Source: Acholeplasma sp. (GTDB lineage: Bacteria; Bacillota_I; Bacilli_A; Acholeplasmatales; UBA5453). Taken from it: a stretch of 64,000 nucleotides of DNA. This document shows positions 1 to 64,000 of the stretch, piece after piece; position 1 is the first letter of the stretch, and each line of letters opens with the position of its first letter. The position numbers and the translations under genes are program-made. The DNA lies in contig JAVBWN010000025.1 in the NCBI GenBank assembly GCA_036677365.1, positions 1-64,000 of the forward strand, in the 5' to 3' direction. The notes below the pieces were generated by a model. That model ran no database searches, was not told the origin of the DNA, and saw only the letters and a list, made by a program, of their open reading frames with translations.

Positions 1-78
1 TTATATTATATGAAAAGCCTAAACTACACGCATCCTTTACACTCAGTTATGTTATAATACAAGAAAAAGGAGACCTCA

Positions 79-648
79 ATGAAACTGTTGGTAGCGACTC
101 AAAACAAGCATAAAAAACAAGAAATTGAAGCCATGTTAAACAAATCCTTTGAAGTGGTTTCATTGGCAGACTTGAATGATGTTGAATCGGTCGATGAAAC
201 AGGCGATAGCTTTTTCGAAAATGCCTTATTGAAAGCCAAACACTATGCCAAAAAACACCAAATGATGACACTGGCTGATGACTCCGGTTTATCGATTGAC
301 CACCTGAATGGTGCACCAGGCATTTACAGTGCCCGTTACTCTGGTGGAACCGATTTAGACAATTTAAACCTCGTATTAGAACAAATGAAAAACGCTCAAA
401 ATCGAGAAGCACATTTTACGTGTGTACTCGTTTTATATGATCCAAAAACCAACGTATACCAAACGTATCAAGGCAAGGTATATGGTTTAATTACCGAAGC
501 AGCAAAAGGTACCCATGGTTTTGGTTATGACCCGATATTCTATGTGCCAGAATATCAACAAACCATGGCTGAAATGTCACCCAAACAAAAGAATCAAATA
601 TCACATCGTGCCATCGCATTACAAGCGCTAAAGGAGGCGTTCAGATGA
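79..648 (+). CDS. rdgB: Non-canonical purine NTP pyrophosphatase (RdgB/HAM1)
   Basis: ATxNxHK N-terminus, ADDSGL, GAPGIYSARY, GFGYDPIF and KNQISHR motifs; RBS AAGGAG. Confidence 0.95.
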   Translation: MKLLVATQNKHKKQEIEAMLNKSFEVVSLADLNDVESVDETGDSFFENALLKAKHYAKKHQMMTLADDSGLSIDHLNGAPGIYSARYSGGTDLDNLNLVLEQMKNAQNREAHFTCVLVLYDPKTNVYQTYQGKVYGLITEAAKGTHGFGYDPIFYVPEYQQTMAEMSPKQKNQISHRAIALQALKEAFR

Positions 649-1088
649 AAGTATTGATTACCTCAGATACCCATGGGAGATTTGACCGTTTACGTGCCAT
701 CAGCATGAAACACGCCGACAAAGACCATCACCTCGATGCAGGGGACTTGGTTCTGACACAAGCAGAACTCGAATCCCTGCATTTAACCGCGGTTAAAGGC
801 AATGGGGACTTGTATTTGGATTTACCACTCCAACAAATCGTCATCATCGATCATAAGAAATTTTTATTGGTTCATGGTCACATTCAAGAAGTCAAATATG
901 GGTTAGAAAAACTCATTAAACTGGCTGAATACATTAAAGTCGACTATGTCATTTACGGACATACCCATGAACGTAAATTACTCGAACACAAAGGCATTAC
1001 CTACATCAACCCCGGGGCTGTCTCTGGCATTACCCCGTCCTACGCCATTTATGAAGATGGCAAAGTGACTTTCCATCAAGGAGTTTGA
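645..1088 (+). CDS. YfcE/YsnB-family metallophosphoesterase
   Basis: SDTHG, GD, GNGD, HGH, GHTH, NPG calcineurin-like motifs; ATGA overlap with rdgB as in the ysnA-ysnB pair. Confidence 0.9.
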   Translation: MKVLITSDTHGRFDRLRAISMKHADKDHHLDAGDLVLTQAELESLHLTAVKGNGDLYLDLPLQQIVIIDHKKFLLVHGHIQEVKYGLEKLIKLAEYIKVDYVIYGHTHERKLLEHKGITYINPGAVSGITPSYAIYEDGKVTFHQGV

Positions 1089-1094
1089 TCGTTC

Positions 1095-1949
1095 ATGGAA
1101 CAAGAAATCATATCACTGGCTCAACCCATATTAAAAGCAGATGTCAAAGTCGTTGAACGTTTGATGGGTGGGATGAGCAATTATACCTATATCATCGAAT
1201 CTAATCAAAAAAAATACACCTTCAGAAAACCAGGTGAAAAAGCAGAAAATTTTGTTTCTAGATCGATTGAATTGAAAAATATCCGTTTAGTAGAGCATTT
1301 AGGTATTACCAACCATTTGGTCCATTTGGACTTGAATTCAGGCATTAAAATTTGTGAATATGTCGAAGGCAAGGTATTATCGACCCTCGACCGTAGAGCC
1401 CATCTAAAAGCGGTTGCTGACACATTGAAAGTGCTACATCAATCTGGAATTCAAGCTGAAAATGACTACAACCATTTAAAAAGATTGTCCGATTATGAAT
1501 CGTATAACCATACCTTATCAGATAGATATCTAACCCTCAAAGCCGTTTGGGTAGATTGGTTTAAACAATATAAGGATTTGCCGATGGTATTGTGTCACGG
1601 GGATGCACAACCCTCGAATTTTATCATCACACCCGACCAAAAAGCTTTGGTCGCCGATTTTGAATTCACGGGCAATAACGACCCTTATTATGACATCGCG
1701 CAATTTGGCAACATCGATTTCAACGATGCCTTGGCATTACTCGATGTCTATTGTGACTATAAAACCACACCAGCCGATAAAAAAAGAATGATTTTCTATC
1801 GAATGTTCTTGACCCTTCAATGGCACCAAGTGGCGACATTTAAACATGAAATTGGCTTATCGGAAAAACTCCATATCCCATTCGATAAAGTCGCAGTTGC
1901 CTATTTAGATAAAGCAGAAGCCCTTAAAAAAATGTACGAAGAGGTGTAA
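1095..1949 (+). CDS. Choline/ethanolamine kinase-family phosphotransferase
   Basis: GGMSN loop, LCHGDxxxxN (Brenner motif), DFEF, DPYYDIA. Confidence 0.8.
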   Translation: MEQEIISLAQPILKADVKVVERLMGGMSNYTYIIESNQKKYTFRKPGEKAENFVSRSIELKNIRLVEHLGITNHLVHLDLNSGIKICEYVEGKVLSTLDRRAHLKAVADTLKVLHQSGIQAENDYNHLKRLSDYESYNHTLSDRYLTLKAVWVDWFKQYKDLPMVLCHGDAQPSNFIITPDQKALVADFEFTGNNDPYYDIAQFGNIDFNDALALLDVYCDYKTTPADKKRMIFYRMFLTLQWHQVATFKHEIGLSEKLHIPFDKVAVAYLDKAEALKKMYEEV

Positions 1950-1951
1950 TC

Positions 1952-4900
1952 ATGACACTCGATGCGTTACTCAAATTACCCAAAACACACGAAACGATTC
2001 AAGCCATTGAATCGTTTTTAAGCCTCGCTTCGAATGAGACTCAAATCGCCAGAGCGAAGCTTTTTTACGCATCGATTTTAAATGAACTTAACCATCAGGA
2101 TTCATCGTTGACGATGCTGTTTGACATTTTAGATATGTTGAAACATAAAACCGACGATCCATTGTATGTGGATACACTGTCGTTAATCATTGAAAATGAC
2201 ATTCAAAGACAAGATTTCACGATGGCTAGAGAACACATCGAACAAAAACGTCGCGCATTACCAATATTGAAACAGTATATATACTTCATGGATTTGATTG
2301 AACTCGCGAAAGCCCAACACGACCCCTATGAACAATACATCGATAAAGCCTTAGAAGATGCATTGCCCGAAGCCATCAAACAACAATTTCAATTGTTTAA
2401 ACTCGATGGTTATGTTGAACAAGGCGCTTACGACCTCGCGATGGATATGATCAGGCAATTACGAACACGATTATTATCGCCTGAAGTAGCTCAAAAGATT
2501 AAATTCATCGAACTCGACATACTGTTAGAATCCAAGCATTTCGAACAAATACTGTCCATCACACAAGACCAATCTCAACCACTGTATGCTTACTATCATC
2601 TATCGGCATTGATTGGTTTAAAGAAGTATCATCAAGCTTCGATTTATGAAGTAGAACATGAAAAAACGTTCGAAACATTGTCCATCGATTTACAAAAGAA
2701 GATTTATCAAAAACTCGTTGAGCTGTATGACATTCAAAAAGATACGCTTTCGATGGATAACTATCAAAAAAAGTTAAAACAACTGAAAAAACAGGAATCG
2801 GTTCAACCGAAAGTCATTGAAAAAACGAGCGTTGCAGAACCCATCACCAAAACCGAAGTGGTGATTGAAAAGAAAATCATCCCTGTGGTTGAAAAACGTC
2901 CGATCGAGCGTTCTAAGGATTTTGAAGCGATTCACCGTTTATTGGTATCTGGATTATCGCTGAAATCAGACTTGGATACACGTGAAAAAATTCGTTTGTT
3001 GTTAACCGAAGGCTTGAATGGGTTACCATTTTCTACCGCGTTGATTTACCACCAAGACAGTTTAAAACAATTTAAGAAGGAAAGGCTCTACGATAAGTCT
3101 ATTGAAAAAGAAGACTTATTTAAGAGTGTCTTATATACATGTCATCAAAAACAAGAAGATATCATAGAAGAAACCGACATCATTCGTTGGAACTATGATG
3201 TTTTAACCAAAGCCCCCTATGATCAAAATCAAATCAAACGGGTGTTTACCTACCCATTACAGCACGGGGCGATTGCCTATTATCAAACCGATGTTACGGA
3301 TGTATTGTTTTATGATGATTATTTGAAACTATTGACCACGTTGATTGAAAAACTATTGCTGGTTTCAGTACAGTCGGATAAAACCAGTGCGAAACTCAAC
3401 TTGTATGAAGCCATCATTCAAAGTGATTTGGCAGCAATCAAGATGGAAACCGAATCCAGCATCTGGTTAAATCCAAAAGCCAGAGCGCTTCTCAATTTAG
3501 AAGAAAAGATGACCCCAACGGCGTTCATTCAAGGCATTCAAGGGGCAGACCAAATCAAGTATCAACCATTCAAACAAAACACACTGAAAACAACATTGGT
3601 TGAATCCATTGTATACACCTATCACGATAAACGTATTGAAGAAACCGCGGTTTCTGTGAATAATCGTGGTGAGTGGGTGATGGTCTCAAAACTTTCAGAT
3701 GTCACTTTAGACCTAAAGATGAAAGCAGACCTTCAAAATCAAGCACGCATCGATGGACTTACTGGTTACCAAAACAGCTATGCATTCAGTTTAGATATCG
3801 AAGACTGGTTCAATCAAAAGTCTACCTTTGTTTTATTACAACTTTCGGGTCTGGACGCGATAGAATCGCTTTATGGTAAACCAAAGATTCAAACTTTTTT
3901 CAAAGAGTTTATTGACATCACAAAAACCCATTTTGAATCGTCGAAGGTCTATGTATTTGAAAACCATCAATGTATGGTTGTTCTACCATACAATGACATA
4001 AGAACGGTTGAAAAAGCGTTGACAAACTATTTCAAATGCTTAAAAGATACACAAGCATCCACCTTGGTCAAACAACCATTTCAAGCCTTTGCTGGTGTCA
4101 TCCGTTACCCAGTCAATACAACCGAAACCAAACCGGATAAGTTTTTAAAATTTATTCATTTGGCACTAGAAAAATCCAAACGCCGCGCATCCTATGGTAA
4201 TTTTCAATATTTTGATTACCAAGATTATCAAGAAGAACAATTTGAAGTGTCCGTCATTGAACAAATGGATGAAGCCATCACCCAAGAACAACTCAAATTG
4301 TCCTATACCCCGATTATCCATTTGTTGACAAACAAAGTATTCTTATATCAAGTCAACCCTTACTTAGAAGCTTTATCGGTCGACGCTAATTATTACTATG
4401 TGATTGCGAAAAGAAGACAACAAATCGACCGCTTGGATAAATACGTTTTAAAGTCCTCATTTAAGTATTTGAATCATTTAGCGAAATTGACGGATAAATA
4501 TATCCGAATTTCGATTCAAATCGATGAAGATACCTTTAGATTGAAAGACTTCAATGCGTATGTGATTGGATTGATTAAGCAATACGATTTGCCTTATTCA
4601 GTCATTGAGTTGTCCATCAAATCGACGGGATTGTCGCCTGTAGAACTGATGAAGACCAAGGAACTTTCGGACTTAGGGATCCATATCGGCATTTCTGAGT
4701 GGGTTCAAGCAACCACCCCATCCGTACATTTCATCCATCGAAAAGAACCGATGAAACTCGATCAAATCAAGACATTGGATTTCATCCTCAGTTTCAAAGA
4801 TTTCTTACAAAATCATCAAATGGGTATCATATTTGAGCATTTAGATGATATGGATAAGCGCAAACTTAAGGATTTCGCACCTGTGTATGTCAAGGAACAA

Positions 4901-4954
4901 AAATTAAACTATACCGAAGATAAACTCACTGCTTTGATTCAGGGGGTAAAATGA
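1952..4954 (+). CDS. Large helical N-terminus plus degenerate GGDEF and EAL domain protein
   Basis: DGLTGYQN lead-in and LYG helix typical of GGDEF domains, followed by an EAL-like region (LSYTPIIHL...); GGDEF and EAL signature residues absent. Confidence 0.7.
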   Translation: MTLDALLKLPKTHETIQAIESFLSLASNETQIARAKLFYASILNELNHQDSSLTMLFDILDMLKHKTDDPLYVDTLSLIIENDIQRQDFTMAREHIEQKRRALPILKQYIYFMDLIELAKAQHDPYEQYIDKALEDALPEAIKQQFQLFKLDGYVEQGAYDLAMDMIRQLRTRLLSPEVAQKIKFIELDILLESKHFEQILSITQDQSQPLYAYYHLSALIGLKKYHQASIYEVEHEKTFETLSIDLQKKIYQKLVELYDIQKDTLSMDNYQKKLKQLKKQESVQPKVIEKTSVAEPITKTEVVIEKKIIPVVEKRPIERSKDFEAIHRLLVSGLSLKSDLDTREKIRLLLTEGLNGLPFSTALIYHQDSLKQFKKERLYDKSIEKEDLFKSVLYTCHQKQEDIIEETDIIRWNYDVLTKAPYDQNQIKRVFTYPLQHGAIAYYQTDVTDVLFYDDYLKLLTTLIEKLLLVSVQSDKTSAKLNLYEAIIQSDLAAIKMETESSIWLNPKARALLNLEEKMTPTAFIQGIQGADQIKYQPFKQNTLKTTLVESIVYTYHDKRIEETAVSVNNRGEWVMVSKLSDVTLDLKMKADLQNQARIDGLTGYQNSYAFSLDIEDWFNQKSTFVLLQLSGLDAIESLYGKPKIQTFFKEFIDITKTHFESSKVYVFENHQCMVVLPYNDIRTVEKALTNYFKCLKDTQASTLVKQPFQAFAGVIRYPVNTTETKPDKFLKFIHLALEKSKRRASYGNFQYFDYQDYQEEQFEVSVIEQMDEAITQEQLKLSYTPIIHLLTNKVFLYQVNPYLEALSVDANYYYVIAKRRQQIDRLDKYVLKSSFKYLNHLAKLTDKYIRISIQIDEDTFRLKDFNAYVIGLIKQYDLPYSVIELSIKSTGLSPVELMKTKELSDLGIHIGISEWVQATTPSVHFIHRKEPMKLDQIKTLDFILSFKDFLQNHQMGIIFEHLDDMDKRKLKDFAPVYVKEQKLNYTEDKLTALIQGVK

Positions 4955-6045
4955 TGGTTGTAGAAGATACCCTTAACCGCATCGAATCGATGGTTTTGAA
5001 TGGTGATCAAAACCAAGTGCATTTTAAAATCAAATCGTGTATTCAAGTGTTGAGACAGTCTGAAGGCATCATTGAGGCGTTTTTAAGCAAGCAAGGGATC
5101 GATGAAAAATCCGATGTTTTAATGCACATTTTCGGTTTACTTCAAAATCTCTTCGTATCGATTGATGCTTTGTATGATTTAACCAAACTGACCATGAGCA
5201 ATAAGTATGCGGTAAACGTCAACCAAAACAAAAACTTAAGGGAGTTAAAATACATTCGAAATGACATTGTAGGGCACCCAACCCACCGAACCTATTCCAC
5301 AGGGGGGGTTGGTTTTTCGCTTTTTTCCGTACCGGAAACATCGATGTCCATGATTACTTATGAAACCCATTTTTTCAAACAAAAATTCCATGAAGTCATC
5401 AAACACCACATCCGAACACAAGAATTGATCGATGATTATCACGTAGAATCTCGCTTGATTATCGATGAAATCTGCACCCATTTGCATAAACAAAACATCA
5501 AACCTGAGTTGTCTGTGTTAGCAAAACAATTCTTAGATGGCATTCAACTCGAATCATTTGACCTAAATTTATTGGATAAAATTCAACAGAGTTTCCTAAC
5601 CAATCGCGAAATTTCAAAAGAATCGCATAACCGCTTATTATGGCGTATTGAACTCCTTCAAGTCTTGGATAAATGGAAAGAAACTGACACAGAAAAACGT
5701 GAATTCATCCAATTTATGAAAGCAGAACAAGCACTAAAAATTTATGAGATGACTTCAAACATCGAATCGGTTGAACCCCAGTTTGTCAAAATACCCCACC
5801 CAGCGTTACTCGTCAGTTTTTTCAGATTTATTAAAGAAGATGAACGTCGTGAAAAGTATGTTAAATATCTAAAAACACACGACCACCCATACTTTCAAAA
5901 AGACCTCGATGAATTGTTAGAGGATTCAAAAAATAACCTCCGAGTGAATAAACTGCTCACATGGTTACAACGCCAAACCTCAGATCATCGCGTATTTTTG
6001 ATTGGTAGTGCCTTAGAAAAATATAAGAGTAGCTCAAATGAATAG
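4951..6045 (+). CDS. Hypothetical protein with HEPN-like RX5H motif
   Basis: ORF coupled by ATGA overlap; helical protein with RNDIVGH. Confidence 0.55.
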   Translation: MMVVEDTLNRIESMVLNGDQNQVHFKIKSCIQVLRQSEGIIEAFLSKQGIDEKSDVLMHIFGLLQNLFVSIDALYDLTKLTMSNKYAVNVNQNKNLRELKYIRNDIVGHPTHRTYSTGGVGFSLFSVPETSMSMITYETHFFKQKFHEVIKHHIRTQELIDDYHVESRLIIDEICTHLHKQNIKPELSVLAKQFLDGIQLESFDLNLLDKIQQSFLTNREISKESHNRLLWRIELLQVLDKWKETDTEKREFIQFMKAEQALKIYEMTSNIESVEPQFVKIPHPALLVSFFRFIKEDERREKYVKYLKTHDHPYFQKDLDELLEDSKNNLRVNKLLTWLQRQTSDHRVFLIGSALEKYKSSSNE

Positions 6046-6048
6046 CGT

Positions 6049-6100
6049 AAAAGATATGTTGATAAGATCAAAAGTATCGGGTCAATTCGACATATCTTTT
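6049..6100 (+). terminator. Long inverted repeat after the rdgB operon
   Basis: aaaagatatgttga ... tcgacatatctttt. Confidence 0.6.
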
Positions 6101-6205
6101 ATTTCTATTTTAGTATAATATAAAACAATAAAGATTTTTTAGAAATCGTATGATATAATCGATATGTATCATATATTCACTATTTATACAAGGGAGGAAA
6201 TTGAT

Positions 6206-6682
6206 ATGGGTAGCAAAACAACATTGAGTAGTTTATTGTTCGTATTGGGTCTTTTAGTCTATTTTATCCTATTCGCATTCTATAATAATTATATCTTCAT
6301 CATCACCAATATGGTTATATCAACGTACATGTTTGTAATCATCAGGATTGCACTTTATAAAGATATTCAGTTTGATCGTATACCCAAAGACACCGTCGTT
6401 GCTTCTAGTCAAGGGGTTGAAGAAGATGAATCCTCAGGTATCTCTAAAACTACGTATAGTTACATTTATCAAGGGATAGAATCCATCTATACCTGCTCTG
6501 ATCAAGAAGTCAAATTGCGCTTAAATTTACAACAAGTCACTTTAGAAATTTCAAAGATTGATCCTTCAAATATACGCATTTCACGTGATAAAATCCGAAG
6601 AAAAAAATATTGGATTATGGGTGGTTTATGCGTATTATCGCTTTGGCTTTTAATTCAAAGTGGGATTCGAATCATGTCATAA
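6206..6682 (+). CDS. Hypothetical membrane protein (3 TM)
   Basis: ATG at 6206 behind GGAGGA; two N-terminal and one C-terminal hydrophobic segments. Confidence 0.65.
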   Translation: MGSKTTLSSLLFVLGLLVYFILFAFYNNYIFIITNMVISTYMFVIIRIALYKDIQFDRIPKDTVVASSQGVEEDESSGISKTTYSYIYQGIESIYTCSDQEVKLRLNLQQVTLEISKIDPSNIRISRDKIRRKKYWIMGGLCVLSLWLLIQSGIRIMS

Positions 6683-6689
6683 TAACGAG

Positions 6690-6720
6690 AAAAAAGAACA
6701 GAATTTCCTGTTCTTTTTTT
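6690..6720. terminator. Bidirectional intrinsic terminator
   Basis: aaaaaagaacag-aatttc-ctgttctttttt between convergent genes. Confidence 0.85.
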
Positions 6721-6721
6721 G

Positions 6722-7264
6722 TCATTCTGTTGTATTTTTTTCTTTGTCTTTCTTTTTCTTTTCTTTATTGGTCTCAGTATCCTTAGAAAGCATCATGTGA
6801 GCAAAATAGGCTTTAACTGAAGCGTCAATCGCAAGCTCTAAGGCAACTTTCGTGACTGCTTCATCTGAGGTCAATGCTTTTTCCATGTTGAGCATGGATT
6901 GAATCACAACATCCAAATTACGTTGGTAAACTGTGTACAATTGTTCAATCTCACTGGGGTTAGCTAAAATCGATTTGATGTCTTGAATCGGCATCACACG
7001 TTTTAGGTTCGCAACCATAATCAATGAAGCGATGGCTTCTTTATCATACTTCTTATCCACCGGGTTTTTGATCACATTGTCTTTGACGTAGTTGTTGATC
7101 ATCGAAGCGGTTAAAATATCTTTATCGGATTCTTTAAACGGGGGTAAATGTTTTTTGATATATGTCAATACTTGATCCATATACAAGTCGATTTCAGGTA
7201 GTTTATCATACGACGGTGTTTTAAATACTTGTAAAAGGGCCAATAATTCATTCAGTTCGTTCAT
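6722..7264 (-). CDS. DUF1836 family protein
   Basis: LPxIDLYMDQV and LTxSMINNYVK...KKY motifs. Confidence 0.85.
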   Translation of the reverse strand: MNELNELLALLQVFKTPSYDKLPEIDLYMDQVLTYIKKHLPPFKESDKDILTASMINNYVKDNVIKNPVDKKYDKEAIASLIMVANLKRVMPIQDIKSILANPSEIEQLYTVYQRNLDVVIQSMLNMEKALTSDEAVTKVALELAIDASVKAYFAHMMLSKDTETNKEKKKKDKEKNTTE

Positions 7265-7349
7265 AATATCACCAACCGTATTATAACATAAAAGCGCGTC
7301 TTGTATATAGTATCTTGTAAGACATCAAGTCATTATAAAAACGACGTAT

Positions 7350-8870
7350 TTATAAAAGATGAGAGAAGCCCACCAACGCTTGTTGATACAAACGATAAAC
7401 GATATTGTGTTTTCTAAGTTCACTGAGTGATAGTAACGTAGAAGCAAACATGGCTTCATCTAAATAGGCTTTGATTGCCTTTAAGGACTGTGTTTGATAT
7501 AACCAAACCGTATTCTCAAAGTGTAAATATAAACTTCTAAAATCAAAGTTTGTCGTGCCCACGGTGGCGTGGGTATCATCGACATAAAGAATCTTTGAAT
7601 GGATAAACCCTTGATTGAACTTATGGATTCTCACATTCGGAAATTGGAGCAGCTGTTTATAATAAAACTCAGATACGACCGCCACATATTTCTTGTCAGG
7701 GATCCCTGGAACAATCAAATCAATATCGATGCCTGAGGTCGCTTGAAGGTAAAGTGCGGTTTGGAGTTCTTGGTCAATCACGAAGTATGGGGTCGTAATG
7801 ATGATGCGTTTTTTAGCGGATTGAATCATCAACATATAGGTATGTTTCGTAATCAGGTTACGGTCCAATGGACTATCTGAAAATGGGATGACTAAACCGT
7901 CGGTTTCGGTCGGTGTTGGCGTAAAATTTGACATCGGTTCATAGACTTTGGTTTTGTTTTCCCAGTTCATTAAAAAAATTCTCGTCAAAGCGATGACCGC
8001 GTCACCTTCGATTAAAATTGAAGCGTCTTTCCACAACCCAAACCGTTTAATGACATTGAAGTACTCATCGGCTAAATTCATCCCACCCGTAATCGCTTTT
8101 TGATGGTCAACAATCACAATTTTACGGTGGTCACGGTAATTCATCGATAAATTGACACGGGGTCTAACCGGATTAAAGTTATAGACTTGTATGCCTGCTT
8201 GAGTCAATTTTTTATCAAAGTCGTTCGGTAGATTCATCGAAGAACCAAAATCATCGTAAATGATTCTCACATCGACACCTGATGCGGCTTTTTCTTTTAA
8301 GATTGGAAATATCTGGTCAAATGCTTGTCCAGTATTGATGATGAAATATTCGATATAAATCGATTGTTTCGCCGATTTAAAGAGTTCAATCAGGTAGTTT
8401 AACTTAGCTTCACCGGTAGGGATGAATGTGGAAACCGTGTTTTTGAATACAGGCCAGTGGTCTGTTTGTAAATGTCGAATGATTTTTTGAATGTGGATGT
8501 CATCGACCAATGCGTTTTGATGGTAGGGTTTTAAAGATTCTATGCGGTGAGCATCGATGATTGACATCGCATTCGTGGTTCTTTTGGTTAGGTTGTGATT
8601 TTTAAACAAGATATAGAAAAATCCACCAAACACGGGGACAATCAAAATGGGTATGATCCAAGCAATCTTGTAGATCAAAGGCTCTTCAGAAACCAAAACA
8701 AAAAACACCACGACGAAGGAAAGTACCTCGAGTGTATATAAAACCCATTGACTGTATTTAGAAGCGGATAATACCAACCATCCAAAGACAAACAACTGAA
8801 TCAATATTAAAATCCCAATGATGGTAATGCGATGGGTGATGAATCTTAAGAATCGTGTCATTTGATGCAC
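7350..8870 (-). CDS. cls: Cardiolipin synthase
   Basis: Two PLD HKD motifs (HRKIVIVD, HSKILYVD), N-terminal TM helices. Confidence 0.92.
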   Translation of the reverse strand: MHQMTRFLRFITHRITIIGILILIQLFVFGWLVLSASKYSQWVLYTLEVLSFVVVFFVLVSEEPLIYKIAWIIPILIVPVFGGFFYILFKNHNLTKRTTNAMSIIDAHRIESLKPYHQNALVDDIHIQKIIRHLQTDHWPVFKNTVSTFIPTGEAKLNYLIELFKSAKQSIYIEYFIINTGQAFDQIFPILKEKAASGVDVRIIYDDFGSSMNLPNDFDKKLTQAGIQVYNFNPVRPRVNLSMNYRDHRKIVIVDHQKAITGGMNLADEYFNVIKRFGLWKDASILIEGDAVIALTRIFLMNWENKTKVYEPMSNFTPTPTETDGLVIPFSDSPLDRNLITKHTYMLMIQSAKKRIIITTPYFVIDQELQTALYLQATSGIDIDLIVPGIPDKKYVAVVSEFYYKQLLQFPNVRIHKFNQGFIHSKILYVDDTHATVGTTNFDFRSLYLHFENTVWLYQTQSLKAIKAYLDEAMFASTLLSLSELRKHNIVYRLYQQALVGFSHLL

Positions 8871-8964
8871 CTCTCTTTAATTATACTAAATATCAAAGTT
8901 ATGGGTATATCTTTTGAGATTTTTAAATGAAAACACTATAATGGAACCATGGAGGGATTACCCC

Positions 8965-9660
8965 ATGGATTTAGAAATTTGGATCGACTTCACGTGCCCG
9001 TTTTGTTACCTCGGAAAAATCCGTTTTTTCAAAGCGCTACAACGTTTTAAATACAAACAGACAGTGAACATCACTTACCACAGTTATCTATTGTCACCCA
9101 ACGATAATAACCTAGAAAAATTGAATGGACACCAGTGGCTTGCCAAACATAAGGACATCACTTTAGAACAAGCAATTAAGCTCAATCTCAATGTCGAAGA
9201 AATGGCTTTCGATGAAGGTTTATCCTTAGATTTCAATCAAGTCATCCCGAGAAACACGATTTATGCCCATAAGTTGATGAAACAACTCCATGGTCAAGCT
9301 CAAATCGATTTTGTCGACGCCGTATTTAATGCTCAATTTAAAGACCATCAGGACATTTCATCCTTGGACGTTTTAATTGAACTTGCGAAACCTTACTTAG
9401 ACCCAATCAAAATCAGCGAAATCTATTTATCCAATACCAACCTGGATTTGATTAAAGCGGACATTGATTTATCAACAAAGTTTGGCTTAAGAGGTGTGCC
9501 GTTCTTTGTTTTGAACCGTAAATACAGCATCTCTGGGGCACAGGATGAACTCTACTTTTACGATACCCTTGAAGAACTTTACTTTGAGTCTAAACCGAAG
9601 AAGCCCAAAGAAACCACCTATTGTGTCGGTGACCATTGTGAGAGAAAAGTCAAAAAATGA
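8965..9660 (+). CDS. DsbA/FrnE-family oxidoreductase
   Basis: DFTCPFC, GVPFF...SGAQ and a C-terminal CxxxxC; start after GGAGGG. Confidence 0.88.
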   Translation: MDLEIWIDFTCPFCYLGKIRFFKALQRFKYKQTVNITYHSYLLSPNDNNLEKLNGHQWLAKHKDITLEQAIKLNLNVEEMAFDEGLSLDFNQVIPRNTIYAHKLMKQLHGQAQIDFVDAVFNAQFKDHQDISSLDVLIELAKPYLDPIKISEIYLSNTNLDLIKADIDLSTKFGLRGVPFFVLNRKYSISGAQDELYFYDTLEELYFESKPKKPKETTYCVGDHCERKVKK

Positions 9661-9680
9661 GTGCGAAAGCACTTTTTTTG
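9660..9680 (+). terminator. Intrinsic terminator
   Basis: agtgc-gaaa-gcact followed by T-run. Confidence 0.75.
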
Positions 9681-9740
9681 TTTGTTATCAATGTGATTGG
9701 TGGCTAGATTTGGTATAATGAATAGCGCACGGAGGTATTT

Positions 9741-11177
9741 ATGAGAAACTTATCAATGTTGATCGATTTTTATGAATTGACCATGGCGAATAGCTACTTC
9801 GAACACAATAAAAATGAAGAAGCGGTATTCGACCTGTTTTTCCGTTCTGTTCCGGATGAAGGTGGTTACGCCGTCATGGCTGGGTTAGAACAAGCCATCC
9901 AATACATCCAAGAACTCAGTTTTACACAAAAAGATATCGATTATTTAAGAGGTAGAAATCTTTTTTCTGAAGGGTTTTTAGACTATTTAAAAAACTTTAA
10001 ATTTTCATCCACTGTCTACGCCATCAAGGAAGGCACCCCCATATTTCCCAATGAACCAGTGCTCACCGTTCAAGGACCCATCATCGAATGTCAATTGATT
10101 GAAACGATGTTGTTACTCACCATCAATCACCAAAGTTTAATCGCAACCAAAACCTCCAGAATTGTCGCATCTGCCAAAGGTAGGGCGGTTTTAGAATTTG
10201 GTTCAAGACGGGCTCAAGGCTATGACGCCGCGACATTTGGTGCACGTGCTGCTTACATTGCAGGGGCGGTAGGCAGTTCAAATACGATTACTGACCGCGA
10301 TTTTCAAATCCCAGCGATTGGTACGATGGCACACGCTTATGTCCAAAGTTTTGATAGCGAGTATGACGCCTTTTTGGCGTACGCGAAAACTTATCCTAAA
10401 GAATCTGTGTTCTTAGTTGATACCTACAGTACTTTAGGGTCTGGTGTACCCAACGCGATCAAAGTATATCAAGACTATTTAAAACCCAATGGTTATACAT
10501 TGAAGGGCATTCGAATCGATAGTGGTGACTTGACTTATCTATCCAAAAAAAGCCGTGAGTTATTGGATGCTGCAGGCTTAAACCAAACCAAAATCACGGT
10601 TTCAAACTCATTGGATGAGTATCTCATTCGTGAATTGGTCGAACAAGGCGCACAAATCGATGCTTTTGGTGTGGGGGAACGTTTGATCACCTCGAAGAGC
10701 GATTCGGTGTTTGGTGGGGTCTATAAACTCGCTGCGTTAAAACAAGATGGGGTCTGGGTCCCAAAAATGAAACTGTCGGATAACGTGGTTAAAACCACCA
10801 ACCCAGGGGTTAAAAAATTATTCAGACTATTCGATAAAACCACAAATAACGCGATCGCGGATGTCGTAACACTGGATTACGAAACCATCGATGAAACGAA
10901 ACCATTCTTACTGTTTGATCCAAACTTCCCGTGGAAACAAAAAAAGGTTTCAAACTTTACAGTGGTTAGTCTACTAGAACCCATTTTCATTCAAGGTAAG
11001 TTGGTCTATAAGAAACCCACACTCAAAGATATTCGTAGTTTCCATCAAGCCCAAATGGCGACTTTATGGGATGAAGTTAAACGCTTTGAAAACCCACACC
11101 CTTACTACGTGGACCTCTCACAAGATTTGTGGAAAATGAAACAACAACTCATCGAACAATACTCAAAAAAGGCGTAA
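9741..11177 (+). CDS. pncB: Nicotinate phosphoribosyltransferase
   Basis: DFYELTM, EFGSRRAQG, GTMAH, LVDTY, GIRIDSGD, GGVYKL motifs. Confidence 0.95.
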   Translation: MRNLSMLIDFYELTMANSYFEHNKNEEAVFDLFFRSVPDEGGYAVMAGLEQAIQYIQELSFTQKDIDYLRGRNLFSEGFLDYLKNFKFSSTVYAIKEGTPIFPNEPVLTVQGPIIECQLIETMLLLTINHQSLIATKTSRIVASAKGRAVLEFGSRRAQGYDAATFGARAAYIAGAVGSSNTITDRDFQIPAIGTMAHAYVQSFDSEYDAFLAYAKTYPKESVFLVDTYSTLGSGVPNAIKVYQDYLKPNGYTLKGIRIDSGDLTYLSKKSRELLDAAGLNQTKITVSNSLDEYLIRELVEQGAQIDAFGVGERLITSKSDSVFGGVYKLAALKQDGVWVPKMKLSDNVVKTTNPGVKKLFRLFDKTTNNAIADVVTLDYETIDETKPFLLFDPNFPWKQKKVSNFTVVSLLEPIFIQGKLVYKKPTLKDIRSFHQAQMATLWDEVKRFENPHPYYVDLSQDLWKMKQQLIEQYSKKA

Positions 11178-11203
11178 TCGCACCCAAATAAAAATTTATT
11201 ACT

Positions 11204-11234
11204 AAAAGTAATCACCGAGAGGTGGTTATTTTTT
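11204..11234 (+). terminator. Intrinsic terminator after pncB
   Basis: taatcacc-gaga-ggtggtta plus T-run. Confidence 0.8.
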
Positions 11235-11246
11235 ATTAATATGTTC

Positions 11247-11276
11247 TTGACAATAGTGTACGTCATACAGTATTAT
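11247..11276 (+). promoter_or_regulatory. Sigma70 promoter of padR with an inverted repeat in the spacer
   Basis: TTGACA-18-TATTAT; atagtgta-N5-tacagtat between the hexamers. Confidence 0.6.
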
Positions 11277-11295
11277 ATTGGTGTGAGGTGAGAAC

Positions 11296-11619
11296 GTGGA
11301 TCAAACCATCCTAAATAATCTCGAAATAGAATTAAGACGGGGGACACAAACCTTAGCGGTATTGTCCTTACTGAAAGAAAAACAATATGGCTATTCACTC
11401 TTGCAAGCGCTAGAGGAAAAGCATGTGTACATTGAAGCGGGTACGTTATACCCGATGTTAAGAAGATTAGAAACCCAAGGTCTGCTCGTATCGAATTGGG
11501 ATACCCAAGAATCCAGACCACGGAAGTATTATGAATTGTCTACAGATGGACAAGATGCCTTGGATAAACTCATCGAAGTTTATCGCGATATGACCAAGCA
11601 TTTCAGTAGTTTGTTATAG
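11296..11619 (+). CDS. PadR-family transcriptional regulator
   Basis: LRRG, YGY, GTLYPMLRRLE, RPRKYY motifs; GTG start after GAGGTGA. Confidence 0.92.
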   Translation: MDQTILNNLEIELRRGTQTLAVLSLLKEKQYGYSLLQALEEKHVYIEAGTLYPMLRRLETQGLLVSNWDTQESRPRKYYELSTDGQDALDKLIEVYRDMTKHFSSLL

Positions 11620-11628
11620 GAGGACACA

Positions 11629-12621
11629 ATGAACGATTATATTCAAAGGTATATTTATGATGTCACCAAGCGTTTGGATGAAAAACAACGCGAAGACATC
11701 TCTAAAGAATTAGAAGCCAACATTTATGACATGTTGGGTGAAGACCAAAGCGATGCAAACATCAAAGCGGTGCTAACCACCTTAGGTTCACCAGCGAAAA
11801 TGGCGATGAATTACAAAGAACCCCGTTATTTGATTTCCCCAGAATTATTCGATGACTACAAGCATGTCTTGGTCATTGTGGTTGCAGTATTTGTGGGTAT
11901 TTCATTCGCAACCGGCATCATTGGTGCGGTGACCGCTTCAGGGATTGAAATTTTAGAAGGCGTTTTAGAAACGATTTTTGGTTCTATTTTATCCGCAGGG
12001 TTCAACGCCTTCGCCATCACGACTTTAATCTTTGCAGGGATTGAACTTTATCGAAAGAAAGTCAATCCGCCGTTTAAAGTGGAAAGTTTACCAAAAATCC
12101 CTAAAGTCGAATCGAAGAAGAATCTTCGTGTTGAAATGATCATTGAAAGTGTCTTCGCGATTGTGTTTGGTTACATTTTCATCCATGTGTTGTTGACTAA
12201 TTATGTGAATATCAACGCGATTTGGGATGAAGTCACTTTAGTCTATACAGGGTCTGTATTAAACCCTTGGGTAGCCAACCTATTTGTCCCTTGGTTTATT
12301 GCGTATTTGGTACTTACAGTCATCATCAAAGTATTCCAGTTTAAAGAAGGTGGATTCACCAAAGTACTTGGCATTTTTTACACCGTAGTCGAACTCACCA
12401 GCTTGGTGATCATGTCGATTGTGTTTACCAGAACCAACACATTCAATCCAGACTTTGTTCAAACCATTTCGACTGCGTTTAATATCGATTTTGGATATCA
12501 TTTGGGTTTAGCAGTGAAAGGCATCTTATCTTTGGTTTGGATCATCACCACCATCGAATTGATTGTCACATGGTACAAAATTTATCATCCCAAAAAAGGA
12601 TTACCCAAACAAAAAAACTAG
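11629..12621 (+). CDS. PadR-associated membrane protein (HAAS-like N-terminus)
   Basis: IxRYIYDV...LGSPAKMA N-terminal domain and several TM helices; common padR partner. Confidence 0.7.
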   Translation: MNDYIQRYIYDVTKRLDEKQREDISKELEANIYDMLGEDQSDANIKAVLTTLGSPAKMAMNYKEPRYLISPELFDDYKHVLVIVVAVFVGISFATGIIGAVTASGIEILEGVLETIFGSILSAGFNAFAITTLIFAGIELYRKKVNPPFKVESLPKIPKVESKKNLRVEMIIESVFAIVFGYIFIHVLLTNYVNINAIWDEVTLVYTGSVLNPWVANLFVPWFIAYLVLTVIIKVFQFKEGGFTKVLGIFYTVVELTSLVIMSIVFTRTNTFNPDFVQTISTAFNIDFGYHLGLAVKGILSLVWIITTIELIVTWYKIYHPKKGLPKQKN

Positions 12622-12636
12622 CCGCGGCTAGTTTTT
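12613..12636. terminator. Perfect 24-bp palindrome joining two convergent stop codons
   Basis: aaaaactagccg|cggctagttttt. Confidence 0.7.
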
Positions 12637-13761
12637 GATTTTTTTAACTTCGGTATAAGCAAGGATGAATGGCCCGACGCCTTTCGCATCATTCGATACG
12701 ATCGGTTCAGATAAATAATAGTCAATGGTTCCATCACGACGGGTGTTGTGGTCTGGGCCTAAACCTGCCACCAAACAAATCCCGTCCATATTCAAATCGC
12801 CCTGTTTTTCAGAGATGTAGGTTTTAACCAAGCCATCGAAGATACCCAAACCAATCGCTTGATAGGCGGCATCCAGTGCCCCTAAACGTACCCCTTTTAA
12901 GATGGCGTAAGCCAGCAAGGATGACCCAGAGGATTCTAAATAATTGCCTTGGACATCACTTCGGTCAATCACTTGGTAAAACAGTTTGGAGGTTTTGTCT
13001 TGGTATTGTAAGAGGCCATCGACACATTCTTTTAACAGTGGAAAGAAGAACGATTCTCTTTCTTTAAATGTTGGATTTAAATACCCAATGACATCGACCA
13101 AAGCAACGACATACCAACCGGTGGCACGCAACCAAAAGTTTTTCGATAATCCAGTTTGTTTATCTGCCCAGAAGACGGTTTTAGATGCGTCATAACCATG
13201 GTAATAGAGTTTTTTATCTTCATTGAACATGCGAGAGCGAACAACTTTAAAATGATTCACGATATCAGCGTAATTCTTTTCTTGATTGAATACCGTTTCA
13301 TAACGGGTATAAAACGGTTGTGCCATGAATAAACCATCAAGCCACACCTGTTGTGGGTAGATGAGTTTATGCCAGAAGGAACCCTCTTTGGTGCGGGGTT
13401 GTCTTAGCACATGGGTATAGGTTAAGTCGATGGCTTTTTTGTATTTTAAATCTTGGGTGCGTGCATACAAATCAAACAACACACGAGACTCACAAATGTC
13501 ATCGAGGTTGAATGTCTTCATGTCATACCCAAGCATCGAACCATCGGTAGATACATAATGGTCGATGAATGTTTTGACAAAGTCATAGTATTTAGGGTCT
13601 TGAGTCTGGTCATACAGTGACAATAAAGCCGTCATCATACAACCATCGACATAATTCCATGCAGCGGCTTTCCCTTGGTGGATGGCTTCAATGTTCCAAA
13701 GGGGTTTGTCAGGCGTTGAGCCCTGCATCAATTTTTCAATATAGCGGTCAATCAATTTCAT
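12628..13761 (-). CDS. Glycoside hydrolase family 105/88 (YteR-like unsaturated rhamnogalacturonyl hydrolase)
   Basis: WNYVDG, FWHK..YP.QVWLDGLFM, YHGYD, FWLRA.GW, YLESSGS, NDAKGVGP. Confidence 0.88.
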   Translation of the reverse strand: MKLIDRYIEKLMQGSTPDKPLWNIEAIHQGKAAAWNYVDGCMMTALLSLYDQTQDPKYYDFVKTFIDHYVSTDGSMLGYDMKTFNLDDICESRVLFDLYARTQDLKYKKAIDLTYTHVLRQPRTKEGSFWHKLIYPQQVWLDGLFMAQPFYTRYETVFNQEKNYADIVNHFKVVRSRMFNEDKKLYYHGYDASKTVFWADKQTGLSKNFWLRATGWYVVALVDVIGYLNPTFKERESFFFPLLKECVDGLLQYQDKTSKLFYQVIDRSDVQGNYLESSGSSLLAYAILKGVRLGALDAAYQAIGLGIFDGLVKTYISEKQGDLNMDGICLVAGLGPDHNTRRDGTIDYYLSEPIVSNDAKGVGPFILAYTEVKKIKN

Positions 13762-13930
13762 GGTTGAGCCTCCTTAATTCAATCCAATTATACCGCATAA
13801 TTTTAGATAATCCAAGGTTTTAAAAAGCATTTGAAATAATCTTTATAACTGTACATCATGATAGACGAAAAACGGCGAAAATAAGCCATTATCGAAGAAT
13901 TATGAGAAAGTCCATATATTGTATATATGA

Positions 13931-13959
13931 TTGCAAAAGGGTGGGTATTACGTTATAAT
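13931..13959 (+). promoter_or_regulatory. Sigma70 promoter of the MATE-queG-trmL-pcp-hlyIII operon
   Basis: TTGCAA-17-TATAAT. Confidence 0.7.
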
Positions 13960-13985
13960 AGATACGTTATTGAAAGGTTTATTTT

Positions 13986-15407
13986 ATGTCGAGACTAATA
14001 CCTAGTGAGCGAAAAGAACTCATTTTACAAAATAAAAATATCGTTAAAGGCATCATGGTCATGGCGTGGCCACTATTCATTGCGAATTTGCTCAAGTCGC
14101 TTCATGACATCGTCGACTCCTTTTTTTTAGCCCGTATGGACGGTACAGAAGATGCCATCGCATCGACACTCGCTGCCATCAACATCCACTGGCCAATCTA
14201 CAATATATTCAACGCTTTGGGGATTGGATTGGGCATTGCTGGGGTTGGCATCATCAGCCAGTATTTAGGGTCTGGTAAAGAAGGTACAGCCAAAGTATAC
14301 GCAGCAAAATTATTAACATTCTCTGTGGTTTTAGGGGTTATCGTCAATGCTTTATTGTTCTTTGGAGCACCACTGATCGCTCAAATGATGGGTGCAGAAG
14401 GATTGACGTTTGAATATGCAGTCACGTATTTTAGATATCGGTCATTGGAATTTACGTTTGTATATGTTTTCTTAGCATATCAAGCCATCAGACAAGCCAG
14501 TGGCGATACAGCATCCCCTGTTCGTTTATCCATCATCAGTATTTTCGTAAATATGTTTTTAACTTGGTTATTTATTTCTGAATTTAAGATGGGCATAGCG
14601 GGTGCAGGTTTGTCTACACTCATCAGCCAAGCCATCATCGTTCCATTTGCAGTACATGATTTGTTTTTTTCCAAAGAACACCCAAGAATTGAAGCGAAGG
14701 ACCTTGGTTTTGACAGTCATATTTTAAAAGAAATTTCTAAGTTCGCGATGCCATCAGCGACTGCACAAGCATTCTCATCCTTAGGTTTCGCTGTCATTCA
14801 AGCGATGATTCTCAGCTATGGTGATGTGGTATCTTCAGGGTTTTCGACGGGGAATCGAATCTCATCGTTATTGTTAAACCCTGTCATGGCGATTGGTTCT
14901 GTAGTCACTGCTTATATTGGTCAAAACATTGGTGCCAATAACCCAGAACGGGCGAAAAAATCTTATGAAGTGGCGAGAAACTTGAGCGTCAGTATCATGG
15001 TCATTGGCGTCTTAATCATCATTCCTTTCGCAAAACCCATCGCACAGTTCATTGTTGGTCCTAAAAATGGGGCGATTGTCGCGGTGACCGTTGAGTATTC
15101 GATATGGATTTTAGGGACACAACCGTTGATGGCCATCTTCCAAACCCATTTATCGGCTTTCAATGGGTCTGGCAATAATAAATATGCCTTAATGATGACA
15201 TTCACACGCTTATGGATTTTGCGTGTACCACTCGTTTTATTCTTCAAATACGCCACAGACGTTGGGTATGCTGGCATTTGGTATGCCATGGTTATTTCCA
15301 ACTTAATCATATTATTTATGGGTTCATATCTTTATCGCAAGGTGAAATTCCAAAGGAAGGTATTCATCGATGAACACGAAGAACCTCTGGACAATTTTTC
15401 AATCTAA
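13986..15407 (+). CDS. MATE-family efflux transporter
   Basis: About 12 TM segments, IVDSFF, SQYLGS, GDT..P, GQNIGA motifs. Confidence 0.9.
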   Translation: MSRLIPSERKELILQNKNIVKGIMVMAWPLFIANLLKSLHDIVDSFFLARMDGTEDAIASTLAAINIHWPIYNIFNALGIGLGIAGVGIISQYLGSGKEGTAKVYAAKLLTFSVVLGVIVNALLFFGAPLIAQMMGAEGLTFEYAVTYFRYRSLEFTFVYVFLAYQAIRQASGDTASPVRLSIISIFVNMFLTWLFISEFKMGIAGAGLSTLISQAIIVPFAVHDLFFSKEHPRIEAKDLGFDSHILKEISKFAMPSATAQAFSSLGFAVIQAMILSYGDVVSSGFSTGNRISSLLLNPVMAIGSVVTAYIGQNIGANNPERAKKSYEVARNLSVSIMVIGVLIIIPFAKPIAQFIVGPKNGAIVAVTVEYSIWILGTQPLMAIFQTHLSAFNGSGNNKYALMMTFTRLWILRVPLVLFFKYATDVGYAGIWYAMVISNLIILFMGSYLYRKVKFQRKVFIDEHEEPLDNFSI

Positions 15408-16299
15408 ATTTGATTTGGTGGGTATCATCCGAACCAAAGACTACTTAGAAGCGGCCCGTCAAATGGGTAAAAACGTCATTCAAGAGACGTATCCTACGAT
15501 GGTTGTTTTGGGGTTGAGCTATCCGAAACGGATGATTAAACATACCAAAACCCATCTCGTACCTTCTTTTTATACGTTTGGTAAAGACTACCACATGGTA
15601 TTAAAAGATCGCATGCTTGAAGTGTTGAATGACTTGGGTATTGAATACCGTTTGGGTGTGGATAACCACAACCACGATGAACGGTTGGCGGCCACTTTAG
15701 CGGGTTTAGGCTTTTTTGGGAAAAACCAACTGATTATAAATGAACAATTTGGGTCTTACTTTTTCCTCGGATTGGTATTTTTGAACATCGAAATCGAACG
15801 CGAAATCAAATTATTGGTTACAGAGGATTGTGGGTCATGTCGAAAATGCATCGATGCGTGTCCAACCAATGCTTTATCCGAAACAGGATATCGTATGGAT
15901 TTGTGCATGAGTCATTACAATCAATCCAAACGTATCTTGACTGACCATGAGATGGATGCCAATTACAGTTTATTTGGTTGTGACATTTGTCAGATGGTTT
16001 GTCCAAAAAACGTGAACATCATAAAGCAAACCCACCCTGAGTTTGAGCTTTCTGGGAAAGAAATGGTATCGATTGTCGATTTGTTCAGCGATTCGGTAAA
16101 AGTATTCAAAGAAAAATACAAAGACATGCCTTATTTATGGAAAGGCAAAACCGTGTTGATGCGAAACGCATTATTGATCATCAAACGACTGAAACTAAAA
16201 GAACACATCGACTTGATTGAATCGACAAAGGATAAATCCAAAGTCGAATGGTATCAAGATACATTAGAACGTGTCTTAAAATCACTGAAGGAGGAGTAG
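15370..16299 (+). CDS. queG: Epoxyqueuosine reductase-like 4Fe-4S protein
   Basis: GLGFFGKN, CGSCRKCIDACPT, GCDICQMVCP. Confidence 0.8.
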   Translation: MNTKNLWTIFQSKFDLVGIIRTKDYLEAARQMGKNVIQETYPTMVVLGLSYPKRMIKHTKTHLVPSFYTFGKDYHMVLKDRMLEVLNDLGIEYRLGVDNHNHDERLAATLAGLGFFGKNQLIINEQFGSYFFLGLVFLNIEIEREIKLLVTEDCGSCRKCIDACPTNALSETGYRMDLCMSHYNQSKRILTDHEMDANYSLFGCDICQMVCPKNVNIIKQTHPEFELSGKEMVSIVDLFSDSVKVFKEKYKDMPYLWKGKTVLMRNALLIIKRLKLKEHIDLIESTKDKSKVEWYQDTLERVLKSLKEE

Positions 16300-16300
16300 T

Positions 16301-16822
16301 ATGGAACTCAATATTGTTTTATTTGAACCTGAAATCCCACAAAATACGGGAAACATCATGCGTACATGTGTGGGCATCAATGCGAAGTTGCACTTGATCA
16401 AGCCCTTGGGTTTTTCACTGGATGAAAAGTATCTCAAAAGAAGTGCACTCGATTATATTAAAGATTTAAATTATACCATTTATGAAAATTATCAAGATTT
16501 TTCTACTAAAAATCCCGGTCAATATTTCTTTTTAACCCGCTATGGCAAAAAGACGTATTCTGAAATCGATTATACAAAAATCGAACAACCCATATACTTG
16601 ATTTTTGGAAAAGAATCCACTGGGGTAGACAGAACCATTTTGGCTGCCCATATGGACACCTGTTATCGAATCCCAACCACCGATAAAATCAGATCGCTCA
16701 ATTTATCAAATGCTGTCGCGTTGGTGGCCTTTGAAGTGATGAGACAAGTGGATTTTGAAGGCTTACACAAATATGAGCCCGAAACACTCAAAGGCAAAGA
16801 TTTCTTGGACCAATTCAAATGA
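16301..16822 (+). CDS. trmL: tRNA (cytidine(34)-2'-O)-methyltransferase
   Basis: PEIPQNTGNI, FGKESTG, RSLNLSN SPOUT motifs. Confidence 0.93.
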   Translation: MELNIVLFEPEIPQNTGNIMRTCVGINAKLHLIKPLGFSLDEKYLKRSALDYIKDLNYTIYENYQDFSTKNPGQYFFLTRYGKKTYSEIDYTKIEQPIYLIFGKESTGVDRTILAAHMDTCYRIPTTDKIRSLNLSNAVALVAFEVMRQVDFEGLHKYEPETLKGKDFLDQFK

Positions 16823-17337
16823 TCTTAGTCACTGCATTTGAACCGTTTGGTGGAAAAACGTGGAATGCTTCCAAAATGATTTTAGATCGAATTCAATCCG
16901 ATGTGGATAAACTAGAGTTACCAGTATCCATCGCAAAAGTAAAAGAAGTCATCACACAGTTGGATTTAACTCCGTATCGATGCATCTTAATGCTCGGTGA
17001 AGCCAACCGTGATGTGGTATCATTAGAGCAGTATGCGTATAATGAACTGGATATGCGAATCCCTGACAATCAAGGCATTCAATTATTGAAACAACCCATC
17101 GATGAGGGGCAAACTTATCAAACTCCCATCGACTTGACACGTTTATTGAGACCTGGGGTGGTCCAATCGGAGGACCCAGGGCGTTATTTGTGTAATTATG
17201 CGTATTATCATATGGGTAAAAAACACCCAAACGTGCTATTTATCCATGTGTCAGCAACCCAAGAAACGGTTGAGTCACAAACTCAACTCATAGAGGAGAT
17301 CATTCATGAAATTAAGACCCTTTCAATCGCTCGGTGA
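16819..17337 (+). CDS. pcp: Pyroglutamyl-peptidase I family
   Basis: ILVTAFEPFGG..NAS, LE..AYN, DPGRYLCN, FIHV catalytic triad motifs. Confidence 0.85.
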   Translation: MILVTAFEPFGGKTWNASKMILDRIQSDVDKLELPVSIAKVKEVITQLDLTPYRCILMLGEANRDVVSLEQYAYNELDMRIPDNQGIQLLKQPIDEGQTYQTPIDLTRLLRPGVVQSEDPGRYLCNYAYYHMGKKHPNVLFIHVSATQETVESQTQLIEEIIHEIKTLSIAR

Positions 17338-17938
17338 AGAGATTGCGAATGCAGTAAGCCATGGACTTGGCGCTGTTTTCGGTATTGTAGCACTCATTTT
17401 AATGTTATTGAAGGCAAACCACGGTAATGAAGTTTTTGGTGCGTTGGTCTTCGGTTTTAGCATCATCATCTTATATACCATGAGTACGCTTTATCACGCC
17501 TTCAAACGTGATACCAAAGTGAAACGTCTATTTAAACGATTTGACCACATTTCCATTTATATTTTAATTGGGGGAACATTCGCACCCATCTTCATCATTG
17601 TCGTTGATAAACCCATGGGGTGGTTTTTGTTGATTGGTCAATGGTTGTTGATTGCTTTAGGGGCAACCATGAAAGCCATCCACATCCACAAGTGGCAAAT
17701 CCCACATTTACTCTTATATATTATTTTAGGGTGGAGTGGTTTGACATTGATTGGACCACTATTTGAGCTTTCACAAGGGGCATTTTACTTCATCTTAGCC
17801 GGTGGCATTGCTTATACCGTCGGTGTTATTTTCTATGCCTTATCTAAAGTCTTTAAATACAGTCATTTTGTTTGGCACATCTTCGTATTTTTAGGTACTT
17901 TATTACAATTTATCGCCATTTATGCGTATTTACTCTAA
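17306..17938 (+). CDS. Hemolysin III / PAQR-family membrane protein
   Basis: EEIANAVSH, STLYH, DHISIY, HFVWHIFV. Confidence 0.9.
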   Translation: MKLRPFQSLGEEIANAVSHGLGAVFGIVALILMLLKANHGNEVFGALVFGFSIIILYTMSTLYHAFKRDTKVKRLFKRFDHISIYILIGGTFAPIFIIVVDKPMGWFLLIGQWLLIALGATMKAIHIHKWQIPHLLLYIILGWSGLTLIGPLFELSQGAFYFILAGGIAYTVGVIFYALSKVFKYSHFVWHIFVFLGTLLQFIAIYAYLL

Positions 17939-17957
17939 AAAATAGCAGAATTAACTA

Positions 17958-17977
17958 TTGTGAATAAATATTCATAA
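17958..17977. promoter_or_regulatory. Palindromic operator-like site upstream of ackA
   Basis: ttgtgaataaatattcataa near-perfect palindrome just upstream of TTGCAA-17-TATCAT. Confidence 0.45.
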
Positions 17978-18052
17978 TGAGTGGGAAAAATCTTGCAAAA
18001 GCAAGCGAATTATATTATCATAAAGATGAACAAACAAGGAGATCATTACACT

Positions 18053-19228
18053 ATGAAAATTATGGCAGTCAATGCGGGTAGCTCTTCGATTAAATTCCAA
18101 TTGCTAGAAATGCCAGCTGAAAAACAAATCACGTCTGGGATTGTTGAAAGAATTGGGTCAGAAGAAGCCCTATTTACCATCAAATATAACGGGGAAAAGT
18201 TCGTTGAAACTTTACCAATCAAAGACCACGCCGTGGGGGTTGAACTGATTTTAGAAGGTTTAGTCAAACACAAAGTCATTGCCAACATCAATGACATTGA
18301 AGGCGTTGGACACAGGGTGGTTCAAGGCGGCGAATTCTTTAAAGATTCGACCATCATCACCGATGAAGTCTTACAAAAAATCATCGACTTGGGCGAAATG
18401 GCACCACTCCATAACCCAGCGAACGCAACAGGGATCAAAGCATTTAGAAAAGTATTACCACACGTCACACAAGTGGCAGTCTTCGATACAGTATTCCATC
18501 AAACCATGCAAAAAGATGCGTATCTTTATGGTACCCCTTATGAATGGTATACCCAATATGGCATCCGTAAATATGGATTCCACGGGACCAGCCACCAATA
18601 TGTATCAGAAAAAGCCAATCAATTGATGGGTACGACACAAACCAAAGTGGTTGTATGCCACATTGGCAACGGGGCATCGTTGTCAGCCGTTAAAAACGGG
18701 CATTGTGTTGAAACATCGATGGGATTTACACCGCTTGAAGGCTTCCCTATGGGGACCCGTTCTGGTTCGATTGACCCAGCCATCACCGCTTATATGGCAA
18801 ACAAACTCAACAAATCAGCTCAAGACATCACTGATATTTTAAATAAGAAGTCTGGTTACCTTGGTATTTCAGGTTTATCGAATGACGCTAGAGACATCGA
18901 AGCAGCCATCGAAAAAGGCAATGAAAGAGCACGTTTGGCTTTCGATATTCAAGCCAAACAAATTGCCGATTATATCGGTTCTTACTATGTTTACATGGGT
19001 GGTTTAGACGCGATTTGCTTCACCGCTGGGATTGGTGAGAACTCCCCAGTCTTAAGACAAATGATCATCGATCGTTTGGCAGTCCTTGGTGTTGAACTCA
19101 ACAAAGACCTCAACAAACTCCGTGGCGAAAGACTCATTTCAACCGAAAACTCTAAAGTCAAAGTCTTCATCATCCCAACCGATGAAGAAGTCATGATCGC
19201 TAGAGACACGATGAGATTATCACACTAA
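18053..19228 (+). CDS. ackA: Acetate kinase
   Basis: NAGSSSIK, GHRVVQG, APLHN, FDTVFH, YGFHGTSH, FTAGIGEN; start after AGGAG. Confidence 0.97.
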   Translation: MKIMAVNAGSSSIKFQLLEMPAEKQITSGIVERIGSEEALFTIKYNGEKFVETLPIKDHAVGVELILEGLVKHKVIANINDIEGVGHRVVQGGEFFKDSTIITDEVLQKIIDLGEMAPLHNPANATGIKAFRKVLPHVTQVAVFDTVFHQTMQKDAYLYGTPYEWYTQYGIRKYGFHGTSHQYVSEKANQLMGTTQTKVVVCHIGNGASLSAVKNGHCVETSMGFTPLEGFPMGTRSGSIDPAITAYMANKLNKSAQDITDILNKKSGYLGISGLSNDARDIEAAIEKGNERARLAFDIQAKQIADYIGSYYVYMGGLDAICFTAGIGENSPVLRQMIIDRLAVLGVELNKDLNKLRGERLISTENSKVKVFIIPTDEEVMIARDTMRLSH

Positions 19229-19239
19229 TTTAAGTTTAG

Positions 19240-19269
19240 AAACGCGACCTCAGGGTGGCGTTTTTTTTT
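19240..19269 (+). terminator. Intrinsic terminator after ackA
   Basis: aaacgcgacc-tcag-ggtggcgttt plus T9. Confidence 0.8.
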
Positions 19270-19286
19270 CTATTCAAAAAGAAAAA

Positions 19287-19386
19287 TTGAAACATTTAAA
19301 AAAAACTTAAAATCGGTTACACAAACCACTTGAAATTATGTAAGCGCTTGTGATAAGATGAATATACAAATTGAAATGTTTCAATT
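19287..19386 (+). promoter_or_regulatory. Promoter of the glycan locus with LacI-type operator(s) and cre-like sites
   Basis: TTGAAA(19330)..TGaTAAGAT; palindrome aattgaaatgtttcaatt (19369-19386); weaker copy ttgaaacatttaa (19287); cre-like tgtaagcgcttgtg in the spacer. Confidence 0.65.
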
Positions 19387-19458
19387 CTTTTTATGGAAGG
19401 TTTGATGTAAACCCATTCTATAGAATGTATCCGATACAAAAATTTAAGGGAGGTTCAC

Positions 19459-20427
19459 ATGGCCACAATCAAAGATGTCGCAAAACAAGCAGGGGTATCG
19501 ATCGCCACCGTATCCTATGTTATGAACAATGATCCAAGGATTAAAAAAGAAACCGCGGATAAGGTCCTTAAGGTTGCAGAAGAAATCAATTACTTACCGA
19601 ATGGGATCGCGAGAAATTTTAAGAAGAACAAGACGAACAACGTTTTGGTGTTGATTCACAACTTTGGTGGACCGATTTACCAAGAAATCTTAGAAGAAAT
19701 CCATACCACTTTAAAGGCGCTATCTTACAAAATGATTGTTTGTAGTGGTGAACTCGCACACAATCTATTACAAGAAAAACAAGCCGATGGGGCGATCGTG
19801 TTAGACACCACCGTGGAACCAAACTTGTTAGAACGGATTGCGAAAAAAGGTTTTCCAATCATCGACTTAAGAAAAATCTATGGTCCAACTTCTGAAATCA
19901 TTGTGAAAAGCATGGATGGGTTCACACCTGTGTATGAAGTCATTAAGTTGGCGATTCATTCGGGATTTTCGAAGTTTGGATTTATGCACGGGAATGAAGA
20001 TTCTCCAGACAACATCAAACGTTATCGGGGGTTTATCAAAGCAATCCAAGAAAACCAACTTCAACCGTTTTGTGAATTAAAAGGACAATTTAGGGAACAA
20101 TCCGGCTATCAAGCCATAAAAGATTATTTTGAAACAGGCAATATCTTGCCAGAAGTACTATTTTGTGCCAACGATGAAATGGCGATTGGGGTCATCAATT
20201 ACTTGAATGAAATGAAAGTAGATATCCCTAAAGCCATGAAAATCATTGGCTTCGATAACATTGAACTGGGCAAATATATCAAGCCACAGTTGACCACAAT
20301 TGACGTCAATCGTGCCGAATGGGCAAGGAACTTGGCAGAGTCGATTGTCTCCGCGATTGAAGGAAGAACCGCTGAAATTCAAAAATACGACGCTAGATTC
20401 GCAATCATCCGTCGTGAAACATTTTAA
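19459..20427 (+). CDS. LacI-family transcriptional regulator
   Basis: TIKDVAKQAGVSIATVS HTH; ANDEMAIG, IIGFDN, PQLTTI. Confidence 0.95.
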   Translation: MATIKDVAKQAGVSIATVSYVMNNDPRIKKETADKVLKVAEEINYLPNGIARNFKKNKTNNVLVLIHNFGGPIYQEILEEIHTTLKALSYKMIVCSGELAHNLLQEKQADGAIVLDTTVEPNLLERIAKKGFPIIDLRKIYGPTSEIIVKSMDGFTPVYEVIKLAIHSGFSKFGFMHGNEDSPDNIKRYRGFIKAIQENQLQPFCELKGQFREQSGYQAIKDYFETGNILPEVLFCANDEMAIGVINYLNEMKVDIPKAMKIIGFDNIELGKYIKPQLTTIDVNRAEWARNLAESIVSAIEGRTAEIQKYDARFAIIRRETF

Positions 20428-20441
20428 TGAGGAGGATTCAT

Positions 20442-21887
20442 ATGAAAAAAGTATTACTAATCATGGTTTTGATGTTTTCTGTTTCATTGCTTGTTGCATG
20501 TAACAATGGTGGCAACCATAATGATGGCAAAATCAAAATCACTTATGCCAACTGGAACTTAGGTGCACCGGATGCTGAAACCCCAAACATGGAACGTTTG
20601 ATGATTGAAGCATTTGAAGCAGCCAATCCAGACATCGATGTGGTCATTGTCGAACGTCCAAAAGTACCTGGTACAACCAATGACGTATCTTGGAGCGAAT
20701 TTTTAGCTGCAAGAGCATCCACAGAAAGCTTACCTGACGTCTTTATGGCGGATGATATTCCGTATTATGTCGTCAATGACTGGGCTTATAACATCAGTGA
20801 TATCGCGAATGCAGACCCAGAATTCTTAAACGTTTCTGAAGGTATCCGTGGGGCTGCTACATACAATGGTAAAGTCATGGCCTTACCAAATGCGGTATTT
20901 TATGCGGGTTATGTTGTCAATAAGAGTTTATATGATCAACGTGGTCAAGATTGGCCAACCACCACCACCACATTTGATGAGTTCATTCAAATGACCAAAG
21001 CGGCTGCCAACCATTCATCGACCACCAATACCGGTATTGTCGGTCTTGAAGGGATTGAACACATCATCCACTGGTACCCCGCACAACTCAATGCCAGCTA
21101 TGGTTGGTTTACAATGAATCAAAATGGATTCAACTTAGACTCCACTGAATTTGCTACAACCGTGGATTTCTATCGCAGTTTACAAACAGACACATCCTTC
21201 GTATTAGAAGCACTCCAATACGAAGCCGCTAAAGAAGATTCCACCATCGATATCGAAGCGATTTTCCAAGGGGGCAGTGCCGGTGCAGCATTCAATAACG
21301 GTGCCATTCTTGCGAAATGGTTCTATTCATGGGACTTTGGGTGGATGCAAGCAAACATCAATAATGGGACTTACACTTGGGATTTAGATTTCATTGGTAC
21401 CCCTGTCGTCAATGGCAACAAACGTGTACCAATCGTTGCTGACTTCTTTACCATTGCTTCCAATACCAAACAACCAGAAGCCGCGTATAAGCTTGCTAAA
21501 TGGATGGGCTTTGGGAAAGATGGGTACCTCAAACGCATTGAATTATCTAAAACCATTGAAGGTATTTCACAAGTCAACTTCGCACCACTTCAAAATGATG
21601 CAGACTTACTCGATGCTTACTTTGAACTTTACCCAGCATTCACAGGGTTAAGAGCAATTGTTGAAGCAGGTAATGTCGTTGTTGAACCACCAAAATTCTT
21701 GCCTGGTTATATCCAAGCCCGTTATCAAGGGACCTATGACGCTGAAAACAAGATGGGAGACATCATCAACAAGTTAAGATTCGGTGAAGTCTTGTATGCA
21801 GACGTACGCGTCAATTTAAACAACCGCGCTAATGCCATTTATAATGAAGCGAAAGCCGCGTTTGAACAAGCTTTACAATCACGTTAA
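20442..21887 (+). CDS. Carbohydrate ABC transporter solute-binding lipoprotein
   Basis: Lipobox LVAC, FEAANPDI, LPDVF; start after AGGAGG. Confidence 0.88.
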   Translation: MKKVLLIMVLMFSVSLLVACNNGGNHNDGKIKITYANWNLGAPDAETPNMERLMIEAFEAANPDIDVVIVERPKVPGTTNDVSWSEFLAARASTESLPDVFMADDIPYYVVNDWAYNISDIANADPEFLNVSEGIRGAATYNGKVMALPNAVFYAGYVVNKSLYDQRGQDWPTTTTTFDEFIQMTKAAANHSSTTNTGIVGLEGIEHIIHWYPAQLNASYGWFTMNQNGFNLDSTEFATTVDFYRSLQTDTSFVLEALQYEAAKEDSTIDIEAIFQGGSAGAAFNNGAILAKWFYSWDFGWMQANINNGTYTWDLDFIGTPVVNGNKRVPIVADFFTIASNTKQPEAAYKLAKWMGFGKDGYLKRIELSKTIEGISQVNFAPLQNDADLLDAYFELYPAFTGLRAIVEAGNVVVEPPKFLPGYIQARYQGTYDAENKMGDIINKLRFGEVLYADVRVNLNNRANAIYNEAKAAFEQALQSR

Positions 21888-21899
21888 AAGAATTGAGTG

Positions 21900-21925
21900 G
21901 GGGAAATCTACGTCCGGATTTCCCC
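21900..21925 (+). other. Intercistronic stem-loop (mRNA stabiliser/attenuator)
   Basis: ggggaaatc...gatttcccc right after the SBP gene, without a clean U-tract. Confidence 0.6.
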
Positions 21926-21956
21926 TTCTTCAAATGATATGCTGTGGAGGGTATGT

Positions 21957-24881
21957 ATGAATATATCGACTAAAATGCGAAAAATCATGATGTTATCGCT
22001 GGGGGGACTCCTCCTTATCTGGGTAGTCAACCTCATTGTTCAAAACCTCAACCCTGAGGTAGCGAAACCCACCTTAATTGAATATACCACCACCGCCCCT
22101 TCGAACACATACGCGGCTTTTTTACAGTCGCACGATACGACATACAACAATGATCAAAACCACACATTTCCAGCTTCATCCTTCATTTTAGAACCAGGCG
22201 AAGCCATTTCTGTGGGTGGTTTTTATGATTGGATAGACCCGACCCGAATTCAAATTGAATTAAGTGGAATGACCTCGGGCTTATATCAAGTATGGTTAAC
22301 GTATCAAGCCAACCCAGATAACTATTTGCCAATTGTCTTATCGATGACCATCGATGGGGTCTTGCCTTACCAAGAAGCCACCCAAGGGTCATTGGATACG
22401 TATTGGGTCGAAGCCGATGATACCGTACGTCAAGACCGTTATGGTAATGACGTGTCTGTTTTAAAAGCAACTTACGATGATTTTATACGTAAAACACTGA
22501 AAGACCCCAATCGTTTATATACCGAAGGGTTGTTGGTGTATTTAACACCTGCGAATTTGACCCTTGAACTGGAAAAAATCTCGGGGGCTTTGAAGTTACA
22601 AGCCATCGAACTATCACCGCTTCAAGCGTTACCAACCTATGCAGAATATTTGCCAAATGGCAGTATGGTAGAAGTTGGCAATCACCGTTTTGAAGCTGAA
22701 GATATGTTCTTGATGAACCACTCTAGCATCACGAGAGGCATTTCAAAAGACATCGGTGTATTGCCATTTTCGATTTCAAAATTAAAACTCAATGTGTTGG
22801 GCACTGAAAACTACCAAGAACCTGGTGACGCCGTGTCTTGGGTGGTCGATATAGACCAACCTGGGTATTATATGCTCACATTTAAGGTTCAACAAAACAG
22901 ACAAAAAACCACCTCTTATCGCACACTTTATATCAATGGGGAAATCCCATTTGAAGAAGCCAAACATTTGCCATTTGGGTTCAGCCGAAACTGGCAAAAT
23001 GTGACATTATCCAGTTTTGAAGATGAACCGTACCTCTTTTATTTAGAACCTGGAGACATCATCACTTTAGAAGTCGATAGCCGCTTATTCATCGATATTG
23101 GAAGAAAAATGCGCATGATTTCGGATGAAATGACCCAATTTGGTCTAGAAGTGACCAAACTCACCAGAAACAACGTGGATAAATCCATCGACTGGGATAT
23201 GATTGCGTATTTTCCCGATATTTATACGCGATTAGAATCCTGGACTTTTGGTTTAACCGAAGTGATCGACGCTTTAGATCAATTATATGGTTACAGGGGA
23301 GACTCTAAAACCGTTTCAGATTTAAAAGCAGCCCGTTCGAAAATTCAAACTTTAATCAAAGACATCGATGAAATCCCTAGACGATTGACATTATTATCGA
23401 CAGGGTCATCTTCGGCGGTGACTTTAATCTCAGGACAAATCGATGTTGTTTTACAACAACCGCTCGTCATGGATGCTTTCTTTTTACATGGCAATCACAA
23501 CTTACCAAGAGCGAATGCGCGTTTCTTCCAATCGTTAGTCATTGGTGTACAACGTTTTTTCGCCTCCTTCATCAACCCTTCTTATTCTGAAGGGGTAGCG
23601 CCAGATGAAATCGAAGTATGGGTCAATCGCTCTAGACAATACGTTGACCTCATTCAACGCATCACCGATGGTGTGTTCACAGAACAAACGGGCATCAAAG
23701 TGAAAGTATCGATCATGAATGACGATGGCAAACTCTTGCTCGCCAATTCAGCCGATAAGCAACCCGATGTCGCCCTAGGGGTATCCGCATGGATTCCAAA
23801 CGATTACGGGATGCGGGGGATGTTGGTGGATTTATCGACCATGCCTGGGTTTGAACAAACCCTCAAAGTATATAACCCAGAACAAGTGGTACCGATGATT
23901 TATGACAACCAATTGTTCGGTTTACCGGAAACTGAAAACTTTTATGTGTTGGTCTATCGTAAAGACATATTAGATCAACTCGAATTATCGGTACCCGATA
24001 CATGGGACGATGTTTTAAGCATGTTACCGATCCTGGAACGTTATGGGATGAGTTTTTATGTCCCATTGTCAAACAACAGCAGTTTGAAATCCTTTGACAC
24101 CACCGCCCCATTCATTTTCCAATTTGGGGGTCAATTATATGCAGAAGATGGGTTATCTGCGGCGATAGACAATGAAAATACCATCCAAGCGATGACGTTC
24201 ATGGCCGATTTATACCGTGAATACAGCTTATCTTATCAAGTACCGAGCTTTTTCAATAGTTTTAGATATGGAAAAATCCCTGTGGGTATCGCTGATTTTG
24301 GGATGTACCTTCAATTATTAAACGCTGCCTCTGAAATTAAAGGTTTGTGGGACATCGCTTTGGTTCCTGGGGTTGAACGCGATGGCGAAATCCATCGAGA
24401 CATGCCAGGGGCACAACAAGCCAGCATATTGTTTAAAAAGAGTCAAAAACAAGACGATGCGTGGCAGTTCATGCAGTGGTGGCACTCAACAGAAACCCAG
24501 GTGCTCTTTTCCAATACCTTAATCAATACCTTAGGTACAAGATATTTATGGAACACAGCGAATTTGGAAGCTTTTGAACAACTCAATTGGAATAAAGCCC
24601 ATCAAGCCGTGATTTTAGAACAATGGACCCATCTAAGAGAAGTACCAAAGATTCCGGGGTCATATATGGTTGAGCGTGAACTATCGAACACCTTGAATAG
24701 TGTGGTCTTCTATGACGCTAACTTAAGAAGTACGATGACCGACAGCATCCTCAAGATGAATAAAGAAATCAGTCGAAAGATGCTGGAATTTGGTTACATC
24801 AACCAAAGGGGCGAATCATTAAAACCATTCATCATACCGAATCGTGAGATCGTTGAAGGGTGGGTGAATGACCATGAGTAA
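21957..24881 (+). CDS. Large multidomain extracellular solute-binding protein (CBM-like N-terminal part, C-terminal SBP domain)
   Basis: N-terminal TM anchor, RFEAED beta-sandwich-like region, C-terminal PDVAL / YRKDILD / PDTWDD SBP motifs; ATG 21957 after GGAGG. Confidence 0.8.
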
Positions 24882-25800
24882 GTTTAAAACCTTCATTGAG
24901 GTTGAAAAACGTAAGTTCAAACAAGACGATAAGGCAGCTTATTTATTCGCACTCCCTTATACGTTGCTTTTTATCACCTTCATCGTCGTTCCGATTTTAC
25001 TCGCGATTTTATTGAGTTTTACCACCTATGACTTGGTGAGCTCACCGAAACCCATTGGCATGAACAACTATATTTATTTATTAACCAGCGATGAAGAATT
25101 CATGAAATACATCCTCGCCAACACCATCAAATTTTCCATTTTGGTTGGACCTGGTGGTTATGTTTTATCCTTCATCTTAGCGTGGTGTTTGGCACAACTC
25201 CCACACCGCTTAAGAACCATCCTCGCCGTGATTTTATATACCCCATCTTTAACTGCAGGGGTCACGATGAGTGTCATTTGGAAAGTGTTTTTCGCAGGGG
25301 ATTCGAGCGGTTATTTAAACTATATCTTATTGGAGTTGGGTTTGATTGTTGAACCGATTGCGTTCTTACAATCCCCACAATACTTATTCACCATCATGGT
25401 TTTAGTCACCCTATGGGGGTCCATGGGTGTGGGGTTCTTAGCGATGCTCGCGGGTATTTTGAATGTCGATAAAGAACTCTATGAAGCGGCTTATTTGGAT
25501 GGGGTTAAAAACCGTTTCCAGGAAGTCATCCACATCACCATTCCTTCGATGAAACCACAAATGCTATTTGGTGCGGTTATGGCGATCGTGACCGCCTTCT
25601 CCACTGGCGCGATTGGGGTACAACTGTCGGGGAGTAACCCAACCCCAAACTATGCAGGGTCACTCATAGTTAACCACATTGAAGACTTTGGTTTCATCCG
25701 TTATGACATGGGTTACGCGGCAGCGTTATCTGTGGCATTGTTATTCTTGATATATTTCTTCAGCAAGATTGCATACCGATTATTTGGAGAAAGGGACTAG
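24868..25800 (+). CDS. Sugar ABC transporter permease (MalF-like)
   Basis: [13 protein letters not shown] loop, 6 TM. Confidence 0.92.
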
Positions 25801-26682
25801 GTGACAAACATGCCAAAATTTCAAGCCGTCAGAACCAATCCCGATAAATTTCATCTATCGCAATTGCCTTATTTACTCATTGTATTGCCATTTGCGGCCG
25901 TCATGGTGCTGCCTTTAGCATACATTTTTAACCACGCGTTTAAACCATTTGATGAACTGATCGAATACCCACCAAGGTTCTTTGTTCAAAGACCGACTTG
26001 GGATAATTTCATCGAACTCTTCCAAGCATCGACAACCACGGGGATTCCCGTATCTAGGTATTTATTCAACTCGATCGTCATTACACTTTTGGTTGTATTC
26101 TTATCGATTTTCCTAAGCAGTATTACAGGATATGCCTTATCTAAAATGAAGTTTCATATCAACCGTGTGTTGTCTGAAATCAACACCATCGCGATGATGT
26201 TTGTCGGTACTGCAGTCATCATCCCGCGTTATATCATCACCGAAAGTTTTGGTTTGGTGGATACCTTCTGGGTTCACATCATCCCAGCACTGGCTGTGCC
26301 GATTGGGCTATTCTTAATCAAACAATTCATTGATCAAATACCCAATGAACTGATAGAAGCGGCGAAAATCGATGGGGCGACCCACTTTACGATTTATTTA
26401 AAAATCATTTTACCGCTCATCAAACCAGCCCTCGCTACCATCGCGATTTTATCGTTCCAATCGGTTTGGAACAACGCCGATGTGTCAGCGACTTACATCA
26501 ATTCAGACAGTTTAAGAACATTTGCTTATTACATGTCGACACTGTCCTCAGCGTCTAACCAAGTGGTTGGGATCGGGATGAGTGCCGCGGCCAGCTTGAT
26601 CATGTTCTTACCGAACTTAATCATCTTTATATTCCTACAAAGTAAAGTCATGAACACCATGGCTCACTCTGGGATTAAGTAG
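25801..26682 (+). CDS. Carbohydrate ABC transporter permease (MalG-like)
   Basis: ELIEAAKIDGA EAA loop. Confidence 0.92.
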   Translation: MTNMPKFQAVRTNPDKFHLSQLPYLLIVLPFAAVMVLPLAYIFNHAFKPFDELIEYPPRFFVQRPTWDNFIELFQASTTTGIPVSRYLFNSIVITLLVVFLSIFLSSITGYALSKMKFHINRVLSEINTIAMMFVGTAVIIPRYIITESFGLVDTFWVHIIPALAVPIGLFLIKQFIDQIPNELIEAAKIDGATHFTIYLKIILPLIKPALATIAILSFQSVWNNADVSATYINSDSLRTFAYYMSTLSSASNQVVGIGMSAAASLIMFLPNLIIFIFLQSKVMNTMAHSGIK

Positions 26683-26691
26683 GAGGCCATC

Positions 26692-28710
26692 ATGAAAAAA
26701 ATCATTGGATTGATGTGCATTCTCCTGGGCTTGAGCTTCCTATTTTCACCCATTAAAACAGAAGCTTCACAAGCGACGACAGGGATTCCATACAATACCT
26801 ACACTTTAGGGGAATACAACCGTTTGGTTCAAACCCAAACCGCCTACATTCCAGTCGGCACGTTGGGTCAATTGAATTTGAAAAACCCACAGGATATATA
26901 TCAAAAAAACAACCAGTTATTTATCGCTGACACCGGCAATAAACGTGTGTTATGGGTTGAACTCGATGGGTCAATCATCGATACATTCGATTCAGCTGAA
27001 TTTGTAACACCGACAGGTGTATTTGTCCATAACAATAATTTATACGTCGCGGATAAGGATGCGAGAACGGTATTTATCATCGATATACCAAGTAAAACCA
27101 TCCAAACCCGTATCACCAAACCAACCTCACCAATTTTCGGTGCGAACAATGCGTTTTTACCTACGAAAGTCGTGGTCGGTTCGAATGACGCGATTTATGT
27201 CGTGGGTGAAGGCTCTACGTCAGGGATCATTCAACTGAATTACGCGGGAGAATTTGTTGGGTATTTGGGTATCAACAGCGTTTCCATCAGCTTTAGAAAA
27301 TTCTTATACAATTTATTCGTGAAAGATTCCGATTTGGCATCTTCACTACCACCATCGCCAACCAATGTGGCTTTGGGTCAAAAAGGGTCAATACTCACCA
27401 CGAACATCAATTTCAGTCAATCGTTCAAACGTTTGAATATTTCCGGTGTGAATACGTTGTTATCGGATACCTTGTACCCAAGTACCGCACTCGCAGATAT
27501 TTGGATGAACGATGAAAATTACATTTATATGGTATCGACTGCCGGCGACATTTATGAATATGACGCCAATGGCCGTTTGTTATTTCAGTTCAATACCAAA
27601 GACAGTTCGATGAAACAAACCTTGGGGTTGACCAATACCCCATCGGGGATTACCACCGATGAGGCGGGTAATCTGTATGTATTAGACCGGATTTATAACA
27701 ACATTCAAATCTACCAAAGAACTGTGTTTGTAGATTTGGTTCATACCGCTGTTACCTTATATAACGAAGGTAAATATTTAGAGTCTAAACCCATTTGGGA
27801 AGAAATTCTAAGACAAAATACAGGGTTCGCTTTGGCACACGCCGCTTTAGGTGAAGCGTTGGTCAAAGAAGGTAATTTTGAAGATGCCTTAGCTGCGTTC
27901 TTTGAAGCGAAGGACTTGGCTGGTTACTCGAATGCGTACTGGGAAATCAGAAATATCGCGATACAAAATTACTTAGTTACTTGGGTATTGATTGGATTAG
28001 GTTTATTTGTTGTTTATAAGGTAATGAAAAATAGCGTCGAATATCTACCACTTTACAGAACAATCCAATCGAAACTAAAAGATTTCAATCAAATTGAAGT
28101 GGTATCGCAAATTAGATTGACCAAACAAATCTTTAAAAAACCAGCGGACTTGGTCTATTATGTGAAAAGGGAAAATAAAGGTGGATACCTCAGTGGGTTT
28201 ATCATCTTACTCGCATTCATCTCGGTTTATCTAGCCGATACGTATTTGTCGGGTTTCTTGTTTAGAAATCATTTTGTCGGCAATTTAATTCAAGAACTCA
28301 GTCTCGTATTGACCCTATTTGGTTTATATGTGGTGGTCAATTACTTGGTATCCACGTTCTCTGATGGTGAAGGTCGATTCAAAGATGTGTTTGTCATGTC
28401 TACCTACGCTTTGATTCCATATATTTTATTCATGCCAGGCATGACGATTTTATCGCATTTCCTCACTTACAATGAATCATTCATCTATACGTTCTACCAT
28501 CAAGTGGTATTCTATTACACCATTTTCTTATTCATCTATACGTTAAAAGAAGTACACAATTACACCTTGTTAGAAACCATCAAGAGTATCGTACTCATTG
28601 TATTTGGGATATTTATCCTCGTATTGATGGGATTACTGATTTACGCATTTATGGGTCAAGTGTGGGACTTCATCGTTTCCATCATTAAGGAGGTGATCTA
28701 CCGTGTCTAA
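26692..28710 (+). CDS. NHL beta-propeller + TPR + YIP1-like membrane protein
   Basis: Signal peptide, NHL repeats (PQDIY..LFIADTGN, PTGVFV..LYVAD, PSGITTD..LYVLD), TPR-like helices, C-terminal 5-TM region. Confidence 0.75.
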   Translation: MKKIIGLMCILLGLSFLFSPIKTEASQATTGIPYNTYTLGEYNRLVQTQTAYIPVGTLGQLNLKNPQDIYQKNNQLFIADTGNKRVLWVELDGSIIDTFDSAEFVTPTGVFVHNNNLYVADKDARTVFIIDIPSKTIQTRITKPTSPIFGANNAFLPTKVVVGSNDAIYVVGEGSTSGIIQLNYAGEFVGYLGINSVSISFRKFLYNLFVKDSDLASSLPPSPTNVALGQKGSILTTNINFSQSFKRLNISGVNTLLSDTLYPSTALADIWMNDENYIYMVSTAGDIYEYDANGRLLFQFNTKDSSMKQTLGLTNTPSGITTDEAGNLYVLDRIYNNIQIYQRTVFVDLVHTAVTLYNEGKYLESKPIWEEILRQNTGFALAHAALGEALVKEGNFEDALAAFFEAKDLAGYSNAYWEIRNIAIQNYLVTWVLIGLGLFVVYKVMKNSVEYLPLYRTIQSKLKDFNQIEVVSQIRLTKQIFKKPADLVYYVKRENKGGYLSGFIILLAFISVYLADTYLSGFLFRNHFVGNLIQELSLVLTLFGLYVVVNYLVSTFSDGEGRFKDVFVMSTYALIPYILFMPGMTILSHFLTYNESFIYTFYHQVVFYYTIFLFIYTLKEVHNYTLLETIKSIVLIVFGIFILVLMGLLIYAFMGQVWDFIVSIIKEVIYRV

Positions 28711-30973
28711 ACAAATCATCTTAAAATTATGGATCATTTTGTCTGTCCTCGCCTTGGGTGTGGGGGTAAAAATCGCCATCGATAGTGCCGTGTTGACCTC
28801 GGCAGATCAACCATTACCGAGTTTTACCCAAATCACCGATTATGTATCATCGAACCGTTATACCCAGGTGGACGATTTGAGTGTAGCCGTAAGCCCATAT
28901 GTGGTTGACCCAGAACATACCGTCATTCCGACTGAACTTGGCAATGTCTATTTGGATATGAGTTCATTGTCATTCATGATTGAAAATGAACACGGGTATA
29001 TGTTTTCAAGCACCATCGATTACGCGACATCGGGTCTTTCGAACAACTGGCAACGCCGTGTGAGAAGTGCGATTCATATTTATTCGTATAACACCAATAC
29101 CTCAAACAATGCGAGAACAGAAGAATTCATTTTATCGGAAAATACCTCTAAAACCACACGCATCATCGACAATGGGTTTGAATCAACCATTCGTTTTGGT
29201 ATTTCTCGTATCGCCATCACCGTCAAAGTATTATTCTTGAACGATGGCATCACGGTGGAAATACCAAACGAATCCATCGTTGAAACAGGCAATTTTAAAC
29301 TCGCCTCGATTTATGTGTATCCGTATTTAGGTGCGGTTAGAGAAAATAGTACCCCTGGGTATATGTTCGTACCCGACGGGGTGGGTGCACTCATTCGCTA
29401 TCCAGCCGCGTCTACGACCAATCCTTATGCAAAAGAATTTTATTCGCCAAATCTATCGTTCAATACCGAAACGAATTTAAACCGAATGATTTCTGAAGGC
29501 ACGCAACTTTACGCCCCTGTGTTTGGTTTTGTGCATGGGATCAACCAAAATGCGATGTTCGCTACCATTGAATCGGGTGCAGAAAATGGCGTATTAACCA
29601 TCAATTATGCGGGGGGACTCACCCCATATAACGCTATTTTCACCGAATTCATTTACCGCCGTATTTACAATCAACCGATCGATAAAGCCGGCAATGTCAT
29701 CACTTTGATGCAAGCCAATCGTAACCCAATCGATATCAAAATCAAATACCAGATGTTGACTGGTGAAGATGCGAATTATGTCGGGATGGCGAAAGCTTAC
29801 CGTGAACAATTGATTTCTACCAACCAACTCAACAGACAGTTACCACAAGTAAACGATTCACCGCTCAAACTCGAATCGATTGGTTTGGTGAAAAAAGATG
29901 GTATTTTGTTTGCTGATAACATCGTCATGACTACCGTTAAAGCACTCAGTGCCATGGTTCAAAGTTTATCTCTTGATGTGAATAACATCGTCGTTGCCTA
30001 CGATGGGTTTACCAACACTGGCGCATCTTGGGACGGCCCGAATTATGGTGGGTTATCCAACCGTTTGGGCAGTTCTAAAGATATTGAAACTTTAAAAGCA
30101 CAAGTAGCATCCTTGTATTTCGTGACGGATGCTTTGAAAGCCAGCAACCGTTCAGGTGACTATCAAGCCTTCACCGATTTGGCGAAAAAAATCAATGAAC
30201 AAAGTTATCGTTTCGTTGAATTAGACCACAACCGCTTTTTACTCAAACATTCTAAAGTCAAATCCAGTTATGAGTCTTCAGTCCATCGTCTATCGAAATA
30301 TGATATCGATGGGTTAGCGATGCATTCGCTTGGTAATACCTTATACGCCGATTATGGGACAGGGGTTAGTTTAGGTGATTCGATTGAGATTTTCCAAAAC
30401 ATGTTGAGTGATCGAACCGTTAAGACCGCACTGTATGATGCGTATGCTTATTTATGGGGAAGCATGGATGCGTATTTCGATATGCCGATGTATTCATCTC
30501 AATATTTAACGTTTAGTGATACCGTCCCATTCATCCCAATCGTATTGAAAGGGTCTATGGATTTATTCGGTTCGAACGCCAACTTCTATGATTACGCCAG
30601 AGATCAACTCTTAAGAAGCATCGACTATGGTGTAAACTTATCGTTTGTCGTCACACAAGCTTCATCGAAATCACTTCAAGATACCGCTTTACGACACATC
30701 TACACATCACGCTTTGAAGATATGAAACCCGCGATCGAAACTTACTACGCATTTGTCAACGGGGCATTGTCATTCGTTCAAGGTCAAACCATCGAATCGC
30801 GTGTGGTTTTACAAGATGGCGTCGTTAAAATCGTTTATGAAGACAACACCACCATTTATGTGAACTATTTAAATCAAATGGTCATCGCCGATGGCAGTGT
30901 GGTTTTACCTAAAAACTACATCGTCGTTAAAAATGGGGTAAAACTCTCTCTTACCATGGGAGGTGTCCTATGA
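28703..30973 (+). CDS. DUF5696-like extracellular protein
   Basis: N-terminal TM anchor, GYMFVPDGVGALI, PVFG, ANYVGMAKAYR; typical position in these ABC loci. Confidence 0.7.
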   Translation: MSKQIILKLWIILSVLALGVGVKIAIDSAVLTSADQPLPSFTQITDYVSSNRYTQVDDLSVAVSPYVVDPEHTVIPTELGNVYLDMSSLSFMIENEHGYMFSSTIDYATSGLSNNWQRRVRSAIHIYSYNTNTSNNARTEEFILSENTSKTTRIIDNGFESTIRFGISRIAITVKVLFLNDGITVEIPNESIVETGNFKLASIYVYPYLGAVRENSTPGYMFVPDGVGALIRYPAASTTNPYAKEFYSPNLSFNTETNLNRMISEGTQLYAPVFGFVHGINQNAMFATIESGAENGVLTINYAGGLTPYNAIFTEFIYRRIYNQPIDKAGNVITLMQANRNPIDIKIKYQMLTGEDANYVGMAKAYREQLISTNQLNRQLPQVNDSPLKLESIGLVKKDGILFADNIVMTTVKALSAMVQSLSLDVNNIVVAYDGFTNTGASWDGPNYGGLSNRLGSSKDIETLKAQVASLYFVTDALKASNRSGDYQAFTDLAKKINEQSYRFVELDHNRFLLKHSKVKSSYESSVHRLSKYDIDGLAMHSLGNTLYADYGTGVSLGDSIEIFQNMLSDRTVKTALYDAYAYLWGSMDAYFDMPMYSSQYLTFSDTVPFIPIVLKGSMDLFGSNANFYDYARDQLLRSIDYGVNLSFVVTQASSKSLQDTALRHIYTSRFEDMKPAIETYYAFVNGALSFVQGQTIESRVVLQDGVVKIVYEDNTTIYVNYLNQMVIADGSVVLPKNYIVVKNGVKLSLTMGGVL

Positions 30974-31845
30974 AAAAGCCAATGGCTAGAGCCACCCGTG
31001 AGAATATTTATGGGTACATGTTCATCGGTATTTGGGTGTTGGGGTTCATCGTATTTATGGTCTACCCATTACTCACTTCCATTTATTACAGTTTAAATGA
31101 AGTCAGATTCACGGCGAATGGGATCAGAACCACATTTGTCGGGTTGGATAATTACTTAAAGATTTTCCAAATCGAACAAGGGTTTGTGTTTGTGGAATCC
31201 TTAACTGGGTTCTTACAACAAATGGTCTTACAAATTCCGGTCATCGTGGTATTTTCCATTTTAATTGCGTTATTGCTTAATCAAAAGATCAAAGGTAGAG
31301 GTATTTTTAGAAGTATATTTTTCCTACCTGTCATCATATCTTCTGGCCCAGTCATCAATGAACTCATTTCACAAGGGGCTGGGGGGACCAATATATTTGA
31401 TTCGTATGGTTTTATTTCAATTATCGAGTCAACTCTGAATCCTGGGTTAGCCAAACCCATCGTGGATTTATTCTCACAAATCATCATCATTTTCTGGTTC
31501 AGTGGGGTTCAAATCTTGATATTTATCGCAGGACTTCAAAAAATCGATGGTCAAATATATGAAGCCGCACAAATCGATGGCGCAGGACCGTGGCAATCAT
31601 TCTGGAAAATTACCATGCCATCGTTGTCGAGTTTGATTTTTGTCAATACGATTTACACCATTGTTCTACTGACCACATTCTCAGAGAATAAAGTCATCTT
31701 ATCGATCAAATCCAACATGTTTAATACGGTAACAGGGTTTGGCATGGCTTCAGCGATGGCGTGGATGTATGCATTGGTCGTATTCGTAACCATTGGTTTG
31801 GTCGCGTTCTTGTTTAGGACGAAGAACCCAAGAAGGAGGTTTTGA
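30970..31845 (+). CDS. Sugar ABC transporter permease (second MalF-like)
   Basis: IYEAAQIDGA EAA loop. Confidence 0.92.
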   Translation: MKKPMARATRENIYGYMFIGIWVLGFIVFMVYPLLTSIYYSLNEVRFTANGIRTTFVGLDNYLKIFQIEQGFVFVESLTGFLQQMVLQIPVIVVFSILIALLLNQKIKGRGIFRSIFFLPVIISSGPVINELISQGAGGTNIFDSYGFISIIESTLNPGLAKPIVDLFSQIIIIFWFSGVQILIFIAGLQKIDGQIYEAAQIDGAGPWQSFWKITMPSLSSLIFVNTIYTIVLLTTFSENKVILSIKSNMFNTVTGFGMASAMAWMYALVVFVTIGLVAFLFRTKNPRRRF

Positions 31846-31847
31846 GG

Positions 31848-32768
31848 ATGCGAAATCGTAAAGCAACCATTCAAAAATTCTTTTTAGGGAGACATTTCAC
31901 CGATGGCATCTTATTTAAAGTTGCGATCTATGTCTTATTGATTTCGATTGGGTTTGTGTATTTATACCCAATGCTTTATATGATATCCAACAGCTTAAAG
32001 AGTCAAAGTGACATCATCAATCCGATGATCAACTGGATCCCTTCAGAGTTCTTTATGGGCAATTATCAAAGTGCATTTAGGGTATTAAATTACTTCAGTA
32101 CTTTTTATAAGAGCTTATTGGTAACATTATTACCTGCTTTGATTCAAACCGCAGTGACTTCCCTCATTGGTTATGGGTTCGCAACCTTCAACTTCAAGTT
32201 TAAAAAAGTGTGGTTGGTATTGGTGCTACTCACCTTCATCATCCCACCTCAAGTGTATATGATTCCAAGGTATGTGATGTTCTTTAGGCTATATTTATAT
32301 AGAACCCCATTTTCAATCATCTTACCGGCGTTATTTGGTCAAGGCCTCAATTCCGCCATCTTCATTTTGATTTTCTATCAGTTCTTTAGAATGATTCCCA
32401 GATCATTAAATGAAGCCGCTGAAATTGATGGGGCGAGCCAAGGGTATATCTTCTTCAAAATGGCAGTACCACTATCGGTGCCTGCGTACATCACTAGTTT
32501 CTTGTTTGGCTTGGTCTGGTACTGGAATGAAACGTATATTTCGTCTTTATTCCTAGATTCCAGCAGTGCCAATCTACAACTCAAGTTGGCGAATTTCGTC
32601 TCTGAATACCAGGCGGTATCGGGCGGGAATCAAAACTTAGTCATGCTCAATGAAGGTGTCCGCTTGGCGGCGACCTTACTCATCATCTTGCCGATGATCC
32701 TCGTCTACTTCACGATGCAACGCTGGTTCGTCGAAGGGGTCGAAAAGACCGGCATCACAGGAGAATAA
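31848..32768 (+). CDS. Carbohydrate ABC transporter permease (second MalG-like)
   Basis: LNEAAEIDGA EAA loop; ATG after AAGGAGG. Confidence 0.92.
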   Translation: MRNRKATIQKFFLGRHFTDGILFKVAIYVLLISIGFVYLYPMLYMISNSLKSQSDIINPMINWIPSEFFMGNYQSAFRVLNYFSTFYKSLLVTLLPALIQTAVTSLIGYGFATFNFKFKKVWLVLVLLTFIIPPQVYMIPRYVMFFRLYLYRTPFSIILPALFGQGLNSAIFILIFYQFFRMIPRSLNEAAEIDGASQGYIFFKMAVPLSVPAYITSFLFGLVWYWNETYISSLFLDSSSANLQLKLANFVSEYQAVSGGNQNLVMLNEGVRLAATLLIILPMILVYFTMQRWFVEGVEKTGITGE

Positions 32769-32770
32769 TC

Positions 32771-34117
32771 ATGAAAAAACTATTATTAATCGCGTTGGCT
32801 TTACTCACCATCACCGGCTTATACGGGTGTGGTGGGGGCAGTAAAGACCCATTCCCAGTCAATACGAAGAGTTACCGTACCGACGTCAGACAAGATGTCG
32901 ACGCGGTCGTGCTAGAAGAATTAGAACTCGCATTTGATTTTTTTTGGGAAACACAAAATACCAACACCACCCAAGCGGGTTATGGGTTAATTCCTGACCG
33001 CTACCATACCAATACCAATCAGATTGGTACTGTCGCGTCCATCGCCTCGGTCGGTTTTGGTTTAACCGCCATCCCAATTGGTGTTGAAAATGGCTTCATT
33101 ACGAGAGAAGAAGGCGAAGAACGCGCTTACCAAACCCTCGTATCGATGAGCAATCTCGACAGACGACATGGATTTTTCTTCCATTTCATGGACATGAAAA
33201 CCGGGGCGCGTGTTTGGGAAAGCGAAGTTTCCATCATCGATACCGCACTATTCATCAATGGGGCATTAACCGCAGGTCGTTTCTTTGGTGGTAGAACGGA
33301 AAAATTATCGAGAGAACTTTATGAAGCGATTGAATGGAATTGGTATTACGATGCCAGCCAAAGTCGTTTTTACATGGGTTATTGGCCAGAACGTGGTTTT
33401 GAAGGACATTGGGATTCATACGCTGAACAATTGATGTTGTATGTATTAGCCGCTGGCAGTCCAACTTATCCAGTGGGAAAGAGTGCCTATAACCGCATGA
33501 AGTTATCATCCACCCTACACTCTTCAACCCCAGAATACGGTGCATTTTATTCAACGCATACAGGCAGTTTATTCACACACCAATATTCACACGCTTGGAT
33601 TGATTTTTCTCAGTACAACGACGCCCAAGGGTTCAATTGGTTCACCAACAGTGTTCACGCCACAGAAGCAGCGATTGCTTACGCAAAAACACTGACAAAC
33701 ATTCACCCAGGTATCCATGAAAATTCTTGGGGCATGTCGGCAGCCGATGGTCCAAATGGTTATCGTGGTAATTATGGTAGCGGTCCATCCGCTGGCAATG
33801 CCCATTTCAACGATGGAACCGTACCAGCGTATGGTGCGATTGGGTCGATTGTCTTCAAACCTGAAGCAGCCATCGCCGCGATGAACAACTACCGCACCTT
33901 CCCACAATTTTTTAGTAAATATGGCTTTAAGGATGCGTATAACTTAAGTGTCGGCGTCAATGGTTGGTTCGCTAATGACATCATTGGCATCGATAAAGGG
34001 ATTTCCCTCGTCATGTTAGAAAACTACATGTCCGGTATGGTATGGAAAATCCACATGGAAATTGACTATATCGAAATCGGTTTAGAAAATCTTGGATTCA
34101 CCAAAGTAACAGAATAA
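32771..34117 (+). CDS. GH144 ('glucoamylase family') putative endo-beta-1,2-glucanase, lipoprotein
   Basis: Lipobox LYGC; GLIPDR, SIASVGFGL, HGFFFHF, SIIDTA, LFTHQYSHAW, YGFKDAYN, IGIDKG. Confidence 0.8.
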   Translation: MKKLLLIALALLTITGLYGCGGGSKDPFPVNTKSYRTDVRQDVDAVVLEELELAFDFFWETQNTNTTQAGYGLIPDRYHTNTNQIGTVASIASVGFGLTAIPIGVENGFITREEGEERAYQTLVSMSNLDRRHGFFFHFMDMKTGARVWESEVSIIDTALFINGALTAGRFFGGRTEKLSRELYEAIEWNWYYDASQSRFYMGYWPERGFEGHWDSYAEQLMLYVLAAGSPTYPVGKSAYNRMKLSSTLHSSTPEYGAFYSTHTGSLFTHQYSHAWIDFSQYNDAQGFNWFTNSVHATEAAIAYAKTLTNIHPGIHENSWGMSAADGPNGYRGNYGSGPSAGNAHFNDGTVPAYGAIGSIVFKPEAAIAAMNNYRTFPQFFSKYGFKDAYNLSVGVNGWFANDIIGIDKGISLVMLENYMSGMVWKIHMEIDYIEIGLENLGFTKVTE

Positions 34118-34125
34118 AAAAATGA

Positions 34126-34200
34126 CCCAATAAAGCCTAGGGTTTCAGTTGAAAACCCTAGGCAATTGGGGTAAAATATATGAGGTTAAACGTTTCAATT
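34126..34200 (+). promoter_or_regulatory. Hairpin overlapping an internal promoter, plus LacI-type operator
   Basis: gcctagggttt/aaaccctaggc stem; TTGAAA(34149)-17-TAAAAT(34172); ttaaacgtttcaa downstream. Confidence 0.65.
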
Positions 34201-34216
34201 TAACCAGGAGTGGACT

Positions 34217-35449
34217 ATGAAAAACCAATTGCTCATCGAGCGCATTCAAAAAACAGCCTTTGATTTTTTTATGGGAGAAACCAATTTTAACCCTGAACCC
34301 GGGTTCGGGATGACCGTCGATCACACCGAAAAACCCAACGTCGCTTCCATCGCTTCGGTTGGTTTTACATTATCAGCTTATGTCGTCGGTGTTTCACAAG
34401 GCTACATCGATTTAGAGGACGCTACTGAAAAGGTCATCCGAACGTTAACCACGCTGCGCGATCACGTCAGTCATTATCGTGGTTTTTTCGCCCACTTCAT
34501 CGATATCCATACCGCACAAAGACTTGGTCATTGTGAGTATTCAACCATCGATACCGCCCTCGCACTCAATGGTGTCATCACTGTCGATGCGTATTTTAAG
34601 AACGAAACGATTCATCAATTAGCGAAAGACATCATCGGTCGCATTGATTTTGATATGCTCATTCACACCCACGAAGGTAAGCCAAGGTTATACATGGCGT
34701 ATAATCCCGACAAAGATGGCGATTATGTCCATGGTAAACCGGGATTTATTCACCACTGGGGCATGTATGCAGAACAACTCATGATGTATGTCATGATTGC
34801 AGGACTCCACCACGACCACAACCTGTCCAATGCCTTATATGAAGGCTTTGACCGTATCTATAAATCGTATCAACAACACAAATTCATCATCACCCCAGGC
34901 AATACCTTGTTCGTATATCAATTTCCACTGGCTTGGTTAGATTTAAAAAACGTGATTGACCGAGACGGTATTTCTTGGTTTGATAACACCAAAAAAGCGA
35001 CCTATGCCCACCGTGCGTTTTGTTTAAGACACCAAAAAGAATTCAAGACATTCAATCAGTATAGTTTTGGTTTGACCGCCGGGTATACACCTACGGGGTA
35101 TTATGTCGCCAATGCCTTACCAAACTTGTTGGGTAAATACTATACGAATGGCACGATTTCACCTTCAGCCATTGTCGGTAGCCTACCGATGGCAGAAGAC
35201 ATTTGTCTACCGGCCATCAAGCATATGGCAAAACAACCAAAACTTTGGGGAAAATATGGTTTGGTGGGGTCTTATAACTATGAACAAGGGGTTTGGATTT
35301 CAACCAGAGATTATGCCTTAGATAAAGGCTTAGAACTCTTGATGGCCAATGCTTATTTAACAAAAGATGTTCAAAAAGCCTACATGAGTCATCCAATCAT
35401 TCAAAAAGGGATGGAGGTATTGGGATGGAAAAAAATCGAAAAGAAGTAG
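34217..35449 (+). CDS. Second GH144-family protein, cytoplasmic
   Basis: Paralog of the previous gene (SIASVGF, GFFAHF, STIDTA, YAEQLM, LFVYQ, LDKG), no signal peptide. Confidence 0.78.
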   Translation: MKNQLLIERIQKTAFDFFMGETNFNPEPGFGMTVDHTEKPNVASIASVGFTLSAYVVGVSQGYIDLEDATEKVIRTLTTLRDHVSHYRGFFAHFIDIHTAQRLGHCEYSTIDTALALNGVITVDAYFKNETIHQLAKDIIGRIDFDMLIHTHEGKPRLYMAYNPDKDGDYVHGKPGFIHHWGMYAEQLMMYVMIAGLHHDHNLSNALYEGFDRIYKSYQQHKFIITPGNTLFVYQFPLAWLDLKNVIDRDGISWFDNTKKATYAHRAFCLRHQKEFKTFNQYSFGLTAGYTPTGYYVANALPNLLGKYYTNGTISPSAIVGSLPMAEDICLPAIKHMAKQPKLWGKYGLVGSYNYEQGVWISTRDYALDKGLELLMANAYLTKDVQKAYMSHPIIQKGMEVLGWKKIEKK

Positions 35450-37011
35450 TCTATCAAATCTACCCACTCTCCTTTAAAGATACCAACCATGACGGGATTG
35501 GTGATATCCCTGGGATCACCTCAGAACTCGATTACTTAAAGGATTTGGGCGTCGATGTCATCTGGTTATCCCCAGTGTATCAATCACCGATGGACGACAA
35601 TGGGTATGATATTTCGAATTATTATGAAATCAATCCGATGTTTGGTACAAAATCGGACTTAATGATTTTATTACAAACCGCCCATCAAAAAGGATTAAAA
35701 GTCATCATGGATTTGGTTTTGAACCATACCTCCGATGAACATGTGTGGTTCAAAGAAGCGCTCAAAGGCAAAGATAGCCCATATTATGATTACTATATTT
35801 GGTCCAAAATACCTTCAGACATCACTTCGGTATTCAGTGGGTCTGCTTGGCAGTTTGTACCTCATTTAAATGAATATTATTTTCACTTATTTAGTGTCAA
35901 ACAACCCGATTTGAATTGGCAAAATCGAAAACTCAGACATGAAGTTTATCAGATGATCAACTATTGGCTGGATTTGGGTTTTGATGGTTTTAGACTTGAT
36001 GTCATCGATTTGATTGGCAAAGATGTCCATCAAAAAAAACTCGCTGATGGACCTTACCTTGAAGCGTATTTAGATGAACTCTATGAACAATGTTTTAAAG
36101 GGAAAGATGTCTTTACCGTGGGCGAAATGCCTGGCATCTCATTGAAGCGAGCCAACGAAATCACAGCCAATCAAAAAGCCCTCGATATGGTGTTTCAGTT
36201 TGACCACATCGCATTGGATGAAGTACCTGGTCAAGGCAAATGGGTTTTGAAAAAGCTAGACTTACAAGCTTTAAAACAAACCTTAAATCATACCCAACAA
36301 TTGTTTAAAAACCAAGGTTGGGCGAGTTTGTTTTGGTCAAACCATGACCAACCTAGGGCGGTATCCCGCTATGGGAATCCCAAAGAGCCTTACCGTAAGG
36401 ACAGTGCGAAAATGCTTTTTACACTATTATTTGGCATGAAAGGGACACCATACATCTATCAAGGTGAAGAGTTTGGTATGACTGGGATCCAATTACCCAT
36501 CGAAGATTACCGTGACATCGAAACCAAAAATATTTATCAAGAATTAAAGACCAAAGGCTGGCCTGAAGCCGATATTATGAATTCGATTTACACAAAAGGC
36601 AGAGACAACTCCAGAACCCCGATGCAATGGAATGACATGAGATTTTCGGGTTTTTCGAGTGTAAAACCGTGGTTGACAGTCAATCCAAATTATACGTATA
36701 TCAACCGTGACTTAGATCAAAAAGATTCAGAAGGGATTTTAAAATACGTCAAAACATTACTAAAAATAAGAAAGCAGTACGATGTATTTACCACAGGTGA
36801 GTTCCATTTGTTAGAGCCATATCACCCACAATTGTTCATCTATGAACGCTTAACTCAAGAAGAACGCGTGGTTATCATTTGTAATTGGACCGAAGACACC
36901 GTACCAAACCCTGTCGATATATCTAAAATGACGGTGTTATTATCAAATAGTGACAAACATGACAGGCTAAAACCTTATTACGCAAGTATATTTTATGAGA
37001 AGAGGGATTGA
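35425..37011 (+). CDS. GH13 oligo-1,6-/alpha-glucosidase
   Basis: YQIYP.SF.D, DNGYDIS, DLVLNHTS, QPDLNW, GFRLDVI, VGE, NHDQ. Confidence 0.92.
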   Translation: MEKNRKEVVYQIYPLSFKDTNHDGIGDIPGITSELDYLKDLGVDVIWLSPVYQSPMDDNGYDISNYYEINPMFGTKSDLMILLQTAHQKGLKVIMDLVLNHTSDEHVWFKEALKGKDSPYYDYYIWSKIPSDITSVFSGSAWQFVPHLNEYYFHLFSVKQPDLNWQNRKLRHEVYQMINYWLDLGFDGFRLDVIDLIGKDVHQKKLADGPYLEAYLDELYEQCFKGKDVFTVGEMPGISLKRANEITANQKALDMVFQFDHIALDEVPGQGKWVLKKLDLQALKQTLNHTQQLFKNQGWASLFWSNHDQPRAVSRYGNPKEPYRKDSAKMLFTLLFGMKGTPYIYQGEEFGMTGIQLPIEDYRDIETKNIYQELKTKGWPEADIMNSIYTKGRDNSRTPMQWNDMRFSGFSSVKPWLTVNPNYTYINRDLDQKDSEGILKYVKTLLKIRKQYDVFTTGEFHLLEPYHPQLFIYERLTQEERVVIICNWTEDTVPNPVDISKMTVLLSNSDKHDRLKPYYASIFYEKRD

Positions 37012-37012
37012 G

Positions 37013-39139
37013 ATGAAATCCATAGAACAATTGATGCAAAATCTTACCATTGAAGAAAAAATCGGACAGTTGATGCAACTGGCACCCTTTTTCTTCATCG
37101 GTGATTTGAAAAAAGAAGTATATGGCCCCATCCAAGCGTTGGGTTTAAAAGAGTCGGAAGTCTTTTTATCGGGGTCTGTCTTAGGCATCGGTAGTGCTTC
37201 AGAAATGAAAAGCGTCCAGCAAGCTTATTTAGATAAAAGTAGACACAAAATCCCCCTCATATTCATGGCAGATATTATCCATGGCTATAAAACCATATTT
37301 CCAGTTCCCCTCGCGATGGCAGCGTCATTCAACCCTGAATTAGTTAAAAAAGCGGCACGCATTTCAGCTTTAGAAGCACAAACCGCAGGCATCCACGTGA
37401 CATTCTCACCGATGGCGGATTTGTCTCGTGATCCCCGTTGGGGCAGGGTGGTTGAAGGGTTTGGTGAAGACCCTTATTTAAACCAAGTGTATGCGAAAGC
37501 GATGGTTGAAGGTTATCAACACGATGGTATTGACAAAGTCGGTAATCTTGCGAGTTGTGTCAAGCACTTCGCTGCCTATGGTGCGAGTGAAGCGGGACGC
37601 GACTATAATACGGTCGATATGTCAAGGTTGAATTTACACCAATACTATATGTCTGGTTATAAATCAGCTGTAGAAGCTGGGGCACGTTTGGTGATGACCT
37701 CATTTAACATTTTAGAAGGCGTTCCAGCCACACAAAATAAGTATTTACTCAGAGATGTCTTAAAAGACCAATGGGGTTTTGATGGGGTGGTCATTTCAGA
37801 CTACGATTCCTTGAGACAAACCATTGAACACGGCACCTCAGAAAACGACCGTGAAGCCGCTAAAAAAGCGATTTTGGGTGGGCTAGACATTGAAATGGCA
37901 ACCTCATCTTATGTATTAAATCTCAAATCGTTAATTGAATCCAATGAAGTACCGATGGCTTTACTGGATGACTCGGTTTATCGTGTACTCAAACTCAAAC
38001 AAGATTTGGGTTTATTCGAAGACCCATTCAAAGGGGCCGATGAACTCAAAGAACAATCGTTAGTTTTATCTAAAGCGCATAAACAAATGGCTCTAGAAGT
38101 GGCGAGAGAGTCGATGGTTTTACTTAAAAATGAGGGTATTTTACCATTAAAGAAGACTCAAAAAGTGGCTTTAATGGGTGAATACGCGACTTTAACCGAT
38201 ACGATTGGTCCATGGCACTGGCACGGTCGACATGAAGACTGTATACCGCTTTATGAAGCGATATCCGAGTATACTAAACCAGTGCTCGTTTCCAATCAAA
38301 ACACGCTTTCGAACTTAAGCGTAATGGAACACAATACTTTAATGACATCGGATGTTGTTATTGTGGCGGTTGGTGAACACAAGATTGAATCGGGTGAAGC
38401 CCATTCTAAAGTCAACATCACACTAAAACCACAAGATGAATCTTTGATCGAAGCCTTATACCAATTAGGCAAAAAAGTCGTTTTGGTATTATTCCACGGT
38501 AGACCACTCGTACTATCACAGGTAGAGCCGAAAGTGAGTGCGATTTTAGATACATTCTTCTTAGGAACGATGTCTCAACAAGCCATCGCCGAAACGTTGT
38601 TTGGTTTGAATAACCCATCGGGTAAACTCACGATGAGTTACCCAAGACATGTGGGTCAAATCCCAATTTATTACAATCATTTGAATACAGGGAGACCCTT
38701 TAAAAACGATGGGAACCCATTCACATCGTTTTATTTAGATGAACAAAATACCCCACTGTATCCCTTTGGATTTGGCTTATCCTATAGCACATTCAAACTC
38801 ACTAACTTATCTGTTTCAAGCCTAACCATATCAAAAGCGGATACCATCACGGTTTCAATCGATGTTGAAAATACATCCTCGGTGGATGGGTATGAAACGG
38901 TTCAACTTTACATTAGAGATTACAGTGCAGAGGTGTCCAGACCAGTTCAAGAGTTGAAGCAATTCAAAAAAGTCTGGTTGAAATCGAACCAAAAAGCCGT
39001 TGTTTCATTCCAACTCACCGTCAAAGACTTGGGTTATGTACATTCAGATTTGAGTGTCCAAGCTGACCCTGGTAAGTTCAGCATTCAAGTTGGAAACGCA
39101 TCGAATCAGGTCTTAAAGACCGACATCACTTTGATTTAG
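37013..39139 (+). CDS. GH3 beta-glucosidase (BglX-like)
   Basis: RDPRWGR..EGFGEDP, VKHFAAYG, VISDY nucleophile, C-terminal Fn3-like domain. Confidence 0.92.
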   Translation: MKSIEQLMQNLTIEEKIGQLMQLAPFFFIGDLKKEVYGPIQALGLKESEVFLSGSVLGIGSASEMKSVQQAYLDKSRHKIPLIFMADIIHGYKTIFPVPLAMAASFNPELVKKAARISALEAQTAGIHVTFSPMADLSRDPRWGRVVEGFGEDPYLNQVYAKAMVEGYQHDGIDKVGNLASCVKHFAAYGASEAGRDYNTVDMSRLNLHQYYMSGYKSAVEAGARLVMTSFNILEGVPATQNKYLLRDVLKDQWGFDGVVISDYDSLRQTIEHGTSENDREAAKKAILGGLDIEMATSSYVLNLKSLIESNEVPMALLDDSVYRVLKLKQDLGLFEDPFKGADELKEQSLVLSKAHKQMALEVARESMVLLKNEGILPLKKTQKVALMGEYATLTDTIGPWHWHGRHEDCIPLYEAISEYTKPVLVSNQNTLSNLSVMEHNTLMTSDVVIVAVGEHKIESGEAHSKVNITLKPQDESLIEALYQLGKKVVLVLFHGRPLVLSQVEPKVSAILDTFFLGTMSQQAIAETLFGLNNPSGKLTMSYPRHVGQIPIYYNHLNTGRPFKNDGNPFTSFYLDEQNTPLYPFGFGLSYSTFKLTNLSVSSLTISKADTITVSIDVENTSSVDGYETVQLYIRDYSAEVSRPVQELKQFKKVWLKSNQKAVVSFQLTVKDLGYVHSDLSVQADPGKFSIQVGNASNQVLKTDITLI

Positions 39140-39152
39140 GAGGCCATCACTT

Positions 39153-42100
39153 ATGCAACTAAAAATGGATATTAAAAAGCATTTACTCTCCAGCAATGAT
39201 TTGGTTTTTGAACTGCTCGAAAGTGGCGATTTATTTAGAATCCGCTACCACCACAATCAAATCAACCTTTTACGTGGTAATTTGATTGAAGGTAGCGTCT
39301 CAAACCTATATTTAAGACGTTTCCATGCAGGGAAATACAGCTATAAAAAACTCTTAGGGGTGCAATCCAACGCTGCTTTTGAAATCGTTGGTAATCAGGC
39401 GGTATATCAAGGCCAAGCCTTTGGTATCGATTATCAAGTGGTGTTATCACTACACGGTCACGCTTGGGTTTATGACGTTTTGTTGGGTAAAAAGACCTTA
39501 GAGGGTGTCTATGACCTATTTTATGGTCAAGATGTGGGTATCGCATCGACAGGTTCGATTCTCGCCTCTGAAGCCTATACCGCACAATACATTGACCATC
39601 AATCGTTTAAAGATCAATTCGGGTACACCATTTGTTCTAGACAAAACCAAGGCGATACCCAGGTACTTCAAATCGGTTCACTCACCAAAAACATCGGTTT
39701 CGTGACCGATGGCACACAATTCTTTGGGTTATCTTATAAAAAAACCAATGAACCCAAAGCGTTATTTGAACCTAAATTGGCGAATGAAAATTACCAATAT
39801 GAGTTTCCATACATTACCTTACAATCCGAACCATTGAAACTCAATCAACCGACCTCGGTTGTCTTTTATGGGTACTATAAACCGCTCCATGAGGGGATTG
39901 TTTCACAAAAGTTTAATGTCTTGGATGACTATAATTTCATCAAATCATTTTACCGTTTGACCCAACCGAAAAAAGTTAAACCCTTCATCGGTATGGAAGA
40001 TGTCATTGTGGGACAATCGATCGATGAAGCCACACTCAAACAGTGGTATCCAGTTCAAAATCATTTGGAAAAACAAGGTGACGTATTATCGTTTTTTACG
40101 GATCACCACACCCATGTGGTCTTACCATCAAAAGAATTGTTGGTTGAACGACCTCATGGACACATGATCATCCATGGGGATGTATTACACGTTTCTGAAA
40201 AAATCATGGCTCAAACCAACTTCATGTATGGGGTGTTCGCTTCACATGTGGTTTTAGGCAACACAAACTTCCATAAGTTGCTTGGGGTAGTCAGAAACTT
40301 CTTGAATTTAGATAAACTATCTGGGATGAGAATTTATCTTAAAAAAGAGGGCCGTTATCAAATCCTCACCATGCCATCGGTTTATGAAATATCTGTGAAT
40401 GTTTGTAGATGGGTGTATGTCTTAGAGGATGACACCATCGAAGTGATGGTATCGGCGGATAAAGATGAGCTTACACAAAAAATCACATTTAATTCTAAGC
40501 AACAAAAACCTTATGATATTTTGGTGACTCAAGCCTTGGTGATGCACCCACAAGAATATGAAGTGCCTGTACCACTCAAGATTGAAAACAATACATTGGT
40601 GATTGACACCAGTTTGAATGGGTTTATCCATGACCATTACCCAACCCTTCAATACCGTTATCGTGTAGAAGGTTTGACACTATCAGAGGCACGCTTGACA
40701 CAATTTGAAAACTTATCGAATTTCGGTGTCATCACGTTTGATTATGAACAACAAAGCCATTTTGAATTTTTCATCGATGGTACATTTGATACCTTTAAAG
40801 CGGTGGATATTGACCCAGTAGTATCACAACAAAAATTCAATGCGTTCATTGAAAGCTTAACGGGCATAAAGCTTAAACATCCAAAGTTCCAATCCAAACT
40901 CAATGTTTTAAACGAATCGGCCTTTTGGTTTACCCATAACGGCTTGGTTCATTACAGTTCACCCCACGGCTTAGAACAATCGAATGGGGCTGCTTGGGGT
41001 ACCAGAGACATTTGTCAAGGGCCAGCCGAACTCTTTATGGCCGCTTCACGCTATGACATCGTCAGAGAGATTCTCTTAAAAGTCTTTAGACGTCAATTCG
41101 TGGAAGGTGGGGATTTTCCACAATGGTTCATGTTTGATAACTATTACCGCATCCAAGCCCATGAATCCCATGGCGATATCATCATTTGGCCACTAAGAAC
41201 TTTAGGGATTTACTTGAAAGCAACCCGTGATTTATCGATTCTCAATGAACAGGTGCCTTACATGTCTAAAAAAGACAATGCTTTTGTTTGGCCTGAAAAG
41301 ACATTGTTAGATCATATTGTAAGCACACTCGACTGTATAGAAGCCTCATACATCCCCAATACCCACTTGCCACGCTATGGTGGGGGAGACTGGGACGATA
41401 CTTTACAACCAGCAAACCATGATTTAACCTCTAAAATGGTGTCTGGTTGGACGATAGCGTTATTGTATGACGCCTTAAATACCCTTGCCATTGAATTATC
41501 CGATTTACCAGTATCCAAACGACTAAACCAGATGAAAGAAGATATGCAAAAGGATTATGAAACGTATATGGTCAAAGCTGGTGTGCCTGCTGGTTTTATT
41601 GTATTCAATGACAATGGATCCATCGATTATCTACTGCACCCAAGTGACCAACAAACGGGCTTAAAATACCGTTTACTCGCACTTAAACGTCCAATCATAT
41701 CTGAAATGATCGACAAATCACAAGCAACGTCATACAAAGATTTGATTGTTAAAGAGTTGAAGCACCCGGATGGGGTCCGTTTGATGGATACTGCAGTCAC
41801 CTACCGTGGTGGACTAAAAACCTATTTCAGTCGTGCTGAAACCGCAGCGAACTTTGGCCGTGAAATTGGCATTCAATATTGTCATGCCCACATCCGTTTC
41901 ATCGAAGCGATGGCGAAGTTAGGTGAACCAAACCTCGCATTTGAAGCCTTATATACCATCAATCCGATCGATATTCAAAAATCGGTACCTAACGCAAACT
42001 ATCGTCAATCGAACGTTTACTTTTCAAGCAGTGACGCTGCTTTCAAAGACCGTTATGAAGCGAAAAGAGATTTTGAAAAAGTCCGCAAGGGCTTAATTCC

Positions 42101-42437
42101 AGTGAAAGCTGGTTGGCGTATGTATTCATCCGGACCAGGCATTTATTTGAATCAAATGGTTTCAAACGTGTTGGGATTTAAACAATACCATCAAGGTTTA
42201 TGGATTGACCCTGCCCTACCAAGTGAACTTGATGGGTTACAACTCCATTACCATATGGGACCTTACCCGCTTGAAGTGAGCTATCAGTTTGGCGATGCTG
42301 AACAAGTGAAAATCAATCACCAAACCGTCCATTCGACACCGATGCATAACCGTTATCGACACGCCGGTGTGTGGATTGAAGCAGGCTTACTCAAAGCCAA
42401 TCAAGTTAACCACATCGAAGTGACCCTTAAAAAATAA
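39153..42437 (+). CDS. GH94 phosphorylase, 1,2-beta-oligoglucan phosphorylase (SOGP)-like
   Basis: ~1100 aa; PHGLEQ..GAAWGTRD, GDWDDTLQP, FGREIG.QY.HAHIR, GWRMYSSGPG as in Listeria Lin1839-type SOGP (recalled, not searched). Confidence 0.82.
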   Translation: MQLKMDIKKHLLSSNDLVFELLESGDLFRIRYHHNQINLLRGNLIEGSVSNLYLRRFHAGKYSYKKLLGVQSNAAFEIVGNQAVYQGQAFGIDYQVVLSLHGHAWVYDVLLGKKTLEGVYDLFYGQDVGIASTGSILASEAYTAQYIDHQSFKDQFGYTICSRQNQGDTQVLQIGSLTKNIGFVTDGTQFFGLSYKKTNEPKALFEPKLANENYQYEFPYITLQSEPLKLNQPTSVVFYGYYKPLHEGIVSQKFNVLDDYNFIKSFYRLTQPKKVKPFIGMEDVIVGQSIDEATLKQWYPVQNHLEKQGDVLSFFTDHHTHVVLPSKELLVERPHGHMIIHGDVLHVSEKIMAQTNFMYGVFASHVVLGNTNFHKLLGVVRNFLNLDKLSGMRIYLKKEGRYQILTMPSVYEISVNVCRWVYVLEDDTIEVMVSADKDELTQKITFNSKQQKPYDILVTQALVMHPQEYEVPVPLKIENNTLVIDTSLNGFIHDHYPTLQYRYRVEGLTLSEARLTQFENLSNFGVITFDYEQQSHFEFFIDGTFDTFKAVDIDPVVSQQKFNAFIESLTGIKLKHPKFQSKLNVLNESAFWFTHNGLVHYSSPHGLEQSNGAAWGTRDICQGPAELFMAASRYDIVREILLKVFRRQFVEGGDFPQWFMFDNYYRIQAHESHGDIIIWPLRTLGIYLKATRDLSILNEQVPYMSKKDNAFVWPEKTLLDHIVSTLDCIEASYIPNTHLPRYGGGDWDDTLQPANHDLTSKMVSGWTIALLYDALNTLAIELSDLPVSKRLNQMKEDMQKDYETYMVKAGVPAGFIVFNDNGSIDYLLHPSDQQTGLKYRLLALKRPIISEMIDKSQATSYKDLIVKELKHPDGVRLMDTAVTYRGGLKTYFSRAETAANFGREIGIQYCHAHIRFIEAMAKLGEPNLAFEALYTINPIDIQKSVPNANYRQSNVYFSSSDAAFKDRYEAKRDFEKVRKGLIPVKAGWRMYSSGPGIYLNQMVSNVLGFKQYHQGLWIDPALPSELDGLQLHYHMGPYPLEVSYQFGDAEQVKINHQTVHSTPMHNRYRHAGVWIEAGLLKANQVNHIEVTLKK

Positions 42438-42444
42438 TCGAAAC

Positions 42445-42477
42445 ATAAGCATGTGCACCTAAACACATGCTTATTTT
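42445..42477 (+). terminator. Terminator of the glycan locus
   Basis: ataagcatgtg...cacatgcttat plus T-run. Confidence 0.8.
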
Positions 42478-42494
42478 GTTATAATAATAAGTAG

Positions 42495-43439
42495 ATGGGA
42501 CGTGTTACTATGTTTATCGTCACTGGTGCGAGCGGACACATCGGTAATCAGGTGTGTCGTACGTTACTTCAACAAGGTTATGAAGTCAAGGTGCTTGCGA
42601 GAAATCCACTCAATCATTTTAGAAAACAAGCGGTGGTAGTTACGCTCGGGAATTTAACAGACCCAGCGTTTTTGAGACGTGAAATCCACATTGGTGACAT
42701 TGTCATTCACGCCGTTGGATACATCGACTTATCTAACAGTGATTATGAGACATCGGTAGAATCCAATTTGACCACTGCCCAAGTCATCGCCGATGTTTGT
42801 AAAGAACGCGGTGCGAGACTCATCTATATCTCAACCGCCGATATCATCGATAAAGAAGAAGTTGGTTTAATAGAAGAACCGGTCACCTTTAAATCAATCG
42901 ATGCGAGCGATCACTATGCATATACTAAAAAAGAAGCGACACTCTATGTGCGTAAACAAATTAAAAGTGGTTTATCTGGAGCGATTGTTTACCCAACTGC
43001 GGTCATTGGTGCGAATGATTTCAAAATGGGCCCTATCACCAAAGAAATCAAACATGTTTTGAATAGTCGTTTTTTATGCTCACTGTCGGGTGGCTATAAT
43101 TTCATCGATGTTGAGGATGTATCCAAAGCCATCATCCAAAGCGGGTTTTTACCTTACAACGATGAATTTATTCTATCTGGCTTCAATTTATCGATAACCG
43201 ATTTGTATAAACGCATTCGTAAATTCAAGAAACAAAAGAAATTTATCCTACACATCCCTTTATGGGTGGTACGCTTCTATATCCGTTTTTCAAAACGATA
43301 TTCAGCTAAAATGATCGATGTTTTGACCGAAAACCACAAATATAGTAATCAAAAAATGAAAAAAGCGTTGTTATCCGAGTTAAAACCCTTCGACTTAACA
43401 CTCGCTGATACCATCAGGTTCATTGAAACAAATCGCTAA
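42495..43439 (+). CDS. NAD-dependent epimerase/dehydratase (extended SDR)
   Basis: VTGASGHIG Rossmann motif, YxxTK. Confidence 0.85.
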   Translation: MGRVTMFIVTGASGHIGNQVCRTLLQQGYEVKVLARNPLNHFRKQAVVVTLGNLTDPAFLRREIHIGDIVIHAVGYIDLSNSDYETSVESNLTTAQVIADVCKERGARLIYISTADIIDKEEVGLIEEPVTFKSIDASDHYAYTKKEATLYVRKQIKSGLSGAIVYPTAVIGANDFKMGPITKEIKHVLNSRFLCSLSGGYNFIDVEDVSKAIIQSGFLPYNDEFILSGFNLSITDLYKRIRKFKKQKKFILHIPLWVVRFYIRFSKRYSAKMIDVLTENHKYSNQKMKKALLSELKPFDLTLADTIRFIETNR

Positions 43440-43464
43440 AGATGCCTTTTATCAGGCATTTTTT
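43438..43464 (+). terminator. Intrinsic terminator
   Basis: atgcct-tttatc-aggcat plus T-run. Confidence 0.7.
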
Positions 43465-43502
43465 CACTTTTACATGGTATAATCTAAAGGTAGGTGATAT
43501 TT

Positions 43503-44864
43503 ATGGAAAACAAACTCCCCATCGGTCAAAAATTGACCATAGAAGTACAAAGATTAGGCATCAACGGCGAAGGCATCGGGTATCACAACCGCAAAGCTAT
43601 TTTCGTTGATTTTGCGTTACCAAAAGAAGAAGTTGAGGTTGAAATCACTGCCGATTTTGACACTTACTATAAAGCCAATTTAGTTCAAATTGTGAAGAAA
43701 AGCCCATCCAGGGTTGAACCATTTTGCCCAGTGTATCATGAATGTGGCGGTTGTCAGTTACAGCACCTCGCTTATGATGAAACACTCAAACTCAAACGTG
43801 AGTTGATCATTCAAGCGATCCGTCGTTATGTCAAAACCCCAGTATCCTTAGATTTAATTAAAGAAACGATTGGTTCAACTCCGAACACGCATTATCGCAA
43901 TAAAGCCAGCTTACCTTTACAATACAAGTATGGTAAGAATGTGATTGGGATGTATAAACCCAACTCCAATCATTTGGTAGAAATCAAAGATTGTCCAGTT
44001 CAAGAACAGGATATCAATAAGTTTTATACCTTGATTTTAAACCAAATGGAAAAGCGTAAAATGTTGGCTTACAACAATACCTCTAAAACCGGTACGGTTC
44101 GCTTCATCATCATCCGAAGAGCAGACGCCACATCGGAGATGCAAGTCACGTTTATCTTATACAAAGAAGACCCACAAGTGGTTGAACTTGGTAAGTATTT
44201 GGTCGAAAAATTTAAAGAAATCGTATCGGTATATTCCGTCATCAATGATGACTTGAAATCCAGAGAATTTTTCACCAAAAATACCCACTTAGTGGCGGGT
44301 AAAGAAGCCATCAATGAAGTACTCAATGGGGTTACATTCTCATTAAAACCAGATGCGTTCTTCCAACTCAATACGAAACAAGCCGATCTATTATACAAAA
44401 AAGTCATTGAGTTGGGTAATTTTAAAAAGACAGACATCGTGATTGACGCTTTTAGTGGTATCGCCCCAATTGCACAATATGTGGCACCTTATGTCAAAAA
44501 TGTGTACGCGATTGAATCCGTACAAGCATCGATTCAAAGTGCGAAAGATACCATCATTCAAAACGTCAACAAAAACATTGACTTGTTAAAAGGTGATGTC
44601 ATCGAAGTCTTAAATCGTCATAAGAACATCCCAGTCGATGTCATCGTGTTTGACCCACCAAGAACGGGGTTAGGTGAAAAAGTTACAGAGTTCTTATTGA
44701 AGAAGAAACCTAAGAAGATCATTTATATTTCGTGTAACCCATCGACGCTTGCGAAAGACTTAGATGTTTTGACACAAAATTATGAAATCAAGAGTATTGA
44801 ACCACTCGATATGTTTCCATTCACTGCACATGTAGAGTCTATCACGTTGCTTTCATTAAAATAA
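43503..44864 (+). CDS. rlmD: 23S rRNA (uracil(1939)-C5)-methyltransferase RlmD/RumA
   Basis: TRAM domain, CxxxxxCGGC, YRNK, AFFQLN, DPPR.G, YISCNPSTLAKD, DMFP.T.HVE. Confidence 0.95.
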   Translation: MENKLPIGQKLTIEVQRLGINGEGIGYHNRKAIFVDFALPKEEVEVEITADFDTYYKANLVQIVKKSPSRVEPFCPVYHECGGCQLQHLAYDETLKLKRELIIQAIRRYVKTPVSLDLIKETIGSTPNTHYRNKASLPLQYKYGKNVIGMYKPNSNHLVEIKDCPVQEQDINKFYTLILNQMEKRKMLAYNNTSKTGTVRFIIIRRADATSEMQVTFILYKEDPQVVELGKYLVEKFKEIVSVYSVINDDLKSREFFTKNTHLVAGKEAINEVLNGVTFSLKPDAFFQLNTKQADLLYKKVIELGNFKKTDIVIDAFSGIAPIAQYVAPYVKNVYAIESVQASIQSAKDTIIQNVNKNIDLLKGDVIEVLNRHKNIPVDVIVFDPPRTGLGEKVTEFLLKKKPKKIIYISCNPSTLAKDLDVLTQNYEIKSIEPLDMFPFTAHVESITLLSLK

Positions 44865-44928
44865 CACTTGTTATATACTTGACACATACTTGACAACACT
44901 CTATTTTTAACTCAAATTTATAAAAATC

Positions 44929-44969
44929 AGCCATCAGATGACCTTCATAGGTATCCGATGGCTTTTTTT
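44929..44969. repeat. Duplicated terminator/end motif, copy A
   Basis: agccatcagatgaccttcataggt-atc-cgatggcttttttt; nearly identical to 52394-52433. Confidence 0.9.
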
Positions 44970-45136
44970 GTCTATATGTGCAAATTTCGTCCATTGTGGG
45001 AACATATTTTTTGTTAAAAAATGGCCTTTTTTGTCTGAATGGTTGTCTTACGCAACATATTTTTCTTGAAAAAGTACTTAAAAATTCAAGTATACAATAA
45101 AAAAAACGGCAAAAAATGTAACAATTGTATAAAGTG

Positions 45137-45165
45137 TTGCAAATGTAACATGTCAGTGCTATAAT
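45137..45165 (+). promoter_or_regulatory. Promoter of the cargo operon
   Basis: TTGCAA-17-TATAAT with extended TG; aaatgtaaca repeated twice around it. Confidence 0.7.
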
Positions 45166-45226
45166 TGAAATTAATGATATGACGACATCCAGTTGTGTTC
45201 AGATAATAATATGACGATAGGAGAAT

Positions 45227-46132
45227 ATGCTTATGATAGAAGTGAAAAATCTGACAAAAGATTTCGGATATAATCGGGGGGTTTTTGATATATCCTTTGA
45301 AGTTAAAGAGGGTGAAGTATTCGGTTTTCTTGGTCCCAATGGTGCGGGGAAAACCACGACAATAAGAATGCTCATGGGTTTTTCTCAACCCGATAAAGGA
45401 ACTGTATCCATTAACAGCAATGATTGTTGGAAAGATTACTCTTCGATATTGGGCGAAGTCGGTTATATTCCTGGTGAGGTTGCACTACCAGACGGACTGA
45501 GTGGACTTGAGTTCATCGATATGATGAAAAAAATGCGGCATGCAGAAGAGTCTAGGGTTACTTACTTACTGGATTTATTTGAATTGAATCCAAATCAGAG
45601 CATGAAAAAGATGTCCATAGGGGATAAGAGAAAGCTGGCAATTGTATCAGCCTTCATGTCGGATCCCAAAATTTTGATACTCGATGAACCAACCAGCGGC
45701 TTAGATCCTATCATGCAAAATAAATTTATCGAGTTAATCAAAACCGAGAAGAAAAGAGGGAAAACAATCCTTCTTTCAACTCATATATTTGAGGAAGTGG
45801 ATGCCTGTTGTGATCGATTGTCGATTATCAAGGAAGGTAAAATCATTTCAACGATTGAGACTGATATCATCAGAAATAACGAAAACAAAGTCTTTAAAAT
45901 TGAGTTTTTGGAAGATAAAGGATATGAGCAATTTATGAAATCGGATTTGAACATTATCTATAGCGATAAAACTAAAAAGAAGGTGAGAGTAGCAATCAAC
46001 GATAAAGAGATAAATCGTTTGATTAAGGAAGTCTCTGACAATCAGGTGAAATATTTTTCAGAGTCACAATTTACGCTCGAAGACTATTTCCTAAATTACT
46101 ATAAAGATAGCGAGGTTGAGTCATTCCTATGA
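45227..46132 (+). CDS. ABC-2 type transporter ATP-binding protein
   Basis: GPNGAGKTT, MSIG signature, ILDEPT. Confidence 0.93.
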   Translation: MLMIEVKNLTKDFGYNRGVFDISFEVKEGEVFGFLGPNGAGKTTTIRMLMGFSQPDKGTVSINSNDCWKDYSSILGEVGYIPGEVALPDGLSGLEFIDMMKKMRHAEESRVTYLLDLFELNPNQSMKKMSIGDKRKLAIVSAFMSDPKILILDEPTSGLDPIMQNKFIELIKTEKKRGKTILLSTHIFEEVDACCDRLSIIKEGKIISTIETDIIRNNENKVFKIEFLEDKGYEQFMKSDLNIIYSDKTKKKVRVAINDKEINRLIKEVSDNQVKYFSESQFTLEDYFLNYYKDSEVESFL

Positions 46133-47028
46133 GCATGATTGAAATTAGAAACCTGACAAAAGATTATGGATTATCACGAGGTATTTTCAACATCGATCTT
46201 GAAGTGAAAAAAGGTGAAATCTTTGGTTTTGTTGGAACTAACGGAAGTGGTAAAACAACAACGATCAGAAACATGATGGGTTTTATCAGACCGGATAGCG
46301 GAAGTGTCTACATAATGGATCATGAGGTGAACTATGACACAACTCAAATCATGAGACATATTGGATATGTGCCAGGCGAAATAGCTTTTCCCGACATAGG
46401 TGATGGGGATGCGTTCTTGAAGAGTCAAGCAGAAATGATGGGATTAAAAACCATGGAATACGCCAAGTATTTAATCAATAAATTTAAGCTAGACACCACA
46501 GCAAATCTAAAGCATATGAGCAAAGGCATGAAGCAAAAAACGGCCATCGTACAAGCGTTTATGGCTGAACCGGATATTTTAATCCTGGATGAGCCTTCAA
46601 CCGGACTTGATCCACTCATGCGAGAAACATTCGTAGATGTATTGATGGAGGCAAGACAGAGAGGTGCTACCATATTTATGAGCAGTCATGTGTTTGAAGA
46701 GGTAGAAAAAACATGTGATCGTGTCGCACTTTTGCATAACGGGAAAGTATTAGATATCGTGGATATGAAAAAGATTCGTCACAACGAAGTAAAGACATAC
46801 AAAGTTGGATTTGAAGACGAAAGAGATTATCAAAATTATGTGAATTTGAATCTCTACATAACGTCAAAAAATGATAAATATATGCAAGTAACCGTCGACA
46901 TCAAAGACGCTCAAGTAAACGAATTTATGAAGGTATTAGCGCAATTCAATTTAAAATATATCAAAGAAGTAAAATACACGCTCAAAAAGTATTTTTTAAA
47001 AAAAATAAGTGAGGACAACGAAAAATGA
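46129..47028 (+). CDS. ABC-2 type transporter ATP-binding protein (paralog)
   Basis: GTNGSGKTT, MSKG, ILDEPS. Confidence 0.93.
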   Translation: MSMIEIRNLTKDYGLSRGIFNIDLEVKKGEIFGFVGTNGSGKTTTIRNMMGFIRPDSGSVYIMDHEVNYDTTQIMRHIGYVPGEIAFPDIGDGDAFLKSQAEMMGLKTMEYAKYLINKFKLDTTANLKHMSKGMKQKTAIVQAFMAEPDILILDEPSTGLDPLMRETFVDVLMEARQRGATIFMSSHVFEEVEKTCDRVALLHNGKVLDIVDMKKIRHNEVKTYKVGFEDERDYQNYVNLNLYITSKNDKYMQVTVDIKDAQVNEFMKVLAQFNLKYIKEVKYTLKKYFLKKISEDNEK

Positions 47029-47912
47029 TCAGTATACCATTATTGAAACAATCCATCAAAGCGAATTGGGGTCTTTGGACAGCAACAACCCTGACATTGA
47101 TTTTGCTTTACGTCGTTATCAAATTTGCTATGGGGTTAGTCACGGTTTCAGGTGATGCAGACCCAAACATATTGATCCCATATATCATCGCCTTAGAATC
47201 CGCAGGGCTGTCACTCGACGGACTCTTTACTGCGATCGGTTTGAATCCTGACATCTTGACAGGCATTGCATCGATGGATTCAAATGTTCTGGTTAGCTCA
47301 ATTTTTTATCCTGTTGTGTCGGTGCTGATGCCCTTGGTCTACACGGTTATAGTTGGGAATAAATTGTTTGCCAGTCAAATTGATCGAGGATCCATGGCGT
47401 TTGTTTTATCCACTTCGATCAAGCGATCCAAGATAGCGTTCACGCAAATGTTCTTTTTCATCATGTCTTTAGTAGCGATGTTTATCTTAACAACCATCGT
47501 GGATGTTATCTTAGCATTAACCATCGAAAATTCATTAGCGATTGACCACGTTCTGTTGCTCAACCTAGGTCTATTCATATTCACGGTTGCCATGGGATCG
47601 ATTACGTTCATGTTTTCTGCGGTTTTCAACTATACGAAGCATTCGATCTCTTTAGGTGGAGGTGTAGCGTTAGTATTTTTCATATCTAAAATATTAGGGT
47701 TGTTTGGTTCTGATCTCTTCATGAACATGGGGATTGGTATCGAGCCCATGGGATACTTTAATAACATCACGATGATCACGCTGTTCAATACGACCTCAAT
47801 CTTGGATGGGTCATCCACCTACATCATGCACTTTGCAATTCTGTTACTCATTTCAGCGATGTGCTTTACAGTAGGCACGCTTTGGTTTACAAAAAAAGAT
47901 ATTCCAGTTTAA
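47025..47912 (+). CDS. ABC-2 transporter permease
   Basis: 6 TM, IDRGSMA.VLS..IKR motif, C-terminal FTKKDIP. Confidence 0.85.
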   Translation: MISIPLLKQSIKANWGLWTATTLTLILLYVVIKFAMGLVTVSGDADPNILIPYIIALESAGLSLDGLFTAIGLNPDILTGIASMDSNVLVSSIFYPVVSVLMPLVYTVIVGNKLFASQIDRGSMAFVLSTSIKRSKIAFTQMFFFIMSLVAMFILTTIVDVILALTIENSLAIDHVLLLNLGLFIFTVAMGSITFMFSAVFNYTKHSISLGGGVALVFFISKILGLFGSDLFMNMGIGIEPMGYFNNITMITLFNTTSILDGSSTYIMHFAILLLISAMCFTVGTLWFTKKDIPV

Positions 47913-47945
47913 GGATCGTGCATAGTAGGATATCATGAAGGAGGG

Positions 47946-48635
47946 ATGCAATCAGTGAAAAAAATAATTATCTTTGATTTGGATGGAACTTTGAGCAACA
48001 ATGTCGATCAGTCTGAACTCATATATGAACGAATTTCAAAACGATACAAACTAAAACAACTATCCAAAGATGGAATTCGAGAATTAAAAACGAAGCCAGG
48101 TTTAAAGCGGTTGTTCGATTTAGGTGTTCCGATATATAAATTGCCTAAATTGTACAGAGAATCGCGTGATATTGCATCTGAATTTGTCGATGATTGCACG
48201 ATCATCTCAGGAATGAAAGAGCTCTTAGTGAACCTGAATGAAAGCAAGGTTAAATTAGCCATCGTTTCTTCAAATAGTGTTTCAAATATCAATAAAATAT
48301 TATCAAATAATGATATCAACACATTCTCCTTCATTGAGGGGAAGGCTAGCATGAAAGGAAAAAAACGCAAGATTAAGAAACTGCTTCGAAAACATGGATA
48401 TGATCCCGAGGACGCCATTTACGTCGGTGATGAAATTCGAGATGTCTTGGCTTGCCGATCAATTCCCATCGAAGTGATCGCGGTGACATGGGGATTTGAG
48501 ACGAAAAACGCTCTGGCAAACTCAAATCCCGATTACATTGTCGAGACGATTGAAGAATTATCCAGTTTGCTGATGAATAAAACTGGTGGTCATCGAATCA
48601 TTAAGAATCGCAGTAGAAAGGTAGAGAAACCATGA
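47946..48635 (+). CDS. HAD-superfamily hydrolase
   Basis: FDLDGTL, VSSN, YVGDEIRD, VTWG. Confidence 0.9.
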   Translation: MQSVKKIIIFDLDGTLSNNVDQSELIYERISKRYKLKQLSKDGIRELKTKPGLKRLFDLGVPIYKLPKLYRESRDIASEFVDDCTIISGMKELLVNLNESKVKLAIVSSNSVSNINKILSNNDINTFSFIEGKASMKGKKRKIKKLLRKHGYDPEDAIYVGDEIRDVLACRSIPIEVIAVTWGFETKNALANSNPDYIVETIEELSSLLMNKTGGHRIIKNRSRKVEKP

Positions 48636-49510
48636 GAAAAAGAATCGTGATTGACACTTCAACAGGCGGATTAGATTATTATCCATTTGAACATGGCATT
48701 GAGATATTGCGTATTAAGATCAATATCAAAGGTCAAGAGTATGAGGACGGATTAACACTAAAGGCAGATCAATTTTATGATATGCTTAAAAACGATAAAG
48801 AACTATTACCAAAGACCAGCCAACCATCTGTTGGCGATGTGATGAACATCTTTCAAAAATTCTTAGATGAAGGTGTTGAAGAGATTTTTGTAGTGACCAT
48901 ATCGGCTAAGATGAGCGGAACTTATAACTCATGCATCATGGCTGCTAAGGAGTTCGAAGGGAAAATAAAGATTAAGGTCTTTGATACGAAGACGGTCTGC
49001 TTTTCGGAAGGTATTTTCGCTTTGGAAGCTAAAAAGATGATCGACAAAGATTTTTCATTAGAAGAAATCGAAAACAAACTCAGTGACATGAGACATTTGA
49101 ACACCATCTATTTTGCAGTAAACTCTTTAACCTATCTGGTTAAAAATGGACGCTTGAGCAATGCGAAGGGCTACATAGGCAAACTTTTAGATATCAAACC
49201 GGTGTTACAGGTGCAAGAATCTGGGGAAATCGTTTCAATTGGCAACAAACGAACCATCAAATCCGTCCTATCTTCAATCACATCGTTGGTCGAAGAATAT
49301 GTCGATCATCGTCCATATCAGGCATATTTAATCTATACAGCGAACCCTAACCTGAAAGCTCATTTCGTTAGTATGATTAAAGAAAATCTCGGATTAGAAA
49401 ACCTGTATGAATCACCGTCGACTCCGGTGGTTGGTGCACATGTCGGTCCTGACGTGATAGGCATTGGGATTTTTATTGGTGATCATTTAGAGGTAGGTAG
49501 GAAAAATTGA
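48632..49510 (+). CDS. DegV/FakB-family fatty-acid-binding protein
   Basis: PKTSQPS, ISAKMSGT, YLVKNGR, IKP, VGAHVGP. Confidence 0.92.
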   Translation: MRKRIVIDTSTGGLDYYPFEHGIEILRIKINIKGQEYEDGLTLKADQFYDMLKNDKELLPKTSQPSVGDVMNIFQKFLDEGVEEIFVVTISAKMSGTYNSCIMAAKEFEGKIKIKVFDTKTVCFSEGIFALEAKKMIDKDFSLEEIENKLSDMRHLNTIYFAVNSLTYLVKNGRLSNAKGYIGKLLDIKPVLQVQESGEIVSIGNKRTIKSVLSSITSLVEEYVDHRPYQAYLIYTANPNLKAHFVSMIKENLGLENLYESPSTPVVGAHVGPDVIGIGIFIGDHLEVGRKN

Positions 49511-50046
49511 TGAAAGAAAACATACAGGTTACTAGAAGCAAAGAGTGGATATATAATGCACTCATGTTCTTACTTAAAAAAAATGCTTTTAGAAAGATAT
49601 CTATTGATGATATTACAAAAGAAGCAGGTGTTGCAAGACCGACATTTTACCGCAACTTTGATTCGAAAGAAGATATATTGCTCGATCAAGGACGAAAAAT
49701 ATATGAACGTTTAATGTTGGATCTTGAAACGGACATGAATAATGACAATCCAATTTTCCATTCGATTAAGAAAATGGTCATAGTTTTCAATGAGTATTCC
49801 GATTTAATCGAAGTACTCATCACCAACAGCCTAGAATATCTTATCTTCCAGTCCTTTGAAGCTGAAATTTCAAAATTATTGAAAAAAGTATTTGATATTG
49901 AAAAGGAAGATAAATATAAAGCACGGTTTTTTGAAGGTGCACTCTTTTCTGTTGTGGTTGAATGGATTAAAAATTCAAAGTCTGAATCCGTTGACGAAAT
50001 GACTGAGATTATATATAATCTTGTCACATTTAATAACACCTTGTAA
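49510..50046 (+). CDS. TetR/AcrR-family regulator
   Basis: ISIDDITKEAGVARPTFYRNFDSKED HTH. Confidence 0.9.
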   Translation: MKENIQVTRSKEWIYNALMFLLKKNAFRKISIDDITKEAGVARPTFYRNFDSKEDILLDQGRKIYERLMLDLETDMNNDNPIFHSIKKMVIVFNEYSDLIEVLITNSLEYLIFQSFEAEISKLLKKVFDIEKEDKYKARFFEGALFSVVVEWIKNSKSESVDEMTEIIYNLVTFNNTL

Positions 50047-50233
50047 TGAATTGACCAGTAGATCGACGGCGGATTATAGATCAATCGTACAATTTTTAGT
50101 GGGATCAGCACTAATATTTAATAGCTATACTGACTTCAATTATTGATTACTTCAATCCATTTTGATAAACAAACTCGCAAGAAGTTGTATAGATTTTGAG
50201 ATGAAAACCTATTGTTTGTGAAAGGAAAAAAAT

Positions 50234-51049
50234 GTGAATAAATTAGGAATTTGTTTATCTGGTGGAGGCGCAAGAGGAGCATATCAAATCGGTGCGCTAA
50301 AAGCGCTTGAAGAACTGGGCATTTTACAAAAAGCGAGTGCGTTTTCTGGAGCTTCGATTGGAGCGGTTAATGTTACTTTTGCAGCCATTGGTTCACTTGA
50401 TTTAGCAATGGATATTTGGTTCAACGTTCCAGAAGCGCCACTGGGAGAAAAAACTGCAATTATAAAGACCATCAAGAACGAGAGATTAAGATTAATTGAT
50501 AATGGTTTGTTATCAATTAATAAGTTGAATGAGTATTTAAATGAGTATTTGAATTTTGAACTATTGACAAATAAAGATATCTATATTGCAGTCTCTGAAA
50601 CCGGTGATACTGATAAAGGATTTACTGACTTGTTGAAGTCTACCATTAAGCATTACGTTCATAGAGAATCACAAGTATCGTATGTACCACTTAAAGAGCT
50701 AGATAAAAATATGCAAATCAATACGCTTGTTGCCTCGTGCTCAATACCCATAGTGTTTCCACCTGTTATCACTAACAATAAAAAATATAGGGATGGAGGG
50801 TATTTCGATAACACCCCAGTTCAACCACTAATTGATATCGGTTGTGATGAAATCATCTGTGTCACTGTTTCAGCATTATCCTCATTGCGATCGAAAAAAA
50901 AGAAGTATAAGAATGTTAGAATACATGATATACGATCAACAAAAAGTTTAGGTAAAATACTTGATTTTACATCTATGCACTCAAGAAGAATTTATCATTA
51001 TGGATATGACGATGTCATGAATTATTTCAAAGACAAAAAAAGTGAATGA
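50234..51049 (+). CDS. Patatin-like phospholipase
   Basis: GGGARG, GASIG (nucleophile Ser), ASCSIP, DGG. Confidence 0.9.
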   Translation: MNKLGICLSGGGARGAYQIGALKALEELGILQKASAFSGASIGAVNVTFAAIGSLDLAMDIWFNVPEAPLGEKTAIIKTIKNERLRLIDNGLLSINKLNEYLNEYLNFELLTNKDIYIAVSETGDTDKGFTDLLKSTIKHYVHRESQVSYVPLKELDKNMQINTLVASCSIPIVFPPVITNNKKYRDGGYFDNTPVQPLIDIGCDEIICVTVSALSSLRSKKKKYKNVRIHDIRSTKSLGKILDFTSMHSRRIYHYGYDDVMNYFKDKKSE

Positions 51050-51122
51050 AAGCTGTTGTTGAAATGCTTGAATCGACAATTGGTTTAAACATTCGAGTTT
51101 AGATATGATGAAGCAGGTGAAT

Positions 51123-52310
51123 ATGAAGCAAAGATTAGTAATATGAATTTTTACAGATGTATTTTTTCCAATGATTGATGGAGTGGTCAATGTCGTTGAT
51201 AACTATGCAAAAAAGCTATCTTTGACCGCAGATGTCTATGTTTTTTCACCTAATTATGGAGAAATAGAGAACATTGATAAATTTGCATATAAGGTTATAC
51301 GGACAAAGTCTATAAAATTGCCACTGATGGATTACAGGCTTTCGTTTCCAAGTTTTGATACTTTTTTTGAAAAGAGCATGAAAGCAATAAAATTTGATAT
51401 CATACATATTCACAGTCCATTTTCAGTAGGTAATTATGGGATTAATTATGCAAAAAGGCATAATATTCCACTTATCGCAACATTGCACAGTCAGTATAAA
51501 AAAGATTTCTACGAGCGTAGTAAAAATGCATTTATCAGTGAACTCGCAATCGGTGAATTGATGAGGAGATTAAACAGATGCGATCGACTCATTGCAGTAA
51601 ACGATGAAATTGCAAGAGTATTTTACGAGTATGGTGCGAAAAGTCTTCCTATAGTCATCCGCAATGGGACTGACTTATTGCCCTTGGAAGATGAACAGAT
51701 GGCTAATGATTTGAGAAAGATGCATCACATTCAGCATGAGGATAAAGTGCTTTTATATGTTGGCCGCTTAGACAAAATCAAAAATGTAGATTTTTTAATC
51801 GATTCTTTGACGATTCTTAAGAAAAGAGAGTTCAAATTTAAAATGATCTTTGTTGGATCTGGAATACATGAAGGTTTTATGAAGAAAAGAGTCACTTTAA
51901 ATAATCTTAATGAGAACACAATATTTACAGGTCGTATTAAAGATCGAATTGAATTATCATCTTACTACAAAGTAGCAGACCTTTTCTTATTGCCATCATT
52001 ATATGATGCTTCATCATTGGTTCAGGTTGAAGCAGCTAGTCAGCATACACCTACCTTATTTATAGAAAAAGCAGTAACAGCTAGCACTATTTGTGATGGA
52101 GTAAATGGATACCTCTCAAGCAATGCACCTGAAATGTATGCAGAAAAAATAATTGACATATTTAGTAAAGCTATATCACACAGGGAAATATGTAATAATG
52201 CTTACAGAGATCTATATCTATCGTGGAATCAAATCGTCAATGAATTATACAAAAACTACATTGATTTGATATCAGAAAAGTTAAATACAGTTAAAATGCA
52301 TAAAGACTGA
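51123..52310 (+). pseudogene. GT4 glycosyltransferase (diacylglycerol glucosyltransferase-like) with an in-frame TGA at codon 8
   Basis: AGGTGA RBS, ATG 51123, MKQRLVI*IFTDVFFPMIDGVV in frame with ORF 51171; HIHSPF, TLHSQY, YVGRL..IKN motifs. Confidence 0.7.
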
Positions 52311-52393
52311 TAACTGCTTATCTACACATAGCAATCTAAACACTGGTAATGAAAGTTCCGAAATACACAATGCTTGACATTCTTGTCAATAAA

Positions 52394-52433
52394 AGCCATC
52401 AGATGACCTTCATAGGTTTCGATGGCTTTTTTT
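52394..52433. repeat. Duplicated terminator/end motif, copy B (bidirectional terminator for GT4 and the recombinase)
   Basis: agccatcagatgaccttcataggt-tt-cgatggcttttttt. Confidence 0.9.
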
Positions 52434-52484
52434 CGATGAGTCAGATTTTATTCATCTTCGCAACATATTTTGCTTCAAAAAAAA

Positions 52485-54203
52485 TTAGATAATAACGACT
52501 TTGTAATTCATAATTTTACCGTACTTTTCGTTATGATAAGTACCTGTTGCTAAAGGTTTTAGTGCTTCAAAAGTATGTCTATTTTCTGAGAATTCTTTAT
52601 CGGTATAATTCTTGGTTCCTGCTACACAGAAGACAATGTTTTCAGGTGTCACTGAGATGATCTTGTAAATGAATGAACGTAATGTATCACTATCAACTTC
52701 CTGGATTGGTTCTAGTAAATTGTTGAGTGTGGTTTCTATCTTTGCAAGTCTTGATCGCGTATCGTAGTTCGTTAAGTACTCACCTTCAAGTTTTCTGATC
52801 TCGGTTTTGTTATTGTGAAGCTGCAAGGTCAGTGATTGGTATTTGCTGTTGAAATCCTCCTGGGAAAGATTAGGATTCTTCACTTGAACATCAATTAGGT
52901 TTGATATCATTCTTTCAAGCTCATCGCCTTGTGTTTGAAGCTTTTGAATCTTGATTTCAACATCGCTAACTCGAATGGTCGACTTGATGATTTTCTGTAT
53001 GTTTGGGATGATATCCTTTTCCTGTAAAAACACCTCGTTGAGCATTTTCACAGTCGCACCTTCAATCATCTCTTGGTAAGTAGCTTTAGCCTTACAGTGG
53101 GCTTTACCGTCGATGTAACCACCACATTGTTGCATAACTCTTTGAGCTGGTGTACCGTAATTCCAATAGCGTCTTTTCAAGGTTCGTCCACATTCAGAAC
53201 AAACGATAAATGCTGAGAATGGATAAGTGACATTGTACTTGGCTAGGTTCTTATCCTTTCCAACTTTTACCTTGCTACGATCCTCTCTGATCCTTTGTGC
53301 GAGGAGGAATGTTTCTCTATCGATTATTGCCTCGTGTGCATTCTCGGTATGATACATTGGAGCGAGTTCTTTATTCTTTACTTTCTTATGTGAAAGGTAA
53401 TCAACTGTCAGTGTTTTCTGCTGAACCAAATCGCCGATGTATTTTTCGTTCTTTAGGATAACTGCAACGGTGGACATACTCCACTTGGATGCACCAGCAC
53501 CCGTGGTTGCTCCTATGGATTCCATGTGTTTTGCAATCTTCATCGGTCCGATACCACTCACATACATTTGGAATATCTCACGGACGATTTTAGCTTCTTC
53601 AGGAACAACGATTAAGTTGCCACTTCGTTTGTCTTTGGTATAACCTAAGAACCTGTTGTGATTCACAATTGGAACGCTATTGTTGAAGCGCTTTTGAACA
53701 TTCCATTTGACGTTCTCGCTCACGTTTCTAGCTTCCTCTTGGGCGATGGATGACATGATGGTTAATAAGAAGTCCACCTTTGGGTCTGAGGAGTAGATGT
53801 TTTCTTTTTCAAAGAAGATCTCAACATTGATTGCTCGCATCTCTCTGATGTAGTTTAAGCAATCAACTGTGTTTCTAGCGAATCGTGAGATTGACTTCGT
53901 CATGATCAAATCGATTTCACCACGCTTTGCAGCATCCATCATATTATTGAACTGTTTTCTGTGCTTGGTGGAAGTTCCGCTGATGCCCTCGTCTGCATAG
54001 ATACCACAGAATGTCCATTCAGGGTTATTTTGAATCCTTTCGGTGTATTCGTCGGTTTGAGCGATGTAACTCGTTTTCTGTTCCTCATTATCGGTGGACA
54101 CTCGAACGTAGGCACACACACGTTTTTTGAGGTTCTTGGGTATGGTTCCTGATAAATCGAACACAGGTTTTGGTTGTATGACTCTGACTTGTTTGTTTTG
54201 CAT
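52485..54203 (-). CDS. Large serine recombinase (integrase)
   Basis: AYVRVST catalytic Ser, YADEGISGT, KSISRFARN, recombinase domain, CSECG Zn ribbon, coiled coil. Confidence 0.95.
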   Translation of the reverse strand: MQNKQVRVIQPKPVFDLSGTIPKNLKKRVCAYVRVSTDNEEQKTSYIAQTDEYTERIQNNPEWTFCGIYADEGISGTSTKHRKQFNNMMDAAKRGEIDLIMTKSISRFARNTVDCLNYIREMRAINVEIFFEKENIYSSDPKVDFLLTIMSSIAQEEARNVSENVKWNVQKRFNNSVPIVNHNRFLGYTKDKRSGNLIVVPEEAKIVREIFQMYVSGIGPMKIAKHMESIGATTGAGASKWSMSTVAVILKNEKYIGDLVQQKTLTVDYLSHKKVKNKELAPMYHTENAHEAIIDRETFLLAQRIREDRSKVKVGKDKNLAKYNVTYPFSAFIVCSECGRTLKRRYWNYGTPAQRVMQQCGGYIDGKAHCKAKATYQEMIEGATVKMLNEVFLQEKDIIPNIQKIIKSTIRVSDVEIKIQKLQTQGDELERMISNLIDVQVKNPNLSQEDFNSKYQSLTLQLHNNKTEIRKLEGEYLTNYDTRSRLAKIETTLNNLLEPIQEVDSDTLRSFIYKIISVTPENIVFCVAGTKNYTDKEFSENRHTFEALKPLATGTYHNEKYGKIMNYKVVII

Positions 54204-54259
54204 TATTTTTCCTCCTTGGTTAGTACATATACATCACTCTAAAAGCAATGAATAGCAAG

Positions 54260-54442
54260 TCAATTCTCAACTATTTCATTGCTTTCTGATGTAATAAAGG
54301 TTATGTTGTATTGTTGTTTCAATCTGGACAGGATTTCTTTGTATTCACTTTCAGTGAGAAGCTTTTCCATATAAAGGTTAAAAGCTATCCTAACTGAGTA
54401 ATTGTATTTCATTTGATCGGTAACGATCGTAGCCTTATTCAT
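54260..54442 (-). CDS. Small SHOCT-like protein upstream of the recombinase
   Basis: 60 aa, L..EKLLTESEY..I pattern; RBS AAAGGA; usual position before Bacillota serine recombinases. Confidence 0.65.
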   Translation of the reverse strand: MNKATIVTDQMKYNYSVRIAFNLYMEKLLTESEYKEILSRLKQQYNITFITSESNEIVEN

Positions 54443-54462
54443 TGGTATCCTTTCTAAAGGAT

Positions 54463-54602
54463 AAAAAGAAAAAAAGGAATTGCCATAGCAATCCCTAGGG
54501 AAAGTGCGTGCCTTATGAGCACTGAGTTTGTGACGCTGCCTAACCTACCAACAGTAGTTTATCACTAACTAAAATTTAAAACTACATGCCAGTGGCACAA
54601 AC
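54463..54602 (-). ncRNA. Candidate structured antisense RNA in the repressor 3' trailer
   Basis: Stems 54526-38/54590-602, 54554-60/54579-85, 54503-07/54519-23; minus-strand terminator GGGAUUGC-UAUG-GCAAUUCC-U7; complementary to 55938-55998. Confidence 0.55.
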
Positions 54603-54614
54603 GTATTGTAAGGT

Positions 54615-55211
54615 TTATAAGAAGTTAGGAATTTGAAAATTCTTTGAAATTGTACCTGCATGAATACCATGTATAATAAGGTTTTCTGACTGTGCTTTTG
54701 TAAAGTTAAACATTTCATCAAGAATAAAGAAACAACCTCCGCCATCTATGTTGTAAAATATCTTAGAGACATAATGCCGGTTATAGTAGGAAAAGAGCAT
54801 CACTTGATTCTTGTGATAGGTTTGAGTGCGCCAGAAGAAGTCAATTCTATGCTCGCTATATCTCACCAGGATGACATCATCGTTCTCTGCATTGATATTA
54901 TAAGGCAGGACTTGCTTGAGTTCATTATCTACCATCTCGTAGGTCCTAAATGCAAGCGTGTGACTAATCCTGTTCGAGAATGGATTACCGGTTATGTGAT
55001 CAATCGAAACACCATAGAACTGTGATAGCTTAATTAAATCGTGTATTCCAATCTCCCTGGAGCCATTCTCGTAATTGAGATAGCCTTGGCGGGATTTTTT
55101 TATGACGCTAGCTACCTGGGTTGTTGATAAGTTGTGTGAGACACGTAAACGCTTCAAATTCTCACAGATGAACAAATTATTAAAATCATCTTCGGTGTTT
55201 AATTTAACCAT
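54615..55211 (-). CDS. XRE-family (CI-like) repressor
   Basis: ENLKRLR...TTQVA...SRQGYLNYENGSRE HTH; ATG after GAGGTGA; divergent from the Cro-like gene. Confidence 0.85.
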   Translation of the reverse strand: MVKLNTEDDFNNLFICENLKRLRVSHNLSTTQVASVIKKSRQGYLNYENGSREIGIHDLIKLSQFYGVSIDHITGNPFSNRISHTLAFRTYEMVDNELKQVLPYNINAENDDVILVRYSEHRIDFFWRTQTYHKNQVMLFSYYNRHYVSKIFYNIDGGGCFFILDEMFNFTKAQSENLIIHGIHAGTISKNFQIPNFL

Positions 55212-55446
55212 GGAGGTCACCTCTTCACATTCGTATATTTTCGCAAGAATGATACCACAACAAATGTTTACAAGTCAATGTTACTGATGACATTAACTAT
55301 CAATTTAATCGTAAAAATGAGGGTTTTCTGCTATTTGAAAACTCTTTTTGTTGCTGTTGTGATTTCGCTTCTCCAAGTTATTTTTTGACGGATTGCTTTC
55401 TCATATAATCAAGGCACCATCGAAATTGACGAAAGGAGGAAAGCAC

Positions 55447-55740
55447 ATGCCTGTCAACGGAACAGGGAAGGTTCAAAATCGCGACCATGCCACACCACTA
55501 CCAAGGTTTTATCTGATCGAACACAGAAACAATCTGGGTTTATCGGTTGAAGAAGTATCAAGGATGTTAAATCTCTCGCACTATTACTATTACCAAATAG
55601 AAAGTGGTCGAAGGGGTCAAAAACTACCGATTCCACTCGTGTTAGAACTTATAAATGTTCTACAGATCGATGCGATCAAATTTCTAGAACTAGAAAGTGA
55701 ACATGTAAAGAAACATAACGAATTCAATCGGATGAAGTAA
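55447..55740 (+). CDS. Cro-like HTH protein
   Basis: LIEHR..LGLSVEEVS..LNLS..YYYQIESGRR; RBS AAAGGAGG. Confidence 0.8.
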   Translation: MPVNGTGKVQNRDHATPLPRFYLIEHRNNLGLSVEEVSRMLNLSHYYYYQIESGRRGQKLPIPLVLELINVLQIDAIKFLELESEHVKKHNEFNRMK

Positions 55741-55806
55741 AAAAAGACGCCAAGCTTGTATTTGGGGTACAAACCTGGCCAGTAGAAAAGCGACCGCCAT
55801 TCTACA
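55739..55806 (-). ncRNA. Candidate ~70-nt counter-transcribed RNA
   Basis: Minus-strand TTGTTA-16-TATAAT (55840-55813), two hairpins that pair better on the minus strand, U7 end. Confidence 0.6.
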
Positions 55807-55858
55807 ATTCCGATTATACAACTCATTTCAAAAATAACAAACCATTGAAAGGATAAAA

Positions 55859-56779
55859 ATGGACGACAAGGGCTTTTTTCGAGAGATTATCGATATTTAT
55901 ATCCAAAGATTCGATATCAAAGAAAACACCAAGCGTTCCTACGGGAAGATGCTTGCCCAGTTCGCTGAGTTCGTTGATGGCTTGCCTAACCTACCAACCA
56001 GGCAAGATGTCATGGCTTATCGTGAACAACTAAAGTCCAGGCTAAGAGCTGCATCCGTTCAAAAACACATTGTAGTCATAAGGGGATTTTATCGATGGTA
56101 CTACATTGAAGGATTTGGACCCAATGCAGCTGAAGGTGTAAAAGGTATGAAGATTGAATCCGACTTTAAGAGAGAATCATTATCTCTTGAAGCGGCTATT
56201 AAACTATTAAACAGAGCTAAACGCTATGCGAGTAAGAGCATCATTGGAAAAAGAGATCATGCTCTGATCGCACTATTATTAACAACCGGATTAAGAACGA
56301 TTGAAGTGGAAAGAGCAGATGTGGATGATATCAGCTTCGTGGATGAAACCAAGGTGTTATACATCATGGGTAAAGGTCACGATGAGAAGGATGCGTATGT
56401 CAAACTCTCTCCAGAAGTGTATGGCTTGATTGAAGAATATTTGATCGAGCGACAAGATGAATATAAACCACTCTTCATTAATCATACGAAACCCTATCAG
56501 GGAACAAGACTAAGAACACGAATGATTAGTATGGTGGTTAAAGAAATGCTCAGAGATATCGGGATCGATGATCCCAAGTATTCTGCCCATAGCCTTAGGC
56601 ATACAGCAGCTTCTTTAGCGCTGGACTTGGGTGGAGATTTAGATGCAGCACAGCAATTAATGCGCCATAAAGACATATCTACCACGAAGATTTATGCTCA
56701 CCGATTGAGCAAAGCTAAGAATCATCTTGAGTGGCAGATAAGCACAGCGCTATTCCAAACTACCAAAAAGAAAAAGTGA
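55859..56779 (+). CDS. Tyrosine recombinase (XerC/D-like)
   Basis: GLR, GKG, HSLRH, MRH, TKIY: complete R-K-H-R-H-Y catalytic set; SAM-like N-domain. Confidence 0.93.
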   Translation: MDDKGFFREIIDIYIQRFDIKENTKRSYGKMLAQFAEFVDGLPNLPTRQDVMAYREQLKSRLRAASVQKHIVVIRGFYRWYYIEGFGPNAAEGVKGMKIESDFKRESLSLEAAIKLLNRAKRYASKSIIGKRDHALIALLLTTGLRTIEVERADVDDISFVDETKVLYIMGKGHDEKDAYVKLSPEVYGLIEEYLIERQDEYKPLFINHTKPYQGTRLRTRMISMVVKEMLRDIGIDDPKYSAHSLRHTAASLALDLGGDLDAAQQLMRHKDISTTKIYAHRLSKAKNHLEWQISTALFQTTKKKK

Positions 56780-56790
56780 AGGGAAAACCT

Positions 56791-57534
56791 ATGATTAGAG
56801 AGTTTGAACACAATGCCTATGGCAAAGTTCGTGCCACGATAGTGGATGACGAACCTTGCTTCAACCTGAAGGATCTCTGTCGCATGTTTGAGATTAAAAG
56901 CGTATCAGAAGTCCGGACCAAACTGAACGACACCAGTATTAAGCTTGTGAGCGTTCCCCACGATAAAACACATCAAAATATGTTCTTTGTTACCGCAGAC
57001 CACCTATCTACCATATTCTTCCAATCCAAGCGCAAAGACGCAGAAGTGATTGGTGATTGGTTGTATCGAACTGTATTACCTCAGCTCATCCGTTATGGCA
57101 TCTATCAGATAGAGGATTTTGAGAATCCAGATAAGGTAATCGAGTTCCTGGATGAGTTTCAAGAATTGAAAGTAAGAGCAAACGTCCTAGAGACCACACT
57201 CAAAATGAATACTCCAAAGATTAAAGCTATTGATAACTTATTAGGCACGACGAGTTGTGTGGATCTAGATATGGTTCATGAAGTGATTCGCTTCAAAAAT
57301 ATCGGTCGTGACGTCCTACTAAAGATTCTAAGAACTGCACATGTTTTAGATGAGCAGAACATACCGTTTCAAGACTTTTGTGATAAGAAGTATTTCAGAG
57401 TTGTTGAAGCGAAAGTGGTATCGGGTGGAACTGTTATCAAGTCAACCAAAACATACGTCTATAAAGGCGGAATTACATTCATCGAAAGGATCCTAAAAGA
57501 ATACGATGGAAACAAACAACGGAAAGAAAAATGA
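56791..57534 (+). CDS. Phage antirepressor (BRO-N plus KilA-C/ANT-like domain)
   Basis: FE...YGKVR...DDEP.F..KDLC, W...TVLP..IR.G.Y BRO-N; C-terminal GR..L..ILR...N.P.Q...YF.V. Confidence 0.85.
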   Translation: MIREFEHNAYGKVRATIVDDEPCFNLKDLCRMFEIKSVSEVRTKLNDTSIKLVSVPHDKTHQNMFFVTADHLSTIFFQSKRKDAEVIGDWLYRTVLPQLIRYGIYQIEDFENPDKVIEFLDEFQELKVRANVLETTLKMNTPKIKAIDNLLGTTSCVDLDMVHEVIRFKNIGRDVLLKILRTAHVLDEQNIPFQDFCDKKYFRVVEAKVVSGGTVIKSTKTYVYKGGITFIERILKEYDGNKQRKEK

Positions 57535-57697
57535 GAATGTCTATAACATCAATGAGCTTCAAGAGATACTCCAAGTCAAAAGACCGACACTTTTAAAGTA
57601 TATCAAGACTAAGAAAATCAAAGCTTTCAAGGTTGGGAACCAATGGCGAGTCACTCAAGAACACTTAGATGAATTCATTCAAAGAAACATGAAGTAG
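57506..57697 (+). CDS. Excisionase-like HTH_17 protein
   Basis: YNINEL.EILQV...TL..YIK..KIKAFKVG.QWRV. Confidence 0.85.
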   Translation: METNNGKKNENVYNINELQEILQVKRPTLLKYIKTKKIKAFKVGNQWRVTQEHLDEFIQRNMK

Positions 57698-57708
57698 AGA
57701 CAACTGTT

Positions 57709-57845
57709 AGCTGCTTCACACTTACCGATAATGCTTGTGAACAGTAATGTGAACTACACAACAAGTTACTGCGAACAATGTATCAAGTATGCGTGAAGTG
57801 GCTTTCAAGTGTCATTTAGTAAAAGCCCTTATTGGGCGATTTTTA
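57709..57845 (+). other. Long stem-loop plus terminator-like hairpin upstream of the replication gene
   Basis: agctgcttcac/gtgaagtggct outer stem with inner stems; gccc-ttatt-gggc followed by T-run. Confidence 0.55.
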
Positions 57846-57871
57846 ACTATACCTAGGGAAAGGAATAACTC

Positions 57872-58795
57872 ATGGCACGACCATTCAAACAAGGCTTACA
57901 ATACTTTCCTCTCGACGTGAATATTTTTGAAGATGAAAAGATACAGGATCTTAATCTCGCTTTTGGTTATTTAGGTGAAATCATCTATATTAGATTGCTC
58001 TCGATGATATACGCTAATGGATATTATTTGGAAAAATCAATCGCTTCACTCGCAAGAACGCTCATGAAAAGCATCGGAGCGAACTGGACACCAAACCCAA
58101 TCGACATCGAAGAGGTCATTGTCTATTGTGGGAAAGTGGGTTTATTTAACTTCGATCTGCTTAAAGAAGATGTGATCACATCAAAATCAATTCAAAAACA
58201 GTTCATTTTATCTACCAGAAGAAGAAAGAATAACGGTCAGGATAAATACTGGTTACTGGATGAAAAAACGATGTTGGAACTCAGTATTTTTAACAAAACA
58301 TCGAAAAACATTAATGTAGACAATAATGGGGTTATTGATAACACTAATAGCGTTATTGGTAGCAATAATCATGTTAATGTAGACAATAATCGAGTTAATG
58401 TCGACAAAAGTACACAAAAGGAAAAAGAAAAGAAAAAAGAAAGAAAAATTGATAAAGAGGATAAAGAAGATAAAGGGCCGTACGGCCTCCCTAAATTACA
58501 TTTTATTACCAATTCTTTAATCAAAAACAAATACATCGATGAGTCATCACTAGATATCATCAAATTTAACATCTTGTTTGAAGATTTAATCCATGGGTAT
58601 GGTTTCGAAGATGTCTTATCAGCTGTAGACTATGTGGTTAAGTATTCTAAAAACCCTAATCCACCAATTGAGGATAAGTTCGCTTTCATGAGAGAGTCAG
58701 TTCAAACAAATTTGAAGCAATTTGAATACAGGAGGAAAACAGCTAATGAGTCATTCGAATCGTGGATTAAACGAACCCTTTTACAAGTGGATTGA
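57872..58795 (+). CDS. DUF4373 (Lin1244-like) phage replication initiator
   Basis: MARP.KQGL.YFPLDV..F.D.KI..L...FG..G N-domain, ITSKSIQK; low-complexity linker. Confidence 0.8.
   Translation: MARPFKQGLQYFPLDVNIFEDEKIQDLNLAFGYLGEIIYIRLLSMIYANGYYLEKSIASLARTLMKSIGANWTPNPIDIEEVIVYCGKVGLFNFDLLKEDVITSKSIQKQFILSTRRRKNNGQDKYWLLDEKTMLELSIFNKTSKNINVDNNGVIDNTNSVIGSNNHVNVDNNRVNVDKSTQKEKEKKKERKIDKEDKEDKGPYGLPKLHFITNSLIKNKYIDESSLDIIKFNILFEDLIHGYGFEDVLSAVDYVVKYSKNPNPPIEDKFAFMRESVQTNLKQFEYRRKTANESFESWIKRTLLQVD
58310..58414 (+). repeat. Five tandem 21-bp iteron-like repeats inside the initiator gene
   Basis: attaatgtagacaataatggg / gttattgataacactaatagc / gttattggtagcaataatcat / gttaatgtagacaataatcga / gttaatgtcgacaaaagtaca. 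Confidence 0.8.
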
Positions 58796-59177
58796 TGATG
58801 TAAGAAGGGCAATGAGAAAAGAAAAAGAACTCCAGGAAAAACTAGAATTCTATAATATGAAGCTTATTGGGTACAAGGGAGTATCTTATGATTTTATTGG
58901 ATCTTCTGGTTCACGTTCATCTGGTGATAGTGAATTGTTGTTTTGGTTGGATAAGATAGTAATAATAGAAAATCAAATAAGACAAGCTAATCAAAAACTA
59001 TCGGAGTATAAACTGGTAATTAAGAAACTAAATGATATTCAGAAAACTGTTCTAGAATCCATCATCAACAATCAATGGATAGAGAAGATAAAGATTGAAA
59101 TAAAACAAAGTAGAAGTCGAGTTTATCAAATAATAGATGAAATTGTAATAAGTTGGAAAAACCAAAATAATCAGTAA
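58746..59177 (+). CDS. RinA/ArpU-like phage transcriptional regulator
   Basis: Helical protein with C-terminal W..I...I..SRSRVY.I HTH; position after the replication gene; RBS AGGAGG. Confidence 0.5.
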   Translation: MSHSNRGLNEPFYKWIDDVRRAMRKEKELQEKLEFYNMKLIGYKGVSYDFIGSSGSRSSGDSELLFWLDKIVIIENQIRQANQKLSEYKLVIKKLNDIQKTVLESIINNQWIEKIKIEIKQSRSRVYQIIDEIVISWKNQNNQ

Positions 59178-59222
59178 ATCTCATGCCAGTATCCACGCAA
59201 ATACTGAAGAGGAGATTTATGA

Positions 59223-60317
59223 ATGTTAAAAGTTGTTGAATTATTTGCTGGAATTGGCGCTCAAGCTCAAGCTCTTAAAGATGCCAATATTGAGCACGAA
59301 ATAGTTGCGATTAGTGAAATAGATAAGTACGCATTAAAAGTTTATGAAGCTTTGCATGGAAAGCCTAACAACCTAGGGAATATTAAAGAGATCGAGGTAT
59401 TACCCACAGCTGATTTATGGACTTATTCATTTCCTTGTACTGATATATCGTTGGCTGGTCAAATGAGGGGGTTTGATCGTGATTCTGATACTGGTAGTAG
59501 TCTATTGTGGGAAGTTGAAAGATTAATAAATAATGCAGCAATCAAAGGTAATCTACCTAAATATCTACTTATGGAAAACGTAAAAAACCTTGTAAGCAAG
59601 AGGTTCATAGGATTATTTAATGAATGGAAATCATTTCTTGAGTCACATGGATATAGAAATTACTATCAAGTTCTCAACGCTAAAGATTATGGTATCCCTC
59701 AAAATAGAGAGAGAGTGTTTATGGTCAGTACACTTGATACCAAGAACTATATTTTTCCAACAAAGATAAAACTTGAAAACAAGTTAAATGATTATTTGGA
59801 AAAGCATGTTTCAGAAAAGTATTTTTTGAGCGAAAGACTTATTAGAAATCTTTCGGATACAAATGATCGTAATGGATTCATTCGAGGGAATAGATTTCGA
59901 TTACATGATGAAAATAGTGAATATGCTTACACAATTAGCACATGCCCTGGTAGTAGAGCAACTGATAACTTCATCATGGTTCCTCAAAAGACAAAACAAG
60001 GATATGCATTGGCTCATGTTGGAGATGGTATATACACCAATAGAACGCACCAAAAAAGAGGAGTTGTTCAAAAAAATATGATTCCAACACTCAAAACATC
60101 GCCAAATGACATAGGAGTAGTTGTTGATAAAGATGATCTAATATCAATTAGGAGACTGACACCTAGAGAGTGTTGGAGGTTGATGGGGTGGAATGACAAC
60201 TGTATTGATGTAGTACTTTCATCTGGAACATCGGATACACAACTATATAAAATGGCAGGAAACAGTATAGTGATTAGCTGCTTACAAAACTTGCTAATTA
60301 TGTTAATGAGAATTTAG
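59223..60317 (+). CDS. DNA (cytosine-5)-methyltransferase, phage/MGE orphan type
   Basis: LFAGIG, SFPC, MENV, PQNRER, RRLTPREC.RLMG, AGNS. Confidence 0.93.
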   Translation: MLKVVELFAGIGAQAQALKDANIEHEIVAISEIDKYALKVYEALHGKPNNLGNIKEIEVLPTADLWTYSFPCTDISLAGQMRGFDRDSDTGSSLLWEVERLINNAAIKGNLPKYLLMENVKNLVSKRFIGLFNEWKSFLESHGYRNYYQVLNAKDYGIPQNRERVFMVSTLDTKNYIFPTKIKLENKLNDYLEKHVSEKYFLSERLIRNLSDTNDRNGFIRGNRFRLHDENSEYAYTISTCPGSRATDNFIMVPQKTKQGYALAHVGDGIYTNRTHQKRGVVQKNMIPTLKTSPNDIGVVVDKDDLISIRRLTPRECWRLMGWNDNCIDVVLSSGTSDTQLYKMAGNSIVISCLQNLLIMLMRI

Positions 60318-60340
60318 AGTGGACAGTTTGGCTAGGAGGC

Positions 60341-60369
60341 TTTAAAGTTTTTTATAAATGTGGTATAAT
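60341..60369 (+). promoter_or_regulatory. Promoter of the RM cassette
   Basis: TTTAAA-17-TATAAT with extended TG. Confidence 0.6.
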
Positions 60370-60421
60370 CGTAAAAAGTATATTATGTTTATAATATTCA
60401 GTGAGAAAGGGGTAAATTCTT

Positions 60422-61885
60422 ATGAAATTTGATTTAGGACAAGTGTTTACTCCAGAGATTATAGCTAAATATATGGTATCGTTACTTACTGCTAATAAAA
60501 ATTCATTTGTGCTTGATCCTTGTTTTGGTCATGGAGTCTTTATTTCCGAACTCATGCATATCGGATATAATGCTATAACTGGATATGAAATTGATCCAAC
60601 ACTATACGAAAAATTTAATGAAGTAATCTCCAGGTCAAGTAATCATATTCGTCTATATAACATGGATTTTTTAAGTATAAACGATCAATCTCATTATGAT
60701 GCAATTGTCATGAACCCACCATATGTACGGCAGGAAAAAATCAACAATCTTGATCATTTTGGCATAAATAAAGATAAATTACTTTCAGATAGTTTATTTA
60801 AAGGCTTAAAAAAGACTTCAAATTTGTATATGTATTTTATACTCAAAGCTATAGACTTATTAAGAGATAAAGGCGAATTGATTGCGATATTTCCAAGCAC
60901 TTGGATGGATGATCGAGGAAATCATTATTTTTATAGTGAAGTTACAAAATCCGCATCCATTAGAAGCATTACTAATGTTAAAGGTTTTGTATTTGGAAAA
61001 GAATATACAGTTGGTGTGTCAATAGTCAAAATTGTTAAGGAGTTAGTAAGTTATACACCTATAATTTCTAGTATAAAGTCTGTTAATGGAGAAATTGTTG
61101 AATTTGAAGAAGTCAAAGCTATAGATTTATCTAATCTAAATCATATTGCACTAAACAAAATAGCCATTATTACCCGAGGAATCACAACAGGGTACAATGA
61201 TTTTTATTTTAAATCTCAGATTAGCGACTCAAGATTATTGAAAGAAATGATAACTTCATCTAAAAGTATTACTGGATATTCTACACTTGATGCAAAAAAA
61301 GATAAATTCTTAGGTTTGAGTGATCCGGAATCTATTGAAGTTAAGAAGTATATTGAAAATACTATAAAAACAGTAATGAATGATAAAACACCTAAAACAA
61401 TATATAATATGATATCCAAAGGTGTTAATTGGCCCAATTTTGGTATCTTTGATAAGCAATGCTCTGGGATTATATTTAATTATATGATAAGAGAAAATAT
61501 GAAATTTATACTTAATGACGATTGCTTAGTAAGAGACAATTTTTATATCATTAAACCAAAACATAACAAGTTCTTAATTTTGACACTTTTAAATAACCAT
61601 TTTACATATTATAGATTAGAAAAAAGTGGTAAATTCTATGGTGGAGGCATGTTGAAATTACAAAAATATGATATTAGTGAATTATGTATCGTAAATCCAG
61701 ACATAATATCCGTAAAAGACACTAATAAATTATCAAAATTAGGTTTACAACTTATCAATATAGGTGAACAAGAAATAATTGATGAGATAACTTCAATATT
61801 GTCCAAGTATGAAGCTTTGTCTGCTATAATTATAAAGGAAGAATTGCAAAAGATTAAAAATGAGAGACTAAAAAGCGGGGTGTAA
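60422..61885 (+). CDS. N6-adenine DNA methyltransferase (gamma class)
   Basis: GQVFTP, LDPCFGHG, MNPPY, NLY.YF. Confidence 0.9.
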   Translation: MKFDLGQVFTPEIIAKYMVSLLTANKNSFVLDPCFGHGVFISELMHIGYNAITGYEIDPTLYEKFNEVISRSSNHIRLYNMDFLSINDQSHYDAIVMNPPYVRQEKINNLDHFGINKDKLLSDSLFKGLKKTSNLYMYFILKAIDLLRDKGELIAIFPSTWMDDRGNHYFYSEVTKSASIRSITNVKGFVFGKEYTVGVSIVKIVKELVSYTPIISSIKSVNGEIVEFEEVKAIDLSNLNHIALNKIAIITRGITTGYNDFYFKSQISDSRLLKEMITSSKSITGYSTLDAKKDKFLGLSDPESIEVKKYIENTIKTVMNDKTPKTIYNMISKGVNWPNFGIFDKQCSGIIFNYMIRENMKFILNDDCLVRDNFYIIKPKHNKFLILTLLNNHFTYYRLEKSGKFYGGGMLKLQKYDISELCIVNPDIISVKDTNKLSKLGLQLINIGEQEIIDEITSILSKYEALSAIIIKEELQKIKNERLKSGV

Positions 61886-61887
61886 TA

Positions 61888-62988
61888 ATGAAATTTTCTG
61901 TAGTAAGCTTATTTTCAGGTGGCGGAGGTCTTGACCTTGGTTTTAAATCGAATGATTTCAGCCTTATTTGGGCTTCTGACATTGATAAAAACGCTGTTGA
62001 AACATATAAATATAATATTGGAGATCATATACACCACGCAGATATTAATAATTATCCTATTGGTCAAATACCACATGCTGATGTTTTAATTGGTGGACCA
62101 CCATGTCAGTCTTTCTCACTTATTGGGAAAAGAAATGTCAATGATGATAGAGGAAAGTTAGTGTGGAAATATCTCGAAATATTAAAACATGTTAATCCAT
62201 ATTTTTTCGTTTTTGAGAATGTTACGGGTATTTTATCTGCAAAAGACAGTGATGGAAAAAAGGTACTTGATTCATTATTAGAGGAATTCAATGAACTTGG
62301 TTATGTTGTTAAATGGAATGTTATTAATGCAGCCGATTATGGAGTTCCACAAAGACGAAAGAGAGTCTTAGTTGTTGGTTCCAAATTGGGAGATTTCAAT
62401 TTTCCGAGTCAAACACATTCTATTGATGGGATAATATTACCTAAATATGTGTCAGTTTTAGAAGCGTTAGGAGATTTACCTATAGCAACAGTTAATAGTA
62501 AATCTCAAGAGTATAATCAGAAACCACTTAATAGTTACCAAAAACGTATTCGCGGTCATGCGAAAATAGTTACTGATCATAGTATTCCCACAACAAGTTC
62601 ATTAGATGAGTATATTATTCAACATGTTAAACCAGGTGGAAACTATATGGATATACCTAAAGATGTTGCTTCAGTTCGAATAAAAAGACTACAAGAACAA
62701 GGTGGACACACAACCTGTTATGGTAGACTTCATCCAAATGAGCCAGCATACACGATAAACACGTACTTTAATAGACCCAATGTCGGTTGTAATATACACT
62801 ACAGTTACAATAGATTAATAACTGTACGAGAAGCATTGCGCTTACAAGGGTTTCCCGATGATTATCAAATTATATCCTCTAGTAAGCAAGGAAAGAATTT
62901 AATTGTTGGGAATGCCGTACCTCCAATTTTGTCAGATGTTATTGCCAGACAAATCAAAAAGCATCTTGAGGCTAATTTATGTGGATAA
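61888..62988 (+). CDS. DNA (cytosine-5)-methyltransferase
   Basis: LFSGGGG, GGPPCQ, FENV, PQRRKR, TVREALRLQGF, GNAVPP. Confidence 0.94.
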   Translation: MKFSVVSLFSGGGGLDLGFKSNDFSLIWASDIDKNAVETYKYNIGDHIHHADINNYPIGQIPHADVLIGGPPCQSFSLIGKRNVNDDRGKLVWKYLEILKHVNPYFFVFENVTGILSAKDSDGKKVLDSLLEEFNELGYVVKWNVINAADYGVPQRRKRVLVVGSKLGDFNFPSQTHSIDGIILPKYVSVLEALGDLPIATVNSKSQEYNQKPLNSYQKRIRGHAKIVTDHSIPTTSSLDEYIIQHVKPGGNYMDIPKDVASVRIKRLQEQGGHTTCYGRLHPNEPAYTINTYFNRPNVGCNIHYSYNRLITVREALRLQGFPDDYQIISSSKQGKNLIVGNAVPPILSDVIARQIKKHLEANLCG

Positions 62989-64000
62989 ACTATTCTGATT
63001 CCGAGGTTAATATCTATCATCCTCTGTGTGAAACAGCTCTAAAGTTAGCATTAAAAGAATTACGACTTAGTGATTCATATAGTGTGATTCATCATCAATA
63101 TGCCGGATCACTTGAAATGGACTATGTTATAGAGAACAATAGTACTAAGAAAATACTTTGCGTTGTTGAAGTAAAAAGAACACCAAATGACGTACAAAGC
63201 ACTCGGTTTCAATACCAAGCGATGTCGTATATTCAGCAACTTTTTTATAGATTAGAAAAGCCATATTATTTAATTACAAATTTAGAAAAAGCTTATTCGT
63301 TTAGATATGATAATCAAAATCCTCAACCATATCAACAAATGTTATCTCCAGGTTTAATATCAATTGGAGATTTTTCAAGTTCTACTAACAGTACCGAGCA
63401 CATCAAAAAGCTTGTGAAATTTTTCAAAAAATACATATATGATGTCATGGCAGATAATTACGAATATTACCTTACACTTACAAATTTTTCAAACCTAATT
63501 GAAGACATTAAAGATAGCGATACAAGTTGGAAATCCAATATTGCAGTATTATTGTATGAGTACATAAGGGGTTCATTTTATGCTATATCAAGATTTGAGT
63601 TAAGAGACATAAGAGCCTTTAACAACAATTTGAAAAAGATCTGTTTGGAAGCTTCTAAGATAAATTTCTCACAGATTTTCAATTTTGATTATCAAAATTA
63701 TCCTGTGAATTCTGTTGTAGATAACAGATTATTAGAAAGTTTATTCAATTTTGCAAAAACGAATATAAATGGTGATTTAGTTTCAAATATTATCCATTCA
63801 GTTATCTCAGAGGGAAATGAACATAACGGTGAAGTATCAACAGATCCAGAGTTAGCTAAATTTGCTTCTTTATTAGCCAAATTGTATATTGGAGAAATAG
63901 ATGAGAGTGATTATATTTGCGACCCAGCAGCAGGTAGTGGAAATTTGCTTGAGTCTGCAATTTCGGTTTTTAATATTGAACCAAAGCAAATAATCGCAAA
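62979..64000 (+). CDS. Type IIG restriction-modification enzyme (BpuSI-like), 3'-truncated by the window; absent from the ORF track
   Basis: Manual translation of both ends: MWINYSDSEVNIYHP...MDYVIENNSTKKILCVVEVKR...QAMSY (D-x15-ExK nuclease), then GEVSTDPELA...ICDPAAGSGNLL (MTase motif I). Confidence 0.8.
   Translation, partial: MWINYSDSEVNIYHPLCETALKLALKELRLSDSYSVIHHQYAGSLEMDYVIENNSTKKILCVVEVKRTPNDVQSTRFQYQAMSYIQQLFYRLEKPYYLITNLEKAYSFRYDNQNPQPYQQMLSPGLISIGDFSSSTNSTEHIKKLVKFFKKYIYDVMADNYEYYLTLTNFSNLIEDIKDSDTSWKSNIAVLLYEYIRGSFYAISRFELRDIRAFNNNLKKICLEASKINFSQIFNFDYQNYPVNSVVDNRLLESLFNFAKTNINGDLVSNIIHSVISEGNEHNGEVSTDPELAKFASLLAKLYIGEIDESDYICDPAAGSGNLLESAISVFNIEPKQIIA

Follow-up and report, generated by a model that had tools for sequence, protein, structure and literature searches.

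The c4 RNA of phages P1 and P7 pairs around the ribosome binding site (RBS), within the very transcript that it is processed from, through the a'/b' sites. The sar RNA of P22 and the OOP RNA of lambda are read from the strand opposite their targets, so that their complementarity is full by construction. Immunity in phages P4 and N15 is exerted by small RNAs, CI and CA, respectively, that are processed from the operon they control and pair with short repeated targets in the early transcript, causing premature transcription termination on leaders. Trans-encoded RNAs of the RybB/OmrA type, which regulate host messages, consist of a single-stranded 5' seed, a hairpin and a terminator. RNA I and RNA II of pAD1 par, a system that regulates a toxin message, owe their complementarity to direct repeats read in opposite directions. 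We know of no phage recombinase target described for RybB/OmrA-type RNAs or for the pAD1 par RNAs.

According to the main text of a 2025 review (PMC12197685), c4 (immI) is a small RNA of temperate-phage immunity that base pairs with an early message, silencing the antirepressor operon, and the few complementary bases involved, which vary among related phages, set immunity specificity. The same text describes P22 sar and lambda OOP as short (~70-77 nt), terminator-ended antisense RNAs in lysis-lysogeny control regions, OOP leading to RNase III-dependent decay of its target, and contains 0 occurrences of "recombinase" or "integrase" (PMC12197685). A literature search for phage RNAs acting on a recombinase or integrase message, or for RNAs of Acholeplasma prophages, found nothing relevant.

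Here we describe a predicted minus-strand small RNA gene, sRNA1, located between the repressor gene and the serine-integrase module of a prophage in a wall-less, Acholeplasma-type bacterium. The window, meaning the whole 64-kb stretch of DNA that was analysed, also carries the tyrosine recombinase gene to whose mRNA sRNA1 is probably antisense, with a likely role in immunity. Seed and target have changed in step in dozens of related prophages, which suggests that phage immunity is controlled at an RNA level not described before, and we rate the small RNA as a novel form of the phage antisense-immunity RNAs typified by P1 c4, P22 sar and lambda OOP.

Organization of the Locus

The order serine recombinase(s), repressor, cro and tyrosine recombinase (Table 1) is shared by most of the first 62 of 80 loci, which were fetched with the recombinase family. 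The host is represented by metagenome-assembled genomes only, whereas some relatives carrying family members are cultured, as with L023 and L053. The tyrosine recombinase has a PHROG match to integrase, and its closest solved structure is XerD (1a0p, E 1.2e-17). Columns R146, K172, H244, R247, H270 and Y279 are invariant among 28 sequences, and we take them to be the catalytic R, K, H-x-x-R, H and Y. Downstream of the recombinase gene lies an excisionase-like HTH_17 gene. A comparison of 54200-57700 with 50,697 phage records (blastn, distant mode) gave no match, the element being absent from that collection.

Table 1. Features of the repressor-recombinase region, in window coordinates.
Feature	Position	Strand	Basis or remark
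Small SHOCT-like ORF, directly downstream of the terminator	54260..54442	-	SHOCT_2, E 2e-4, below curated cut-off
sRNA1, predicted small RNA (5' seed, hairpin, terminator)	54463..54549	-	~80-87 nt
Intrinsic terminator, stem 54496-54475 then U tract	54465..54496	-	Terminator search and folds
Small RNA internal hairpin	54508..54522	-	5 pairs
Seed region, 16-mer identical to recombinase gene	54537..54552	-	Conserved 10-nt seed is 54549-54540
Extended -10 promoter, TGATAAACT	54564-54556	-	Motif only
Repressor gene (HTH_3, 201 aa)	54615..55220	-	Domain and phage-family search
cro-like HTH gene, start of target-bearing early operon	55447..55740	+	
Xer-like tyrosine recombinase gene, 306 aa, first gene after cro	55859..56779	+	Pfam PF00589 and SAM-like N domain
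Extended predicted pairing region, with first 53 nt of small RNA	55942..55996	+	
mRNA hairpin, stem 55981-55987/56000-56006, target in 12-nt loop	55981..56006	+	Minimum-energy fold and centroid
Target site, 16-mer spanning codons 42-47 (LPNLPT)	55983..55998	+	55986-55995 (codons 43-46) pair with seed

The match between the two copies within the window, reported by the first-pass annotation, was confirmed. The 16-mer is exact at both places and has no third site in the 64 kb even at two mismatches; 0.03 matches would be expected, and 0/100 shuffles gave two. The larger diverged block (54494-54552 against 55938-55998) holds 48 matching positions over 59/61 nt with small indels, and the similarity of the trailer to the recombinase gene runs on imperfectly, again with indels, for ~70 nt. 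Local alignment of the whole non-coding trailer with the recombinase gene scores 81, compared with 34.1 +/- 5.1 (maximum 54) for 300 dinucleotide shuffles, and since it covers 54453-54610 and 55902-56074, the homology is wider than had been described, making the whole trailer homologous to recombinase codons ~15-72.

Promoter, Seed and Terminator of the Predicted RNA

The complementary block is preceded on the minus strand by an extended -10 element, for which no convincing -35 was seen when the sequence was read by eye in the window's subfamily. In 27/36 loci where the block was placed by exact match, a TGnTAnnnT-type motif precedes it by 3-7 nt; in the other nine the motif was missed because the anchoring match is not the seed block, which puts the search window off. 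A blind scan for an extended -10 followed by a terminator recovers the unit at the syntenic place. Because the extended -10 is conserved before the block in nearly all relatives, the small RNA appears to be an independent gene of ~85 nt, and the earlier description of a repressor 3' trailer stands in that the RNA would be a minus-strand antisense transcript, though not as a mere tail. We infer that sRNA1 is transcribed; its 5' end is predicted near 54549 on the basis of the -10 position and of the abrupt beginning of pairing seven bases beyond that element. The minus-strand intrinsic terminator is present as first annotated, with its stem followed by a T run.

The two subfamilies have consensus structures in which a free seed is followed by a hairpin and then a terminator. 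Neither the centroid fold nor the subfamily-2 consensus pairs the seed, and in the subfamily-1 consensus the only partners of its first bases are those that immediately follow the -10 and lie no later than the predicted start. The proposal that the 16-mer occupies an internal loop between stems 54526-38/54590-602 and 54554-60/54579-85 did not hold: the folds place the complementary bases at the 5' end of the RNA instead, where they are unpaired, and both stems use bases upstream of the predicted RNA start. The internal hairpin is kept with one-sided changes (G-C to G-U, C-G to U-G) in loci L019, L045 and L007, and the G-U pairs in the terminator stem and the consensus structure are compatible with the minus strand alone. 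Folded on its own, the small RNA is no better than shuffles (z = -0.84). A cmscan of 53900-56300 against Rfam, which presumably includes c4 and sar models, returned at E<=10 five chance-level hits, all to unrelated families, and no c4 or sar match.

The Target Within the Recombinase Message

The target occupies +125..+140 of the recombinase coding region. It lies 125 nt inside the gene and not at the RBS, and the usual block of translation initiation therefore cannot apply. The segment has an unpaired probability of 0.81 against a background of 0.42 (computed for L001, which has a target segment identical to that of the window), and the target is above the median accessibility of 10-nt windows in 18/20 loci. 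Its location in a hairpin loop, as originally noted, is found in both the minimum-energy fold and the centroid, and similar target-presenting loops occur in several relatives, not all. The extended duplex has an energy of -63.1 kcal/mol, compared with -30.4 +/- 4.1 (minimum -45.6) for 500 shuffled RNAs. Synonymous change in the target codons (64/162, 0.40, vs 1057/2278, 0.46) shows a reduction that is not significant (p = 0.10). No terminator was seen downstream of the target.

A second possible target at the recombinase RBS was considered and rejected. The 12-mer AAAGGATAAAAA is indeed exact at 54456-54467, after the terminator stem on the minus strand, and at 55848-55859 in the RBS region, but among 35 loci checked the match recurs only in 7 near-identical relatives, and L015 has the same RBS with no match.

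Co-variation of Seed and Target

Co-variation of trailer and target in homologous elements, named beforehand as a check, was strongly positive (0/20,000 and 0/10,000 permutations), and the sequence comparison supports the claim that the trailer RNA is antisense to the recombinase mRNA. Units found by the blind scan, in which complementarity was not used, have a perfect complement of at least 8 nt to their own target in 33/71 Acholeplasma-like loci vs 25/437 non-self pairs. The mean duplex energy is -26.8 for self pairs vs -15.9 +/- 0.98 for non-self pairs, with 0/20,000 permutations as good, and by the same measure the own target ranks first in 14/23 elements. From base 7 to base 16 after the -10, each position pairs in 20-23 of 23 elements and shows 3-5 kinds of Watson-Crick pair. 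With registers set from each locus's best match, all of them within 144-147, 282/322 cells of the pair table are paired, compared with 174.7 +/- 11.5 and a maximum of 220 in 5000 shuffles. Bases 1-5 after the -10 are unpaired, so that pairing starts where the transcript would start, and the onset, seven bases after the -10, corresponds to the usual start-site spacing. The complementarity of the RNA body is likewise specific to the own target family-wide (0/10,000 permutations), while two control regions of the recombinase gene show no own-target specificity (2759 and 1415 of 10,000 permutations).

The best local match between the trailer and its own recombinase gene falls at gene +79..+161 in 23/29 loci with a repressor homologue. 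Loci with an unrelated repressor have exact 10-18 nt matches to the same gene position, 1.2-1.6 kb upstream (2.3 kb in L038). By our own count there are at least 14 different seed/target variants, and the seed still follows its own gene where recombinase identity has fallen to 39-49% and where the repressors are unrelated. Subfamily 2 (L043, L053, L062 and L035) has a second block, complementary to +145..+160 but in permuted order, an arrangement beyond what colinear duplication can give. A large subfamily keeps the RNA/recombinase pairing with no antirepressor gene after the recombinase, which identifies the recombinase message, and not ant, as the conserved target.

The relationship is not uniform. 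L014, L016 and L027 have the synteny with no convincing seed; L014 and L016, both from Acholeplasma laidlawii 8195, carry a terminator-ended trailer unit with own-target matches of only 6-8 nt. For the blind-scan units of L022 and L051 the own target ranks 11th and 16th of 23, L022 retaining an 8-nt perfect match. Substitutions that keep pairing as G-U do occur at some positions, though not in excess: the block has 3 compatible and 2 incompatible transitions, and family-wide there are 15 of each, the ungapped extensions in that count running into non-homologous flanks. The wobble asymmetry that RNA pairing would be expected to leave is not seen overall. Inside the seeds, 4 transitions are compatible vs 1 incompatible, a count made by eye and too small to carry weight.

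Alternative Explanations

It is unlikely, in our judgement, that the RNA is solely the 3' untranslated tail of the repressor mRNA, with no promoter of its own and with its complementary bases in an internal loop kissing the target loop. The interval from the repressor stop to sRNA1 holds a single weak terminator-like hairpin (54599-54585), and with no strong terminator before the seed, repressor transcripts should include the antisense segment; the 16-mer is also partly unpaired in a 155-nt fold. Read-through may therefore carry the repressor transcript into the small RNA region and may add to the small RNA. Against a tail and nothing else, both subfamilies keep the extended -10 at a constant 3-7 nt from the seed, even at loci where the repressor is unrelated, and the bases before the pairing onset at its seventh following base are non-complementary. 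The second of the stems that would frame the internal loop overlaps the promoter and, judged by eye, is not conserved in L045 or L007. An IS30-type transposon puts 4.3 kb between the unit and the repressor gene in L007, yet promoter, seed and terminator are intact there.

A rather improbable explanation treats the unit as chiefly the leader and attenuator of the SHOCT-like ORF, whose terminator would be opened by pairing with the early recombinase transcript at lytic onset. In the window and in relatives, where a small ORF with a strong RBS also follows the terminator, only ~20-35 nt separate the U tract from the start codon, too little room for a promoter of the ORF's own, so that its transcription has to pass the terminator. 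The 5' arm and loop of the terminator fall within the homology to the recombinase gene, and the part comprising body and terminator is specific to the own target. The complementarity nevertheless peaks at the 5' end, a long way from the terminator, and is weak in the stem; for the serine integrase gene there is a separate promoter-like site (54263-54236); and the small ORF, a possible excision factor, has no PHROG match and a Pfam hit under its cut-off. Also unlikely is a two-way switch, in which the lysogen's RNA would destroy stray early transcripts and, after induction, the early transcript would open the leader terminator and turn the small ORF on. Were this so, the fast-changing seed would decide which related phages are excluded, as RNA-based heteroimmunity in wall-less hosts, the small ORF beside the serine integrase would become a candidate excision factor, and immunity, commitment and excision would all be linked through a single duplicated piece of a gene.

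Two further alternatives, both raised at the outset, are contradicted by the comparison. The copies could be direct-repeat DNA sites at which the tyrosine (or serine) recombinase deletes or circularises the 1.45-kb repressor/cro cassette; direct repeats with 10-18 bp of identity do resemble the common cores of attachment sites, and a recombinase gene followed by an excisionase-like HTH_17 gene is close by. We consider this highly improbable: a conserved promoter flanks the identity on one side, and the identity sets in where the transcript is expected to start, the similarity extends imperfectly and with indels over ~70 nt, and the second blocks are permuted in subfamily 2. The copies share no inverted arms, as an inverted-repeat search found none at 54537-54552 and the 7-bp arms 55981-87/56000-06 are absent from the trailer. 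Recombination would moreover remove the recombinase promoter and the first ~42 codons, and a deleted form was found in 0/80 loci. The least credible account, to which we attach next to no weight, is that of a remnant without function, left by a partial gene duplication, or of a short plus-strand peptide gene (a 17-codon ORF, 54508-54561). The homology of the entire trailer to the recombinase gene would fit decay after duplication, and the plus-strand frame across the motif is open in some loci, such as L007. A neutral copy, however, would not track its own gene through so many seed/target variants, at such low recombinase identity and beside unrelated repressors, and complementarity is better for own than for foreign targets. 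The plus-strand peptide was rejected on reading the sequences of L008, L021 and L024, where stops break the frame.

Proposed Mechanism and Implications

The antisense small RNA gene that we favour would have originated as a partial copy of the recombinase 5' region, later read from the opposite strand. Given the anatomy, the conserved promoter and terminator and the co-variation described above, the extended -10 would initiate an RNA whose first 10-16 bases, single-stranded, are perfectly complementary to recombinase codons 42-47 and whose following ~40 bases are imperfectly complementary to codons 28-42, with the short hairpin and intrinsic terminator closing the molecule. In a lysogen this RNA would be initiated at its own promoter, with the 3' end of the repressor transcript as a probable further source, and it would pair, at the exposed loop, with any early (cro-recombinase-...) transcript. 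We infer repression rather than activation, and likewise a nuclease step: the long duplex would inactivate the early message, most likely through double-strand-specific cleavage of the RNase III type and/or stalled translation, with polar loss of the genes behind the recombinase. The outcome would be a second, RNA-based immunity layer whose specificity comes from seed and target.

To our knowledge, the phage immunity RNAs described so far come from a few enterobacterial phages, and the Acholeplasma-like lineage lacks Hfq. If the proposed reading is true, these bacteria harbour a large, previously unrecorded family of immunity RNAs, with the seed/target variants as a built-in record of co-evolution from which pairing rules can be defined without experiment. 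It would also illustrate clearly how a partial copy of a target gene can give rise to an RNA that regulates it, and the seeds could be used as a typing marker for prophage immunity groups. Attention is further drawn to an unexplained gene, the Xer-like recombinase that is the first early gene in phages already integrating by a serine recombinase, and that would evidently be important or dangerous enough to warrant an RNA brake of its own.

Comparison With Known Systems

The predicted RNA resembles the RybB/OmrA type in its 5'-terminal single-stranded seed followed by a hairpin and a terminator, and the pAD1 par RNAs in owing its complementarity to oppositely read direct repeats, and it differs from P4 CI and N15 CA in that its target has no visible terminator downstream. 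With P1/P7 c4 it shares the character of a pairing-based small RNA of a phage immunity region with an early message as target. Unlike c4, however, it has a predicted promoter and terminator of its own, its gene lies on the opposite strand at a distance of 1.4 kb, it pairs deep within the recombinase coding region and not at the RBS of the gene before ant, and one subfamily of its family is without any antirepressor. With sar and OOP it has in common that it would be a short, terminator-ended antisense RNA beside lysogeny control genes. Unlike theirs, its gene is a separate, diverged copy of the target, and complementarity must therefore be kept by co-evolution, as the comparison across related loci shows.

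Prophage Layout and Recombinase

This region forms the left end of a prophage, and its features are collected in the table below. The tyrosine recombinase is Xer-like, its closest solved structure being XerD (E 1.2e-17), and the alignment columns that we take to be catalytic residues do not vary across the 28 aligned family members. The two copies of a direct repeat (87% identical), possibly a shared operator, lie within the repressor/cro promoter region and just 5' of the promoter-like site for the serine integrase.

Features of the prophage left end (window positions) and of one insertion in a related locus
Feature	Position	Strand	Remark
Large serine recombinase gene	52485-54203	minus	adjoins host-like genes
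Promoter-like site for serine integrase	54263-54236	minus	
SHOCT-like ORF, 60 codons	54260-54442	minus	
23-nt direct repeat	54278-54300, 55392-55414		
Non-coding trailer, 172 nt	54443-54614		
Perfect 8+8 palindrome	54446-54463		TATCCTTT CT AAAGGATA
17-codon ORF	54508-54561	plus	MSTEFVTLPNLPTVVYH
HTH_3 repressor gene	54615-55220	minus	
cro-like gene	55447-55740		divergent from repressor gene
Second small-RNA-like unit	55739-55822	minus	between cro and recombinase gene
Tyrosine recombinase gene, 306 codons	55859-56779		3' of cro
Antirepressor (Bro-N/KilAC), excisionase-like HTH_17, replication initiator genes			beyond tyrosine recombinase gene
IS30-type insertion, L007	L007:2519-6551		between small-RNA unit (about 2320-2425) and repressor gene (6815-7411)

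The first-pass annotation had described part of the trailer, the non-coding stretch 3' of the repressor gene, as a diverged copy of a recombinase coding segment, with an exact 16-mer in common (54537-54552 and 55983-55998). The window contains the 16-mer exactly twice, also when two mismatches are allowed (0.03 expected), the diverged blocks match at 48 positions in 59/61 nt, and the entire trailer aligns with the 5' part of the gene (54453-54610 with 55902-56074) at a score of 81, against 34.1 ± 5.1 for shuffles (maximum 54 of 300). The observation is thus confirmed, and the trailer clearly originated as a partial copy of the 5' region of the recombinase gene; the terminator and target hairpin are likewise present as described. 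The 16-mer codes for LPNLPT, the best conserved N-terminal motif of the family. A further 12-mer common to the trailer and the recombinase RBS region (54456-54467 and 55848-55859) is limited to seven near-identical loci and did not hold up as added evidence, half of it being accounted for by the palindrome. The latter overlaps the small-ORF RBS immediately 3' of the terminator U tract, and could hide that RBS in read-through transcripts. The 17-codon ORF crosses the motif and resembles the N-terminus of the recombinase; L007, L019, and L045 have comparable open frames, and those of L008, L021, and L024 are interrupted.

Relatives and Synteny

Searches with the recombinase returned a family at 45-99% identity, and a 28-member alignment served to retrieve DNA from species-representative genomes; of 247 matching stretches, 119 were confirmed and the best 80 kept as the L-numbered loci. 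Most of these come from Acholeplasmataceae, Mycoplasmatota or Bacillota metagenome-assembled genomes, and a few from cultured strains. By tblastn with eight window proteins, the order serine recombinase, repressor, cro, tyrosine recombinase, HTH_17, replication gene is common to most of L001-L062; the window-type repressor occurs in 29 of the 80 loci (the best 80 of 119 confirmed), and a large subfamily (L028-L039 and others) has no antirepressor. Nothing similar was found among 50,697 deposited phage records. In place of the single large serine recombinase gene of the window, most relatives (L008-L013, L022-L029, and many others) have a tandem pair. Split matches, each in two parts, were seen for the L014 antirepressor gene (8934-9673) and the L015 recombinase gene (6036-6975), and may reflect a frameshift or an assembly error; an N run lies inside the L015 small-RNA unit. 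L026 (CP017949.1, a 93,078-bp record titled complete plasmid) carries a module of two serine recombinases, repressor, small-RNA unit, tyrosine recombinase, and antirepressor. Some of the family may thus be phage-plasmids, and a multimer-resolution role of the Xer-like enzyme would be consistent with that.

A Predicted Small-RNA Gene in the Trailer

Judged by its sequence, the trailer copy is predicted to encode a small RNA. In minus-strand orientation, nearly all copies have an extended -10 (TGnTAnnnT) 3-7 nt on their 5' side and, on their 3' side, a short hairpin and then an intrinsic terminator. A blind minus-strand scan upstream of the recombinase, which required only an extended -10 and a terminator 35-120 nt further on, recovered the unit at its syntenic position with few additional hits, and the first bases of these units held a perfect complement of at least 8 nt to their own target in 33/71 loci, compared with 25/437 non-self pairs. 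Further copies, with a weaker promoter match or interrupted seed, were recognized by eye in L011, L012, L017, L018, L030, L035, L036/L037, L046, L047, and L007. The unit is found in phages of wall-less Bacillota relatives and is absent from loci at ≤41% recombinase identity and without synteny; no convincing seed was found in three syntenic loci (L014, L016, L027), and in L022 and L051 the own target of the blind-scan unit has no advantage in rank over the others. No Rfam family matches the predicted RNA. In L007, a composite transposon with two IS30-type transposase genes around GC-richer cargo (including a 293-codon ORF) has moved the repressor 4.3 kb off, and the small-RNA unit is intact.

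In the consensus folds of two subfamilies, the 5' seed is unpaired and is followed by a small hairpin and the terminator, and several of their G-U pairs become mismatches when read on the other strand; RNA fold energy is not distinctive. In the window RNA, taken from 54549, the seed is largely free in the centroid fold, and the first 53 nt pair with 55942-55996 at a predicted -63.1 kcal/mol (shuffled RNAs, -30.4 ± 4.1). The best site of the seed in the 64 kb, its own template aside, is the target, the recombinase mRNA around +125..+140, which exceeds the median 10-nt window in accessibility in 18/20 loci and, in the window as well as in several relatives, lies in the loop of a hairpin.

The second small-RNA-like unit has an extended -10, TTGTATAAT (55821-55813), invariant in 5/5 relatives, followed by hairpins at 55805-55782 and 55779-55749 with a U tract after the second; its G-U pairs fit the minus strand, and two pairs are compensatory. 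Its RNA would run antisense to the recombinase message leader, and loci with a short cro-recombinase gap (L007, L008) lack the unit.

Co-variation of Trailer and Target

Of the 29 loci that have a repressor homologue, 23 show their best local alignment between repressor trailer and own recombinase gene at +79..+161, and the trailer motif varies in step with that gene: CCT-AAC-CTA-CC in the window and, in both copies, CCG in L019, TCA...ACC in L013, ACTAATTTACCAA in L018, CTAAACCACC in L020 and L024, and GATTACTAAGCCAA in L047. For 23 dereplicated blind-scan candidates, duplexes between the first 35 nt and the own target had a mean energy of -26.8, against -15.9 ± 0.98 for permuted partners (0/20,000 permutations as good), so that complementarity tracks the own target across homologous elements, the check that the first-pass annotation had proposed. 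The own target ranked first in 14/23, the low-ranking candidates being stray ones plus L022, L027, and L051.

The pairing register relative to the -10 is near-constant (index sum 144-147). After the -10, pairing is mostly missing at bases 1-5, reaches 14/23 candidates at base 6, and holds in 20-23/23 at bases 7-16, with 3-5 Watson-Crick pair types per base there; pairing thus begins at the transcript start expected from that -10. Altogether 282/322 cells of the pair table are paired (shuffles, 174.7 ± 11.5; maximum 220 of 5000). The rest of the RNA also prefers its own gene at +30..125 (-21.9 vs. -16.1) and +140..235 (-20.0 vs. -16.5), each with 0/10,000 permutations, and two control regions of the recombinase gene gave no signal. 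Colinear homology in many loci spans the whole RNA, reaching into the terminator. Wobble-compatible and incompatible transitions were equal in number (15 vs. 15), and synonymous change in the target codons was not significantly low (0.40 vs. 0.46, p = 0.10); neither result lends weight to the RNA reading.

Mechanism and Comparison With Known Systems

The best-supported reading is that the unit encodes a predicted trans-encoded antisense RNA of the immunity region. Such an RNA would be made in the lysogen and would pair with the message of the first early-operon gene after cro; as the site lies 125 nt inside the coding region, duplex-dependent cleavage or an elongation block, with polar effects, would be expected rather than an initiation block. 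The earlier proposal of an RNA antisense to the recombinase message is supported, but its extension to the antirepressor is not, since the subfamily without an antirepressor keeps the pairing, which makes the recombinase message itself the conserved target.

A less likely alternative is that the antisense segment is the repressor 3' tail only; L033 keeps the order -10, copy, hairpin, terminator beside a different repressor, and where the repressor is unrelated, exact matches of 10-18 nt to +124..+160 of the own recombinase gene are also present, mostly 1.2-1.6 kb upstream. Also less likely, the unit could be a leader or attenuator for the small ORF, or the two copies could be DNA sites. A functionless remnant, put forward earlier as a decayed gene duplication, is ruled out by the co-variation, and the order in which a second block of L035, L043, L053, and L062 matches the 3' side of the target by pairing is impossible by simple duplication.

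The antisense RNA proposed here presumably resembles P4 CI in its mode of action. It is likened in the same respect to P1 c4, P22 sar, and lambda OOP, as covered in a review (PMC12197685). No phage RNA against a recombinase or integrase message turned up in the literature listings searched or in the text of that review. Unlike these four systems, the window RNA has its own predicted promoter and terminator, is a diverged, reverse-read copy of its target, and pairs within the recombinase coding region.
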